Under the pieces are notes generated by a model. The model did not search any database, had not been told where the DNA came from, and saw only the letters and a program-made list of their open reading frames with translations. Made by a program: the position numbers and the translations under genes. This document shows positions 1 through 64,000 of a stretch of 64,000 nt of DNA, in pieces (within the stretch, counting starts at the first letter, position 1; each line of letters begins with the position of its first letter). This DNA comes from Sporopachydermia quercuum (taxonomy: Eukaryota), in the NCBI GenBank assembly GCA_001599295.1, contig BCGN01000001.1, positions 1,364,001-1,428,000 on the forward strand, in the 5' to 3' direction.

Positions 1-788
1 CTATTGAGCTAAGCTGGACAGATAAAAATCAGCAGAAGAGTAGTGATATGCATTATGAAACAGCTTCCGATAATCAGTCAAAAAATGCTAACGATGATAA
101 ATTCCTTGGTATCAGAATAGAAACATTTGCTAAGGCACAATTTGGCAGTCCTCACTACATTGTATTGAAAAGAGACAACAAAACTAATGATTGGAGCTTA
201 TTTAAATATACATTACCATCATTTATTCCTACACAGCAATTAGCTGATAAGTATCTCCCTACAGATATCGAGGTATGTGTATAAATTTGAGCCTGGAATT
301 AAGCATTTTGCCCTAAGCTACTAACCATATCATGTACATAGCTCTTTGCCCGTCAGGTAAGAACTCAGCTCGTTCTTTATATGGAAAAGCTAAGGATAGT
401 CAATATGCTTGATCCAAAAACGTACAATCAAGAGATAGAGATTTCTGGTAACCCAGATGAAGACACTGATTTGGTAGGATCAGTAGAAGTCAATAAAATG
501 GAGTTTCCTAATGGTTTAGCATTAATCCAAAGATGTAATAGCGATTTGGCTGCCAAAATGATTGACATAGTTTTTAAAGATGGTCTAACAGCAAAGCTGA
601 AGGTCACATCAATGGAGGTCATTGATGTTATGATCAGTGTTAAAATGTCTGTTTCAAATGATGCAAGAATGTCTAATGATGCGCAATTAGATACTAAAGT
701 ACAGCAGTTGAGATTGATCCTTCAAGGATCGATAACAGGTTTACCAGCACGTCTGGAAGCATACGCACGGTCGTTGAAATTTAGATGA
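1..788 (+). CDS. MCM21: Kinetochore COMA subunit CENP-O/Mcm21/Mal2-like, 5'-truncated by the window edge; intron 273-341
   Basis: The LGIRIETF...PHYIVL...LFKYTLPSFIP...LADKYL motif resembles the CENP-O family. Donor GTATGT 273, branch TACTAAC 319-325 and TAG 339-341 join ORF 48..284 to LFARQVRTQL, in frame with ORF 381..788. Confidence 0.7.
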
Positions 789-814
789 TCTGAAGCAAGA
801 AAATAAGGACAACA

Positions 815-1618
815 TTAGACATCAATTGGAAGCCATATATGCAGTATGGAATTCATGAAATAACCGCAAGAAAGTCCTGCTACTTTTTCAAAAAAAGTAT
901 GATAAAATAATGATGTGATTATGAATGATAACCACCAGATAACAATAAAGAATGCAATAAAGCAACTACACCAATGTAATTTGGCTGCTTTGATAAACGA
1001 TCCAAACCCATTCGATATCGTATCTTGTCTTGTCAAAGGCAAATGTTCACTCAGACTAGAAGCATACTGGAAGTGCTCGAAAAATAGCATGAGTGTCATT
1101 TGAGATAGTATGAAACTATGACCTGAGAAATTAAATCCAGAGTTCCAGGATCCTCCTGATTTTCTGCAGCCAGCTGGAATTGTAGTATCAAGCTTCTTTG
1201 AGATTGCTAATTGTTCACTGTTAACGATGCAATGACCCCCTGACGAAACTGATATTCTATTTTGTATGGATGGACCAAAAAACCATACTATGAAAAAGAT
1301 AAACCATATTGTTTGAATAGCATATCTTATGGCAAATCTTACAAAATGACTTCTAACTTTGAACAGCGATCTACGATTTTCGTATGTTAGAAAATGGCTG
1401 TGAATCCAAATCTGATTAAGTATAAGTGCTAGTGTAGTCCAGTACCAACAATATGTTCCAAAAACTTCGTTGATGAAGTTACTTTTGACATATGGTTCTG
1501 TGGCTAACACACGGACTCGAAAAACTGTTCGAATAAACCAGCCAAGAACAAGGATCACTGGAAAAGACCAAATAACAATGGTTTTCAAGTTGGAGTACGT
1601 TTTATTAGAAATTAACAT
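815..1618 (-). CDS. FIT family (Scs3/Yft2/FITM2) ER acyl-CoA diphosphatase
   Basis: Multi-TM protein with WFFGP, GFNFSGHSFIL and ITSLFYHTFFEK motifs typical of FIT proteins. Confidence 0.85.
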   Translation of the reverse strand: MLISNKTYSNLKTIVIWSFPVILVLGWFIRTVFRVRVLATEPYVKSNFINEVFGTYCWYWTTLALILNQIWIHSHFLTYENRRSLFKVRSHFVRFAIRYAIQTIWFIFFIVWFFGPSIQNRISVSSGGHCIVNSEQLAISKKLDTTIPAGCRKSGGSWNSGFNFSGHSFILSQMTLMLFFEHFQYASSLSEHLPLTRQDTISNGFGSFIKAAKLHWCSCFIAFFIVIWWLSFIITSLFYHTFFEKVAGLSCGYFMNSILHIWLPIDV

Positions 1619-1923
1619 TGAATGTCCCCTATTGTATGGTATGCCTATACATTAAGTTGTGATTTATTACAATTCCTAGCACCTTCCTTTAAGCTGTGTG
1701 AGCCAGCTGCTTTTTCGTTTCTATACAATCAACTGAGATATTCCAATATTCATCTAGTTAATTGCTTCTTATTACAGCTTGCTAAATGGCCATTTTCCTT
1801 TAGATGGTTACCCACAATTAGCCAGTTCACTACATTGAGGACTTGTTTACACGCTATATCTACTGGAGCACGAATTGAGTAGGGATAGCATAAACAAGAT
1901 TACATCTCACTTCAAAATGAGGA

Positions 1924-2074
1924 TCACGTGATAAGGGATTATTTGCCATTCACTATTATTTCATAACTTCACGTGATATGGCGAATACGAACTAAAACCG
2001 TTAAACTTTTAGAGTTACAGCTTTAAACTTTATAGGACGACTCATGAGATCCTAAAACCAGTAAGATGACTCAT
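1924..2074. promoter_or_regulatory. Two TCACGTGA bHLH (Cbf1-type) sites and a perfect Gcn4-type ATGACTCAT in the divergent promoter
   Basis: TCACGTGA at 1924-1931 and 1969-1976; ATGACTCAT at 2066-2074; lies upstream of a cysteine-biosynthesis gene. Confidence 0.5.
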
Positions 2075-2795
2075 AAATGCTTTCCTATTTCGATTATAAT
2101 TCTCGAAGTACATACATTTACGCCCAAACCCCGAAAAAGGTTTTAGTAACTGGTATTTTTCATTATTTCATTCTTCTACACGGGGAGAGAAAAATAGAAT
2201 CATAGGAAATCTTCACCCTTTCTTTGCCGATTAAGAATGGAAACCATAAAATATACTATAAGCCTGATGATGGCATTATAGATGTTATCGATTGAGGCTT
2301 AATGCAATTGAGTGCACGTCTTTTAGTTCAGTGGCTGAAACAAGGTTAGCAGAATAGTCTTAGTTATAGTAGGTGAAAGTTCCCGTTGTCCTAGGTTCTA
2401 ACATACCAGAAGATTTCTGCTGTGAAGATACCTTTTTTTGCTCTCATATTCTTTCTTTCTGAGTATTGCCAATAGGAGATACCTGATTCTAATCAGGATT
2501 ATTGAATTGATCAAGATTTGTCTCTGATTTCCACAACAATCAAAATTCCGCAAAAGAAAGTTTCTTGAGGAAGAACCATTATTTGCATACTCCATTGTAT
2601 CTAGAAAAAGCCTCCTAGGGTTATACACATACTATTAATTTGATTTCTTTTCTTTGTTTACTAGAGAGACATCTCAAATCGACTAGCGATATTAGAATTC
2701 TTGCTATAGCAGTAAGAAATTAGACCTAAAGCTGACATTTAAAAGTTATTGGTCTTTGATCTCTTTCAACTGTTTCATATCTTTCAATCATCATA

Positions 2796-4400
2796 ATGTT
2801 TTCACGACAAGCCCTCAAAACAAGTCGGTGCCTTACTAGACATACAAGATACGGAATCCGAAAGATCTCTGTTGTATCGAAAGTTGAAGTACCTTCAAAA
2901 TCAACAGTAACTCAAGCTCAAGCTGCTGATCGGAATATATCAAGTGCTGATATTCATTCAAGAATAATACCTAACATTACACCACCACCACCGCCACCAC
3001 CAAACGGATCAGCAACACCTCATACATCATCAAACCCTCAAATGAAATTTCCATGTCTAGATAAACTCGAAGATCGATCCAAAAGCTTTGACTCAGGTCC
3101 TGAGCCTTCTTATTCTCAAGTTAAATCTGGCTATCAAATATATAAATCACAAGAGCATTTGAGACTTGATTACGGAGGTGTTTTACCAGAATTTGAAATC
3201 GCTTATGAATCGTGGGGTGAATTAGACACTGATAAGTCCAATGCGATTTTACTTCACACAGGTTTATCTGCTTCATCTCATGCTAAATCGCACGAGCTAA
3301 ATAATAAACCAGGATGGTGGGAAAAGTTCATCGGACCAGGTTTAAGTATCGATACCAATAAATTCTTTGTAGTGTGTACCAATGTTTTAGGAGGATGCTA
3401 TGGTTCAACTGGACCATCGTCGCTTGATCCTGCTGATGGTGAACGTTATGCAACTAGATTTCCTATCCTTTCCTTAAATGATATGGTGAGAGCTCAGCAT
3501 AGATTAATGACCAAGCATTTTGGTATCAAGAAGTTGTATGCTTCTATGGGAGCTTCAATGGGAGGTATGCAATCATTAGCTTTTGCCTCTGAATACCCTG
3601 AAGCTGTCGAACGGATCATATCAATTTCTGGCGCAGCAAGATCACATCCTTATTCAATTGCAATGAGACACACTCAAAGACAGGTGCTAATGGCCGATCC
3701 AAACTGGAAAAGAGGCTTTTATTATGACGGTGTTCCTCCTCATGTTGGAATGAAGTTAGCAAGAGAAATTGCAACAATTACATACAGATCTGGTCCGGAA
3801 TGGGAATTGAGATTTGGAAGAGATCGCGCTGATCCTTCAAAAACACCAGCATTATGTCCAGACTTTTTAATTGAAACATATTTAGATCATCAAGGTGAAA
3901 AGTTTTGTTTGGAATATGATCCTAATTCACTATTGTATGTTTCAAAAGCAATGGATTTGTTTGATTTAGGTTATGCTAATAGATACGAAGCCGCCGAAAG
4001 AAGAAAAATTGCCGAGGAAGCTTGGTTGAAAGGAGAATACCGAGCTCAGTATAGTGAGCATTGTGCCTTACCTTCAAAACCATATAAAGAAAAGCCTAGA
4101 CATCAAGTAAGAGAAAGCTCAACTATTGATGATTTGATTGAAGGAATGAAGCATTTTGCTGATCATCCAACTTTAGTATTGGGTGTTGAGTCAGATATTT
4201 TGTTCCCTGCATGGCAACAACGGGAAGTTGCTACTGTATTGAAAGAAGGAGCAAAGGTAATAAGTAATGGTGAAAGTGATGGTAGTCATATTGAGTACAT
4301 TGAATTAAGCGAAGAGACAAGCATGTATGGTCACGATACATTCTTACTGGACGTTGAACATGTTGGTGGACCAATCAAGAAGTTTTTGGAAAGTAATTAA
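2796..4400 (+). CDS. MetX-family serine O-succinyl/acetyltransferase (S. pombe Cys2 / Aspergillus CysA type) with a mitochondrial presequence
   Basis: [30 protein letters not shown] nucleophile elbow and YGHDTFLL; Arg/Ser-rich N-terminus. Confidence 0.85.
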
Positions 4401-4885
4401 TTGTATCCTTATGTTAAGCTGTTGAAATCGTTTCATTAGTTATGATTGTAGTTCATGTTATATATTACTACGCAGTTGGTTTTATTCAATATCACAGCTG
4501 TGATTTTCTAGCAATACAAAGTATCTACACGTTCTGTTTTGTTATTGGGTTTTCATATTGGGGGGTCTATATAAATTTTATATTTCAATAATTATGAAGC
4601 AAATGAGTTTTAAAGATATCAATATCGTAGTGGTAGAACGGGATTCGGCCCGAGTATAAATAACAGTTGGGAGTATGGTCTTGAATAAGAGAGAAAAGTT
4701 AGTATCAGAAAATGCAAAAACATTGTCTCTTTTCTAACAAAATACGGAATAACTAGAAAAACAATCTACCACAGTTTTCTAATAACTAATATCAAATCAA
4801 TGTAAGCGACTATCACTTTATTTCCAATAATATATACAAGCAAAGTCTATGAACCTCTCAGCAAATCTCATTAAACTCAATGAGA

Positions 4886-5806
4886 TTAACGAATCTTCAA
4901 TCTCTTTGCAGCCTTTGACTTTCTCAAACTCTTAACCTTCTCGTTCAAGTTACGGGCTTTTTTGGTATTGAATAATTTCTGAGGACCATAGAAGAGGAAC
5001 TCATCCATATATTGTCGATCAAGGTTAAATTCCATGGTAGCAGCTTTATCGGTAAGGCCTAATCTTGCAACAATCATGTAATACTTTTTGGGATCATCTC
5101 TCTTCAAATATCTCAAGATCTTTTGACGTTGTTGAACCAGCATTCTGAATTTTCTTAAATTATGGAAATCTTTCTTATTTTCTTTAACATGTTCTCCCAA
5201 ATAATGAATCTTTGTAGTTAACACAGCAGCCTGAACTTCAGATGAACCAGTATCACCTTCAAATCTTTCAAATTCTTTAACAGTTAATCTGATAGCAGCT
5301 TTAATTTCTTCATCACGACTTGAGTTCTTCAGACTCAGAATTCTTTCAACAACCTGTCTTTTCTTTGCTTCTTCTTCTAAAACAACTTTACGAACTGTAG
5401 CATCATCAAAACTAGGATCACGATCAATTCTTTCTAAAGCAGCCTTTTGAGCACCATATAGCAATTTCTCGATTTCTTCCTTGGAATAGCCACGACTTAA
5501 TTCATCACCTTCTTTAACAGCAGCCACAATTCTTGGGACAAAAGATGAACTAGAATCACCAAATACGGGATCAATATCATATCTTTTCAAAGAACGTAAA
5601 GCATGAACCAACTTATTCATATTAGCTCGATGTCGAGCTCTGGATTTTCTCACAGTTCTCTTTAGAATGATTGGCTTTGGTCCTTCATTTACAACTGTAG
5701 AGCTGAAGGTTCTGACGGTTTGTTGGTTTATTCTTAAACATTGAATAGCTAAAGAATTGTTAACAGGCTTTACTTGCCTGCTTATTATACTCCACGCATT
5801 CCACAT
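4886..5806 (-). CDS. MRPS28: Mitochondrial ribosomal protein uS15m
   Basis: S15 domain motifs FEGDTGSSEVQAAVLT and LVQQRQKILRYLKR; presequence-like N-terminus. Confidence 0.9.
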   Translation of the reverse strand: MWNAWSIISRQVKPVNNSLAIQCLRINQQTVRTFSSTVVNEGPKPIILKRTVRKSRARHRANMNKLVHALRSLKRYDIDPVFGDSSSSFVPRIVAAVKEGDELSRGYSKEEIEKLLYGAQKAALERIDRDPSFDDATVRKVVLEEEAKKRQVVERILSLKNSSRDEEIKAAIRLTVKEFERFEGDTGSSEVQAAVLTTKIHYLGEHVKENKKDFHNLRKFRMLVQQRQKILRYLKRDDPKKYYMIVARLGLTDKAATMEFNLDRQYMDEFLFYGPQKLFNTKKARNLNEKVKSLRKSKAAKRLKIR

Positions 5807-6793
5807 TATGAATATATTTCAGAGAAAATTGTCAATGCTAGTTATTAATGCTGAGTGCTGATAACTGGTGGTATTTATGAGAATTTCCAGTTCGGTTTAA
5901 CGTTTCAACAATTCCTTCTCCCAAGTATAGTGCTAGTGGGTTTGTGCGTGTGAAAAGACACAACTGGGAACACAAGACCTAATGAAATTGTACTTCCACT
6001 ATCCCGGCTGAACTACCCGTAATACAAAACACCAATGTTTATACAAAGGTCAAAAGAAAGACAGCTGATGTAAGAAAGCCCTTGCACACACAAAATCAAA
6101 AGACATTCTTCTACCACATTATGCTAATGTTGTGTTATTGGTTACTTGAAAGATTTTCGATGGTGAGAATCAAACTTGTCGACAGGAACGGAGGTAATTT
6201 GAGATATATAATGATCACCTAATCGTTTAATGAATGACACATCAACACCCGCCCACTCAACAACCGGGTAATTTTTGATTATGCCGTAAGGGTATATTAG
6301 TACGTCATGTGATCTCTGCTAAACCTTATGTATGTTTCCACCCTTGCAGGACTATACATGAATCATACATACAGTATAAAATAAACATGCTACAATAACT
6401 AGAAGAAAGACTCCATTTGATTATTCAATCGATAATATAATTCTTGATAATGCAGAAGTATTCCTGTTTCTCAATTTTAAGAAAAAAAGAAAAATACAAA
6501 ATTCTTTAATTTTCTTTTATTGTTCACTATACTTTGTATTTTCTATATTTTCAGAAGACTATAATAAGTTTGATTAATAGTATAGTAATTCATTTGATAT
6601 CATAAGGTACTTATCAGATAAGACGCGTTACATTGTGTGTTTACTTTTACAATTTGGCAGGTCCAACGAATACCAATATCAACAACAATTGAGAAGAACT
6701 GAAGTATATGATTGCAGTTTCAAAAACTTCAACAGACTGAACTCAAGATCAAAAGAGGATTTGTAACAAGGAACTGTTAATTGATTGTTTAAT

Positions 6794-8734
6794 ATGCGTG
6801 AAATTATCTCTGTTCAATGTGGTCAAGCAGGTATGTGATTTAACGAATAATAACAGTCCCCAAGATTGAAAGGGCGAAAAGAGGAGCAGAGTCAAGGGAT
6901 GTGCTATAGGAATGAATCTGGAGCTGTCTGTTTATTGATACTAACAATTGTGCATTTGTTAGGGTATGTTCAAGAACTAGAACTCTTTTGGTTCGGAAAA
7001 CTTCGTTGATGTGCAGAAGAAGAGAATTGGATCGTCATACCATATCCGCTCTGACGAAGTGTTATTTGTTTGGATCTTCAGCATCCAATTGTCACACTGA
7101 TTATCTCATAATTCACAACATGATTTATGTTTAATTTTTTCTTCTTATTACTGCTATTGTTGTTTAAATGCTCTGCATGGGTTTTTTTTTCCTAATCACT
7201 AACATCCCATTCACCTATCTAGAAATCAAGTTGCTACTGCATTCTGGAGTGTAGTGTTAAAAGAGCACGGTATCGATGAACAAGGATTTCTATCACAGAC
7301 AAGTGACATCAATAATCGTCTGGATGTGTTTTTTGAGGAAGCAGGTCATAAAAAATATGTTCCCCGAGCAGTGTGTGTTGACTTAGAGCCAGCTACCATT
7401 GATAATATTCGTAGTGGTCCTTTAGGTAATCTCTTCAGACCTGATAGTTTATTATCTTCCAAAGCAGGAGCAGGTAATACCTGGGCTAAAGGTTTTTATA
7501 CAGAAGGTGCAGAAATTTTAGAACCAGTATTAGATATTATTAGACGTGAAGCTGAAAGTTCCGAATCTTTACAAGGTTTTCAATTGACTCATAGTCTGGG
7601 TGGTGGTACAGGTTCTGGTTTAGGCACTGCTTTGATTGGTAGAATCAAAGAAGAGTTTCCTGATCGTATGATTGCAACTTACTCTGTTTTACCAAGTCCT
7701 AAAGTATCTGATACTATTACGGAACCATATAATGCTGTTTTATCATTGAATCAACTGATTGAAAACAGTGATGAAACATTCTGTCTTGATAATGAGGCTT
7801 TGTACAATATTGCAGCCAGAGTATCCAAAAAGGATCCTGATTATTCAAATCTAAACAGTCTAATTGCAAATGTTATGTCTGGTGTTACAACTCCATTTAG
7901 ATTTCCTGGTCAATTGAATGGAGATCTCAGAAAATTGGCGGTTAATTTAATTCCTTTCCCAAGACTGCATTTCTTCACCGTTGGATACGCACCAATTATG
8001 AACACTGCTGGTAAGGCATTTCAAGGCTATTCAGCCCGTGATTTAACAAATCAAATATTTGATCCTATAAATACAATGGCTGCCTGCAATTTGAACGGCG
8101 GGAGATATTTGGCTGTTTCTGCAATTTACAGAGGTAAAATCTCTGCCAGTGAAATTGATGATGCTATTCAACATGCTAAATTCCAACGGGCAGGCTTATT
8201 TGTTGATTGGATTCCTAATAACATTCAGTACTCAGTTTGTGATAAAGCATCGTTAGTTGCAGATAAATCTGCTACATTTATTGCCAATACTACTGCTGTT
8301 CAGGAACTGTTCACTAGAAATATCAGTCAATTCTCAAAGATGTTCCGAAGAAAGGCATTTTTAGAATGGTACATCAGAGAAGGAATGGAAGAATTGGAGT
8401 TTGAAGAAGCCGAAAGCAATTTGAGAGATTTAGTCAGTGAATGTAAGTTGCTTTTTAATTGTTCCGTTATGTATAGTCAACAATTTAGCATCATACGCTA
8501 CCTAGGCTGCTCTTCGCTAAGCAACTTCTCTGCTTCGGTGAATTTTTTTTTTTTGTTTTTGCTTGTTTGTCTGATTGTCCTTGTGTACTAACATTAATTC
8601 TTTTAGATGAACAATACCAACAGGCGACAGCTGATGACGATTATGATTATGATGTTGACGTTGACGTTGATGTGGAAGTCGATGTTGAAGATGCACCAAT
8701 AGCAGAAGCTCAAGGTAATGAGGATGAGTTTTGA
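6794..8734 (+). CDS. TUB2: Divergent beta-tubulin; exons 6794-6830, 6963 (1 nt), 7223-8442, 8607-8734
   Basis: The spliced product reads MREIISVQCGQAGNQVATAFW...GGGTGSG...LRKLAVNLIPFPRLHFF...LVSEYEQYQQA followed by an acidic tail. Introns 6831-6962, 6964-7222 and 8443-8606 each have a GTATGT/GTAAGT donor, a (T/C)ACTAAC branch and a TAG acceptor. Confidence 0.92.
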
Positions 8735-9313
8735 CCTACCCAGTTTCTGATTGATTCTTGAGTATTATACATATTTTTCCTTTTCCTTCTCTTCTGTTGT
8801 ATTTTCTCTTCTCATTTCAAACGATTGCTATTCGTTCTACTTTGTATAGTATTTAAGTATTGATTCAATCTCTTGTCTTGTCATTTCTCATACCCTTTGT
8901 TTGTTTGTCAGGTTGCATAGTAAATGGTGTTTCTTCTGATGCTTGTTAAACTCCAATATATAAAGTGTATTTAATATATAAAACAGTATGAATCAATCTA
9001 CGAAAGAAAATCAATCAATTTCAACTACTCAATTCATGATCATTATATCAGTAAAAATAACGAAACTCAAGATATTGAATGAGTAGAATAGTCCATGTAA
9101 AACAGATTATGAACAGTATGCCTAGAATAGCATACTGATAGTATAAGCTGCTGTATTGATCACTTAAGTTGGGTCAACTACATGAGTAGAACAAAATAAA
9201 TTAAAACAAAGTAAAACTGAATAAATATATAAATAAACATCGTAATACAAGTTAAATTAAAATAGTAATATCCAAAAAACAAATGAAATACATTCAACTT
9301 AGTAATAGTTATT

Positions 9314-12300
9314 TTAAACAGATTTAACAATCTTTGCAACCAAGTCACCGCCATCAACAGAATCACCTTCCTTCACTTGTAAATCAGAAACAAAACCTGA
9401 AACTGGTGCACTGATGATCATTTCCATCTTCATGGCACTCAAAACAACCACAGGATCACCCTTCTTGACTTCAGAACCATCATGAACTCTGACTTCAACA
9501 ATGACACCTGCCATTGGGGCACCCATTTCATTAGGGTTGTGAACATCAGCTTTCAATCTGCTAACGGTCTCAACAGCTGCTTTCTTATCTTCAACAGTGA
9601 CCTTTCGGATTTCACCATTAAGTTCAAAGTAAACTTCTCTAGTACCTGTTTGAAGGGACAAAGCACCAACAGCCATACATTTGATAATCAAAGTCTTACC
9701 CTTTTCAATGTCAACCCAAATTTCTTCATGAAGTTCTGGTGGAGCTAAGAAATATCTGGTAGGTAAAACCGATAAATCTCCGTATTTTTCAAGGAATGTA
9801 CGGAAGTCCTCGTAAACCTTTGGATACATATTATAACTGGCGACATCACAATCGGTGATTTTATTGAACCTGGATTGTAAATCTTCTTTGATCGCGTTCA
9901 TATCGAAAGGTTTCAAGTTCTTTCCAGGACGCTCAGTGAACTTTTCTCTCTTACCTTCAAGGATATCTGTTCTCAAAGGTTCAGGGAATCCACCGTAAGG
10001 TTGACCCATTAAACCTTGGAAGAAATCTAACACTGAAGCAGGGAAATCCAATGAACCAGCTCTCTTTTTAACTTCTTCAGGTGTAAGTTTGTTGGATACC
10101 ATGAATTGGGCAAGATCACCAACAACCTTTGAAGTAGGGGTGACCTTGACGATATCACCTAGCAAGTTATTAGCTTCAATATAAGCCTTTTTGGTTTCCT
10201 TCCATTGATCACCAAGACCAACTTGTTGAGCTTGGAACAAAAGGTTAGTCAATTGACCACCAGGAATCTCGTGATCATAGACTTCTGGATCAGGTCCCTT
10301 GATATCAGCTTCGAAACAAGAGTATAGCAATCTCATTTGAGCCCAATAACTGTCGATTTCCTTGATGTATGAAGGAGTTAAACCGGTATCGATACTTCCT
10401 TCTAATGAAGCCAGCAAAGCACTGATAGACGGTTGAGAAGTCATACCTGACATGGAATTGGTAGCAGCATCAACAACATCAGCACCAGCTTTAGCACATG
10501 CAGACATAGAGGCAACACCTGTACCAGCAGAATCGTGAGTATGAACATGGATTGGTAAATCAGGGTATTTTTCTCTGATGGTACCGATAAGTAAAGTGGC
10601 TGCAGCAGGTTTCATAGTACCAGCCATGTCTTTAATACCTAGAATATGAGTGCCCATTTCAACAATCTTGTCAACCATACTAAGATAGTATTGCAAGTTG
10701 TATTTCTTTTTAGGGTTCAACATATCACCAGAATAACAGACAGTGGCTTCAACCACACCGCCAGCTTTCTTCACTGCATCAACACCAACCTTTAACTGTT
10801 CAATATCGTTAAGAGCATCAAACACACGGAAGATATCAACACCATTATCTTTAGCTTGTTTGACAAAATGATCAATGGCATTATCAGGTAAAGAAGAATA
10901 AGCAACACCATTAGCACCTCTTAACAACATTTGGAACGGAATGTTAGGCACTAAAGCTCTTAACTTTCTAAGTCTGTCCCAAGGATCTTCATACAAGAAT
11001 CGCATTGCTACATCAAAAGTAGCACCTCCCCAACACTCTAAGGCAAAAGCATTGCCTAATCCGTGAGAAGTAGTAGATGCAATGTTTAGTAAGTCGATGG
11101 TTCTCACCCTTGTAGCTAATAAGGATTGATGAGCATCTCTCCAAGTGGTATCCATGATAAGAGTACCATCGTAATTACGAACAGCCTTCGCAAAAGCTTC
11201 GGGTCCCTTTTCAACCAAAATGTTTCTCCAACCCGTAGCACAAGGAACAGAAGTGTCGATTTCTTCACCAGTAGAAGGATCAACTAGAGTAGGTAATGTA
11301 GCTTCAACACTTAGCTTAGGTAAACCGGTTTGACCTTTGATGCTGGAGCCATTAACAGCCAAATCACCAAGATAAGCAAGCAACTTTTGAGCTCTGTTCT
11401 TAGAAGTAAGCATTTCAAATAATGATGGAGTATCGTCTATAAAAGTAGTCCAGACGTCACCTTTAATGAATGTTTCATTGGTCAAAAGAGCAATCAAGAA
11501 AGGAATGTTGGTTTTTACACCACGAATACGGAATTCAATTAATGATCGAATCATCTTTCTTCGAGCAATCTCGTGAGTAGCACCTGAGCATGTGCATTTA
11601 ACCAACATGGAATCATAATGAGGTGAAATCACTGCACCAGTATAATTGTTACCACCATCTAATCGAACGCCGTTACCACCAGATGATCTATACACTTCAA
11701 TCTTACCGGTATCCGGTTGAAAATTCTTTGTAGGATCTTCGGTTGTGATACGACATTGGATAGCAAATCCGCGAAGACTGATTTTGTTTTGGATTAATCC
11801 TAATTGTTCTAAAGACGCACCAGCAGCAATTTGAAGTTGAGCTGCAACAATATCAATACCAGTGATTTCTTCAGTGATAGTATGTTCGACTTGAATTCTT
11901 GGATTGATTTCAATGAAATAATGTCGGTTTTGATTATCGACTAAAAATTCAGCAGTACCAGCGCTTCTGTAGTTAACTGATTTAGCTAATTTGACGGCAT
12001 CTTGTAAAATGGCGTTTCTAACTTCTAAAGGTAAAGTGAGAGCAGGGGCCACTTCAACGACCTTTTGATGTCTTCTTTGAACTGAACAATCACGTTCGTA
12101 TAAATGGATTACGTTACCTTGGCCATCACCCAACAATTGAACTTCAATATGCTTAGGTTTATATAAGAATCTTTCAATGAAACATGTACCGTTACCAAAG
12201 GATGTTTTGGCTTCAGATGTGGCTCTTTGAAATGCATCTCCAATATTATCACCTTCATTAACAACTCTCATACCTCTACCACCACCACCATAGGCAGCTT

Positions 12301-13359
12301 TAATGATAACAGGATAACCGTACTGAGCAACAAAAGCTTCGGCTTCTTCGACAGTTTCAATTGGACCAGGAGTACCAGGAATAATAGGTACGTCATTCTC
12401 GATTGCCAGATTTCTGGCAGAGACCTTATCACCAACGGCGTCAATAACAGTATGAGGAGGACCAATCCAAGCCATACCAGCTTCTTCTACCTTTCTGGCA
12501 AATTCAGAGTTTTCGGATAAAAATCCGTAACCAGGATGAACCATATTAACACCATGACTCTTTGCAATGCTGATGATTTCGTCAATTTGCAAATAGGCTT
12601 GAACTGGAGAATATTGACCTTTTTTACCAATGACATAGGCTTCATCAGCCTTTAATCTGTGCATGGACAATCGATCTTCATGGGAGTAGATAGCAGTTGT
12701 GAAAATGGACAATTCATGGGCAGTTCTGAAAATCTGTTTACAGTTAGTATTTGAAAATGGGATTAAGAAGCAAATTCTCAATGGGTAGAACGATGAGTTG
12801 TTTTATTTGTTGAATGGGTTGAAGCATATTTGCGAGCTGAAAAACACAAAAATTTTTGAGATTTCCGATTCTTTTCTCGGGAATATAGTATATTCAACAG
12901 CCATTACAGCTTCTTTCTTGTTCGCAATATATGAAAGTGAATTGGCTGTTCGGTAAGAAGACGGCGGGGGTATCTTGATAGCAAGCAAGCATCAAGCATC
13001 AATCTAAAAACAAACTATCGAACGTCATATTTCTCTTATTCATAGATATAAACTCACTCTAATAGCTATTGATAATTGTTAGTATGCATGTATATCAGAC
13101 GTACCTATAGAACCGGGACAAGCTACTATGTATGCCCTACCCTCAGCAAAGAGAACCTACCAATTTCACCACGGTTTGCAACTAAAGCAATTTTTGTTAG
13201 TGTATTCATTTCCATTAGCAAAATTCGTCATCAGATTAAGAGAACCAAATCGACTATGAAAGTTTTTCAACACATACCTAAGATCTTATTGGCGCTTCCG
13301 CCCAACAAGTTGTTTTCCGATCGGATGTTTCCAAAGGATTTATTATGAGCAATTGACAT
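9314..13359 (-). CDS. PYC1: Pyruvate carboxylase; exons 13359-13278, 13181-13161 (21 nt), 13065-13058 (8 nt), 12733-9314
   Basis: BC, CT (RDAHQS, HVHTHD) and biotinyl (AMKM) domains. Splicing restores NKILVANRGEIAIRIFRTAHEL. Confidence 0.96.
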
Positions 13360-13780
13360 GATGAACTGATTATCTTCGATATCCCTCAACCTCCAATATC
13401 TAGATGGTCAAAACAGTAAAATTCAATCAGGTCAATTCCCAAGTATAACTCCAAGTATAACTACCGCTGATCACAATATCAGTTCCTTGTTACCAAGAGT
13501 AATGAATGTATTGTATGTACAACTGAAGCTGCCTGTTAAAAACTAAGAAAGATTTAAAGTAAGAAACAATAGAAAAGTTAGGAAGTGCTAACTGTCAACT
13601 ATTGTGTGAAGGGAGGTAGGAAAAGTAAAAAGGAAGAAGTCACTTTTAAAACAAATAAATAAAAGAAGGAACAGAAACTCAAAAGGTGTAGAAACATCCT
13701 CCCAGCAGCTTTTGCTTGACGAAGTCTTGTACGTACAATTTAAAGTTTGGAGGTTCTTTCTGCTGGCTGGATAAAGTTGG

Positions 13781-13824
13781 AAATTTAATCTTCCGTTTTT
13801 GTCCCGAAACGGAAGATTAAATTT
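13781..13824. repeat. Perfect 18-bp inverted repeat with an 8-nt spacer, upstream of PYC
   Basis: AAATTTAATCTTCCGTTT (13781-13798) and AAACGGAAGATTAAATTT (13807-13824). Confidence 0.9.
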
Positions 13825-16800
13825 TTATGTACCGAAATGTTTGGCTTTTGTGGGTTTTTGAGGGGGTTGTTGAGAGGGTGAAGTGTGAGTCCAGGAAGAA
13901 TTTGGGACAATAGAGAAGGCAAAAGCCTGGTTTAGCAGAAATTGGAAATATGACAGTTATTAGTAGTTTAATGTGTAGCTTTATAATGTTTTTGCTGACT
14001 GATGTTGTTTAGAGAACATTGCAACAAGAAGCATGAACTCTTCCTCAGTAATGTAGAACAACCTCTAATTGACTAGAAATGTACGAAAGAAAAGAAGATG
14101 CAGTTCAGGTTAGCAAATAATTAGTGCAAGAAGAACAAGAAGATTTTTTGTCAATTATATTGGAAACTCTAGAACCGCATTTGATCTTTTGATTTTTAAT
14201 TATTTGAAATTATTCAAGCAAGAAAAATGATTTATTCAATTTCCAAGGAAGGTATTTATATGCTATCCTTTGAAGTAAACCAATTAGAGGTAGATGTGGT
14301 AACGTAGTACTGTACAAATTAAGGCGATAGCAAATTTGCCAGGTTTAACTATGTTGAATAGGAGAAATAATGAGGTTTGTACATTCTTCAAGTGGTTCAT
14401 TTTCATAAAGCTATTACTAAGGTGACTGATCAAAACATTTTGTAATCAAGAATTGAAAGTCCAGTCAGCATTGACTGCTTGTTCAATTGCTAATTATTTA
14501 TATACATGAACCATCAATCGAGTTCATCTGGTAAAATATCTATAGGTTCTTTAGAGATTGCGTACAGTTGGTCCTATGCGAAAATGAAGTAGCTTTAATG
14601 AATCAGCAATTGGCTATAATCATCAATGGTAGGTTTCAATGAACAATCCGAATAAGAGATCTGAATGATTGCATATTCTTGGTATTAGAATTCAAGTGAA
14701 TTGAAATGCTGAAAATTGTTCTCGGCATTTGACTCTTATGTACTAGATGAAATGTAACGATAGAATTAGATCTTTCTCTTTCTTGCTCTGTTACTTAATG
14801 AATGCCGAGTAGTTTCATTCCATCGGTATATAATTTAAGGTTCTACTGGAGTAGCAGCAAACTCGTCAAAAAGAACTAAATTACACTTTAAGAATGAACT
14901 AAAATGCAATCATGCATGAAGTCGCATATGGCATGCATAGTAAACTCAATGGCCATCAAGAGATAATATCATCCTTTGCTATTCGATTGAAAATAAGAGG
15001 AATGTACATGAATATAATCGTTGTAGTCCGTTTATGTTAACTGGTGATAGTGTTAAAAGAAAGACTTGGTGTTAAAGAGCTCCTGCTGATGTCATTTCAA
15101 ATAATCTTTGAAGCGATGAATACTGTTGATATTATTCTGATGTTCAGACAGCGAATGTTCATCTGATGGTTGCTTCCTGTTATCAGAGTTTAAGTTTGGA
15201 TGAGGTTAAGATGAGTTATTTCAATGACCAATGAGACGGGAATAATAAAGAAGTATCTGATTGATTGATGAGTCTGGAATAATATTAAGTAAAGCCTTGA
15301 ATATTATCTGACCCGGTATTTTGGTCTTTTGATATCAAGCAAAATGAAGGAGGATCATGAATTGAAGTTGCTGTTCGAAAGTTGAGCAAAGAAATCATTA
15401 AGCAACTGTTTGCCCGAGCGACAGACAACCGTGGACAGTCATTCCATTTCAATAAGTTTAATCCCTGATATCTTTTCTAAAACTAGAAATATACGTAGAA
15501 GCATTAGAATGGAATGATTATGCAAACAAAAAGAATATTCACTTGTTCTTAATCCATGGGAATTTGATCAACAGCTACAGCGTTAAACAAGTTTGCTTTC
15601 AGTAGGTAATACTTCTTGTTCATAGAACCAAAAAATCAGATTTAGATATCTTAGAATCTTCGTCTAGAGCTACTGTTGCATATTCAGCTCTACTCACACT
15701 TCATCATAAATGGCAAATACTCATCGAATGATACTAAGTTACCACGGCAATTATAATATGAAGGTACAACTGATATGATACTATTATTCTTTCAATAGCT
15801 CTTTAACTTCCTATCTCTGCCCTTTCTTTTTGGAAAACTTCCTCTCAGTATGAATTTCTTAGAAGGCCGTTTGGTTCCAAATGAGTAAAGTCCTTTCTCA
15901 TCCGACTCGGCATAGAAAATCGTCCGATGAAGAATCCTTATAAATAAAGTCATACTTCCTTCACCATTTGCACACACTGATAGCTTTAAAACAACTACAT
16001 AACAGTTCTGCCTATACTCTAGTCAGAACTTTCTAATGTATCTTTTTCAATTTAATCCCTCCTTCTCATCGCTCCTTTTATGATTGTGAAATCTTACTTC
16101 ATCTCCTTCATCCTTATCAGTAACTTGAGGTATCGAACTTTATGCATGACACCTGTATCTCTTATGTGGTTGCAAGTATACTTAAGGAGTTTAAACCTTA
16201 AACGAGATACACACCCGATGTTGGATAATAAAAAGGCTAATAAGCAATTGAGAAATTTTTGGAGGAACGAATGATATTGGCTATCTTTTGCAAGTGATAT
16301 ATAATGGGATTCAACGTTTCTTGAATGGCTGGTACAGTGGTGTTACAATTGGTTTATTCAAACGTATATTGGCTGGCACAATGGCTCCTATGTTCATGAG
16401 ATTCTGCTGATCAAACATTCAGACTGATCATAATATTGTAAGGTCAATTGACCTTATGATTCATTTTTACACATTGTGTTGCAGACAGTGGAAGAAAAAT
16501 AAACAAAAATTATTGTTTGAGTTCTATTAATCCCAACCTGCAAAGTTCAAATAAAAGTTATAATTTTTTTTGGTGAAAGACTTATTGAAGTATAAGCTCG
16601 AGAAAGCTAATTTGTTTTCAACGCTTTGACAGTTTTTTTTAGCCTTTCAACGTTAATAGGGCACCGGATCAATTTCCAGGATTCCACTTACCTTTTAAGG
16701 AATTGGGCCCGAGTAATTTATCCAAGGTTGAATAACCTCTTCAAGCACCGTTATACGATCGACCCCAGATGGCCGCAACCATTGAAAGAGTGGATGAAAA

Positions 16801-18185
16801 GCCAGACAGAAGTTTTTCGACTCAAAGGGATACTACTGTAATTAATTGATAATTGTTAATAGTGATGCTATCAAACTTGAGTCTTTATAGCTACAAAACG
16901 AAATGGAAATTAGGATACTCAATAATTTTTATCTTGCTGATGTTCAGATTCATGTAAAATCTATCGTCTAACAAAGAATGCTTACCAGTTCTGGTAAGTT
17001 ACTCGAGGTTGTGTCATCTTATTTGTTTCATAGTCAGCTATAGTTCACCCTTACCCAATGACTCATAATTCGCTTGGCCCGAAGAGATTAAAATATTTTT
17101 CTCTAGTCCGTTCAATTGCTCACGTATTCTAAATGAGGCTACCTTTACATTGTGTTATCTATTGATCCCATTAAATAGGCATATTTGAATTATTGATCAC
17201 CAAGACAAATACAGCAAAGAACACTTTTGAATTTCATTTATTCTCATACATTGACTTAGCTACAAGATAATAATTTTTTGGATATTCATTCATGCTCTTT
17301 GAAATATGCTAATCGGTACAATAATGATGGACGGAACTTGTTTCCATAACTATAAGTTTTCGAGTATGAATAAATAAAATCAAAGTGATTCATTCAATGT
17401 AAGGAATGTTGAGATCTTTTCTCTATTGCATTTGCTTATAAACTTCTCCGTAGCATTGGCGCATAGAACGATTTTTCAACCAAACTATTTACATGAAAAG
17501 TTCAGGTTTCGCTAGTTGTGAGAGTATGAATTACTGATTACGCGATTTATCACAATAATTATTTTTTAAATATTACGTTATCATTATTGAAAATATTAAA
17601 CGATTATCTCATCTTCAAAAACTCTATAAAGTGATTAGATCATCCTATATTAGTAAAAACAGCATCCAACCACTATTAAAAAGATCAACTCCTAAAATCC
17701 CTATATGCCTGGTTATTCGCTTAATACTACTTTCTAGTAAACATTATCAAATTTTAGATTTAACCATTTAGGCATGAAACCACTTCAAAACTCGTATTAG
17801 GACAAAATTGATTCATTCCTGATGCTTCCCAAGCAACTTTTATCCACCTTTGTGCTGTGCTTTCAATTAAGTCCCTCAAGAAATACAAGACCCTTTTGGC
17901 TTCTTAGGTCTCATCGTAAGGGACTGAACTCCAAGGCTGCATGCAACCAGCAAATTCAACTTCGTTATCACTTCAACCTCTTTCTTTATTGTAATCAATC
18001 ATAATATTGTAACTGATTCTATGGTTTAACACCCAAACTCTTCAGTAAAACATTCGTTTACGAAACATTTTGATAAAAACATCTCCTACTAAACATATCT
18101 CACGGTCAACTGCTTTTGCAACTGCATTTAATCAGCTTTCACTGATTGATTATTGAAGTGAACAAAGCAATTGGTAGGGTGAAAG

Positions 18186-20788
18186 ATGGGTAACAAAGAA
18201 GCCATTTTCCGTATGTTTTACGATTTTTCTGTTATGATCACATTTCCAATTCAGTGATTCTTATCTTACTAACTTTCTTAGGCTCTGCGGAAATGTCTTT
18301 AGTTCAGTTCTACTTTTCAACAGAAATTGGCAGAGAAGCTATTTATGGATTGGGTGATGTTGGATTGGTTCAATTCCGTGATTTGAACTCCAAAGTCAAT
18401 TCGTTTCAACGTAACTTTGTCAAAGAAATCAGAAGATTGGATAACACTGAGAGACAGCTCAGATTTCTTGCCAATCAAATCATTGAACATGATTTGGAAG
18501 TGAAGGATTATCCTTATGAAGTGGATTCTATTGTCAAGCCTAGTGAAATTGATGACTTGGTGGAAAAATCTAATGCATTAGAAGAGCAAATTAAACAATT
18601 ATTAGAATCTTCTGAATCGTTACAAAAGAAGCAGATGGAATTGCTTGAATTGCAACATGTTTTAAAAGGTACTGGGCAGTTTTTTCAGGATTCATTCAGA
18701 TCTGACGGTAACGGTGAATCAAGTAGTGAGACTCCTCTGCTATCAGATAGTCTTGAAAACGGAAATGGTGATGTATCAGGTAACGGAACAACAGCTACTG
18801 CCAATGCTGCTGCAAATGCTTTACGTAATGTTAATTTTGTTGCTGGTGTCATCCCAAGAGATAAGGCTGTTGTTTTAGAAAGAATTTTGTGGAGAGCCTT
18901 AAGAGGAAACTTGTATATGAATCAAGTTGAGATTGATGATCCTATTTATGACCCTAAATCAAAAACGGTTATTGATAAGAATGTGTTCATTATTTTTTCT
19001 CATGGCCAAGAGATTATTGCTAAAATCCAGAAAATATGCGAAGCTTTAGATGCTGATTTGTATAAAATTGATGCCAATGCTACTGCAAGAGCTGAACACT
19101 TAGAAGTTGTCAAGGGAAGATTATCAGATATCAACGCTGTACTAGACAATACAACTTCAATATTAAATACGAAGTTATCATTAGTTGGCGAACGACTTGA
19201 AAAATGGTTTACCATTATTCGAAAGGAGAAGTCCATTTATTCAGCTATGAATCTGTTTCTTTACGATAAGAATCGTAAATGTCTAATTGCTGAAGGTTGG
19301 GTTCCAACAGACGATATTGGAGTAGTATCAAATACTCTCCGTGATATAACTGAGTCATTAGGATCAGAAGTGCCATCTGTTGTGAATGTTTTGGAAACAA
19401 ACAGAACACCTCCTACTTATCATAAAACTAACAAGTTTACATTAGCATTCCAAAACATTATTGATGCTTATGGTATCGCAACATACAGAGAAGTCAATCC
19501 TGGTTTACCCACTATTGTCACATTCCCATTTATGTTTGCTATTATGTTTGGGGATATGGGACATGGATTTCTAATGTTCCTTGCTGCATTAACATTGGTT
19601 TTGAATGAAAAAAAGATTGGTGCTATGAAAAACAGAGATGAAATCTTTGATATGGCATACGTTGGTAGATATATTGTATTACTAATGGGAGCCTTTTCAA
19701 TGTACACTGGTTTCCTTTACAATGATTTATTCTCTAGGTCTATGACTTGGTTTAAAAGTGGATGGGCTTGGCCTCAACATTGGGAAGCTGGTGAGCAAAT
19801 CGAAGGTCATCAGGTTGGTGTTTATGCTATTGGTTTAGATCCTGCTTGGCATGGTACTGAGAATGCATTATTGTTCTCTAACTCTTATAAAATGAAGTTA
19901 TCTATTCTTATGGGTTATACTCATATGTCATATTCATACATTTTCTCCTTAGTTAATCATATCCATTTCAAATCTATGATTGATATTGTTGGTAACTTTA
20001 TTCCTGGTTTATTGTTCATGCAAGGTATCTTTGGGTATTTATCTTTATGTATAGTCTACAAGTGGACTGTTGATTGGGTCCATATTGGCAAGCCAGCTCC
20101 TGGTTTACTGAATATGCTTATTTCTATGTTCCTTTCTCCAGGTTCAGTTGAAGAAGAGCTTTATCCAAATCAAGCCACGGTTCAAATTTGGCTTGTAATC
20201 ATTGCATTGATCTGTGTACCATGGCTATTGTTAGTAAAGCCTTTATACTTCAAGAGAAAGTTTGAAAAAGAAGCTCAATATCATGCTTTGCCAAATGAGG
20301 AAACTGGCACTGGTGGTTCCTCTGGAGATGCGATTGAAGATGAGGCAGCAGGAGGCGATCAAACATTCATTCCTGATGATGATGAAGAGCATGAAGCCCA
20401 TGAATTTGGAGATATTATGATTCACCAAGTTATCCATACTATTGAATTCTGCTTAAACTGTGTCTCTCATACTGCATCATACTTACGTTTATGGGCCTTA
20501 TCTTTAGCTCATGCTCAATTATCCACAGTTTTATGGTCTATGACTGTTGAAGGAGCTTTTGCCATGACAGGTATTGTCGGTGTTATTATGACCGTTATTT
20601 TGTTTGGTATGTGGCTCATTTTAACTGTAGTTATTCTTGTTATCATGGAAGGTACTTCTGCTATGTTACATTCCCTTCGTCTTCACTGGGTCGAAAGTAT
20701 GTCTAAGTTTTTTGAAGGTGAAGGAAAACCATATGAACCTTTCAGTTTTGAACTTATTTTGGATCAAAGTAGCCTTACTGAGGCCTAG
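18186..20788 (+). CDS. VPH1: V-ATPase V0 subunit a; intron 18211-18281
   Basis: Spliced N-terminus MGNKEAIFRSAEMSLVQF; FPFMFAIMFGDMGHG and SHTASYLRLWALSLAH motifs. Confidence 0.95.
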
Positions 20789-22787
20789 ATGCTTTTGACT
20801 GGTTTACTTTAGGTCGTCTTGTCTATCAAAGCTTCAATTGTATAGAAAAATACCTATAGGGCTGATATGAAAAATAAATACTGATCTCTCATTAAAACAA
20901 AAAGATATAGTTGTATGTAGTATATTATTGGTCTACAACTCTAAATTAACCCAGGATCTCTATAGATCTCTATAGATATCTGACAGAGAAGTATAGACAG
21001 TGATTGACTCCGGAATTGAAACAAAACTCTCTTTATCAGATACTTCACATTTCATAGCAATACATTTTGGATGATGTTGAAGACTTCCAGTTCTTATTGA
21101 ACGGTAACATCAAAATCAATTGCTGTTCTGTATTCTTCGATTTTAAATTTTTAATAGTGAGCTCTCGAGATGTTGTAATCACTGAAATACATGTCTTCAA
21201 AACTCAACGGTACACGTGTGGAGATGTCCCATGTGCAGTAGCTTGCATAAAACAATAAACTTTAATAAAACTTTATTCTTGGACTCGGCAAAATGATTAC
21301 TTCAACGACTTACATCTGCTTTTAAATTGGGTACTCTGACATGTTGTTTCCATTTGGAGTTTTATTGTTTTCAGCATATATATTATTAGCGGTTACATTC
21401 TTACTGTTTACTCAACGTAGGAACACTTTGGTCAATTATTTGTTTCATTCCTCTGAAGACGCCCTACCCCAGAAAGCCAACACCAGTTTTATTGAAAACT
21501 TCCGAATTCGTAAGTCCACAGAAACCTCAAAAGTTTCAAAGGCTCAATCTTGGAAGTTAAAGTGAAACCTTAAAATTGGCCCTTGGATTTCGATGTGAAG
21601 AGAAATTCGGGGGAAAACAGTGGATACAAAAAATTATTACTGGAACAAATACTCAAATATTCAATGTTGTAGAACTTCGACAGTAACTAAAATACTCAAT
21701 CACTAGTTTTCCTGCTTACTCTTTGTTAAAGGTTGTGATTTCCGCCCACTAGTAATCGGAGAGAAAAAAATGCTCGGTGAGGTGGAACCACATAATGGGT
21801 TAGACATACAGTAAACTGTCAAAAATTACCAATATGTGTATTTCGGGTAGAACATAGTGTCGTTCGTTATAAATATCTAAGTTTTACCTTACATTTCTGT
21901 TATTATATTTTTATATTTCATAGATTCTCTTTTCTCTTAGAAATGAAGAAAGTAGGATGAAAAACACGAAGGAGCTAAATGAAATCACGTTTTAAATCAG
22001 AGAAGTGTAATTGCAATGTTAGTTTAACATGCTCTCTTCTCAATGCTCAGATTTCATCATTCGATAATAAGTTAGAATCCAAATTTACCTATCATCAAGT
22101 ACTAGTGTCCAGAAAACTGTCTGATTCATTTTGGTTTCTCTTCTAATCTTTCTAGCTCATTTTTATAATTTCTCACAGTAAAACTCAATTCGTTTCACTT
22201 TCATATGTTTATGCGCAGCAATGCAGAAATTCCGAAAACGTTAAAAAATTGTTTGTCTCTGCCTGTGGATGGTAAAGTGGCATCCAAGAGCTATTTGCTC
22301 CAACCAGTTCGTCGTTTTCATTCCATATATACTTTATTAAACATAGTCAATAAATAAAATAAAGACTAATAAGCTGTAATCAAGTAAACTATAGCTTATA
22401 ACGAATTATTAAACGCTAAGAAGTAAGCTTCCGATAGTTAAGAAAGACAGTATTGATATTTTCAAGAAAGCTCAATGTATCTAATGAGTGAACTCTTTAA
22501 TACAACAGACAAACCATTTATTCCGGTGGTATAGAGATATAAATTACCTTGATTGAAATTGAAAAAGCAGTTGAAAAGTGCAGTTATAAAAAAAAACAGG
22601 ATACTAGCAACATTTTGTTTGGTTTTCATTAGTCCTAATACTTAACTCAACTGATTTGTATGCTCCTATCTTCATCAATCAGTTACATGAGTCTCATATA
22701 TTTTGCAGGACATTAACTCAAATAAACAGCCTTACATTCGTTTGACTATTAAAAACTATTTCCACTAGTATATTTTAAATCTTCACA

Positions 22788-24695
22788 ATGGAATTAAGGG
22801 AGTCCATTAACTTCACAACCGTCAGGTTTCTACTGGTATTCCTGCTACCGATATTTGTTCGAGCATCACCAATAACCAAGAACACATTCTTCAAAGCTCC
22901 GTCAGATTTTACAGATGATTCAAAAAAGAAAGCGCCTTTGGACGATTTAGAACTACATTTGTCAATATTTGTTAATTTAGGATTGTCTCTAATATTAGTT
23001 CTACTTGGAGGAGCATTTGCTGGTCTAACTCTAGCATTAATGGGTCAAGATGAGGTACATTTACAAGTTATAAAGGAGTCAGGTACGGTAACAGAAAGAC
23101 GAAGTGCAGCTAAAGTTTTGAAACTTTTAGAAAGAGGAAAACATTGGGTTCTGGTTACGTTGTTGCTAGGTAATGTTATCACTAACGAAACGCTTCCTAT
23201 TGTTCTTGATCGCTGTCTAGGTGGAGGTTGGCCAGCAGTATTCTTCTCCACAGTGCTAATTGTGATTTTTGGCGAGGTTATTCCTCAGAGTGTTTCAGCA
23301 AGATATGGCTTATCTATAGGTGCATTGTGTGCCCCTTTTGTTCAATGGCTCATGTATATTCTATATCCTATTGCTTATCCTACAGCACTACTATTAGATA
23401 AGGTGTTAGGTGAGGATCATGGCGTTATCTATAAACGTGCAGGACTTAAATCATTAGTAACTTTACATGAACATTTAGGACAAGGTGTTGAAAGGTTGCA
23501 CCAAGATGAAGTAACAATTATTAACGCAGTGTTGGATCTAAGATTCAAAACTGTAGGATCAGTATTAACACCTTTGGAGAACGTTTTCAGTCTATCAGCT
23601 GATACCATCCTTGATCAGGAAGTCATTGAAGATATTTTGGATAGAGGACATTCTAGAATACCTGTTCACGCGCCAAACGAGCCTCATAATTTCATAGGAA
23701 TGCTATTAGTCAGAATTCTCATTTCCTACGATCCTGAAGATGCTCTACCAGTTTATTCGTTTCCATTGGCAAATTTGCCTGAAACGAGACCTACAACCAC
23801 ATGTCTTAAGATTCTAAACTATTTTCAAGAGGGAAATTCGCATATGGTTCTTGTGTCTGATCATCCTGGTGAAAATTATGGTGCTTTAGGTATTCTGACG
23901 CTGGAAGATGTCATTGAAGAACTCCTCAATGAAGAGATTATTGATGAGTCTGATATTTATGTTGATATCAGTCATTCAATCAAACGGGATCATCCACGAC
24001 CATTAGCAAAGAAGAACTACGCTGAATATTATGAAAATGTCAGACGGGCAAGCAGTCTGAGTATCGATAGACCTAGTTTCAACCATGACATGTTTTCTCA
24101 TGATGTGTCAAAGCATGTCATCAATGAAGAAACACCATTAATCAGGACAACTCATGATGATCCAGGACCTCCCTATCCAAACAAAGAAATGAAACTGTCG
24201 GAATCAAGTATACCATGGAAGAATTACTATACGAATAACGATAATGAATCTGAAGGAAAAAGTGCAACTATTGAAATAGCTGATGATGATGATGCACTTA
24301 TAGGAACAGCTATTGGTACCCCTATCACACCAAGTACTAGCAATTCCGTCCCTAAACAAATTACAAATAGCACAGCGCGCACAACTCCAAAATCTGTCGA
24401 TAACACTATCGCTATTGAACAATCTGATCAGCATTTAACTGTTGCAAGACCAGTAAGTGTTGATTCGGGATTCTCCTACATTAAAATCAAATCTCCAGTT
24501 TTAAGGCCGAATAAGAAAATTCAGGACTCGGATTTCAAACCTTTGGCTATTTCTACTGCTATTAAAGATAGTGCATTGAAAGAACTAAGAGCATCCTTCT
24601 ATGCTCGCACATGTGCTAAACCTGTGACTACTTCTAAACCTCCGAAAGGAAGCAATGGGAAAGACTCAGAAAACAACCCTCCAATAAAAGTGTAA
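22788..24695 (+). CDS. MAM3: CNNM/DUF21 plus CBS-pair membrane protein (Mam3-like)
   Basis: GLTLALMGQD, LLLGNVITNETLPIVLD, GHSRIPV and GILTLEDVIEELL motifs. Confidence 0.9.
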   Translation: MELRESINFTTVRFLLVFLLPIFVRASPITKNTFFKAPSDFTDDSKKKAPLDDLELHLSIFVNLGLSLILVLLGGAFAGLTLALMGQDEVHLQVIKESGTVTERRSAAKVLKLLERGKHWVLVTLLLGNVITNETLPIVLDRCLGGGWPAVFFSTVLIVIFGEVIPQSVSARYGLSIGALCAPFVQWLMYILYPIAYPTALLLDKVLGEDHGVIYKRAGLKSLVTLHEHLGQGVERLHQDEVTIINAVLDLRFKTVGSVLTPLENVFSLSADTILDQEVIEDILDRGHSRIPVHAPNEPHNFIGMLLVRILISYDPEDALPVYSFPLANLPETRPTTTCLKILNYFQEGNSHMVLVSDHPGENYGALGILTLEDVIEELLNEEIIDESDIYVDISHSIKRDHPRPLAKKNYAEYYENVRRASSLSIDRPSFNHDMFSHDVSKHVINEETPLIRTTHDDPGPPYPNKEMKLSESSIPWKNYYTNNDNESEGKSATIEIADDDDALIGTAIGTPITPSTSNSVPKQITNSTARTTPKSVDNTIAIEQSDQHLTVARPVSVDSGFSYIKIKSPVLRPNKKIQDSDFKPLAISTAIKDSALKELRASFYARTCAKPVTTSKPPKGSNGKDSENNPPIKV

Positions 24696-24938
24696 TTATA
24701 TTAATAGAACATTGAACAGATATTGATTCTTAAGTGAGTAGGTTACTACTGTAATCTTCTCGGTATATATAATGTTTAACTCAATACAATGGAATGGATA
24801 TTCAGAACTTCTTTGTAAGGGCAAAACAGCAAAGGAAAGAGTTAATAATGAATTCTATTTCACAAGCAGTATATTTTCTATTTAACATGAGACTGATATT
24901 ATCATCATTATTGTGAGTATATATAGCATTAAGAATTT

Positions 24939-26669
24939 CTAGGCTATGGTATCGATATTGCAAGACCATCCAGATGCACTTGGATCAATTAAAGGCAAAG
25001 ACGCTCCTAAGCACCATCCCAATTCATTGTTCCTAATCTTCTTAGCGATCTTAACTTCTCTACTTAATGGAATATCATAACCAGTATGGAGCATTGATAA
25101 GATGAAGTTCAGATCTAAACACCAATGAGGCTCTGCTAATAATTCATCAACTGCACCATCCAAGGCAGCAAAAATATTGTTCCAGGTCTCAGTTCCTTCA
25201 CAGACGCCTTTAGCTAAATCAAACAATTCTTCGATAGTGAAGCTAGATGGCATACCAAGGGGAAAAGTTCTATCGTAGAAATAGGAAAAGATAAAGATAT
25301 CACTGTCTTTAAGGTAGTTTCTAGTAAGTGATGGTTGATGAATGCCGTTGAAACTACACGGTTCTTGTGGGCATTCGGCATCCTTGTTTAAAACACTTTC
25401 AGCGATGAATCTACACTGAGTTCCAGAAGGTGTATCAGGGCCAACAAAGTTAACAATGTAGGTATCTCCGTTTTCGAATTTCACTTTAACATTATCGGCA
25501 GTAACACCAGGAGGAATACAAGGACTTACTAATGTTGCAGTTGCTTTAGCATTAGGATCTGTCGCAGGAACAAGATCTTTGGCTTTCTTACCCTTCAGAT
25601 GACCTTGAACAATAGCAGCGTTGATCTTATTTCTTCCTTCCATGAGACCATATCCAAGATGAGACCATTGGTATAAAGTGAAATCTCTATTACCAAATTG
25701 TAAATCATACTTATGCTCACCTTCTGTCATTTCTTGATTCTTCAAAGAATCAAACTCTGGTTCAAAGACGATCTGAGTCGATCCACCACCTAAGTCAAAC
25801 ACAGCAGCGGTTGGGATCTTAGAGGAAGAGCCAATGTTACCAAGCAAGTAGTTGGTGGTAATCCATGCATAAACACCTTCATCTTTACCACTCATAATCT
25901 CGATACCACTACCAGGAACAACAGGAAAAGGATAATCATTTTCTAAATGGCTTCTAACAGCATCCAATATGGCATCAGACTTAGTTTCGCCTAATAATCT
26001 GAGACCAGCAGTTGCTTTAACAGCAACTGGTGAACATGCTTGATAGTTTTCAGGAATTGACTTCAAAGCTACTTCCAATAAAGGATCTAAACTTTTAGCA
26101 GCCCCAACAGAATCAGTATCAAAACTTGATAAACCAGGTTTTAACATTTCAAAGTCTTCCTTAATCAGCTTGGGGACTTCATCACAGGTATCAAAATGAT
26201 AAACGTGGATTCTAGAACCAGTTGAACCAGCATCAATCATAATAACGTATTGGTTAGTCTTATCCGCAGTGCACGTAGACTTTTCAACATCTTCAAGATT
26301 GGGATCACCTTTCGTCTTAGACTTGGGATTGGTCTTAGCTTTTGGCTTAGTTTCGGTATCTTTTAGACGTTTAGTATCCTCCTTGGGTTCAGCAGCTTCT
26401 TCTTCTTCTTCAGTAGCCTCTTGTAATAACTTTTGAGATTCAGGCTTACTGGTTGGTGTTGATTTATTGATATGCTTATGCTGTGTTGAATCGTCTTCAG
26501 GTACTGGCAAAAAGTTGTTGTCAGGTTTGGAACTCTCTTCTTGTGATAACTTGTAGGACTCGAGACTTTTAACAGAATCAACGCTGGATTGTCGAGAGAT
26601 GAAAAATGTTATCAAGATCACTAAAGTGACCAAGAAAATCAGCCGGAAACTTTTAGCCGGAGCAGCCAT
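24939..26669 (-). CDS. GDA1: Golgi guanosine diphosphatase (GDA1/CD39 family)
   Basis: N-terminal TM anchor; apyrase-conserved regions [25 protein letters not shown] and GWCLG. Confidence 0.92.
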
Positions 26670-27566
26670 CTTTTTAATATATTTTATCGAACTATTAGAA
26701 TATAGTTGGTCTACAACCTGTAAATGTTTCTATGTTTGTAGACGTGAATGTAAACCCAAAAGTAAGATTGCGATTTCTGAGCTCATAATACCTATTACAT
26801 ATAATTGAACACGACTCAGCCCACGAACCAGGAATTAAATACAAAAAACCCAACCACTGCAGTAGACTAACTATTAGAGTCAACTCAAGTTGCACCTTGT
26901 TTAATACTCAACAAGGTACTATGAACCATCAGATAAAGAAGTTCAGGCTCTTTTGTCCAAAATGCATATCTTTCTCTGTCGTTCGCGTCCAATAGGTCTG
27001 TTACATGCATAATACATATTAATTGATTACATGATCAGTACTTATGAAGAAAAAGAAACAAATGATTGCTGTCTCTTTTCATGTAGAACTGCAAGTACTA
27101 TCTATCACTAAGACAACCAAAAGTAAGTCTAGAACTTAGACCCTATTCTAACCTTATTCACTTGTTAAGGAAAGGATGAATGCAGCTTATTCACACGACA
27201 GGAGAAATGAAGAGGAAAAAACTTTTAACAGTTTCTGCTGTAAATGAATAAAAGCAAAATACAATATGCATTTAAAGAGAAAAGAGGACTCCTCACGCCG
27301 TAAGTGAATATTCATTTAAAATGGTACTCTTTCTGGAGATTCCATTGCAGATGTGACTAGGAGTACAATTGTGTCTGTATGAGTATAAAATAAGTCATTA
27401 TAAGATTATTGTTTTATTTTTATTGTCATCTTATTTGACTGAGGTAGATCTAGTTATTTGGTTGGAAGTGAATAGCATTGTATTGAATCCAAGAGGTAAG
27501 AAGATAAGAGCTGAATCTATCTGAAGGTTTGCTATCTTGTGACTGGGAAGCAAAACAGATTTTACA

Positions 27567-29864
27567 ATGGGAGAACTATCATCACAGGCATCATATGCTG
27601 TAACGTTTGTTACCTATGGGTTATTCCTGGTATTAGGTGTAGCTATATCATTATGGAAACTTAGTGATAAACAGTTTTTAAGTGGAAATGGCACTCAGAA
27701 AGGTATGAATTATATGATTGTGAGGAGGTGAGGTAATGAGGTGATGGGGTGATGAGATAAGGAACCTGCATTGACTCATAATCTGACCTTTTATGAGGAA
27801 ATCAATAATATGCATATCTTTTCAATACTAACAGAAGTATAGCTTTGCCTCTAGCGTTTAACTTTGTAGCATCAGGTCAGTATATTTCATAAAATGGGTG
27901 CAGGACGTAACAACCGCATTGTAGTAACGAATAGATCACCTGAAGACTTACTTACTTTACTCTATGGCCAAATGTTGTATTTGGTCTCAACATATTGGTA
28001 TTCTGTGTATATGTTTTTTCTCAATTGAAAGTGAAAAGTTCCTCGATGAAAATCCTTTTCTCTTTTATAACAGTCAGGTTATACACAGAGTTAGTGAAGT
28101 AACAACGGGTGCCATCATTAGTAGCTATCATGATTTGATGATATCAATGATTGGAGTGTTCTCAATGAGAGGCTGAGATGATACCGCTTGGACTCGAACA
28201 AGATAATACTTGCGTGAGAACTGTTACTGCACATCATTATTTCTTTCATTGCATTATTTGTCGAAGAATTGAAGTCTAATTGGGTTGTTCATGAGCGTTA
28301 TACTAATTGGGTTCTTTAAGACTTTATTCTTAGTACCAACGGTCTCTGACATTCAATTATAACCATTTTCCTCAACTGATCAATAGTGCGATGAGTAATG
28401 AATTTACTTCAACTAACAATCTATTTAGCGATGGGTGCTGGTATCTTGACGACGTATCCTGATGTCACTGCTTGGGCAGGTTTACAAGGACTGCTTGTAT
28501 ATGGGCTTGCTTCATCTTTACCAATAATGCTTTTTGCATTTGCTGGTCCTGCAATCCGTAAAAGATGTCCTGATGGATTTGTTCTAACTGAATGGGTTTA
28601 TCAAAGATATGGCTTAGTTGCATCTTTATATCTGAGTTTATGTACCATTTTAACCATGTTTTTATACATGACTGCTGAATTAACGTCTATCCAATATGCT
28701 TTTGAAGCTTTAACAGGACTAGATGCTTTGTCAGTAATGATTGTTGAGTGTGTTGTTACAACTATTTATACATCTTTAGGTGGTTTTCATATCTCTTTCT
28801 TGACAGACAATGTTCAAGGAGCAATGATATTCTTGTTATTGATCATTTGCTCAATTGCTATTGGTGTTAATGTTCACGTTGACACAAGCTTAGTACAATC
28901 GACTGGAATGCTTGATTCTACAGTTTTAGGCTGGAAGCTGGTTTATATTCTTCCTGTAGCAATTGCTACTAATGATTGCTTCTTGTCCGGATTTTGGCTT
29001 CGAACTTTTGCTTCTAGAACTGATAAAGATTTGATCATTGGATGTTCTATTGCCACTGTGGTCATATTTGTATTCTTAACATTGGTTGGTTTTACAGGAT
29101 TGTTAACCGTGTGGTCTGGTATGCTTCCACCGCAATCCGATCTGGGATCCACATCATTTTTCATAATTATTACTACAATGCCTTCTTGGATCATTGGTTT
29201 CGTTCTTGTTTTCACGGTTTCATTATCAACAGCAGCTTTTGATTCTTTACAATCGGGAATGGTCTCCAGCATCTCTAATGATTTTTTCAGAAACAAGTTA
29301 CCTATGATTTACGTTAGAATTATTGTTGTTCTCACTATGGCTCCAGCAATTGTTGTTGCCCTTAAAGCGCCAAATGTCCTTCAAATTTTCTTGATTGCTG
29401 ATTTAGTTTCATCTTCTGTTATTCCTGTTTTATTCTTGGGATTATCGAAAAGATTTTATTTCCTCTCTGGTTTGGAAGTCGTTGGAGGAGGATTTGGAGG
29501 AATCTTAACAGTCTTCATCTTTGGAACAATCTATTATGGCTCTGCTCGTGAAGGAGGAAGACTACTCATCTTGTGGGATGGATTGTATGTTGATAATTGG
29601 GGTCCTTTTGGTGCCTTCATTGCTGCTCCTGTAGGAGGAGTGATATCTGGTTTCATAATTCTTGGGGTTAGATCTTTGGTTACATATATCTATTGCAGAG
29701 TCAAGAGCAAAGAATTCACTATTTTCGACAAACCAGACGACTCGCAAATAATTACACCTACCAATTATACCAGAGTAAAGAAACGGGATGACAACGAATC
29801 TTTACTTATTGATAATGATACATCAAAAACTTCTTTCGCTGAATCTACCAAACAAGTGGACTAG
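27567..29864 (+). CDS. DUR31: Solute:sodium symporter-family transporter, Dur31/NCU01977-type (probable thiamine or precursor transporter); exons 27567-27702, 27843-27875, 28429-29864
   Basis: The spliced N-terminus MGELSSQASYAVTFVTYGLFLVLG...FLSGNGTQKALPLAFNFVASAMGAGILTTYP is phase-consistent. Many TM segments. Intron 2 contains a TPP aptamer, as established for this family. Confidence 0.85.
28098..28228 (+). ncRNA. TPP (thiamine pyrophosphate) riboswitch aptamer in intron 2 of the transporter
   Basis: P1 AGTAACA/TGTTACT; GGGTGCC...GGCTGAGATGATACCG core; P4/P5 CTC-GAA-CAAG-ATAATA-CTTG-CG-T-GAG, matching the TPP consensus. Confidence 0.93.
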
Positions 29865-31033
29865 GATAGAACAGCTTTTCTTGTAGATCTTCATTCTTCA
29901 TATTTTTTTCTTCTCGTTCATAATTCTAACCTGTTTAGCTCTGTATAATGTATAATGTGAATAGGTAATAAAATAATGCTAATAGTTTTTATTGTTTTCC
30001 CCACCTGATTATGCCTCACAACCGATGAAGAATACTGACAGATCAGCAGTTACTCTAGGTATAATGTACCAATGATAGTTGACTATCAGCATTTCTACAT
30101 ATTGCAAAATGTACTGAGTTTAAAACCAAGTAGTTTCTTGTTTTCAAGCTTATCATAGGAGATTGCTCACGTTACTATATTATTTCTCTCTCCTTACTCT
30201 ATCCTACTGCAATCTGGGGAGATCAATTTGAAGTAAAGTATAGTAAAATATAAAATATGTAACAGACAATCAATCAAACTACCCTCCCTGCATACACTTT
30301 TCCCCAATAGCCAATATCCCTCCATAATTACTATCGCCTCACGTTCGTGCTTACTCTCCTACTCTCTCAAGGACAGTTATTTCTCTATTCTCTAAGCAAA
30401 TAGCATATATACCAGGTACTGTCACACTCGAACCAGCTACTTTGTTTATCAGTATACTCCACCATTGTTTCAAAAATAATCAAAAAGAGGGTTATGGGTA
30501 CATAACCAAAATTAGATGGTCAGATATGACAGGACTTTGTCAGTATCCCGCAAACAAACTGATGTCATGACACATATGGCTCTGTTTTTAGTAACACAAA
30601 TAGGCCATACTCCAAAATGCACCTTGAACCATTTTCTCATTTATATATTTGAGTATACAAAGATTACACACGACGACAATATTACAATACACAACAGAAA
30701 ACAGTAGAAAGCTAGGATACTTTGATGACTTCTATAATTTCATTCTAGGAAAATCAAGAGGTAATCCGAAGACTACAAAGTGAGGAGATCTATCGGCTGA
30801 AAAGAAAACAACTCAAAAAGTAAGTGTCGGCAGATTAAGATTGACGGTGGCTAGATCATTTAGTAACTGGAGAAGTTTGTTTGATGGAAGAGCTCAACAA
30901 ATTTTGAGATAGCAGAAAGGCACAGATTGAAACAAAAAGTAGGATTGGAATTAAAGAAAGTAGTGAGAGGAGTTGATTAAGTGATCAGGGATAAAGGGGT
31001 TAAATCGGTTGAGTTAGAGAAAAACATTATAAA

Positions 31034-32164
31034 ATGTCTACTACAGCTACCTCAGAAGCCCTTAATAGTCGCTATAAGAGAGTCAGCGAAGGGCACATTT
31101 TGGACAGCGTAGACGACGATGTTCAAGCAGTTAATAGGTTAAGAAAAAAGATTAGGAGAGAATCATTATCAGGTGAAGATGGCTACAAGAATGGAGAAAG
31201 AAGCGAGAAGAAATCTATCGAGTCAAAACTTTTACCCGTTGATGAGACTGTCTCCTTCACTGACGAGAAAGTGAAGCAAACAGTTTTTCCTTTGAGCAGC
31301 AATTCACCAGAGAGTCAGTCAGGTGATGAAGCGGGATCTTCAAAACCTAGTGACTTCGATGATAATTATTATAAACAAGCTAAGAATAAAGATGCATTTC
31401 GACAGTATGAGTTGGCATGTTCTAGAGTCTCTAAGTTTTATAGAGAACAGCATGCCAAACAAACTGTAGCGTTCAATATTCAGGCTCGGGTCAACTTCAA
31501 AACGAAAATGAGAGCAAAGTTATCTATTTGGGACGCATTAGAAAAGTTGAATCGACTTATTGATCAATCTGATCCCGATACAGAATTATCTCAAATTGAT
31601 CATGCTATTCAGACAGCCGAAGCAATAAGAGGAGATGGGAAACCAAGATGGATGCAACTGACAGGTCTGATACATGATTTAGGAAAGTTATTATATTTTT
31701 TTGATGCAGAAGGTCAATGGGATGTGGTAGGTGATACTTTCCCAGTTGGCTGTAAATTTTCAGATAAGATTATTTTCCATGATTATTTCAAACGCAATCC
31801 TGATTATCATCATCCAATATATTCTTCTGAATATGGAATTTATGCCCCTCACTGCGGTCTTTCAAATGTGATGTTATCTTGGGGTCATGATGAATATATG
31901 TTTCATATTGCTAAAGCACAATCAACACTGCCTGATGAGGCTTTAGCCATGATTAGATATCATTCTTTTTACCCATGGCATACAGAAGGTGCATATAAGC
32001 AGTTAATGAACAAAGATGATGAGCTCATGTTAAAAGCAGTTCAAGAGTTTAATCCTTATGATTTATATTCAAAAACAGATAAAAAGTATGACATTGAATT
32101 ATTGAAGCCTTATTATTTAGAACTAATTGACGAGTTTTTCCCTAATAAAATTGTGGAGTTCTAA
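31034..32164 (+). CDS. MIOX: myo-Inositol oxygenase
   Basis: DQSDPD, HAIQTAEAIR, GLIHDLGK, SWGHDEY and IRYHSFYPWH di-iron motifs. Confidence 0.95.
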   Translation: MSTTATSEALNSRYKRVSEGHILDSVDDDVQAVNRLRKKIRRESLSGEDGYKNGERSEKKSIESKLLPVDETVSFTDEKVKQTVFPLSSNSPESQSGDEAGSSKPSDFDDNYYKQAKNKDAFRQYELACSRVSKFYREQHAKQTVAFNIQARVNFKTKMRAKLSIWDALEKLNRLIDQSDPDTELSQIDHAIQTAEAIRGDGKPRWMQLTGLIHDLGKLLYFFDAEGQWDVVGDTFPVGCKFSDKIIFHDYFKRNPDYHHPIYSSEYGIYAPHCGLSNVMLSWGHDEYMFHIAKAQSTLPDEALAMIRYHSFYPWHTEGAYKQLMNKDDELMLKAVQEFNPYDLYSKTDKKYDIELLKPYYLELIDEFFPNKIVEF

Positions 32165-32789
32165 GAGTGCTAGTGATTTTTGGGTCAGGGTTATTTCGGT
32201 TTGGTATTCATGGCTTCTGGTATTCTCATATCTGTTTTTAAGTACTTTATGGGTCTGGTTAAGTTTTATAATTCATGGGAAAGGATTGTTTTTTTAGTTT
32301 TCTTTTTGTTTTATTGCCTTTGGTCATAATGAGAAATTTTTGAACAGGACAGCTGATAAAAGGGTATTGATTAGCTGCTTTATCCTGCGGATGTTAATAT
32401 TAATATCTCCGTTTTGGTTAGTCCTTGGTATTATTTAATTAGTTATTTATTTTTTCGTTCGCGACGTTTGGAGTTCTTCAATTTTTTTAGGCTAAACCTA
32501 TAAAAATTGTTTTCTAGAACTATGTATAATAGAATTTTAATGATAATGATTTGTCTTGTTTAATATAACTGACCCCTCGTTTAATGTAAGACATTATTTA
32601 TAACTGTAGTATGTGTTGGTTATGTTCAAACTACAATTTACAATTCCCAACGAAAAAATAGTTAAATAGTTAAGTTAACTAAATGAACCAAAACCTTTTA
32701 TTCCTATATATTATTATACATATACCTTCTTGAAAAGTAATCATACTAAAATGAGTTATTTATATTTAAATTGGTAGTAACTTTGTTCA

Positions 32790-34247
32790 TTAAAACAACT
32801 CTATAGCTCCAAAGTACTGTTCTACACCATAGGGCCCAGGATTCTTCCAAAGATCATTGTATGTCGTTAGAAGCACAATGTTAGAACCCACAGTTTCCAG
32901 GATTGATTTTATGCATACTTCCTGGTTATCAGAGCTTGGCACTTGGTCACCATTGGTAGCACCTTGAGAAGGATACCCGGTTTCGACAACCATTACATCC
33001 TTGTTATTACAAACGTTTTTGGCAATTTCGATTTGACCAGCAACAAATTGACCACCTTGATCTGCGCTTGAAGAAGAATCAAAGTATGGATGAGCATTTA
33101 TTCCGACGAAATCAAGAGCATCATCAGTACATAAGCTTGGGTTGTCCTGATAGATATTTGGTGGTTCGGCAGTTGAGACTGGACCAGTATAGCCAGCTTG
33201 CCTCAAAGTTGCTTTAGTCGATATGATTTTATTCAAAAGAGCATCGGCTGAAACCATTCCACCATAAACTGCTTCATTTCCAATAAGGATTTGTGGGTAT
33301 AAATCCCACTTTTTGCTTGAAGTAGTTTGTACATAATTAATAAGGTCATTGACACTTTCATCTATTGAGTCAACACCGGAAGTTCCAATCCAGAATCCTT
33401 GCATGACTAATAATCCTAACTCTTCAGATATTGGTTGCACAGTTGAAAGCGAGTTACAATCAGTTGCATACATTCTGATCTTAATTATTCCTTTATTTTT
33501 GATCAATGACAAGTCGCTATAAACTGTATCGTAATCTTTGCAAGTGGAGTCATCATTATAAGGAGAGTAGACAATGTAATCAGGCTTAACTGATAGTGTA
33601 CCCTCTGTTGTGCTGTCTTCACTATTAGTTCCATCTCCAGAACTACTGTTGTCACCCGATGCTTTTTTGGTTGATGATTCAGTTTCTGTCGGGGTATCCC
33701 CAATTGTGATAGTGGATTCTATAACTGTGGTGGACTGCTCTTGCGACACAACAATATTGGTGGAAACAATTGTTTCTACAACAGTGGTTGGAGATGAACT
33801 CTCAGGGTAGGAATAAGAGGTGAAAGTGATAGTTCTGGGTCCAAATGTAGTACTGGGATTAGTGTAAGTAGTAGTTTCAGTCAAAGTGTAAGTAGTAGTT
33901 TGTTCTTCAGATGCTGGTGTTGGCGTTGGTGTTGGATCAATAGTAACTCCAACCTCAACTTCTGGTGTTGATGTTGGTTCAGCTGTTGTACTCGGGTTAG
34001 GGTCACCAATAGTTTGAATGATTGTAACTATTGGAGCCTCAGGAGTGTACAATTCCCAAAATGTATGAGTTTTCACTGTATTAGGATCAGTGTACCAAAC
34101 AGTAACTGTGTCCCTTGGTTGCACATCAACTACATTATACTCTCTCGCTTTCTTGATAGGAGCTGCGTGTGCTAGTTGACAAAAGATAAACAAAGCAACT
34201 AGTGCTGCAAACAAAAGTTGACTTTTATTGGCTGAAGACTTCATCAT
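32790..34247 (-). CDS. Secreted GH17 beta-1,3-glucanase/transglucosylase with an S/T-rich linker (Scw11/Scw4-like)
   Basis: Signal peptide, Ser/Thr-rich region, YSPY...CK, IRMYATDC, IGNEA and VETGYP motifs. ATG 34247 preferred over the track's TTG start. Confidence 0.88.
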   Translation of the reverse strand: MMKSSANKSQLLFAALVALFIFCQLAHAAPIKKAREYNVVDVQPRDTVTVWYTDPNTVKTHTFWELYTPEAPIVTIIQTIGDPNPSTTAEPTSTPEVEVGVTIDPTPTPTPASEEQTTTYTLTETTTYTNPSTTFGPRTITFTSYSYPESSSPTTVVETIVSTNIVVSQEQSTTVIESTITIGDTPTETESSTKKASGDNSSSGDGTNSEDSTTEGTLSVKPDYIVYSPYNDDSTCKDYDTVYSDLSLIKNKGIIKIRMYATDCNSLSTVQPISEELGLLVMQGFWIGTSGVDSIDESVNDLINYVQTTSSKKWDLYPQILIGNEAVYGGMVSADALLNKIISTKATLRQAGYTGPVSTAEPPNIYQDNPSLCTDDALDFVGINAHPYFDSSSSADQGGQFVAGQIEIAKNVCNNKDVMVVETGYPSQGATNGDQVPSSDNQEVCIKSILETVGSNIVLLTTYNDLWKNPGPYGVEQYFGAIELF

Positions 34248-36118
34248 GGTTCCCTTCAATTACTGATTTTGATTCTATCTTCAATGTAGAAAGATAATGA
34301 TATGTGGTATATTGTATTGTGTTTAAGAAAGATCGAATATAGTTGGTTTGATCCGAAGGGTAGTTGTAGGATCTCTTCAAGTTTTAATAACTTGCATCCA
34401 GAATTCAGTTCAGTGTTATTTGATTATTTGAGGAAGTGAAGAGAAAGTTATTAGTTGTAAGAAATTTATAAACAAGTGAGTGAAATCTGCGTGAAACAGG
34501 GGTAATTGTTTATAATAATTCAGTACTGGTACTTCGCTGTTGATAATTCAATCTAAATGAATGACTAGTAGTTGGTTTATTAATGATTGTTAATTTAAGA
34601 AAAGGAAGAAAAAGAAAAAAGAAAGAAACTTCAAACAAGTTTCCAACTTGCGAGAATATTAAAAGAATCCCATGATGAACAACGGGAATTGTGGTTTTAT
34701 ATAAATTGCTATCAATCATCATGGTAACAATACAATCTCTCCAATATCTGGTATTTACCAGGATCAAATCTCTGTTGGCTGGCTCTTAGTTACATTGCCG
34801 TAGTTTATATTTCCTCAATTATATTTGATCATCAATCTGTTAAGTAATCGCTGTATGTCGTGAATACAGGAGGATGGTTATTGATTGAAATCAGTAATAT
34901 CATCAACATGCAACCTCTAATCGTTTCAAGGATGTACCTGTTTGGTAACTGTCGGAAGTTGGTTTCAACCAGCCGCTAAATTCTACTTTCTATTTCGGGG
35001 GCATGAATCTTTTGTTTTGGTTAATCGTTACCTTCCTAATTGGGTTCTAGAGAACAAAAAATGCATGATATATGCGCTTGGAGTTAATTTATTAGGTTAT
35101 ATATGTACTCATATGTTAGTGAAGGTTCTATGCATATGTGAGAACCTTATTTGTCTGATGTCAACTGTCAAAATCTTAAAAGATGAAATAATGCTGGTCG
35201 AAAACAATAAGCGGCTCAAATAATGGTTTCTCAATACATCAACTAAAATTGGAGAAAGTATGAGAACTTGTCATTATTACTGTCGTGTGAAAGCAGTAAT
35301 AAACGAATAGCAAGGCATGTTGGAAAGACAAAAAGTAATTATGATACTTTTCATATCCCGTGCCAACGACATGTCAAATAGTCAACCTAGATCCAACCTA
35401 AATCATTAATGAAATCAGAATTCATATTTTCAATATCACCCACAGATATTTTTAGATGTATGATTCGAAGGATTGAAAATCTGGAGCTGGCTACTGATAA
35501 TACCCTAGGAAAGTATATTGGGTGCTAATCGTATGTTGATACAAATGATGGATATGGCCATAGTTCGTTTGGTACGTAATAGTGGGTTAGAGTACTTACT
35601 CATAACTTACTTACTAGTTATTTAGTACTTACTTGCTTGAGGATCTATCTGATGTGCGTCTTACATAGATAGTTAAACTATAACCCAAGAGAACCTGCGA
35701 GTTCGATTTTATGTGATACCATCAGTCTGTCTGATGCAGGCTTTAATAGCAAGAACTCAGGTCTCAAGCTGTAAAACTAGGAACGAAAGCAGAGAAAGTG
35801 ATAATATTATTACTAGAATAAATCTAATAAATCTAAGAGTTTGAGGAAGTAGTTTTTCACGATTCTTCACAAATCTTAAGACAAGTAAATGTTGGATAAG
35901 TTCATAGCATAATAAATAAAGAAAATGTTCGTACAATTGTAAGTGGGAACTAGTACAACTTCACACTCAAATAGACCCTACAATTAAAAATGGACCTATG
36001 TTTGCATCTTAGGTGCTGAACGTCATAGTTCCTGTGATTCTCCAGAGCGCTCTGAAATGCCTTTGTAATGTTACATTAATAAGGATGTTATATTGAATGA
36101 TTTAAATATTCATTTTAT

Positions 36119-36868
36119 TTAAGCAGCAACCTTAGGAGTGGCAGCACCAGTTTGGAAACCATTCTTGAATTTTCTAGAGATTAACTTCAAAGATCTGAGA
36201 CGGCCAGTGCCAGTAGTCTTTCTTCTCTTACCCTTAACACTCCAGTTGAACTTTCTGATCTTAGCAGCAGGATATCCGCAGGAAGCACATGTGGACTTTT
36301 GAATGTGGAATGATCGCTTACCACATCTTCTGCACAAAGTGTGGGATTTGTTTTGCTTCTTACCAAATGAAGTGGTACCCTCTGTAAAGTTTGTTAGTAT
36401 GAACATTTATTAGTCATGACATGTAGTTTATCATAGTTATCCCAATAGAAAGTGAATGATTAAGCTGTATTAGTGTCGGAACGCTGAATACACAATGGAA
36501 AACAAGAGATCTTCTCGATGATTTCATAGTTTCTTGACAAATTCATAAAAATAGTGTTGGAGTATTAAACAATGGCAATATATAGTCATTTGATCTTTCC
36601 TGTTGGTTTCTGTTGTGCTGATGCTATCTATTTTCGTACTCATTGCCGAAGCCTGCTAGCTGATTTAACATTGTTGAAATACATTCTCCATAATCTGCTG
36701 CCAAATTTCTACCATCGCTTATACACTCTACAACCCCTTTCATATCATATTCTGTTCGCTTGTTTTCCTTTGTTTACGACGGCGAGCCAACTTTCATCCA
36801 CAATACTATCCTATTGTTTCATTCACATTCTATTGATCATCCTCCACTCAATTTAACTTACTAGTCAT
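36119..36868 (-). CDS. RPL37: 60S ribosomal protein eL37; exon 1 36868-36862 (ATGACTA), intron 36861-36382
   Basis: Spliced [29 protein letters not shown] donor, TACTAAC branch, CAG acceptor. Confidence 0.96.
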
Positions 36869-37883
36869 CTTGAATTATAATACGTTGATTATTTTTTGAT
36901 ACTGATGCAACAACTAATCTGCTTTCAGATGTTTTCAAGATATTAATTGCAATAAAGCAGTAATAATCTCTTTGTTCTGTTGATACTACCATTCAACGTT
37001 GTATAGTATGAATGAGTAGAACCAGGCTCCACCACCTGGTCTGTCTACCTACAAAGTGGAATAACGAACAGAGTGCGTGGGTGGCTACACTCAACCAGTA
37101 CCTGCCAAATGAAAATTAGTTTTCCCTTAGCATCTTAGGCAGTCTGAATTTTACATGCATATCAGAATTAAAAGGGTTACTTCCATCCCAAAGCCCTTTA
37201 TCACGTGTTGTATATTAGGTTTTGAATAACGTGTGAATACCATCAGGTCTCGTCTTGATCTTGAACCTACCAATCTTTAAGCCTTTTTTGGTCTATTTTC
37301 ATGATCAAGAAGTAAACATAATACTGAAAATAATCATTCTAATAAGCCAGTCCTTCTCGTGATTAATTCTGTTTTTTCTCTTCAAAATTATATCTTATTC
37401 TTTGTCTTGTGAGGTGTCTAGATTGGATTTGAACCTCCTCTACATGGTTTGAGTTCCTAGACAATCAAACATGATAAACCTACACTCTATGTATTGGTAG
37501 TTCCGAAAATTGGTATCATTAATTAAATATATGTATAATGAATATTTTATATTATTCTAAGTCTCAAACTTTGAAGAAGGCGTGTTGAACACTATTAAGT
37601 GAAAGGAAATCAGTCCTTAAATGGTGAAAAAGATATGTGAATTATAAGAATACTAGTACACAAGAACCACCAGGGCTGTGGTAGAATATTGTTGAAGATA
37701 TCTGAAAATTAATCTCTGAAGAATTGCGGGGGATTGAATGCAATAACATTCATTTTCTATTAACAACTGTCAAATCGTACGATCAAGTGAACGTCAGACA
37801 AACATGTTGCTGAATTATACTGTAGTTTATTAGTTGGTATTGACATCAATTGACGATGTTATTGTATTTCTCGCTGCTTTCTC

Positions 37884-39203
37884 TTAAGCTTTGGTCAAAC
37901 ACTCGTAAACCTGCTCACTGATTAGACCACTGTTGTAGAGATATTTGTGTAAAGATGCAACCAATTGTAATTGTTCGTCATGGCTGAGATTTAAAATAGC
38001 AAGTTGTAGTACAGATCCGACAGTTACTTGATGAGTAGCAATGAAAGTTTGATAGTATAGATAGACAAATGAACCCATAAGATATTGGCAATCCATTCTA
38101 TCGGTAATTCCCCCATGTCCAGGGATAGTGTCACCAAAATCTTTGATATTGAATGCCCTTTTCAGACCAGAAGCAAAAAATCCTCCAAATGGAGCAATCA
38201 GCGAGGCAAACGATCCAATAATGCAGGCATGGATGTGAATTGGTCTAAGTAGAAATTGTTCTTGCCCCACATATTGCACCAAAAATGAAGGGACGTTATA
38301 AAGAGCTGGAACAAATACTGGATTGGGATCACATTCTAATCCACTTAGGATATTTGATCCAAGATCAGTAACCGGACATGTAATGAATGATGATCTAATC
38401 AAGAAGTGTGAGAAGACCATAGCAGCAAACATTGTACAAATCCAAGCACCAATAAAGCCTTCTCTTGTCTTTTTGGGTGAGATGGCAATCAGCTGAGTTC
38501 TTCCAAAGGTGATACCACATAAATAAGCGAAAATGTCGTTGACAATAACTAGAGCTGCCGGTAAAATGAACCAAAACATCCCTGTGAGAATGTTATTGAT
38601 GATCAAATGTGCTTGGAATACAACAAGTAATAGACACATGTGGGTAATGCAGAATTGAGTAAATTGAAACTTGTAGTAACCTTTCTCCAAAGAGAAGACA
38701 AAAAAGATGAAACCAAAAACATAGAGACAATAGGAAATGAATCTATGATGGGTAGCAAATGGGATCAAATAATTGTCGATCAAAATAATATGTTTGAAAT
38801 AGTAAATGAAGCTCTCACCATCAAGATAAAACACTGTTGTGGCCAAGAAATACCAATTCAGAATTGAGGAATATGGAAGATTATAGTATTGAGAAGGCAT
38901 AACTGCCAAATTGATGACTTCCTTGAAGGTCATGATTTGTAGCACTAAAACTAATCCGATTGTCCAAAGATGACCAGCTGCCAGTATAAGTAAAAATCCG
39001 CCAATCATAACAAGAGTCCATAATGTTCTGACAATGAAATTTTGCTTCTTGCGTTCTTTCTCATTGATCACAACAGGTGGTTCATTAGTCTTTAATTTCG
39101 TATCATCACCTTTCTTCAATTCTACTTTCTTCAGATCCTTAATTTTCACCTCATTTAAAGGTTCGGTCTTTCCTGAGTTCTTGGTCTTTCTCTTTGCAGA
39201 CAT
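37884..39203 (-). CDS. CDS1: Phosphatidate cytidylyltransferase (CDP-DAG synthase)
   Basis: ISPKKTREGF and SGLKRAFNIKDFGDTIPGHGGITDRMDCQ signature. Confidence 0.95.
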   Translation of the reverse strand: MSAKRKTKNSGKTEPLNEVKIKDLKKVELKKGDDTKLKTNEPPVVINEKERKKQNFIVRTLWTLVMIGGFLLILAAGHLWTIGLVLVLQIMTFKEVINLAVMPSQYYNLPYSSILNWYFLATTVFYLDGESFIYYFKHIILIDNYLIPFATHHRFISYCLYVFGFIFFVFSLEKGYYKFQFTQFCITHMCLLLVVFQAHLIINNILTGMFWFILPAALVIVNDIFAYLCGITFGRTQLIAISPKKTREGFIGAWICTMFAAMVFSHFLIRSSFITCPVTDLGSNILSGLECDPNPVFVPALYNVPSFLVQYVGQEQFLLRPIHIHACIIGSFASLIAPFGGFFASGLKRAFNIKDFGDTIPGHGGITDRMDCQYLMGSFVYLYYQTFIATHQVTVGSVLQLAILNLSHDEQLQLVASLHKYLYNSGLISEQVYECLTKA

Positions 39204-41284
39204 TTTTCTTGATTCTCAAAATTGAAAGAGCGTTCTAAAGTTTTTCTGTTGACAGATGTATCTCCTTTGCCTTTAGCATTCAGTAAGGAACCTAACCAGT
39301 TATTATGCAAATCACAACCAAAAGGACAATTGCTGACACTAGAAGAAAGTTGCTCTTAGTTCAAAACCACTTTCTATCAACAAACACCAATGACACTTAA
39401 TCTTCCAGTTCAGAAATTAATAAATTCGGTCTTGATATCATCAAATACTTATTAATGTTCTATTATTCTTCTTACATAGAATGAACAACACTGATCAATT
39501 TTTCAGAATGGCGGGCACGAAGTTTGAAAATATTATTGAGACAATCAAGACATATAGCAAGACAAAGATAATGAAAGCATAAACAAAAGGTTCTATGTCT
39601 TACTTTGACTACTCTGCATAATGAAAGTGAAAGAATTAAACTCGTAAACTCGTATTTTCACATTGTTTTACTGCAGTAATTAGTTGACCGGTTCCTAAAT
39701 TTTTGGGATTAGTATTTTTGTTTCTAATTCTTTTTTTTTGTGCTCCATTCTCCGATCCATTTAGAATTTGTAGAGCGTATAGTAAGTAGTACCACTCAGG
39801 TATACTGTCATGTTTTTAACAACTAGGAATGTCCTAAGATTATCACTATCATTGTCATGACTCAATACACGCTTACTTGTTATGTTGAAAAAACCTCTGT
39901 AAGGAAAGGGAGATTTCAAGGAAATTTAGAATTAGAAACAATGAGTGAGAGTAAATAATAAAAATAATAGCAGCTGGTTTAGTCGATTACAAAATAGTAG
40001 TATTTAAGTATCTTTGCAATAGCATGTTACGAATATCATCGGAATAGAAATGATTTCCTGTTGGTATTTCCAACTCAAAACTGCAGAGCCTCCGGACATT
40101 GCCATTACATATGCTTTTAAAATTTAATGATTTCAGTTCACTTTGGAACGATAGATATTTATATGAAATTTCTGATTGATAGTAACGAAAAGCTGATCTT
40201 TTCCAAACTCGACATCCAATTGAAATATACTACAAATTCTGGAATTAAGAAATTTTATTAAATTCCCAATATGTGCCAGTTTGGAGCTGAAATTCTTGAC
40301 TAGAAAGAACAAGTGAACTATATGCTAATTCCTACTATTCACCTACAGATCCACATCTTCAGGTACCCTCTCTGAACTTTACGTACTAAACTCATTCAAC
40401 TTATGCTGATTCTTACTGGCTTCTCTTTCTAATATCATGCTCCTTCTTAACTTCTCACCCGATGATCTCTTCTTATAATCGTAATCCATTTTAGAACAAC
40501 GAATTCCTTCCACTCAAACCTCAGTACACTTGTACATTCACATTCACATTCCGTCATTCCATCCTGTGTGTAGTGTAGAAGTTTCCCTATTATTCAACTC
40601 ACTTGCATGTGAAAATACTTATAAAGTTTCTCTATTGTGAATAACGTAATCATTATTTTATCAAACAGCGCATCCCATGTGCCAATTCGGGCCCGAGCTA
40701 GGAGTTAAAGCCAATTTACCAGTGGCCAACTCAGAAATTAATGAACTACTAAGATAGAATAGTTAACGAGTGGTGTATTTGATAGTATTAAATAGTGCCT
40801 CTACGTTTGCCAGCTGTGCTCATATTGACACTAAATAAACGAGGAAAAAATTGTTTTCCAGCAGACTGATTTCCTGATCAGGATATTTTCGATGAAATAA
40901 ACTTCAGCAAAAGGGTGTGATAGAAAACGTTATCCGAGATGATCTATTTTCTATTTGGGTAATGCGATTCCCAATACTTTCGAGGCTATTCAATTAATCA
41001 CTAACCATTGCTTTTTCTTTGCCTCTTGAAGAGTGGAGAGAAGAAAGGAAGATACAAAAGGGTGGACGTTGTTGATCAACAAATAATTGCTTTGTTTGAA
41101 ACAATTATTTGACTTGGATGTGTGCTACAACAGATAGTTCTTCATATAGCAATTGCGCATTAAGACGAGAAAGAAATCTGAACATGCTATAAATGATAAT
41201 TCGTATCAGAAGAATAGTGCAATAATAGTTACCTGTCATCTTGTACATTCGTGCCAATACCAATCTAGTATAGCGTACTTCAAA

Positions 41285-42688
41285 ATGGCTTCACCTATTT
41301 TCTTATCTAGACCGCCGCCAGAGTTCTCACTTCTGGCTATTGCTAGAGGGATTCAGTTGGGGCTCTTAGGAGCTTACAGGTCCTTGCAAAATCCTGACCT
41401 GTTTACTCATAAGTACTATAAACAAGCAATTGTGGCAATTATGATCGCCTTAATTATTAAATTTATTGTTTGGATTCCATTTGCCTCAGTAAAGTTGCTT
41501 TTAGAAGTATTAAAACTTGTAACATCATTCACGACTAATGATGAGACAAGAGAAGAAATCATAATAGATACACTTAATCTATCCATAAACTGGATAGAGT
41601 TTCTCCAAGACAATATATTCAATACTGTACCATTTCTAGTTCGATCCGTTAGATTTATTCGGCCCGAGTTAGACGAAATGTTTTTGAAAAGTTTAGCATT
41701 TGCTGATGATGTGTATAAAAGCAAGCATCCGCATAGTGAGGCTTGCTACTATACTAATTTGATGGATTATGGTGCTTACTCCAATGCATATAAACGTTCA
41801 TTGAAGCATGGGTCAAAATGGATATCATTCCTGCGCCTTGATACCTTTTTGAAGCATTATGAGAAACAAGCCACTGTAAGGTTTGAAGTTGATGCTTTTC
41901 TATTGTTTCTATCCAACTACTTCTCAAGAGTTGCTGTTTCACTACTCATATTATTAACTTCAAAGACACCTATTCTTGGTAGTTTAATAGCATTTACTGT
42001 ATCTTTCAACACTTTCAACAAATACGTAGGGGCCCCTACGGCGATAGCTATTTTTTCTGTAGGTATCGCTGTGAATAGGGTGTACCTTATCAAGTTTTTA
42101 TCTGCTTTTTATGGTGCTAGAAGTTTGGTGCAAGAACTACTGATACCTTACTTCAGCCGATTGCCTTTCTCTAAGCTTGATAGAGAACAATGGTGGAAAT
42201 CCAGAGAAGGAATTCTCTTTGGTTTTGGTGTTCTTTATTATTTCTTGATCCAAACCCCTTACTTGAGTTTGCTATTTTATGGATTTGCTGAAGCATCTGC
42301 TGCTTATCTTGTATCAAAAATAACAGACCCAGTACCACAGGTAAAAATAAGAAGTAAAGATCCTCGTTTGCCTTCTTCAATGATCATTCCAACTCACTGG
42401 ATAGAATCACAGAAGGCCTGGACCAAAGGTAAACGTATGATTGAAGATAATGACTGGGTTGTGAATGACGTAGGGTACGCTCCTATCCCGGGATCATTCA
42501 TACTATACCAATCTGAAATCTCCAACTCAAGCTCCTCAAGCTTGAATAGTTTAGGTGATAGCTATAGAACCCCTAATGAAAGCAGATCCGGAACTCCTTT
42601 GAACGTCTCTGGATCTACTCCCACTCCTCGATCTTCATTTTCATACTATGATGCCAAATTCTCTCCACAGATACCTAATGCATTATGA
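41285..42688 (+). CDS. Multi-pass membrane protein, UsgS/EI24-like (Lds/Rrt8-related)
   Basis: RGIQLGLLGAYRSLQNP and LVQELLIPYFSR...REGILFGFG...YGFAEASAAYL motifs recalled from fungal UsgS-like proteins; ATG 41285 in AAAATGG context. Confidence 0.55.
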   Translation: MASPIFLSRPPPEFSLLAIARGIQLGLLGAYRSLQNPDLFTHKYYKQAIVAIMIALIIKFIVWIPFASVKLLLEVLKLVTSFTTNDETREEIIIDTLNLSINWIEFLQDNIFNTVPFLVRSVRFIRPELDEMFLKSLAFADDVYKSKHPHSEACYYTNLMDYGAYSNAYKRSLKHGSKWISFLRLDTFLKHYEKQATVRFEVDAFLLFLSNYFSRVAVSLLILLTSKTPILGSLIAFTVSFNTFNKYVGAPTAIAIFSVGIAVNRVYLIKFLSAFYGARSLVQELLIPYFSRLPFSKLDREQWWKSREGILFGFGVLYYFLIQTPYLSLLFYGFAEASAAYLVSKITDPVPQVKIRSKDPRLPSSMIIPTHWIESQKAWTKGKRMIEDNDWVVNDVGYAPIPGSFILYQSEISNSSSSSLNSLGDSYRTPNESRSGTPLNVSGSTPTPRSSFSYYDAKFSPQIPNAL

Positions 42689-43435
42689 GTATTGGCTGCA
42701 TGACCCGCATTATTTTAACCAGCAAAAAGGTTCAACTACATACAATTATAAATCCAATTACAATCAATAATAATCAGAGAACTCCTATCTTGCATTAACT
42801 CAATACGCGTGAAACAAACAAATGTTGAAAAGCATCGCGTTATTGGCCTACAAGTACATTGATGATAGTAGGAATGAATAAATCAACAATAATGCCACTT
42901 ACACCCTGAACAATCAACATAGATTATAAATTAGAATTATATGAAACGCAATGATTTTATATGACATGATGCATAGTCTTTTTGTGTAATGATCTACCTA
43001 GCATATCTTCATATACTTTGTGGATTTGTACAGACTTTATATTGAATCCTTATTTATTATTATTCATCTTTGTACAAGTAACACGACCAACTTGATTGTT
43101 TTTTATTTGTTCACAAGTCATCCCTGCTTTGTCTAACTGCTGGTGGCTCTTGACTTATTTATCCCTCTGTTACTTCCGAATGGAAGAAGTACTTTGTTAT
43201 TTACGAATTGTCTACACCTGGCTCAAAATCAAGGTTATTAAAATCTCATAGAAAGGCAACTGAACTGCTGTTAAATATACTATAGCGTTTTGCACAAATA
43301 ATTAAGGAAAATCAAACAGTGTAGAGCTCTTGGATGATATATATAATGCTAAGGTCTGTTGCTAAGAAGATCGCCAGAATAATGCATGAGATGATCCATC
43401 AAAGATCGACATTTTGCTTTCTATTGTTCCTATAA

Positions 43436-44533
43436 ATGAATTCAGGCTTAGCTATTATTGCAGTTGGAGTTGTGACAGCTGTGTCAGGTGTATCAATAGC
43501 TGTTGGGTCAAGGAAAGCTTACAAGAATCATAGAAGACGACAGACAAAGAACCCTCAGAATATTTATGAACTCAATGAGTTAACCCCAAATTACAGAACG
43601 TTGTATTTATCAAGAGATAGATTCTCAAGGAGAGACACTCTATGTGTTTACAATGATGTGAATGAAGTTCTGTATTCTATTGAGAAAAAATTCAATTTCC
43701 GATACGTCAAAGAGGTCACTTCTGATGAAGTTATAGGTATAGTACATGTTGGTAAATTCTCTCAAGTATCAGGGATTGGATCCAACTGGTTCTCAACAAG
43801 AGAAACTAATCAAGGAAAACAGTACTATTTGGAGGTTGTAGTCAATTCAGCGAGAGAAAGAGATTGGAAGTTCACCCCAGGAGAGAAGTATCAAGAGTTT
43901 TTTGCCCTTGATGGCCCTAGATTCAAAGACGTACAGTATCGATGGTATAAAGGATCCCATAGTTTAGAATTAATCACAAATTACGGCAGAGAAGCAGAAA
44001 AGCATCAAAGGGCCGCAATAATTAACATGGAAGCGGAAAATGGTAACGAGTTTGAGATCTGGTATGACGCTCAACTTGTCAGAACGGATATTCTAATGCT
44101 TTCTGTCTTAGTGTCATTATTAACTCAATGGAAAAGAGAATACAACTTGTTGTTTCCAAAGCAAAGTAATTTTCTTTCGCCTATTGCCAATCATCCTCCA
44201 AACCAGGGGCATAAAACTTCAACTATCAACGTGATTAACACTCGTGTAAAAGAAGTATCGAGATGCAATGAGTGGATCTGTAATAACTTGATGCCTTTGA
44301 TGAATAAACGTATGAATTTGAAGACCAGAAGAGCTATGGAAAGTAAAAGCACAGCACCGTCATTCAAGAGACTTGTCAAACGGAAGAAGAAAAGAGTTAA
44401 GTTCTTAAGATCAAGAAAAGGACAGTTGGAAAGACGTGGCTCATCAACGTCTATGTCAGTTAATTCAGATCTATCGGTAACACAGAATTTCCACCCTCAG
44501 AGCATTTTACCCCAGAGTGATCTCGTAACTTAA
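43436..44533 (+). CDS. Hypothetical protein: N-terminal TM/anchor, beta-rich (possibly tubby-C/LURP-like) core, basic C-terminus
   Basis: 365-aa ORF with good ATG context. The fold guess is by pattern only. Confidence 0.6.
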   Translation: MNSGLAIIAVGVVTAVSGVSIAVGSRKAYKNHRRRQTKNPQNIYELNELTPNYRTLYLSRDRFSRRDTLCVYNDVNEVLYSIEKKFNFRYVKEVTSDEVIGIVHVGKFSQVSGIGSNWFSTRETNQGKQYYLEVVVNSARERDWKFTPGEKYQEFFALDGPRFKDVQYRWYKGSHSLELITNYGREAEKHQRAAIINMEAENGNEFEIWYDAQLVRTDILMLSVLVSLLTQWKREYNLLFPKQSNFLSPIANHPPNQGHKTSTINVINTRVKEVSRCNEWICNNLMPLMNKRMNLKTRRAMESKSTAPSFKRLVKRKKKRVKFLRSRKGQLERRGSSTSMSVNSDLSVTQNFHPQSILPQSDLVT

Positions 44534-44635
44534 AATATATTTAAATTAAATGAATAGTACCTCATATGGAACATAAAATGAAAGATACATTACTTTATAG
44601 TGTATTTTCCATCAGTGATACCTATAATAAAGTCC

Positions 44636-44683
44636 TTTTTTTTCTTTTTCTTTTTCTTTTTCTTTTTCTTTTTCTTTTTCTTT
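44636..44683. repeat. (TTTTTC)n microsatellite between convergent genes
   Basis: About 7 tandem TTTTTC units read directly. Confidence 0.9.
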
Positions 44684-44819
44684 GTCCTTTGCTTTTGCCA
44701 GTAGTAAATCTTTCATAAATACCCATTAATAATAGTACATATTTTTAAATTGTCAATCCCTAATTCTCCCCGACTTAAACATTATAATACATTTTGATGT
44801 CCTCGTTCATAGTTATTTG

Positions 44820-47466
44820 TCATATTCCACTACCAAGAACAAACCTTCCACCACAATAAATACATACATCAAGCGAATTCAGTAATACACTTCCAATTGG
44901 ACCTAAAGGTTCATTGAATACAGATGGCCTAGCAATAACTTTCTCACAACCTTCACATATACGTTCATCTGGGTTAAGTAATGGCAGTAATGAAATACTA
45001 CATCGTGCCCATAAATGTCCTTCAGCCGACTCTATACTATCTAAGTCCATTTCACCGTCAATAAAAGCTGGGAACTTGAACGTTTCCGTTAATCTAAAAG
45101 GTTTCTCAGACGTCAGTTCAAATGATTCTTCTGATAAATCATGTGACTCGCTATTCCTCAATCGTTTAAACGATTCAACTATAAACCTGTCAATATTTGT
45201 TTCTGGCGTCGACTTTAGTATCCATTCACTGATAATAAGAAGATGCTGTCTTTCGACAGATGTAAAATCTGCTTTCTGAATTAGTTGAAGCTGAGACAAA
45301 TACGTGGTAGCCAAATGATACAGAGCTAACTTTTGATTGTCAGCAAAATTGTTGAAAAGAACTCTCACCAATGTGTCGTCTGACGACGAACCGATGGTGG
45401 AAATTCCAGAATTAAAGATTTCAGTGAGAAAAGTCTGAAGATGTTTCTTAACTATATTTTTAACAGTTTTATTCAACAAAGACAACCAGATGCTAAGCAT
45501 GATATAATTAATATGAGTTGCATTAGAAGTCAAGTTATTGTTATTCAAATAAAGAGGCAGTCTTTGAGACAAAATATCGGTGTTTATCTCATTGTCTAAA
45601 GAGACAAAAGAAATCCGATGGTTTATCAAACTGGGAATCATTTGAACAAAATAGGGTGTTGGTAAAATTCTATACAGTATAGCTCCAAACTTCAAATTCC
45701 CTATACCAAGAACTTCAAACCCTTTAACCTTCGGCAAAGGCTGGCACTGCTTTTTACTGTCGTCATTATCATTTATATTTGTGTTCTCTTTGACCTTTTC
45801 TAATTTTTGAATAAGTTTATCTTTCAATGTAGAGGCAACAGAACGAAATGTTCTCGATTCAATGTTGTATTCAATAGTTTCACACTCTCCATCATCAAAT
45901 GCACAGTATATATTCAATATGACTTTTCCATTAGCATCATAGGCATCAGTGAGCCTTACTGAGCTTGGGAATTGATACGTGCTCAGGCTAAGGCTATCAT
46001 ACTCAGAAGTATGCTCGTTCATATAGTCAAAATGCCATACTTGAAGCAGTTTTGATGATACCGCTGACAGAATTATCTTTAATGAGTCATGTAGTGTACT
46101 TCTCATCAGCCTCAGAGATGCTATTGGAGCAGGTGAAGGTTCCGAGAGCTGCCTTGGTGCTCCAATTATTAGTTCCTTAGTATCTGGTTTGAATGATACT
46201 TCTAAAACTTGAACTGAATTGTCTTTCAAACAGTAGGCTATGTGTGACTTTTGAATGTGTCTAATCTCCTGCCAAGGAGACCAAGCAAGATGAACAATAG
46301 GCTGATTAGAAACTTGTTTCTCTTCCTCCAATAAAAATGTGTTATCATTCCTATATACCAATACACTTCCTGAACCTGTTCCTGCAGCTAAGAAAGCAAT
46401 CTCTGAATGATCTGTTTGAATCTTTGGGGACCATATAATACCTGAGAAAAATTGTTAGACAGATGAAAATTTGATACTGAGAATGTAATAATAAAACGGT
46501 ACATACTATTAACAGAAATAGATTGAAGAACTTGATCTTCCAGTTCCGTTGGACATGTAATATTGATTCTTTTCAATAGATCACTAGTACAATGCGCTAA
46601 CTATGAAAACAAATAAGTACTGTTAGTTATCGTGATTCAAGTTTAATAACACTTCTCGCATTTCAATTGTAAGTAAATTTACTCACCAAAGACCATTTCT
46701 TATTAGCTCCTAACTCATTATACTCAAAGATATACAACTCAAACCTCGTTGTGAGCAAAGTAAGTAAACATCTATATTCTGTTAGAGAGTGAATCCCCAG
46801 ACTTCTTATAGATAAAATAACTCATATAACAGTATGCCAATCATAATCATACCCTTTCCTAGAAGTAAGAAAACTAGGAGACCATTCAACAGCGAGTGGT
46901 TTCACATCAGTACCATAAACTGCCCATCGGAATTCAATCTCCTGCTTCACTATAATAAAATTCGCAGAAGGTTAATGGTGGTACTTGACTAAATTAACAG
47001 ATTACTGTGTTTCTTTAAAACTGTTTTATAACACCAAGTGTTCATTTCGTAGGATAATGACTATTCTTCAAATCGATTTAACATACAAGCAATCAGTTTG
47101 CACACTGTAGGTAAATCACTTAAAAGTACAGCTTCGTTTGACTGAAAATAAGTTGAGCTTTTCAAATGATTGAATTCTTTACTGTTCAATCCTGTAGGTT
47201 TCTATAATATTGCAATTGGTTGTGTTAGTTGAACCATCATCAGCATCAAGAATATGTAGAAAAACAAACCGCTGTTTATTCTCATCTACTCCTATGGAAC
47301 AGATGCAGTAAGTAGTACACAGTATATCAATACATTGTATTATCACACTTACAATGACAACCACAGAGGAATCAGTGAGAACGGCAAACTCGCTATCATG
47401 ATTAACTTTCAATCCTTCGTATGGACTAGATATTGTCGTTTTCTTCAAAATGATATCAGCCACCAT
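44820..47466 (-). CDS. TFIIIC subunit (delta/Tfc8/Sfc9-like, C-terminal zf-TFIIIC); exons 47466-47353, 47201-47087, 46949-46853, 46771-46687, 46600-46507, 46441-44820
   Basis: C-terminal WARCSISLLPL...C..C...CIYCGGRF; WD-like WSP repeats. Five GT-AG introns join five upstream fragments in frame. Confidence 0.75.
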
Positions 47467-48375
47467 CACGCTTGGTTCCTCATCATTCTCTCAATTGTAA
47501 TCTAATTCAAGTAATTGTGTAAGAATGAAGAAAGAACTTCAACAATAAGGATCGGTGGAAGAACAATAGCTTTTGATGAGACATACGAGTACAATGTAAC
47601 TGGAGAAACTATTCACGAAATATAATTGAATAAAATGACCTTCCTAATCAACGAAATTATTCAGCTTAAGGATTGATAAAAACGATACATTAAACAGATC
47701 TTATCCATCCATACTCATTATCTCAGAAGTAAAGCGAAATGAGACGTGATGATAGGCCGTCACCAATGTATGGCATTCCCTCTTATCAAATGAAATGCAA
47801 GTTAGGTTAATAACTAGTCAAGTGATGAGACACTAGTATTTTGATGCTAAAGATAAGTTTGATATCTTTTACAATATCTTTCTAGTTATTATTCTGGCTT
47901 TTAATTGAATTACATAGAGCAACGAAGATATAATCTGACAATAGAAGCTATGTCTCAATACCCTCCCCAGTTTTATGTCTCGTTAAACTAGGGGAAACTA
48001 GAACCGAACGGAACAGATCAATGTAAGAGTTCAAATCTTACTATATTTGTTGCAAGACATAGTATGATTGATCTAGTAGTAAAAGTTCATTAACTGTAAT
48101 TACTGCAGTTTTCGATTGAAAATTAAACATTACTATGAAACAAATATGGTGGTTGAACAGCTTGTGCATTAAAATTATCAAAAGTTCTATATTACAAGAG
48201 GTGTATATATCAATGACAGGCAGATAAGAACAGGCCTGGATGGAATATTGATATCCAAAGCCTATTATGATTCTTACTATAAGAAAAGTATAACTTCATT
48301 GGATATCTTGACATTAACACACACCAAAAATCATCATAATCCTCAACGTGAATTGTTTCCATTTTGCCCAAAATT

Positions 48376-51300
48376 CTAATCATCAGTAAGAGAAGTATCT
48401 CCCGAAGTCCCGCTATCTGTTCTATCATCTTGATCAATAGGGATATCATGATATTGCTGATTATCTCTCATTCGTGATATTATAGCCTTAGGTAAACCAA
48501 AATTCATTGAATCTTTGATATAACCATCAGTACCAATATATGTTAATAAAACAGGCAAAAATACTAAGCTGTGAAGTATAGAGATCAAGACAAGACAAAG
48601 CCACATTCTGAAATAGTAGACCTCAAATATTTTGGATTTGGTGAATGCTAAAACAAAAACACCAATTAACTTAGTAAGGGCAATTCCACCAAATACTGAC
48701 CCACCGACACCTTTTAGGGCTTGAATGGATCTAGAACTTCTATTCGCACGTCTAAGCTCTTGTATATTAACTGCAAAAAGACCATTAGCATCAGATGATT
48801 CGGAAATATCAGTAAAAGTATACGCTCTGATAATATGAATAGAAAACTCAATAGCAATACCTGTGCATATAACTAGATTGACCAAACTGACAGCATTCAA
48901 TGAAATTCCAAATAGTGACATCGCTCCAACGATATTACATAAAACCATCCATGTTACTAATATTAGAATCAATCCCATTCTAATTGACCCTAGTAGAATG
49001 GATGAGACGAGAAATGCTACGCCGGAAACAGCGGATATAAGACCAAATGATAAGGCAACAATACTTACGTATTGGACAAAGAAAATATAGAAAGGTGAAT
49101 AGGCAAATATGTCTAAACTTGTGGTTTTCTTGATTGAATCAACAACACGTAAAGCTGAAGAATATGCTTTGATGAAGTCATCTTGAGATCTCAGTGGTAC
49201 ATGTGCTGATCGAAAGTTAGATGCTTTGATAGTAACTCCGTCATAATCAGGCATAATAACATTAGAATAAGGAGCTTTCCCACCTAAAGGACAAGGATCA
49301 CTTGGTGCTTCAATCCAAATATCATAAAACTTCAAAAATTCCTCACCTTGAGGAAATCCTTCCATTGTAACACTCCAAGGAGGAGAATGGTCAGCAAAGC
49401 ATGCTTCACATAACCTATCAGGAGTATAAGCGCCACAAACTTCAGTTTGGTTCGTCCCCTTCTTGAACATACAGCAACGATCCAATTCAGGATTTAAAAA
49501 TTGAAGGAAATCGTCAATCCAACTGGTTGGTGTTTCAATTAATGTAGAAACCTCTGGTCGCTTCCTTTCTTGTTCTAACATATTTACCAATGAAAATTCA
49601 TCACAAGTAGAAAACCTTCCACATAGTGCCTGTTGCCCTTGCAATGTTGTTACATTCAAATCTTTAACAACAAAATAAACAGGTGGACCAACACCGAGAT
49701 AAGCATATAAATCATCAAAATAAGCAATTAAATACGAATCAGATGGGATAGCAATTCTTTGATCTAAGCCTAACTTCAAATGTGGGAAAAAACTGAGAGA
49801 AATTCCAAACATTATAGCAAATGTCAGAATAACAATAGGTCGAACATTATCAGAGAACAGCTTTGGTATATAGCTTCTTCTCATTAGACGTGAAATCCAT
49901 GTTTCATTGCTAGTAGAAATAAGTTGATCAGGTATTGAAGGGTCCCTTGGTTGATACCTTGCCCAAGACAGAGATGAGATTCTCGCCGTTGAAATGTCAG
50001 CAACCTTTATGAAAGGGAATAAATCTAATCTGCCATCTTCCGTTCTGTGTTGATCTAATGCTAATACGCTAATAAATGCGGTTAATTGTAGTATGGAATT
50101 AAGAAAAACAGCACCAGCAGAATACAATGCAAAATTTCTAACTGCAGGCATTGAAACAACAGCTCCTAAAGCAAAAGCTACTGTTTCGCATGTTGTTGAT
50201 AATACAATACTAGGTCCAATCCTGCTCACTGCTTTAGACACTTTTTGAGGAACTGTATCATTAGGTAAGTAGAAATTAACATCTTGTAGTTCATGAGTTA
50301 TTAGGAAAATGTTATCCACTCCAACAGCAAGAACTAAGAAAGGAATAACTTCAGCGATTATTAAAGTGGCTTTAACGCCAATCAGAGCAAAAAATCCAAC
50401 TGATGATGTCACTGAAAGAAGAACAATAATGATACCACTCAAACCCAACGAGAACTTTGTATGAACTAATGATTGCCAGCTAAAATTTCTGATTCCTCCT
50501 CCTAAAGCAAGTGATGCATAAGCAAACATAAACAAGTATGATAAGATTATGATTCTAGCATCGCTATTGCTTGATTTGTTCAATTCCTTTTCTAACGAAA
50601 TTTCTGTTGAGAAACTGAAATTCAATCCTTTGCTTTCTGCCTCTTGTTTGATATTCAATAATAACTCTTCTAATTTCTCTTCCCAGATCATCGATTTTCG
50701 CACTTGGTCGGATGTTGAAGCGTTATTTGAAACAACCCAGGTAACAACAAACGCCTGTGATGTTAAAATATCCTCATTTTCGTAACCACCAAACAGCAAT
50801 TCTTTCTTCAAAGGTAATTGGAAAGGTGGTAAACACTGTACAGGCGATTCGGCACAAGAACTCAGCTTGGTTCGCCAATTGGAACGGGGAAATTGCTTTA
50901 CATCCCCAGAAAAATACTGAGTGAAGGATTCAACAACACAGCTGGTTCCTGTTGGTTTGAAGCAAATATCATCTAAAGTGATAGCTTCATCAGTATTAGA
51001 TGTGGCTGTTAAACTGTTTATTCTCGTTTCAACATCAAACCACCATGTTGCAACCTCATAAGATAAAACAGCGCCGGTAGGATTAGATATATAGGCCTGT
51101 TCAGTTCTATAGAATGGACCAAAGTTATCATCGAAAAACTGTTTTTCCTTATATGCAGGTGCATTGGGGCTTACCCAGAGATGAACAGGGTCTTTTTCCA
51201 ATTGTAAAGCAAACATTCCCAATGACAGTAAAAATGTGATGATAGCAGTAAACGATAGAACAATGAATGGTTTATCAGCGCAATAAAATGCTAAACTGGC

Positions 51301-52553
51301 AAATAACTGTTCAATCGTTCGGTTTAATGTATAAGTTCTTGGAAGCAGTTTAGCACCAATAAACTCATCATTTTCAAATTCTTCATCTGATGAAGAGTTA
51401 TCATGAAACATCCTCGATCTTTCCAATTGTTGTTTTGTATGATGTTTCCAGAATGAAAATGTTCCATATCCAAGGACATATAATGTAAGTAGTGCTGTAT
51501 AAATCATTATAACTATGAAAGAAAAACATGGCATAATACCAACATGACAGGAACCCTGAATGCTAACAGGCGGAAGAACAGGACAGGATCGTTCACAATC
51601 AGGACACGCACATCGGTACTTCGGATCCTCACTATAACATTGTTTTGCTTCTAAATTCAATCGTTGAACTTCTTCAGGAATATCTGATCCCCAAGGAAAA
51701 TTCATTTGAAACGGTGATCCTCCAAGCATAGGTTTCTCATCACCCAAAAATTTTAGAAAAGAAGTATAATTTTTAGCACCACCACCAATTAAATCCATTG
51801 CATAACCATTTGTTGCTGAGAATTTAATTTCCTTACACGAATTGAAAAATCCTTCTCCAAATTGATCATCTAGATAATAGTTTAGTTCGGAAACTATTTT
51901 TTTACCACTTGTTGAGGTGGAGGTCGACATTATGTCAACGAATTGTGATTGATCAGGAGAACAAGTGAAATGACAGAACAGATCGTAAAAGTTCCGTTGA
52001 CAAGCAGGACATGAGGATATCAAATTATCAGCCTTTTTGAGATTTGTTCGTAAGTTGTTGATCTGTAATTATCATAAAATGTGAATGTTAGTTATCAAAA
52101 GATCACAGTACTCTTACTACAATACAATATCACCCGCCTACTAGCTAAGGTCTAACTAGTCATCACAACAAGAATCAAAAGCAGGAACTTACCTGGTCTT
52201 CATTGCAGCAAACTAGTCCTTGTTGCCACTCTTCTCCACATATTGAAACCAACAAGTCCCTTTCTTCTTTACTGGGCTCAACAGCATCAGTATTTGAAAC
52301 ACATGGCAAATCTGCTCCAAAGAATGACTTTTTCCCGCACTGAATGACTTTATGTTAGTATGATTGGTTCATTTTGAAGCACAAAATATTCATTTCTACT
52401 TATCAACAATCGGCCTGCTATTCACCTTGTTCAACTTACATTTCCATACATAGCACAGGTGTTCGGAGCATGAACTGGTGTTAATTCTGCCCCCAGGACA
52501 TTGAAAGTCCATAGAGTCCAGATTACACCTAGAATGATGAACTTGCCAACCAT
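48376..52553 (-). CDS. NCR1: Niemann-Pick C1-like sterol transporter; exons 52553-52440, 52339-52193, 52062-48376
   Basis: Signal peptide plus CAMYGNCGKKSFFG...LPC NTD, SSD motif PFLVLAVGVDNIF; both introns are phase 0. Confidence 0.95.
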
Positions 52554-53355
52554 CCTTCTTAAAAAGCTATACCAGCAAATGAGAATTTTCAATTAGCTTT
52601 CACAGCTGTATCCTAACAACCTGAGAAATAGCTGTAATAACGAAATTGTATCTTCAGAGTATATAAATCAATATTCTCTCCTTCAACTCACAATCAACAA
52701 TACAAACTGTAGCTGGGTTTGATACATCGTTTCTGGGTAAAAACTATCTGAGAGACAACCTTCAGTACTTCCTAAAACCAAAAGCCCAATTCTTCAATTT
52801 CTCGAATATTAGTATCATTAACGAAAACACATACGTATGTATACATACATTTATCTCACAATTATTAGTAAATGGCTTATGATGTATGAAACACTATAAT
52901 CGATGATGATAAATGATGTCTGAGTTTAATGTATGGGCGATAAGCCCACTATGATTTTCTCTTTGGGGTAAGGGAGGGGGTAGTTCGTGTGATTGGAAAA
53001 AGTAAATGATTATGTAACCAACGAGGGTATCTATCAAGAAGTGGGCAGGTAGGCAGTTGATTTATGCTACAATTACAATTGAGAATACAGATGACAGTAA
53101 TGTTGATAGAATTCTTAGAATGTGTCATTATACTCATTGATATATGTTGCTGATGGCGAAAGTAGTTTGTCTATATATCTAGATGTATGAAAGTAGAGTT
53201 TTGAGGTTCGAGTATATACATGAAGAGACTTGCTTCTTGTTGGAAGGGTGAGAATGGCTGTGGTTGTTTCAGCATATATGACAAGTAAATCTCGAATGAT
53301 CAGAAAGGTTCATTGTTGGCTGAATTTGTAGATTGTTCAAATCTAAAGGAACTGT

Positions 53356-55377
53356 CTATTTATCTTCTTTGAGCTTCTTCAGACGTTTCAGGTGTTCAGC
53401 TTCTCTTAAAATAATAATGTCTTTTTCAAGATTCCTGTTACTTCCTTTTAGTTGCCTCTTCTTCATTAATTCATAGTCACGTCGTTTTTCCTTCATTACC
53501 AAAATATCAGACACGCCGATGATTTTCTTGATTCTCTCCTTTTCCTCCGGTTCCATGTCTCTGCCAAAAGTCTGATTAGAAAGATTGATATTGGCAAATT
53601 TCTCACGCTTTTGCCCATCACCGGGAGTCATTCCAATAGCACTCATAAGTGTTTTCTTCTCTGGGCTGAATGTTTCAACACTAAACGTTGGTTCAAGATA
53701 CCAATTCATGTATAGTGAAAGGCTCTGCCATAGTTTTTCGTGCTCTGAAGTTGAAGTAAACTCCAGGGGGTTTAGGTGGTCATGCAATTCCCTTTCTCTC
53801 ACATCCCCCACTCTAATTTTCTTCACAAGTTTCGAATAACTCGATTTGAATAAACAACCAGGAAAGATCATCTTGGTATGCTTGACAATTGTTTCCACAG
53901 TAAATCTCCAGTTGGGAAATTTTCCCCTTGAACAGACGCTTGAAAGAAGGTTAGAATAGTTCAGTAAGTTTTCCCTCTGGACGTTATATTTAGTTTTAAC
54001 ACCCCAGAATATAGAGAATGCAAAATCAGGTCTTCTGGCTCGCGTACATAATGCTAGTAGTCTCGACATGAAGGGCTTTACTTTATCTGGACTGCTATTC
54101 TTAATGCAATAGTTTAATAGTTCCCATATTTTTTGTCCTTCATTGTCATTTATTAGTTTCTCGAAAACAACCTGCATCGTTTTTGGATCTTCCGCTACTC
54201 CTGGAGTTTCCTTCGCCCATTGAATCAATTTTTCACAGTCTAACGTTTCAATCATTGTTTCGGCTAGAACACCTAATAGATCATCCTCAATGGGAACTTG
54301 TAGATTTTGCATTGTTTTGATAAAGGATAGTTTTGCTGATGTAGATACCACCATTTTTAAAGTGTATGCCCATGTGTTAGAATCAGCTGAGATATTTTTT
54401 CGGGCCATGTCTTCAAAAACACTAACGGCTGACTGAAAAACATTGGTAAGATGCGGCCTTTTAGCAGAGTGATATATCATATAAAGTATTGAGTTGTAGG
54501 TATCAGTATTGAGAGGAATACCATCTAATTTCATGAATGTGATTAAATTTCTTGCAAATGCAAAGTTGTTCTTGCGAACGTAGTAACGGATAGCAAAATT
54601 ATACGACATGGTGGTACGGAAAGGCTTTGTCTTGCTATTGCAAATATCTAACAGTTCTCGTATCAATTTGCTTTCAGTTCTGCCTTTATCGCTGGCAAAA
54701 AATTTATGATGCGTTAAATAGTAGATCAGAGTATCGAACGATTCTTGAGTGAAACTCTCCGGTATCTCAGGAGGAAAACTGAACATTCCAGGATGAGTGT
54801 TGTAAGTTAGAAAAGCATTCTTTTTGATTTCTGCTATCTTACTTTTAAACATTACGCTATTACCATTTCTACTATCAAAAAGATTTGGCTCTTTTGGTGT
54901 TAATTGGTACAGTCTTGCCAGAAGCTTCCTTATATGTTCTTCATTGTTCTGTTCATATAACTCCATGTTCTGTCCCCTATCTATCCGTTTCCGTTGGAAA
55001 GCCTCGTCTATATAATATTTTGTTCCGTGCATCTTCTTCTGTTGATTATGCGTAAGGGTCATATATGCTAATCTTGTTAAGTTTGCATCATCTCCAAACA
55101 GACTTGCAGCCTCCTCTAAAACCTCCTTAAGGTAATCAGTTACACTTGCACCCTCAGCTGGAAGTCTTATCTTTGATTCTTTAACCTCATCTTCGCATTG
55201 ATCTTTGCCTCGAGGCTTAATATAACTTCCTGCTTTAATATTTATGATGTCTGTCCTGTTATTTTCAGAAATAGTACTTACTAGTCTGGCCGCTTGAGTC
55301 TGATATATAATTTGACAGTTCTTCACTCGTAGCAATCTCCCTTGTCCCACATGTCTACACTTGCTTCTGATCATCAT
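53356..55377 (-). CDS. AEP3: Mitochondrial PPR protein, Aep3-like
   Basis: Presequence-like N-terminus; PPR-type repeats SYNFAIRYY...FARNLITFMKLDGIPLNTDTYNSIL. Orthology is by recalled similarity only. Confidence 0.55.
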   Translation of the reverse strand: MMIRSKCRHVGQGRLLRVKNCQIIYQTQAARLVSTISENNRTDIINIKAGSYIKPRGKDQCEDEVKESKIRLPAEGASVTDYLKEVLEEAASLFGDDANLTRLAYMTLTHNQQKKMHGTKYYIDEAFQRKRIDRGQNMELYEQNNEEHIRKLLARLYQLTPKEPNLFDSRNGNSVMFKSKIAEIKKNAFLTYNTHPGMFSFPPEIPESFTQESFDTLIYYLTHHKFFASDKGRTESKLIRELLDICNSKTKPFRTTMSYNFAIRYYVRKNNFAFARNLITFMKLDGIPLNTDTYNSILYMIYHSAKRPHLTNVFQSAVSVFEDMARKNISADSNTWAYTLKMVVSTSAKLSFIKTMQNLQVPIEDDLLGVLAETMIETLDCEKLIQWAKETPGVAEDPKTMQVVFEKLINDNEGQKIWELLNYCIKNSSPDKVKPFMSRLLALCTRARRPDFAFSIFWGVKTKYNVQRENLLNYSNLLSSVCSRGKFPNWRFTVETIVKHTKMIFPGCLFKSSYSKLVKKIRVGDVRERELHDHLNPLEFTSTSEHEKLWQSLSLYMNWYLEPTFSVETFSPEKKTLMSAIGMTPGDGQKREKFANINLSNQTFGRDMEPEEKERIKKIIGVSDILVMKEKRRDYELMKKRQLKGSNRNLEKDIIILREAEHLKRLKKLKEDK

Positions 55378-56123
55378 TTTTATTCAGACATGCTACTATC
55401 AATATTTCTATATTTCCATTGTAACAAATTGGGAAAGTGACGTATCATACTATTCGTCATTTCCATATTTCAAATATTCAGGTGTTGAGTAATGGTGTAA
55501 GCAATATACCAACAGCAGAGCAGAAACAATAGGTTCCATTAATACAAACGTCAAATGGGGATCATTAGGGTTTTCTGGCTTCGGGTTTAAATTAAGAAGA
55601 GAGATAGAGAAAAGTTTCACGAGGGTGTTTCGCTAGATGTTTAGAATAGCGGAAACCATCTGAGAAGTTTGACGTATGATGAAGCTACAAGTGTAAAGTG
55701 TGCAACTTGCCGAGAGCTCAGTTGGGATGAAGACTTTTTATAGCTAGACAAGAGCAAACTCAGAAAAGACTCAAAAGACAGTTGTAGGTTTTATTAGAAA
55801 TACTTTCAATATAGTATAATGTTCAGTGCATGATCACTGGACTAATTCCAGATATTACTGTCGGCTTTTTGTCTAACATTATCTACATTACGTCTCGTTA
55901 CACAGTTTTGTGCTTACATCATCCAATAAACATTGATTAATATTCATTCTAGTAAAAATTTTCGAGCTAGACTTGCTTCTTTATCTTGCATGATAACAGA
56001 TGGATTTATGAAGTTAAGGTATACAATGAGTACCAGTTGAAGAGTTCGTCAAAAGAAAAGGATACGTTGGTGGCATATTGTCTGAATAAAGGATTGATCG
56101 CTGATATAGAAAGAAGAATCAAG

Positions 56124-56432
56124 ATGAACAGAGAAGCATTTGTCCCTCCCAATGCCAACCAAGGTGACTTCATGTCAGGAAGCATGAAGTCATATGGTGT
56201 GAAGTATATGTGCGGTGACTGTGGTGCATTATTTACTTTGAATAAAGGCGATGCTGTGAGATGTAAAGAATGTGGACATCGTATCTTGTACAAAGCTCGT
56301 ACTAGAAGAATGGGTATGTAATGAAAAGCTATTAGGAGGCAAGCCTGGAAGAAGGTTATTATTGTTGTTACGAATTCGAAGGACATGTTTAACTAACATG
56401 ATCATGAAATAGTTCAATTTGAAGCACGATAA
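56124..56432 (+). CDS. RPC10: RNA polymerase I/II/III shared subunit Rpb12; intron 56314-56412
   Basis: YMCGDCG...VRCKECGHRILYKARTRRM spliced to VQFEAR*; GTATGT, AACTAAC and TAG signals. Confidence 0.95.
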
Positions 56433-57370
56433 GGTAGATGCTGAGTAAAATTTGAGTCGGTGTGTGGTATTGGTAGAGATTTTTGCTGGCTTGTGATTCC
56501 AGGAGTTGTAAACATAAAGGAATAGTTGGTTGATGACTGGCTTTTGGGCAGCTTGTTTCAACGTTACCTTTAACAGGTAGAAGAAGAAAGGAAACGAGGT
56601 AGTGCATAAAGAAATCAAAACGTGTATTTTAAGGCATAAAAATAAGCTTACAGTTCATAAGCTGCAATGAATTATTGAAGTGACAAAAGCATGGCTCGGG
56701 AACATAATAATTCGAAGAATGCAAATGAACTTATTTAGTATCCAGTAGTATTTGAATTGGGAGAACCTTTTCAATATAATTTATATAAATTTTTAATGAT
56801 ACTCTTAAAAAATTGTAACTAATCGAAAGAAGTACATCCGAAGAGCCATGCTCGTTCCTTCATAGAATTTGGTCTCAGTTATGGATCACAGGATAATCCA
56901 TACCATCGTAGCTTAGTAGCCATATCTGAACTGAGTTCATTGTCTGCGAGACATCTCCAACAAATACTGTTCTCATCTTCATAGACTAAACTAACTAAAC
57001 TATCATTATCCTCTATCAATTTATTATATCATATCTTCCTTGTTTATCACTTGCCTCTCGATATGTCGAGTTTACTATTTTTGATGACCTAAACATATTA
57101 TTTACTTTGGCCTCTCTTGAGACAAATTTATTCTGAAATATACTGATACTGCGTAAAGTTCATCCTGTAAGTTTTTCATTACAGTTTTTCCCAATCTTTA
57201 TATAAATGGCTCTAAATTTGCTGGTTCTCTTTCTTTCTCCTTCTTCTTATTAAGGAGAAAATATAAATTGAGAATAATCGAACTTATGCACTTTGCATAA
57301 CCGTAGGCAACAATTCTGCAGAGGAGTACCTTCTGAAGTAAATTGGAGTTTTATCTTCTTTTATTAAGTG

Positions 57371-57564
57371 GTATGTTAATATTGGAACTCTTTCAGTCTA
57401 AGATATGTTTCAATATGACGAGAAAAGTTTGCTGTGCACCAGTCCGATAGGGAAGTACTCTCCCTTCTATGAGGTTATTCAAATATACCCAAATTTCTGA
57501 TCCAAAAACTATCTTAGACTCAACTTTCGTTCAGGCTATGAATTTGTTTACTAACTTTTATTAG
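57371..57564 (+). other. Spliceosomal intron of a putative non-coding snoRNA host transcript
   Basis: GTATGT 57371, TACTAAC 57549-57555, TAG 57562-57564; TATATAAA at 57199-57206; no flanking ORF. Confidence 0.8.
57411..57503 (+). ncRNA. SNR40: Box C/D snoRNA, snR40-like, intron-encoded
   Basis: Box C ATGACGA 57415-57421, D' CCGA 57444-57447, C' ATGAGG 57469-57474, D CTGA 57497-57500. Guides GCTGTGCACCA (antisense to 18S UGGUGCAUGGC) and TATACCCAAATT (antisense to 25S AAUUUGGGUAUA). Confidence 0.88.
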
Positions 57565-58055
57565 AGTCATTAGTCTGTTGGAAGAATGAGCTGTTGCTGA
57601 CTCGAAAGTCAAGCCAATAAATAGTGCATGTGTAAAACTGTGAATAGCTGTAAAAGCAATATATAAGCTGTTTCAATTGTCGGTTAAATTTTTCAGTTTC
57701 AATTGAGAGTAATTCGTCAGATCATATTAGTGAGTTCCCAACAAATGGGCAAACAAAAACACTGAAATTCTATAACCAAATGCGTATAAATAATATGCTC
57801 TTCTACAGGGGAAAAAAGAAGGCTTATTTGCAGCAAGGAAGTAAATCTGCTGGTCTTTTCCTTCTGTTGAAGTAACTTCTAAAATTATACACCTACAATG
57901 CTATCAAGTCATTCATACATGAAATCATAAATTATATTACGTCTCTAAAATCTATTTGTACATAATTCTAACCCAAAACCGATTATCCATGAAAGATAAT
58001 ATCCCAAAAATTCTTTTTCATCTTTCTTTATTCTTTTATATTGTGATAGTTTAGT

Positions 58056-59129
58056 CTAGATTGCCATTTCGTAAGAATTGAGTAGACTGATGTCCCTTAT
58101 AGGCATAAGTGGTTTCTGGCTGCACAGTGCTTGATTGTAAACTTCAGGCTTCATATAGACAGGAGCCTGGAAAGGAATGCTGCCTGGGGTATCGAAATCT
58201 TCCGGCGATGTAGCTGCCGAAGAAACTGAAGCGTAAGAGGAAGTTGATGAAACGGAGGAAATTGATAATGTATTCGATAGGTTTCTTCTTGGTTGTGGAT
58301 ACTCTATAGGACCATAAGAGTATGAAGGTCTTCTTTGATGTGTGTAGTTGTGAACTCTTGGACCTGTTCTTGGAGAGACAGGTGAATGTGGTAAGCTCTT
58401 TCCGCCTTTATTGAAACGGAGGTTGGTATTGAAGCATGGTCTATCAAAAGGTTGCTTATGAGCCCCGCTATTCTCAGAATGATTTCTAGTTTGATGGGTG
58501 CCTGATGAGTTCGAAGAAAGTCTCCTTTTGAATTCAGCACTTCTTCTCAAGTCACCTTTGATGGGCTCTAAGAAAGGTCTAAAGTGTGCATATAATTCGG
58601 CCTCAGAAAAAGTAACATTCCAGCCAATGCAATTCAAAAACTGTCTTTCCATAAGATTCACATCTTCAACTGAGAAAAGGCCGTCAGTATATTGTGCCCA
58701 GTGGCAGTTCTTAGGAGATGAATCATTGAGATTCTTAGCAGCAATTATTAGGCAGGATAAGAATATTCTATGGCAAGTTTCATGATGACCTCTTGTATTA
58801 GGAGGCAAACATTTCTTGAATCTATACAACAACACTAAAGTTGACATTAATGTTCCTGTGTAGACATGTGAATGGTTAACTAAGTTAACAATGAAAGTCA
58901 TGAGAGATGGATAAGCTTTTGATGAATTGTCAACACTCTCAGAGTCATGACTTGGTGATGCAGGAGGGGAAGGATAACAAGAAGTACTTGATGGTTGAGA
59001 GAAAGCATTTGAACAAATAGATTCATTCTTTGGTCGAACAACCTTTAATGTAGCGCCAACTAGGTGCTGAATCATATCATTGGTAACGGGAGACTGAACA
59101 AACAGTCTAAGAGCAGCTTTATCGGACAT
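58056..59129 (-). CDS. Pho85 cyclin, Pcl1/Pcl2 subfamily
   Basis: Cyclin box HRIFLSCLIIAAKNLNDSSPKNCHWAQYTDGLFSVEDVNLMERQFL; S/P-rich tail; ATG 59129. Confidence 0.9.
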   Translation of the reverse strand: MSDKAALRLFVQSPVTNDMIQHLVGATLKVVRPKNESICSNAFSQPSSTSCYPSPPASPSHDSESVDNSSKAYPSLMTFIVNLVNHSHVYTGTLMSTLVLLYRFKKCLPPNTRGHHETCHRIFLSCLIIAAKNLNDSSPKNCHWAQYTDGLFSVEDVNLMERQFLNCIGWNVTFSEAELYAHFRPFLEPIKGDLRRSAEFKRRLSSNSSGTHQTRNHSENSGAHKQPFDRPCFNTNLRFNKGGKSLPHSPVSPRTGPRVHNYTHQRRPSYSYGPIEYPQPRRNLSNTLSISSVSSTSSYASVSSAATSPEDFDTPGSIPFQAPVYMKPEVYNQALCSQKPLMPIRDISLLNSYEMAI

Positions 59130-59502
59130 CTTGATCAAGTAGACTGTTGTGTGAATGTAAGTGATAGCAAGTAAAGGATCAATTGTCCACTGTTATGGTT
59201 GATTAGTTGTTTTGAAGCAATGATGCGGTATTAGCATTGGTTGTTATCAAAGAATTGAAGAGATGAACCCAGATATTTATCTAAAAGATGAATAGATGAT
59301 CGAAAGAAAGAACATGAAGTAAACACGAATTTGACAACCAAAAGAAGTAATTTGATTTAGTCAAGTTAGTATGTATTGAAATTTGACCAGAATGGAATGT
59401 TAATTAAAATACCGTGTCAAGCATTATACTTTTCGCTTAATATTTTTGTCGATTTTGAGAATTAGCTTGGAGTAAATTCTGACGTGTTTTTAGTTTAGTT
59501 TG

Positions 59503-59746
59503 ACGCGTGTTTGGAATTTTGTTGTTCTCGAACTTAAATTTTTAGTTTGATTGGGATAACTTTAATGTCTTATCCAAGTGAGTCCTGAAGTTGAAGCTGA
59601 TATTGAAATCACTTAAAGGACAATAAATAATGTTACTGGTAGATATGATGATATAAAGCGAGAAAACTAGTATCAAAAAATGCTCACTAGTAGATTGAAT
59701 ATGTGATTTCTTGTGATTTTTGAGTGATGGTAATAAAGGTTTCGTG
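59503..59746. promoter_or_regulatory. MCB (ACGCGT, 59503-59508) and SCB (CACGAAA on minus, 59740-59746) G1/S elements upstream of the Pcl cyclin
   Basis: Exact consensus matches upstream of a cyclin family known to be G1-regulated. Confidence 0.45.
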
Positions 59747-59944
59747 CTTCAAGGTGAGAAACTCGAATGAATGCAAATTTTTGATTGGTTGATGTGTGAT
59801 GTGAATCAATACATTACTATGCAAATATGAATTATGGGGACTCTTCAGTGACTGAATTCCAATCCAACATGAGTGAGATTGTTCATCGAAACCTGGTTAG
59901 GTAGCTATTGATAAAGTAGTTTGGTAGATAAAAGGATTATTTTG

Positions 59945-59963
59945 TATATATATATATATATAT
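59945..59963. repeat. (TA)n microsatellite
   Basis: About 9 TA units read directly. Confidence 0.85.
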
Positions 59964-62900
59964 GACCTGTTAACAATTTCCTGCTATCATCATGGGTAAA
60001 ACTAAGTGTGGAAACTTAAAATTTACTGTTTAAAACTATCACCCAAAAGAAGTTTAATTTTAAACCTTCGTGCTATTTTTTATTATCGGTCAATGCTAGC
60101 TTTGATGCCTTGCATAAATTTCTGTAATAAACACTAATAAAGTTCTTTTGACGTGGACAATTTTTCATGCTTAGAGTTGAACTTTGTTCTCAAAATCGCT
60201 AAAAAATAGTTCATACTCAAATTGGTAAAGAACCGTTTCACATTTTTCAAAAGCTAAATAATATTTTTTTCTCTCCAACTTTAGTCCAATAATTCAGCTG
60301 ATGCTTCATGATTCATAAAGTTAAAAATCAAAATTACTTCCCCATACAGTAAAGTTCTTGAACGTTTTCGGTTAGTTACATCTTCTCCTCTGACTGTTGA
60401 GACATAAGGAGAATACGATATGACTCAGCAAATTGCCTTGTGGACTCACGCAAGACACCTATCCGAGAGGAGAAGAGCAATCGAAAATCTGTTTTAAGCA
60501 TATTAATCACATGAATAACAGATGAAAAATTACCATATACACTTTAATCATGTTGATATATATAGCTTTTTATCAACGTAGTAGTTAAGACCTCAATCTT
60601 AACTCTTTCACTGAGTGAATTGATGTTCAACTTTAAGAAGGACTATGTTCTTCAAAACTACCAAGCCTTAACTGGTGATAAATTTTGAGTCATCAAATTA
60701 TGGCTGATGACAACAGGTTCCATTTCAGCAAACGGTTTACAACGCCTTACAACTATTGCTGCCGAAATTATTCATTCCCTAGTAAACGCTAAAAGAAAAA
60801 AAGAAGATTTAATCATCTGTAGCTAACCTAATAACAGTCTTTCTCGATCTTAGGAATTGATAGATAGTGTATCACAAATTACAAAATAAGCTGAAATAGA
60901 TTAAATGTTCTAGCCATATTTCTTTCCTTTCTCCCTCAGTTTGACTGAAAATTGTATTTCTGTAGGACATCTTGATTGATTTAAACCCGATCAAATAAGA
61001 ATAAACGATATTTTATTGTCGTAGTGGCTCATTGTCAAGTAAAATGTATTCATCTCACAGCAACGCAAAATATCGATCCATCCGAAGAAGGGTAATCATA
61101 TGGCCAACTATTCAAGTGAGCAATCCTTCAGCTGTTTCAAGAGAGGTACATCAATTATCTTCTAAAGTTAAGGTTTAGTAAACTCCATGTTCAAAACACC
61201 TTAATTAAAGTTTGAGAGTTAGAAGTTTATATTGATATTCATTTGAATGATGATTTATGATTACACACTATTACATTATCCGAGGTTTGAATATGCTAGA
61301 GGCTGTTCCTGAAACGATCAAACAATAGCTACATCTGTCTACAAAATAGCAATTATTTGGATAGTGGTTCCAACACAGCAATTATCTTTCGAACCAGTAT
61401 TGTAACTATGTTAACTGGGAATACCGGGAATAGAGTAAATTATATGGACGGCTAACCTAATCATTTTACTTACAATTCTCTTAATAAATCATATCGTTTG
61501 TTCGTTTCAATTGTATTTACTCCTGAAAACTGGTAACTAAATATTGCCTCAATTAATGTGATTTTCCGTTAAAATATAATCTTTTGATTAGTATTATTTC
61601 AAAGTGTTTCCTCTAGTTATTTGAATAATAAATAGCAAGAAACTGATTGGGCTACCGGTACTATCACTATCATAAATGGAAGGCATCACTTTAGGCTAGC
61701 CTTTCTTTTTTCAATTGTATATGCTTCTGAAAATAAACAAAAAGAGGGCGGATCAGTGAATTGTGGAAAAAGCATTTTTGTTAGTTATACTTCATTTGTT
61801 GATAGCTTTTCTAACTAAAATATCGAATGAAGTAATGTAGTAACAAACAGTAAATTTAGAAGTTATTTGGAACTGAGTTTATGGAATTATATACCTCTGG
61901 CAGTCAACTATGAAAGTGGGATCAACCTTATAAATTTCTGCGACTATTCTCCACCAAAAATTGCCATTCGCTCCCTAAACATTTCTAAATTGAAACATTT
62001 CAACAGGACCCGGCTTCAGTTTTTTGAATGGGCTGTATTATATTTTATAATATTCTGTATTCATGGAACTCCTACTTCGCTTAAGTGAAGTTACTGCTCA
62101 TCGGTTTCAAGTACGTTTAGACGCTTAAAAAAGATGATCCTCCAAAAGAAAGCCATCTAAAAGTTTACTCAGCTTACAAATAAAGTTTATATTATAAATA
62201 AACGTTGGAGTAACCTAAAATGAACCACTATTTTGAGTCAACCTAAACAATTAATAATAACTTCATACAAACTAATTATCAATCATTATTAAAAATTAAG
62301 GTTTCTCCTTTCTCAAAACTTATATAAACATTGCTCAATTGACGCATTGGCTCAATATCATTATCATCTAATGCGCTCGAACAATATGAGATGAATTTAT
62401 GTAGAAAAAAACTGAAAACAAGAAGAATCAAAATGTTTTGAGACATATAATCCATATGTTCTGAGATGCGTGTGCAACAAATCAGTTTATTATGAGGTAA
62501 AAGTAAAAGAATAATAGACAGTTTATCGCCTCAGTATATGCTTGTAATAATGTCAAACGACGTACAACCAAGAACCACAGACCCTGGCAGATCAAAATAT
62601 ACAATACAATTAGTAGAGATTGAGAGAGGGATGACTGAGACTATTATATATTCATTATATATTTTTGAGAGGACGGAAAAAAATGTTGTTATCTATTTTG
62701 TATGAAAGTTCTTCATGAAAAGTGTCCATAATATCATTGATAAATGATAAAGATAAACGTGAGACATCCTCAACTTTCATTATCATTTTCAACGTTCTAT
62801 TTTGTTCTATTATTTAAGACTGTTGTTTCACAGTTATATATTTACCCCAGGCCAAGAGATTTAGTTTAAGTTGATACGTACAAATTGGTGTTTTTGATAA

Positions 62901-64000
62901 GAAATTCATCACAACCTACGCAATCGAGAGAATAATAAATTTTAGTCCAATACTATGAATTGAATGTTTCGTTATTAAGCTCCAAATCATTATCTGTTTA
63001 GAATATCAAAAATTCTATCGATAGTGTTTTATTTTTTACTTTCAGGTGTTTTTTTGAACTAGCAATCAATCAACTTGACAGCACCTCCTACCATATCTTG
63101 CTATTAATTAATATTGACGTTTAATAGTACATAATTTAGTTAATAATCAGATACTTTACCGACGAGCTGCTAAGATGTGACAATAGTATAAACGACAATT
63201 TTGATTACTTTACTTCATTCAGGAAGTATTTCAAAGTTTATTCACATTTCCATTCAACGTATGTGAACCCGCAGCCATAAGCTTCCTTCATAAGTTTGAA
63301 ATTTTGCATTTAGCTACCATCAATATGGTTTAAGGTTAAACCATTATTACTATATTTAAAAAAATTTGGTTAAGTTTAACTATTGATTACCCTTTTGATG
63401 TTTACTGAATTAATCTATTTTAAGTTGCGATAAATAACCATTCGGTAATAATATCAACCAAGTAGGAGCAAAAATTGGAACTGGGTTTAACCCTCAAACC
63501 TAAAACGGATCAATTTTTTTTGACTGAATGAATTAAGAAAAAAGGGATGTTCAAGGTTTTCACTGTTACATCTATTTCCGCTCAATTTTAGTGATTCAAC
63601 TGAAAGCCACAGACCGCCGTTTGATCTTGAAATTGTTATATGATTCCCTTTTCAAAAGTTTTATCGTAGGGCATGGCATTGACTTCGAGAGTTATAGAAA
63701 ATTTTTTAATCAATACCACACAAACATTCCATCATTAGGTAAGATCAATTTTTTTAGGGAGTGAGAGAGGCAAAAGTTTCCGCATCCTAAAATCACTGCA
63801 GAAGATGAAAAATCCTCGATAAGACAGTTGAACATCAATAGAAAGAATGATTCAATGATTACGTAATAAACAAACCATACATTCACCTTATGAACCGCGT
63901 TTTACTGAAAAGTCTCTTTGAAATCCAAGCTCTCGCGTTTCCGTGTTTTCTGAAACCATTTCCATTGGTAGTGGAGGAAATAATATATCAAATAACGGTC

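Follow-up and report, generated by a model that had tools for sequence, protein, structure and literature searches.

A probable one-nucleotide exon in the Gly13 codon of a divergent beta-tubulin gene of the budding yeast Sporopachydermia quercuum

The window, i.e., the whole stretch of 64,000 nucleotides analysed here (S. quercuum assembly GCA_001599295.1, contig BCGN01000001.1, positions 1,364,001 to 1,428,000 of the forward strand), holds at positions 6,794 to 8,734 a gene of the beta-tubulin family, the parts of which are listed in Table 1. The peculiarity of the locus lies near the 5' end of the gene, where the window sequence shows two introns spaced by exactly one base, both equipped with a full set of splice signals (5' splice site, branch box and 3' splice site). 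A sequence-only reading of the same DNA had already placed the exon ends, the 5' sites, the branch boxes and the 3' sites, and all of these positions were found to be correct when the sequence was read again. Joining exon 1, G6963, the main exon and the last exon gives a frame of 1386 nt with 461 codons and no internal stop.

Table 1. Predicted parts of the beta-tubulin gene, numbered from the first letter of the window
Feature	Position	Strand	Details
Exon 1	6794..6830	+	ATG 6794-6796 to base 1 (G) of codon 13; encodes M-R-E-I-I-S-V-Q-C-G-Q-A plus G; ends ...CAAGCAG
Intron 1, 132 nt	6831..6962	+	GTATGT 6831-6836; TACTAAC 6939-6945, branch A 18 nt from the 3' end; TAG 6960-6962
One-nucleotide exon (predicted)	6963..6963	+	G, base 2 of the Gly13 codon
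Intron 2, 259 nt	6964..7222	+	GTATGT 6964-6969; CACTAAC 7197-7203, branch A 20 nt from the 3' end; TAG 7220-7222
Main exon	7223..8442	+	A, base 3 of codon 13, then AAT CAA GTT; N14-E419 and base 1 of codon 420; Tubulin GTPase and Tubulin_C domains
Intron 3, 164 nt	8443..8606	+	GTAAGT; TACTAAC at 8586; TAG; phase 1, within the conserved S-E-Y-E-Q-Y
Last exon	8607..8734	+	Acidic C-terminal tail with abundant D-V/D-Y repeats; stop TGA 8732-8734

The encoded protein matches the Pfam domains Tubulin (PF00091, 1.3e-52) and Tubulin_C (PF03953, 1.6e-33), its PDB matches are beta chains in 60 of 60 cases among the matches listed (best 5w3f_B, 7e-164), and its N14 aligns with residue 14 of solved beta-tubulins. 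The GGGTGSG signature is encoded in the main exon and Ala12, which stands instead of Cys12, in exon 1, while the GQAGNQ T1 loop (residues 10-15) is obtained only with G6963. The Pfam and PDB matches bear out the earlier assignment to beta-tubulin, but the protein is not the ordinary canonical one, as it belongs to the GQAGNQ class and is excluded from the canonical fungal beta-tubulin clade (100/100 support, stem 0.54). Its best matches are the beta2-type proteins of Geotrichum and Yarrowia (Swiss-Prot P32925; Zhao et al. 2014, PMC5381371), which, as far as the accessible text of these sources goes, likewise have GQAGNQ for GQCGNQ, a place outside the canonical fungal clade and a long branch. 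The window protein has diverged much further, with 63-65% identity to the members of the class (best 65%), which are 70-84% identical to each other. At the three columns fixed differently between the classes, it agrees with class 2 in two and with the canonical class in none. Its end branch of 1.21 changes per column is six times the median, and its exact place within the class is unsure for that reason. The preservation of 145 of the 153 columns that are invariant in 21 reference beta-tubulins, together with the Pfam matches, indicates that the gene is under constraint, some of which may have been lost given the very long branch and the best identity of 65%. These comparisons point to an intact gene that evolves fast, sits on a long branch and belongs to the GQAGNQ class, the extra "beta2-type" beta-tubulins of early-diverging budding yeasts.

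The residues G10, Q11, A12, G13, N14 and Q15 are invariant in 12/12 class-2 proteins, and the way in which the gene could encode them is narrowly limited. None of the 14 single GT-AG introns that keep the frame yields GQAGNQ, in agreement with the earlier claim that Gly13 assembled as G+G+A is the sole route to the GQxGNQ motif. Also as claimed there, omission of G6963 shifts the frame, with a stop after 22 codons, and use of the next AG (7229-7230) keeps the frame at the cost of G-N-Q. The sequence supports a Gly13 codon divided as G/G/A over three exons, with position 6963 as a one-nucleotide exon, as the only canonical solution. A ribosomal frameshift on the skipped mRNA was rejected by reasoning: it would put Glu for Gly13 in the invariant loop and ignores the internal splice module.

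In size and splice signals, introns 1 and 2 fall within the range of nine other homology-supported introns of the window (71-324 nt), which have GTATGT, GTAAGT, GTAGGT or GTGAGT donors and NACTAAC branch boxes; one intron of 392 nt (6831-7222) would exceed every one of the nine. All 11 tabulated introns of this genome start with GT and end with AG. Very small exons are also met elsewhere in the genome, as the pyruvate carboxylase gene needs exons of 21 and 8 nt to restore its conserved N-terminus. How often the internal arrangement would arise by chance was estimated from dinucleotide-preserving shuffles of the 360-nt interior, the strict pattern being a branch box, 3-60 nt, AG, one base and GTATGT. 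This pattern appeared in 1 of 20000 shuffles and a looser version in 8 of 20000, and across both strands of the window it was observed once against 0.04 expected (200 shuffles). An assembly error, the reservation attached to the sequence-only reading, was checked with Logan contigs of three runs from two studies (2016 and 2023), each of which spans 6600-8800 unbroken with no differing letter and no gap; at most one of the studies counts as independent, because one run may be the source of the assembly. The layout is therefore settled: the arrangement lies in the DNA, is neither due to chance nor to an assembly error, and is the only GT-AG solution.

The origin of this arrangement by duplication or from a mobile intron was rejected, as the best local alignment of intron 1 with intron 2 scored only 16 and the search for other copies in the window gave nothing beyond chance matches of 10-17 nt. 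The RNA fold of 6794-7260 was not more stable than that of shuffled sequences (z = +1.16; 89 of 100 shuffles fold as well), which offers no structural explanation and leaves no switch-like structure evident. A stwintron was likewise dismissed, as each of the two introns has its GT, branch box and AG unbroken, with no overlap between them, and TAGGGTATGT contains a single GT, at 6964, and a single AG, at 6961-6962. Recursive splicing is said to have been engineered in yeast by Lopez and Seraphin in 2000; a recursive splice site of zero nucleotides does not fit here, where one G lies between AG and GT and the zero-nucleotide reading leaves the frame broken, and the strict form of that pattern had no match in the window.

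We consider it very probable that two complete introns flank a one-nucleotide exon, G6963, in an intact, divergent beta2-type beta-tubulin gene of an intron-rich budding yeast, and that they are removed one after the other. Both the presence of the G in the mRNA and the order of splicing are what we infer from the signals. In the yeast, the spliceosome would pair splice sites across each intron (intron definition) and remove the two introns successively, as spliceosomes could not both occupy sites one nucleotide apart. Intron 1 would likely leave first, during transcription, because the polymerase, once past its branch box and 3' site, still has about 235 nt to copy until it reaches the branch box of intron 2. 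Its removal would create a 5' exon ending in ...CAG-G for the GTATGT at 6964, and the opposite order, with intron 2 first, would also yield canonical substrates. Sequential removal by intron definition had been put forward in the sequence-only reading and can reasonably be assumed; the same was proposed for the Arabidopsis APC11 gene by its authors.

Three other explanations have to be weighed. Yeasts tolerate excess beta-tubulin poorly and are known to couple unproductive splicing to nonsense-mediated decay (NMD), which counts for the idea, raised together with the original observation, that inclusion and skipping of the G are regulated and that degradation of the skipped mRNA by NMD tunes the level of tubulin. 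The two paths are both canonical, and skipping makes an early stop. Inclusion would, however, be favoured by TACTAAC, which is the stronger branch box and, at 108 nt from the first donor, also the nearer one, and the fold given above speaks against a switch. Moreover, the gene is an extra paralog and not the sole beta-tubulin class, so a dosage argument resting on a single essential gene is weak. We regard such tuning as speculation and as unlikely.

It is also quite improbable that a single intron of 392 nt is removed and the G is never included, so that the transcript is frameshifted and comes from a dying extra copy or is a target of decay. The 5' site at 6831, CACTAAC at 7197 and TAG at 7222 do form a canonical intron unaided, and in an extra, fast-evolving class of paralogs a loss might be tolerated. 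A stop after 22 codons is nevertheless difficult to reconcile with a frame of 461 codons, three sets of splice signals and the invariant columns kept on a very long branch, and the rarity of the internal TACTAAC-TAG-G-GTATGT module among shuffles argues in the same direction. A variant of this explanation, in which the AG at 7230 is used and G-N-Q is missing, corresponds exactly to the solution taken by a public model of Geotrichum candidum, but those three residues are invariant throughout class 2, and the first AG past the branch box is 7221-7222, not 7229-7230.

The same mRNA could finally arise from one intron with non-canonical borders, either GT...TA with an exon beginning at G7222 or TA...AG with exon 1 extended to G6831, or an assembly indel could hide an ordinary intron. 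The junction sequence of the mRNA alone does not separate the former from a one-nucleotide exon, as the base could come from G6831 or G7222. This possibility is very remote, as every tabulated intron of the genome is GT...AG, the perfect internal module would be left unexplained, and the Logan contigs speak against an indel.

Public ortholog models are wrong in at least eight yeast species, with errors of four kinds (an extra residue, deletion of GNQ, replacement of G13 and intron read-through), and 11 models from eight species are abnormal exactly at G13/N14. That public models of orthologs in eight species are wrong at the same codon 13 junction is new here. The models with junction errors, for which only proteins were compared, fit a donor after base 1 of codon 13 and an acceptor before base 3 in seven of the eight species. 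The first inserted residue at the ortholog junction is I, M, T or N in eight of nine insertions, as expected if the predictor took the second GT of a G/GTNNGT donor, and S or R, the mark of an AG/N acceptor, directly precedes N14 in 10/10 informative genomic run-on ORFs. Clean class-2 rows numbered 39 of 64. The genes of G. candidum reportedly go back to Gold et al. in 1991. This species by itself has versions with an added I, with an added M (Swiss-Prot P32925) and with GNQ deleted. The two repairs possible in the window, an added I and the deletion of GNQ, are ones present in its records, and the exact GQAGNQ is found in an ORF identical at 449/449 residues to the GNQ-deleted G. candidum model.

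Because a phase-1 donor and a phase-2 acceptor fit in seven of eight species, the one-base deficit at codon 13 is probably old and common to the orthologs, and we infer that in other yeasts it is solved as in the window gene. We hypothesize, giving it an even chance, that the one-nucleotide exon itself is ancient and conserved in the beta2-type gene over several early-diverging lineages (Lipomyces/Dipodascopsis, Geotrichum, Trichomonascus and Nadsonia), that it was kept since their split, and that gene models, a reviewed UniProt entry among them, have got it wrong since 1991. The layout does not extend throughout the class, since at least Yarrowia is continuous across codon 13 on long genomic contigs. 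The read-through model P0257 of L. starkeyi hints at an internal AG followed directly by GTATG with no spare base, which does not fit a one-nucleotide exon, and run-on models of filamentous ascomycetes (P0084 and P0105) hint at an intron just before codon 13. A metagenome scan gave 18 loci with 49-62% identity, of which the 16 examined are uninformative on the layout because they are continuous across codon 13 or have a short intron after Q15. A scan of prokaryote genomes found two contaminant tubulins (55-58% identity), and a viral scan found none. A search of proteins with the first 60 residues of P0029 as query gave 17 matches; of these, P0242 and P0243 were new, and neither added a class-2 ortholog.

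With cases on record from Arabidopsis, Fusarium and Coprinopsis, one-nucleotide exons are less rare than the "extremely rare" of the sequence-only reading, which had named only APC11; our literature search found no report of one in a budding yeast. A close counterpart is CYP621A of Fusarium (Nelson & Syed 2026, PMC12940212), where, according to the accessible part of the paper, the exon is confirmed by SRA reads. There, too, a single G supplies the second base of a Gly codon within a conserved motif, has AG-G-GT flanks and is needed for the frame, and the exon is common to orthologs and missed or mis-modelled in almost all public gene models. CYP621A is, however, a P450 gene of a filamentous ascomycete, its signals are loose and its introns short, adding up to 139 nt, whereas the window gene is a budding-yeast tubulin with GTATGT/TACTAAC signals like those of S. 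cerevisiae and introns of 132 and 259 nt, and is read here from its DNA. In Arabidopsis APC11 (Guo & Liu 2015, PMC4674806), the available text describes a constitutive 1-nt exon proven by cDNA and mutated reporters and lying within an annotated single intron, and its authors argue for intron definition with successive removal of two introns. It differs in being a plant gene, in having A as the base and in lacking conservation in rice, whose paralogs have no introns. The long-read annotation of Coprinopsis cinerea (PMC12230235) gives 13 exons of 1 nt in 13 genes, which shows that such exons occur repeatedly among fungi and that gene models are broken where they are overlooked; this basidiomycete mushroom is represented by a genome-wide list without gene-level analysis, the accessible portion of which contains nothing on tubulin or yeasts.

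Two reports (Fekete et al. 2017, PMC5587772; Ag et al. 2020, PMC7138796) describe, in their accessible text, stwintrons from Lipomyces, an early-diverging genus of yeasts, and connect them with intron shifts of 1 nt. Like recursive sites, stwintrons resemble the window gene in that 3' and 5' splice sites adjoin inside an intervening sequence and two consecutive reactions take place. In recursive splicing, as described in these sources, nothing is retained, and a stwintron consists of two introns of which one splits a splice signal of its partner, whereas in the window gene both introns are complete and one base would be retained.

The layout of one-nucleotide exons is very rare and defeats annotation programs, and the consequence here is a conserved cytoskeletal gene that is mis-modelled in at least eight yeast species. 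Similar cases could be sought genome-wide as introns that pair a phase-1 donor with a phase-2 acceptor and contain an AG-N-GT. As the signals of this module differ little from the S. cerevisiae consensus, a standard yeast reporter carrying it could bear on the order of removal, the steric exclusion of neighbouring spliceosomes and what blocks skipping. For intron evolution, a phase-1 and a phase-2 intron in one codon offer a case for intron gain beside an existing intron and for 1-nt intron shifts. If the exon is indeed ancient and conserved, it would be the oldest known 1-nt exon and a natural substrate, with S. cerevisiae-like consensus signals, for an intron-definition spliceosome that faces 3' and 5' splice sites one base apart.

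The splice signals around the lone G at 6963 read exactly as described, coordinates included, by the sequence-only reading, which had proposed this G as a one-nucleotide exon supplying the middle base of the Gly13 codon of a beta-tubulin. The gene model that includes it, with exons joined by coordinate, comprises 1386 nt (461 codons) without internal stops, and the frameshift claimed for skipping of the G is borne out by a stop after 22 codons. Enumeration of all single GT...AG introns whose donor lies in 6810-6999 and whose acceptor lies in 7150-7299 gave 14 with an open frame up to the main exon's end, and none of the 14 yielded GQAGNQ, so that G+G+A is, as claimed, the only canonical route to this loop. 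The two least damaging single introns pair the 6835 donor (the second GT of the hexamer) with 7222, which adds one residue (+I), or the 6831 donor with the next acceptor at 7230, which drops G-N-Q as had been foreseen; G10 to Q15 are invariant in 12/12 class-2 proteins, i.e., the additional GQAGNQ-type beta-tubulins of early-diverging budding yeasts.

An assembly error is not the cause of this layout, since three DNA runs from two studies, one run possibly being the assembly's own source, have contigs that span 6600-8800 with no differences. Nor is it a chance arrangement: when the 360-nt interior was shuffled 20000 times with dinucleotides preserved, a branch box followed by 3-60 nt, AG, one base and GTATGT appeared in 1 shuffle, and the pattern occurs once in the whole window on both strands against 0.04 expected. 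The run TAGGGTATGT contains a sole AG (6961-6962) and a sole GT (6964-6965), and we therefore rejected a stwintron as well as zero-nucleotide recursive splicing, which would also leave the frame broken. A one-nucleotide exon at 6963 is the sole canonical splicing solution for the Gly13 codon, and this reading of the gene is very probable.

Features of the tubulin gene and of other genes with introns in the window
Feature	Position	Strand	Signals or content
Tubulin exon 1	6794 (start codon) to 6830	+	3' end ...CAAGCAG
Tubulin intron 1	6831-6962 (132 nt)	+	GTATGT; TACTAAC 6939-6945; TAG 6960-6962
One-nucleotide exon	6963	+	single G
Tubulin intron 2	6964-7222 (259 nt)	+	GTATGT; CACTAAC 7197-7203; TAG 7220-7222
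Tubulin main exon	from A7223	+	then AAT CAA GTT; 406 residues
Tubulin intron 3	8443-8606	+	GTAAGT, TACTAAC, TAG
Tubulin last exon	TGA stop at 8732-8734	+	completes gene
Tubulin C-terminal tail	8607-8734	+	D-Y and D-V/E-V repeat run, ends E-D-E-F
Pyruvate carboxylase gene	within 13359-12600	-	three 5' introns: 13277-13182, 13160-13066, 13057-12734
Pyruvate carboxylase small exon	13181-13161	-	21 nt
Pyruvate carboxylase small exon	13065-13058	-	8 nt
TFIIIC-like gene	within 47400-46400	-	apparently at least five introns
NPC1/NCR1-like gene	stretch 52439-52340	-	AAG 7 nt and CAG 15 nt from branch A

The designation as beta-tubulin stands in so far as the main exon encodes Tubulin and Tubulin_C domains and aligns over its full length with solved beta-tubulin chains, its first residue N being chain residue 14, but this is not an ordinary beta-tubulin. 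Its best database identity is 65%, while the pyruvate carboxylase encoded in this window is 80-83% identical to proteins of many yeasts, and its best matches all fall in a separate class with GQAGNQ replacing GQCGNQ. Its members, from Geotrichum, Yarrowia, Trichomonascus, Blastobotrys, Nadsonia, Tortispora, Lipomyces and Dipodascopsis, are 70-84% identical to one another; the window protein shows 63-65% identity to them versus 59-61% to canonical beta-tubulins. Maximum-likelihood analysis put the window protein outside the canonical clade (100/100), but its exact placement is unsure because its branch of 1.21 changes per column is six times the median. The Yarrowia and Geotrichum copies are described by Zhao et al. 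2014 (PMC5381371) as additional, fast-evolving 'beta2-tubulins'. Both classes were present among the sampled proteins of Blastobotrys, D. uninucleata and L. oligophaga, and a putative canonical beta-tubulin probably lies elsewhere in the S. quercuum genome. Of the 153 columns that do not vary among 21 reference beta-tubulins the window protein retains 145, and of the 186 that do not vary among 12 class-2 proteins it retains 172; the gene appears to be under constraint. Its C-terminal tail is unusual in its repeat run, the tails of the reference proteins being E/D-rich. Two metagenome loci (L003, L016) hold intronless tubulin genes, also with GQAGNQ, that are 54-60% identical to the window protein.

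The N-termini of all collected class-2 proteins were inspected for the G13/N14 junction. A script flagged 67 rows, of which P0084 and P0105 (canonical-class models from filamentous fungi) and P0242 (a basidiomycete protein) were dropped. The remaining 64 rows, many of which are non-independent (strains or cluster mates), comprise 39 with clean GQAGNQ, nine with an insertion immediately past G13, one without G-N-Q, one with A-C-S in place of G13, and 14 with another N-terminus. The 11 abnormal models belong to eight species: N. fulvescens (+I), L. tetrasporus (+T), L. starkeyi (+ML and, separately, a 54-residue read-through), L. kononenkoae (+TY), G. candidum (+I in GenBank AAB20557.1, +M in Swiss-Prot P32925, GNQ deleted in CDO53275.1), Limtongia smithiae (+YISSS), D. 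uninucleata (+N) and T. ciferrii (G13 replaced by ACS). The first inserted residue is I, M, T or N in 8/9 insertions, which suggests that a predictor made exon 1 longer by 4 or 7 nt, patching a one-base deficit; codon 13 would then come out as G+GT and codon 14 as A-T/C/A-N, with the donor (GTAT.., GTAC.. or GTAA..) lying immediately behind codon 13's first base. In the L. starkeyi read-through (G-M-L-W...) GT recurs after 7 nt, matching the need of the +ML model. Four of the 14 other N-termini begin downstream or are unreadable (P0271, P0281, P0283, P0286), and each of the ten informative ones is a run-on ORF in which S or R immediately precedes N14, as results from reading through an ...AG|N acceptor whose AG abuts the third base of codon 13.

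The two repairs that the window permits (+I, or GNQ deleted with V regenerated) are exactly those in the G. candidum records. The P0264 ORF, from short Logan/ENA contigs (longest 1917 nt) that may be transcripts, has an exact GQAGNQ and agrees elsewhere with the GNQ-deleted G. candidum model at 449/449 residues. The G. candidum beta2-tubulin (P0039, P0262, P0258, P0264) is one gene with three conflicting public versions of G13/N14, and the reviewed UniProt entry P32925 probably carries a spurious residue. Judging from these models, the deficit at codon 13 is probably deeply conserved, with long-standing database errors. Against its universality, Yarrowia ORFs on long genomic contigs and a clade of Logan proteins are continuous across codon 13, Limtongia is consistent with a phase-2 donor without deficit, and the L. 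starkeyi read-through ...A-G-M... would put AG flush against GTATG with zero spare bases. This read-through (P0257, strain NRRL Y-11557, 502 aa) passes 54 residues through the intron region, where ...I-T-N-N-A-G-M-M-M... could mask a TACTAAC-like box. The N-terminus V-V-K-Q-E-S-Q-V of P0271 (JGI/IMG, 444 aa) resembles exon 1 in another frame fused to the main exon, and a faulty or differently spliced contig from a Geotrichum relative may be its source. The mis-modelled N-termini of P0084 and P0105, from filamentous ascomycetes, break just ahead of G13, which suggests that this group has a phase-0 intron separating codons 12 and 13; counting the phase-1 and phase-2 introns of the yeast class, three intron positions would then lie within two bases.

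For a yeast, the window is rich in introns, of which 11 were tabulated, three of them in the tubulin gene; 10/11 were placed by restoring conserved protein sequence and the TFIIIC-like one by splice signals alone. They measure 71-324 nt and have GTATGT, GTAAGT, GTAGGT or GTGAGT donors and NACTAAC branch boxes, with 7-25 nt from the branch A to the tabulated 3' end. Tubulin introns 1 and 2 lie inside this range, and a single 392-nt intron would exceed them all. In the pyruvate carboxylase gene, exons of 21 and 8 nt are required for the conserved N-terminal ...LVANRGEI-A-IRIFR..., as in its closest homolog, and the frame is broken without the 8-nt exon, which indicates that very small exons would be normal gene structure in S. 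quercuum. Its donors GTAGGT and GTGAGT are off-consensus. The introns of the TFIIIC-like gene, read by eye, include degenerate branch boxes (CTCTAAC, TCTAAC) and GTGAGT and GTATGA donors. In the NPC1/NCR1-like gene the first AG past the branch box (AAG) must be bypassed, and the CAG is needed to retain the conserved C-x-M-Y-G-N-C-G.

Introns 1 and 2 each carry a complete set of signals (5' site, branch box, 3' site) and could therefore be recognised by intron definition, like those of S. cerevisiae. Only 1 nt separates the 3' site of intron 1 from the 5' site of intron 2, which would keep two spliceosomes from acting simultaneously and make removal sequential. Either order would yield canonical substrates: with intron 1 out first, ...CAG-G would be the 5' exon for GTATGT at 6964, and with intron 2 out first, the TAG of intron 1 would precede G-AAAT. 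Intron 1 is fully transcribed ~235 nt ahead of the intron 2 branch box and has a perfect TACTAAC versus CACTAAC, hence its co-transcriptional removal first would be likelier and would also guard against skipping. The skipping path from 6831 to 7222 is canonical too, and its product would carry an early stop; the earlier idea of NMD control of tubulin dosage is unsupported.

One-nucleotide exons are documented in Arabidopsis APC11, for which Guo & Liu likewise proposed sequential intron removal (PMC4674806), in 13 Coprinopsis cinerea genes (PMC12230235), and in Fusarium CYP621A, confirmed by SRA reads and rated there as the second example overall and the first fungal one (PMC12940212). In CYP621A, as here, a G flanked as AG-G-GT supplies the middle position of a Gly codon (PMC12940212). 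Lipomyces is known to have stwintrons and abutting donors (PMC7138796), and a 1-nt intron shift via a stwintron intermediate has been described (PMC5587772). Our literature search found no report of a one-nucleotide exon in a budding yeast or in a tubulin gene, and the S. quercuum case would therefore add to a known phenomenon. Its added interest lies in the consensus yeast signals and in the probable depth of conservation and age of the database errors; the main new result is what appears to be the same one-base deficit across public ortholog models.

Follow-up and report, generated by a model that had tools for sequence, protein, structure and literature searches.

A candidate intronic TPP riboswitch of the Neurospora NCU01977 kind in the DUR31 ortholog of the budding yeast Sporopachydermia quercuum

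Studies of the Neurospora crassa gene NCU01977 characterized an intronic element, alpha, that in the absence of TPP forms a helix with the 3′ strand of P1 and is commonly found less than 60 nt away from the first donor. As set out by Li & Breaker (2013, PMC3597705), this alpha-alpha′ helix runs to 11 or more uninterrupted pairs in almost every species, with pairing outweighing sequence. Riboswitches of the NCU01977 kind are named ‘Type II’ by Mukherjee (2018, PMC5882874), a class recognized by an alpha′ less than 60 nt from the acceptor and by two or more alternative donors located before the aptamer. In parallel, DUR31 riboswitches are described as widespread in budding yeasts by Donovan (2018, PMC5997356), where riboswitch-controlled splicing is shown for the C. 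parapsilosis intron, the thiamine transport activity of Candida Dur31 is backed by the pyrithiamine resistance of deletions, and the splicing mechanism of the yeast DUR31 riboswitches is stated to be unknown. A yeast switch has already been assigned to Type II in print: C. orthopsilosis is so listed by Mukherjee (2018, PMC5882874).

The window analyzed here, a 64,000-nt stretch of Sporopachydermia quercuum DNA, contains a DUR31/NCU01977 ortholog with a TPP aptamer in its second intron. The riboswitch class is well known, and this copy keeps the Neurospora exon layout. The element is very probably a functional TPP OFF switch of splicing, and the evidence tips towards an intronic switch like that of NCU01977 (‘Type II’ of Mukherjee) that would control a Dur31 thiamine importer. 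We infer ligand binding, the change of state and the splicing outcome by analogy with NCU01977 and with the DUR31 switches of C. parapsilosis and O. polymorpha.

The gene model consists of three exons separated by two introns:

27567..27702, + strand: exon 1 of the DUR31 ortholog, with its ATG at 27567 (45 codons plus 1 nt), matching the N-termini of homologs
27703..27842, + strand: intron 1 (140 nt; GTATGA...TACTAAC...TAG; phase 1)
27843..27875, + strand: mini-exon 2 (33 nt), encoding ALPLAFNFVAS
27876..28428, + strand: intron 2, the riboswitch host (553 nt; GTCAGT...AACTAAC...TAG; phase 1)
28411..28428, + strand: branch sequence AACTAAC (28411-28417, branch A at 28416) and acceptor TAG, by sequence motif
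28429..29864, + strand: exon 3 (477 codons), opening with MGAG and ending in TAG

Removal of both introns yields an open frame of 534 aa, which bears out the limits and the 553-nt length that the initial annotation had given for intron 2. In the spliced N-terminus, both junctions are gapless against 13 of 14 chosen homologs, with 27-36 identities over the 55-57 aligned residues of exons 1 and 2; the 14th homolog lacks this region. Intron 2 was also said to be the longest intron reconstructed in the window, and it does top the 14 motif-defined candidate introns with a donor, the next measuring 480 nt by this heuristic. An in-frame stop lies 15 nt into intron 2 (codon 62), so that retention of the intron, or use of any downstream donor, would give a 61-aa product. 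The host, a budding yeast, uses the standard genetic code: four of the five CTG codons fall in columns that are mostly Leu in the homologs, and a CUG-Ser code was rejected on this ground.

Orthology to DUR31/NCU01977 is supported by sequence comparison. A search with exon 3 returned 1440 matches at E <= 1e-30 among 8000 candidates, the 120 listed being 53-66% identical and the best named ones coming from Trichomonascus, Geotrichum, Lipomyces, Babjeviella and Nadsonia. Clade V as given by Donovan (2018, PMC5997356) holds proteins of several species among these best matches, and the listed homologs include clade V species as matched by species name, not accession. Exon 3 alone gives no match to the SSF family model PF00474 at E 0.001 (18.3 bits vs a cut-off of 22.8), and most listed homologs carry PF00474; in a quick 38-row tree, the protein sits on a long branch outside any well-supported set. 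The only other match to the ortholog in the genome is a Dur3-like SSF paralog, 22% identical over 138 aa. This paralog, a transporter of 684 aa, is encoded ~120 kb upstream on the same contig (locus L003, 121-2175, - strand).

A thiamine-related function had been proposed at the outset for this putative urea/polyamine transporter. The proposal gains support, by analogy, from DUR31 orthology and from the literature on Candida Dur31, uptake having been shown for the Candida orthologs only. The broader statement that Candida DUR31 is riboswitch-regulated holds for C. parapsilosis and others but not for C. albicans, whose DUR31 is described as having no riboswitch (PMC5997356). On its sequence, a ‘urea/polyamine transporter’ may be relabelled as a TPP-controlled importer of thiamine; its genome has THI4, and no THI5 or other TPP riboswitch was found there. 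A THI5 ortholog was sought across the genome assembly, which may be incomplete; the sole NMT1/THI5-family match (locus L037, 1294-2250, - strand) is the ortholog of PDB 2X7P, titled ‘possible thiamine biosynthesis enzyme’ (E 7.7e-101, vs E 1e-4 for THI5). Because THI5 was not found, import of thiamine or its pyrimidine would, we infer, be essential, and the gene set, which also includes a THI20-like gene with a TENA domain, suggests that the yeast depends on an outside supply of one or the other. Near THI4, a Ca3427-like gene and six of seven NCS1 loci, no TPP match was found at E 0.1. The TENA-domain match (locus L045, C8:1267170-1267916) holds three TAA stops and one NCS1 permease match (locus L041, C1:1002855-1004174) holds two stops, in each case pointing to introns or a broken gene. 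The neighbours of the DUR31 ortholog, a GDA1/CD39 nucleoside phosphatase (24939-26669, - strand) and a myo-inositol oxygenase (31037-32164, + strand), include no thiamine gene cluster.

The aptamer is made up of the following elements:

28098..28228, + strand: TPP aptamer by RF00059 match, with P1, P2 core, P4 and P5 paired
28098-28104/28222-28228, + strand: P1, 7 bp
28105-28108/28184-28187, + strand: P2, with an A.C mismatch at its base
28112-28171, + strand: P3 insert, 60 nt, between GGGUG and GCUGAGA
28175-28179, + strand: GAGAU pyrimidine motif
28193-28196/28215-28218, + strand: P4
28199-28202/28209-28212, + strand: P5, with L5 at 28203-28208
28212-28214, + strand: GCG pyrophosphate motif

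The covariance check that had been proposed gives a significant RF00059 match at 28095-28238, covering all 105 model positions (E 1.6e-8 in a scan of 27500-28600), though its 49.9 bits lie below the Rfam gathering cut-off of 54.3 bits. For this reason a default Rfam scan misses the aptamer, and such a scan of the window returned snR40 alone. A search of the organism's own genome (15 contigs totalling 16.4 Mb), in which 49 of 556 candidates were scored, yielded this single TPP match, with a genome-wide E of 5.6e-8. Fungal copies are not defined by this cut-off, because the aptamer of a related yeast locus, L004, and one of the three N. crassa TPP switches in the search of Donovan (2018, PMC5997356) also score below it. 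The ligand-recognition features described by Mukherjee (2018, PMC5882874) are intact, namely GAGAU, GCG, UAAU in L5 and the 18-nt G-G spacing.

P1 lies exactly where the initial annotation had placed it, and the extended P3 reported there is indeed a long insert, somewhat longer than the ~55 nt claimed. The J4/5 letters (28196-28198) do read GAA, as remarked earlier; as an oddity this was rejected, since 7 of 47 DUR31 aptamers in S2 Fig of Donovan (2018, PMC5997356), counted by eye, carry GAA, among them that of O. polymorpha, for which thiamine control was tested. The mismatch A28105.C28187 at the base of P2 is more unusual: A.C occurs in none of the 45 readable rows of the same figure, 44 of which are paired at this position and one A.G (two further rows, one truncated and one misaligned, are omitted from the count). 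Folded by itself, the aptamer is mildly stable (z -1.54). P3, intron 1 and the hairpin downstream of the aptamer were each considered as hosts of a snoRNA; this was rejected, since their best Rfam matches (E 0.37, 0.099 and 3.8, respectively) score far under cut-off.

The donor of intron 2 departs from the genome's preferred GTATGT and GTAAGT:

27873..27883, + strand: donor S1, CAG/GTCAGTAT, non-consensus at +3

GTCAGT was seen at none of 37 TACTAAC-anchored sites (264 kb) and in none of 26 short candidate introns, so the earlier description of a ‘weak GTCAGT donor’ is right as to its non-consensus letters. Its weakness, in turn, is not established, because the 5′ end of the organism's U1 begins AUACUUACCUG and CAG/GUCAGUAU agrees with it at 10 of 11 positions. 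The corresponding match is 8 of 11 for the intron 1 donor and 4-9 for the 26 short candidate introns, which are motif-defined and will include some false ones. No other GT in intron 2 reaches a U1 match of 7 of 11; weak GTs are found at 27907, 27998 and 28078. That RPL30 of S. cerevisiae shares a GTCAGT donor was not confirmed in the papers searched, one of which calls its donor non-consensus.

A listing of all helices of at least 7 bp gave a candidate for alpha. The candidate elements of the expression platform are:

27920..27929, + strand: candidate alpha element, 44 nt past the donor, forming 10 bp with 28222-28231 (3′ strand of P1)
27898..27913, + strand: second, bulged alpha-like partner of the P1 3′ strand (duplex of -12.2 kcal/mol)
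27952..27961, + strand: candidate beta element, pairing with 28093-28102 (P1 5′ strand) and nested in alpha-alpha′
28000-28011/28080-28091, + strand: 12-bp helix that places beta beside P1
28090..28102, + strand: anti-branch stretch (5′ flank plus P1 5′ strand), complementing 28404-28417 over 13 bp with one bulge
28234..28402, + strand: long hairpin with a 14-bp closing helix (28245-28258/28382-28395), which folds away the spacer between aptamer and branch

Six helices were tested against shuffled sequences; only alpha's position was predicted by the literature, and the tests are not independent because several helices complement the same P1 letters. When the upstream intron was shuffled, an alpha as good appeared within 60 nt of the donor in 7 of 2000 trials and anywhere upstream in 34 of 2000, and in 2 of 120 whole-fold shuffles the P1 strand was captured close to the donor to an equal degree. 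In the free fold of 27860-28440, alpha-alpha′ is part of the minimum-energy structure and has a probability of 0.68, vs 0.003 for P1. Over six folded segments, the alpha-alpha′ probability was 0.68-0.84 in three, 0.35-0.39 in one ending at 28240, and 0.01-0.33 in two with longer exon flanks; P1 reached at most 0.03 in any of the six. The bulged second partner ranges from 0.00 to 0.63 and is minor in most segments.

The support for beta is weak (45 of 1000 shuffles), and the 12-bp helix beside it was matched in 18 of 500 shuffles, with a probability of 0.42-0.98. The beta region (27944-27962, + strand) repeats ACTTAC/ACTTTAC, letters identical to the U1 5′ end, so that it could also pair with donor-like sequences. 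Downstream of the aptamer, 28233-28410 folds as a single hairpin (z -3.41; 0 of 200 shuffles), whose closing helix was equalled in 6 of 500 shuffles and has a probability of 0.92-0.93 in all four segments that contain it. With this hairpin formed, the distance from alpha′ to the acceptor falls from 197 nt in line to ~30-50 nt. Taken over its full length, the intron shows no unusual stability (z -1.29). A short inner P1 combined with the full branch helix was considered as the TPP-bound state and is disfavoured, the outer P1 re-forming at 0.83-0.93.

Direct comparison with NCU01977, using the sequence in the supplement of Mukherjee (2018, PMC5882874) and made by eye, reveals a 33-nt mini-exon in the same phase and, at both of its ends, introns in matching positions; the aptamer lies in the second of them. 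The two loci thus share an orthologous gene, a mini-exon of equal length, the flanking intron positions and a long coding-region intron; in both, a partner of the P1 3′ strand follows soon after the first donor, and all products other than that of S1 stop early. Unlike NCU01977, the present host is a budding yeast, and its alpha is A/U-rich, with mismatches at three of nine positions of the published RGCGGYRRY, a motif that three other 9-mers of the intron fit better. The alpha-alpha′ span is ~300 nt here vs ~500 nt there. The aptamer sits mid-intron here, 197 nt from the acceptor and bridged to it by the hairpin; U1-matching alternative donors S2-S4 are missing, and extra beta and anti-branch complements occur. 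In a pairwise alignment by eye, nine core pairs of the N. crassa alpha-alpha′ are kept, with three two-sided and two one-sided changes, a comparison that is no more than suggestive because, measured from P4, the register is shifted by 2 nt.

With the DUR31 genes of C. parapsilosis (CPAR2_502100) and O. polymorpha, as described by Donovan (2018, PMC5997356), the locus shares the gene family, a 5′-proximal coding intron and a stop in the retained intron; with O. polymorpha, it further shares the GAA J4/5 and a single evident donor. Its differences are a longer intron (553 nt, against 351 nt in C. parapsilosis), one more intron and a mini-exon further upstream, a non-consensus first donor, where C. 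parapsilosis has GTATGT, and a candidate long-range platform. A metagenome scan for relatives returned four loci, of which one, the yeast locus L004, has a TPP match; a search of viral contigs returned none. L004 carries a 469-nt intron (2030-2498, + strand) at the same position, with an aptamer of 52.2 bits ~27 nt past the donor and with alpha absent, hence another layout at the same intron position. An intron-containing tRNA gene (1456-1543, + strand) lies upstream of DUR31 in L004.

In the mechanism that we propose, P1 would be open in the absence of TPP, its 3′ strand pairing with alpha (27920-27929) and its 5′ strand with beta (27952-27961). Together with the constant downstream hairpin, this pairing would bring the donor and a free branch site together and, because of this juxtaposition, the intron would be spliced and the 534-aa transporter made. 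Upon TPP binding, P1 would close, alpha and beta would let go, and donor use would fall; as there is no strong alternative donor, the intron would be mostly retained, leading to the 61-aa product and probably to nonsense-mediated decay. In this model, alpha-alpha′ is reasonably likely to be the main platform of the switch. Its placement is that given by Li & Breaker, less than 60 nt from S1 and against the 3′ shoulder of P1, in an intron with intact ligand motifs, a significant RF00059 match and the mini-exon and intron positions of NCU01977. The kept core pairs and the place of alpha-alpha′ in the minimum-energy fold point the same way, as do a donor-to-branch path of 9 steps in the alpha fold vs 22 in the aptamer fold, and a branch site fully freed by forcing alpha (masking 0.0). 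The apparent lack of THI5, by which import should matter, fits an OFF switch as well. Several observations weigh against it. With longer exon flanks, alpha is poorly populated and a helix from P1 to the branch prevails; forcing the aptamer raises the ensemble energy by 7.6 kcal/mol over that of the free fold, a high price for TPP binding unless there is co-transcriptional capture or an error of the energy model. The mismatches to RGCGGYRRY, the shifted register, the long in-line distance from alpha′ to the acceptor in place of less than 60 nt, the ordinary stability of the intron, the sub-threshold aptamer score and the A.C at the base of P2 also count on this side, as does L004, the single related intron obtained, which has no alpha.

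Branch-point masking as the main OFF step is an unlikely reading. It supposes that, without TPP, 28090-28102 would be held by beta and the 28000/28080 helix, and that TPP would close P1 and displace beta, the freed GUUAGU (28090-28095), stacked on P1 and kept near by the hairpin, then pairing with 28412-28417. The anti-branch helix covers the branch A at -14.4 kcal/mol, was equalled in 11 of 2000 shuffles and tops all 19-mers of the intron, and in a local fold of 28085-28428 with full P1 forced, the 5′ flank pairs with the branch in the minimum-energy structure. The alpha/beta state abolishes the masking. For algae, branch-point pairing has been predicted, according to the introduction of Donovan (2018, PMC5997356): in those intronic TPP riboswitches, too, a stretch beside the riboswitch complements the branch site, but they belong to another gene and another lineage, and the masking modelled here occurs mainly in P1-open states. 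In whole-intron folds, forcing any part of P1 gives masking of only 0.01-0.28, whereas leaving P1 open and forcing only P2, P4 and P5 gives 0.32-1.0; because the modelled masking belongs to P1-open states, it would give the wrong logic for an importer. The helix is a post hoc find among several, and is partly expected because the letters that it uses are complementary to 28404-28411 and to the P1 3′ strand alike. A combination of both devices is about as doubtful. In such a double lock, the Neurospora alpha-alpha′ bridge would be kept, re-lettered by compensatory changes, and branch masking would be added on TPP binding: in the ON state, partners nested upstream would keep both P1 strands occupied, and with TPP the freed P1 5′ flank would pair over the branch point, drawn near by the constant 170-nt hairpin. 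Searches of the open literature found no description of a platform joining donor-branch bridging to branch masking in fungi, and no paper testing alpha-alpha′ or branch masking in yeast DUR31.

It is rather improbable that a working TPP OFF switch operates here without either long-range helix, for instance with P3 occluding the donor locally, or through a mechanism no better defined than those of C. parapsilosis and O. polymorpha. For local occlusion, 27870-27879 can pair with 28131-28140 of P3 (39 of 1000 shuffles), but the probability of this donor:P3 helix is at most 0.09, and P3 is dispensable in N. crassa according to Li & Breaker (2013, PMC3597705). The thiamine control found in yeasts with one donor and the view that long-range pairing is unlikely in C. 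parapsilosis, both from Donovan (2018, PMC5997356), speak for such a switch, as does the alpha-less L004. Very improbable is a decaying, non-functional aptamer in a gene under promoter control or none. The low covariance score, the A.C pair in P2 and a P1 unformed in the free ensemble would suit decay, and riboswitch losses are described as ongoing across yeasts by Donovan (2018, PMC5997356); yet every ligand-contact motif and every P4 and P5 pair is intact, the L004 aptamer and one N. crassa switch are likewise sub-threshold, and a switch needs P1 open without ligand. Returning to the alpha-alpha′ OFF switch, the intron is a convenient test of the persistence of this pairing in budding yeasts, because its helices are named and mutable and such introns are reported to work in S. 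cerevisiae.

Three further features were observed. An intronic ATG (28398-28400, + strand), placed within the 3′ arm of the long hairpin, shares the reading frame of exon 3, which is open from 28395; on RNA that is unspliced or starts internally, it could give rise to a 488-aa product without the first 57 residues. Just 5′ of the aptamer, 28055-28083 (+ strand) consists of a pyrimidine tract followed by TATAACAG-TCAG-GTTATA and resembles a cryptic acceptor abutting a donor; a good branch sequence is absent, and use of this putative acceptor would give a stop within 10 codons (by eye). The C/D snoRNA snR40 (57411-57502, + strand; 64.2 bits) lies within a motif-defined candidate intron (57371-57564) and is probably intron-hosted.
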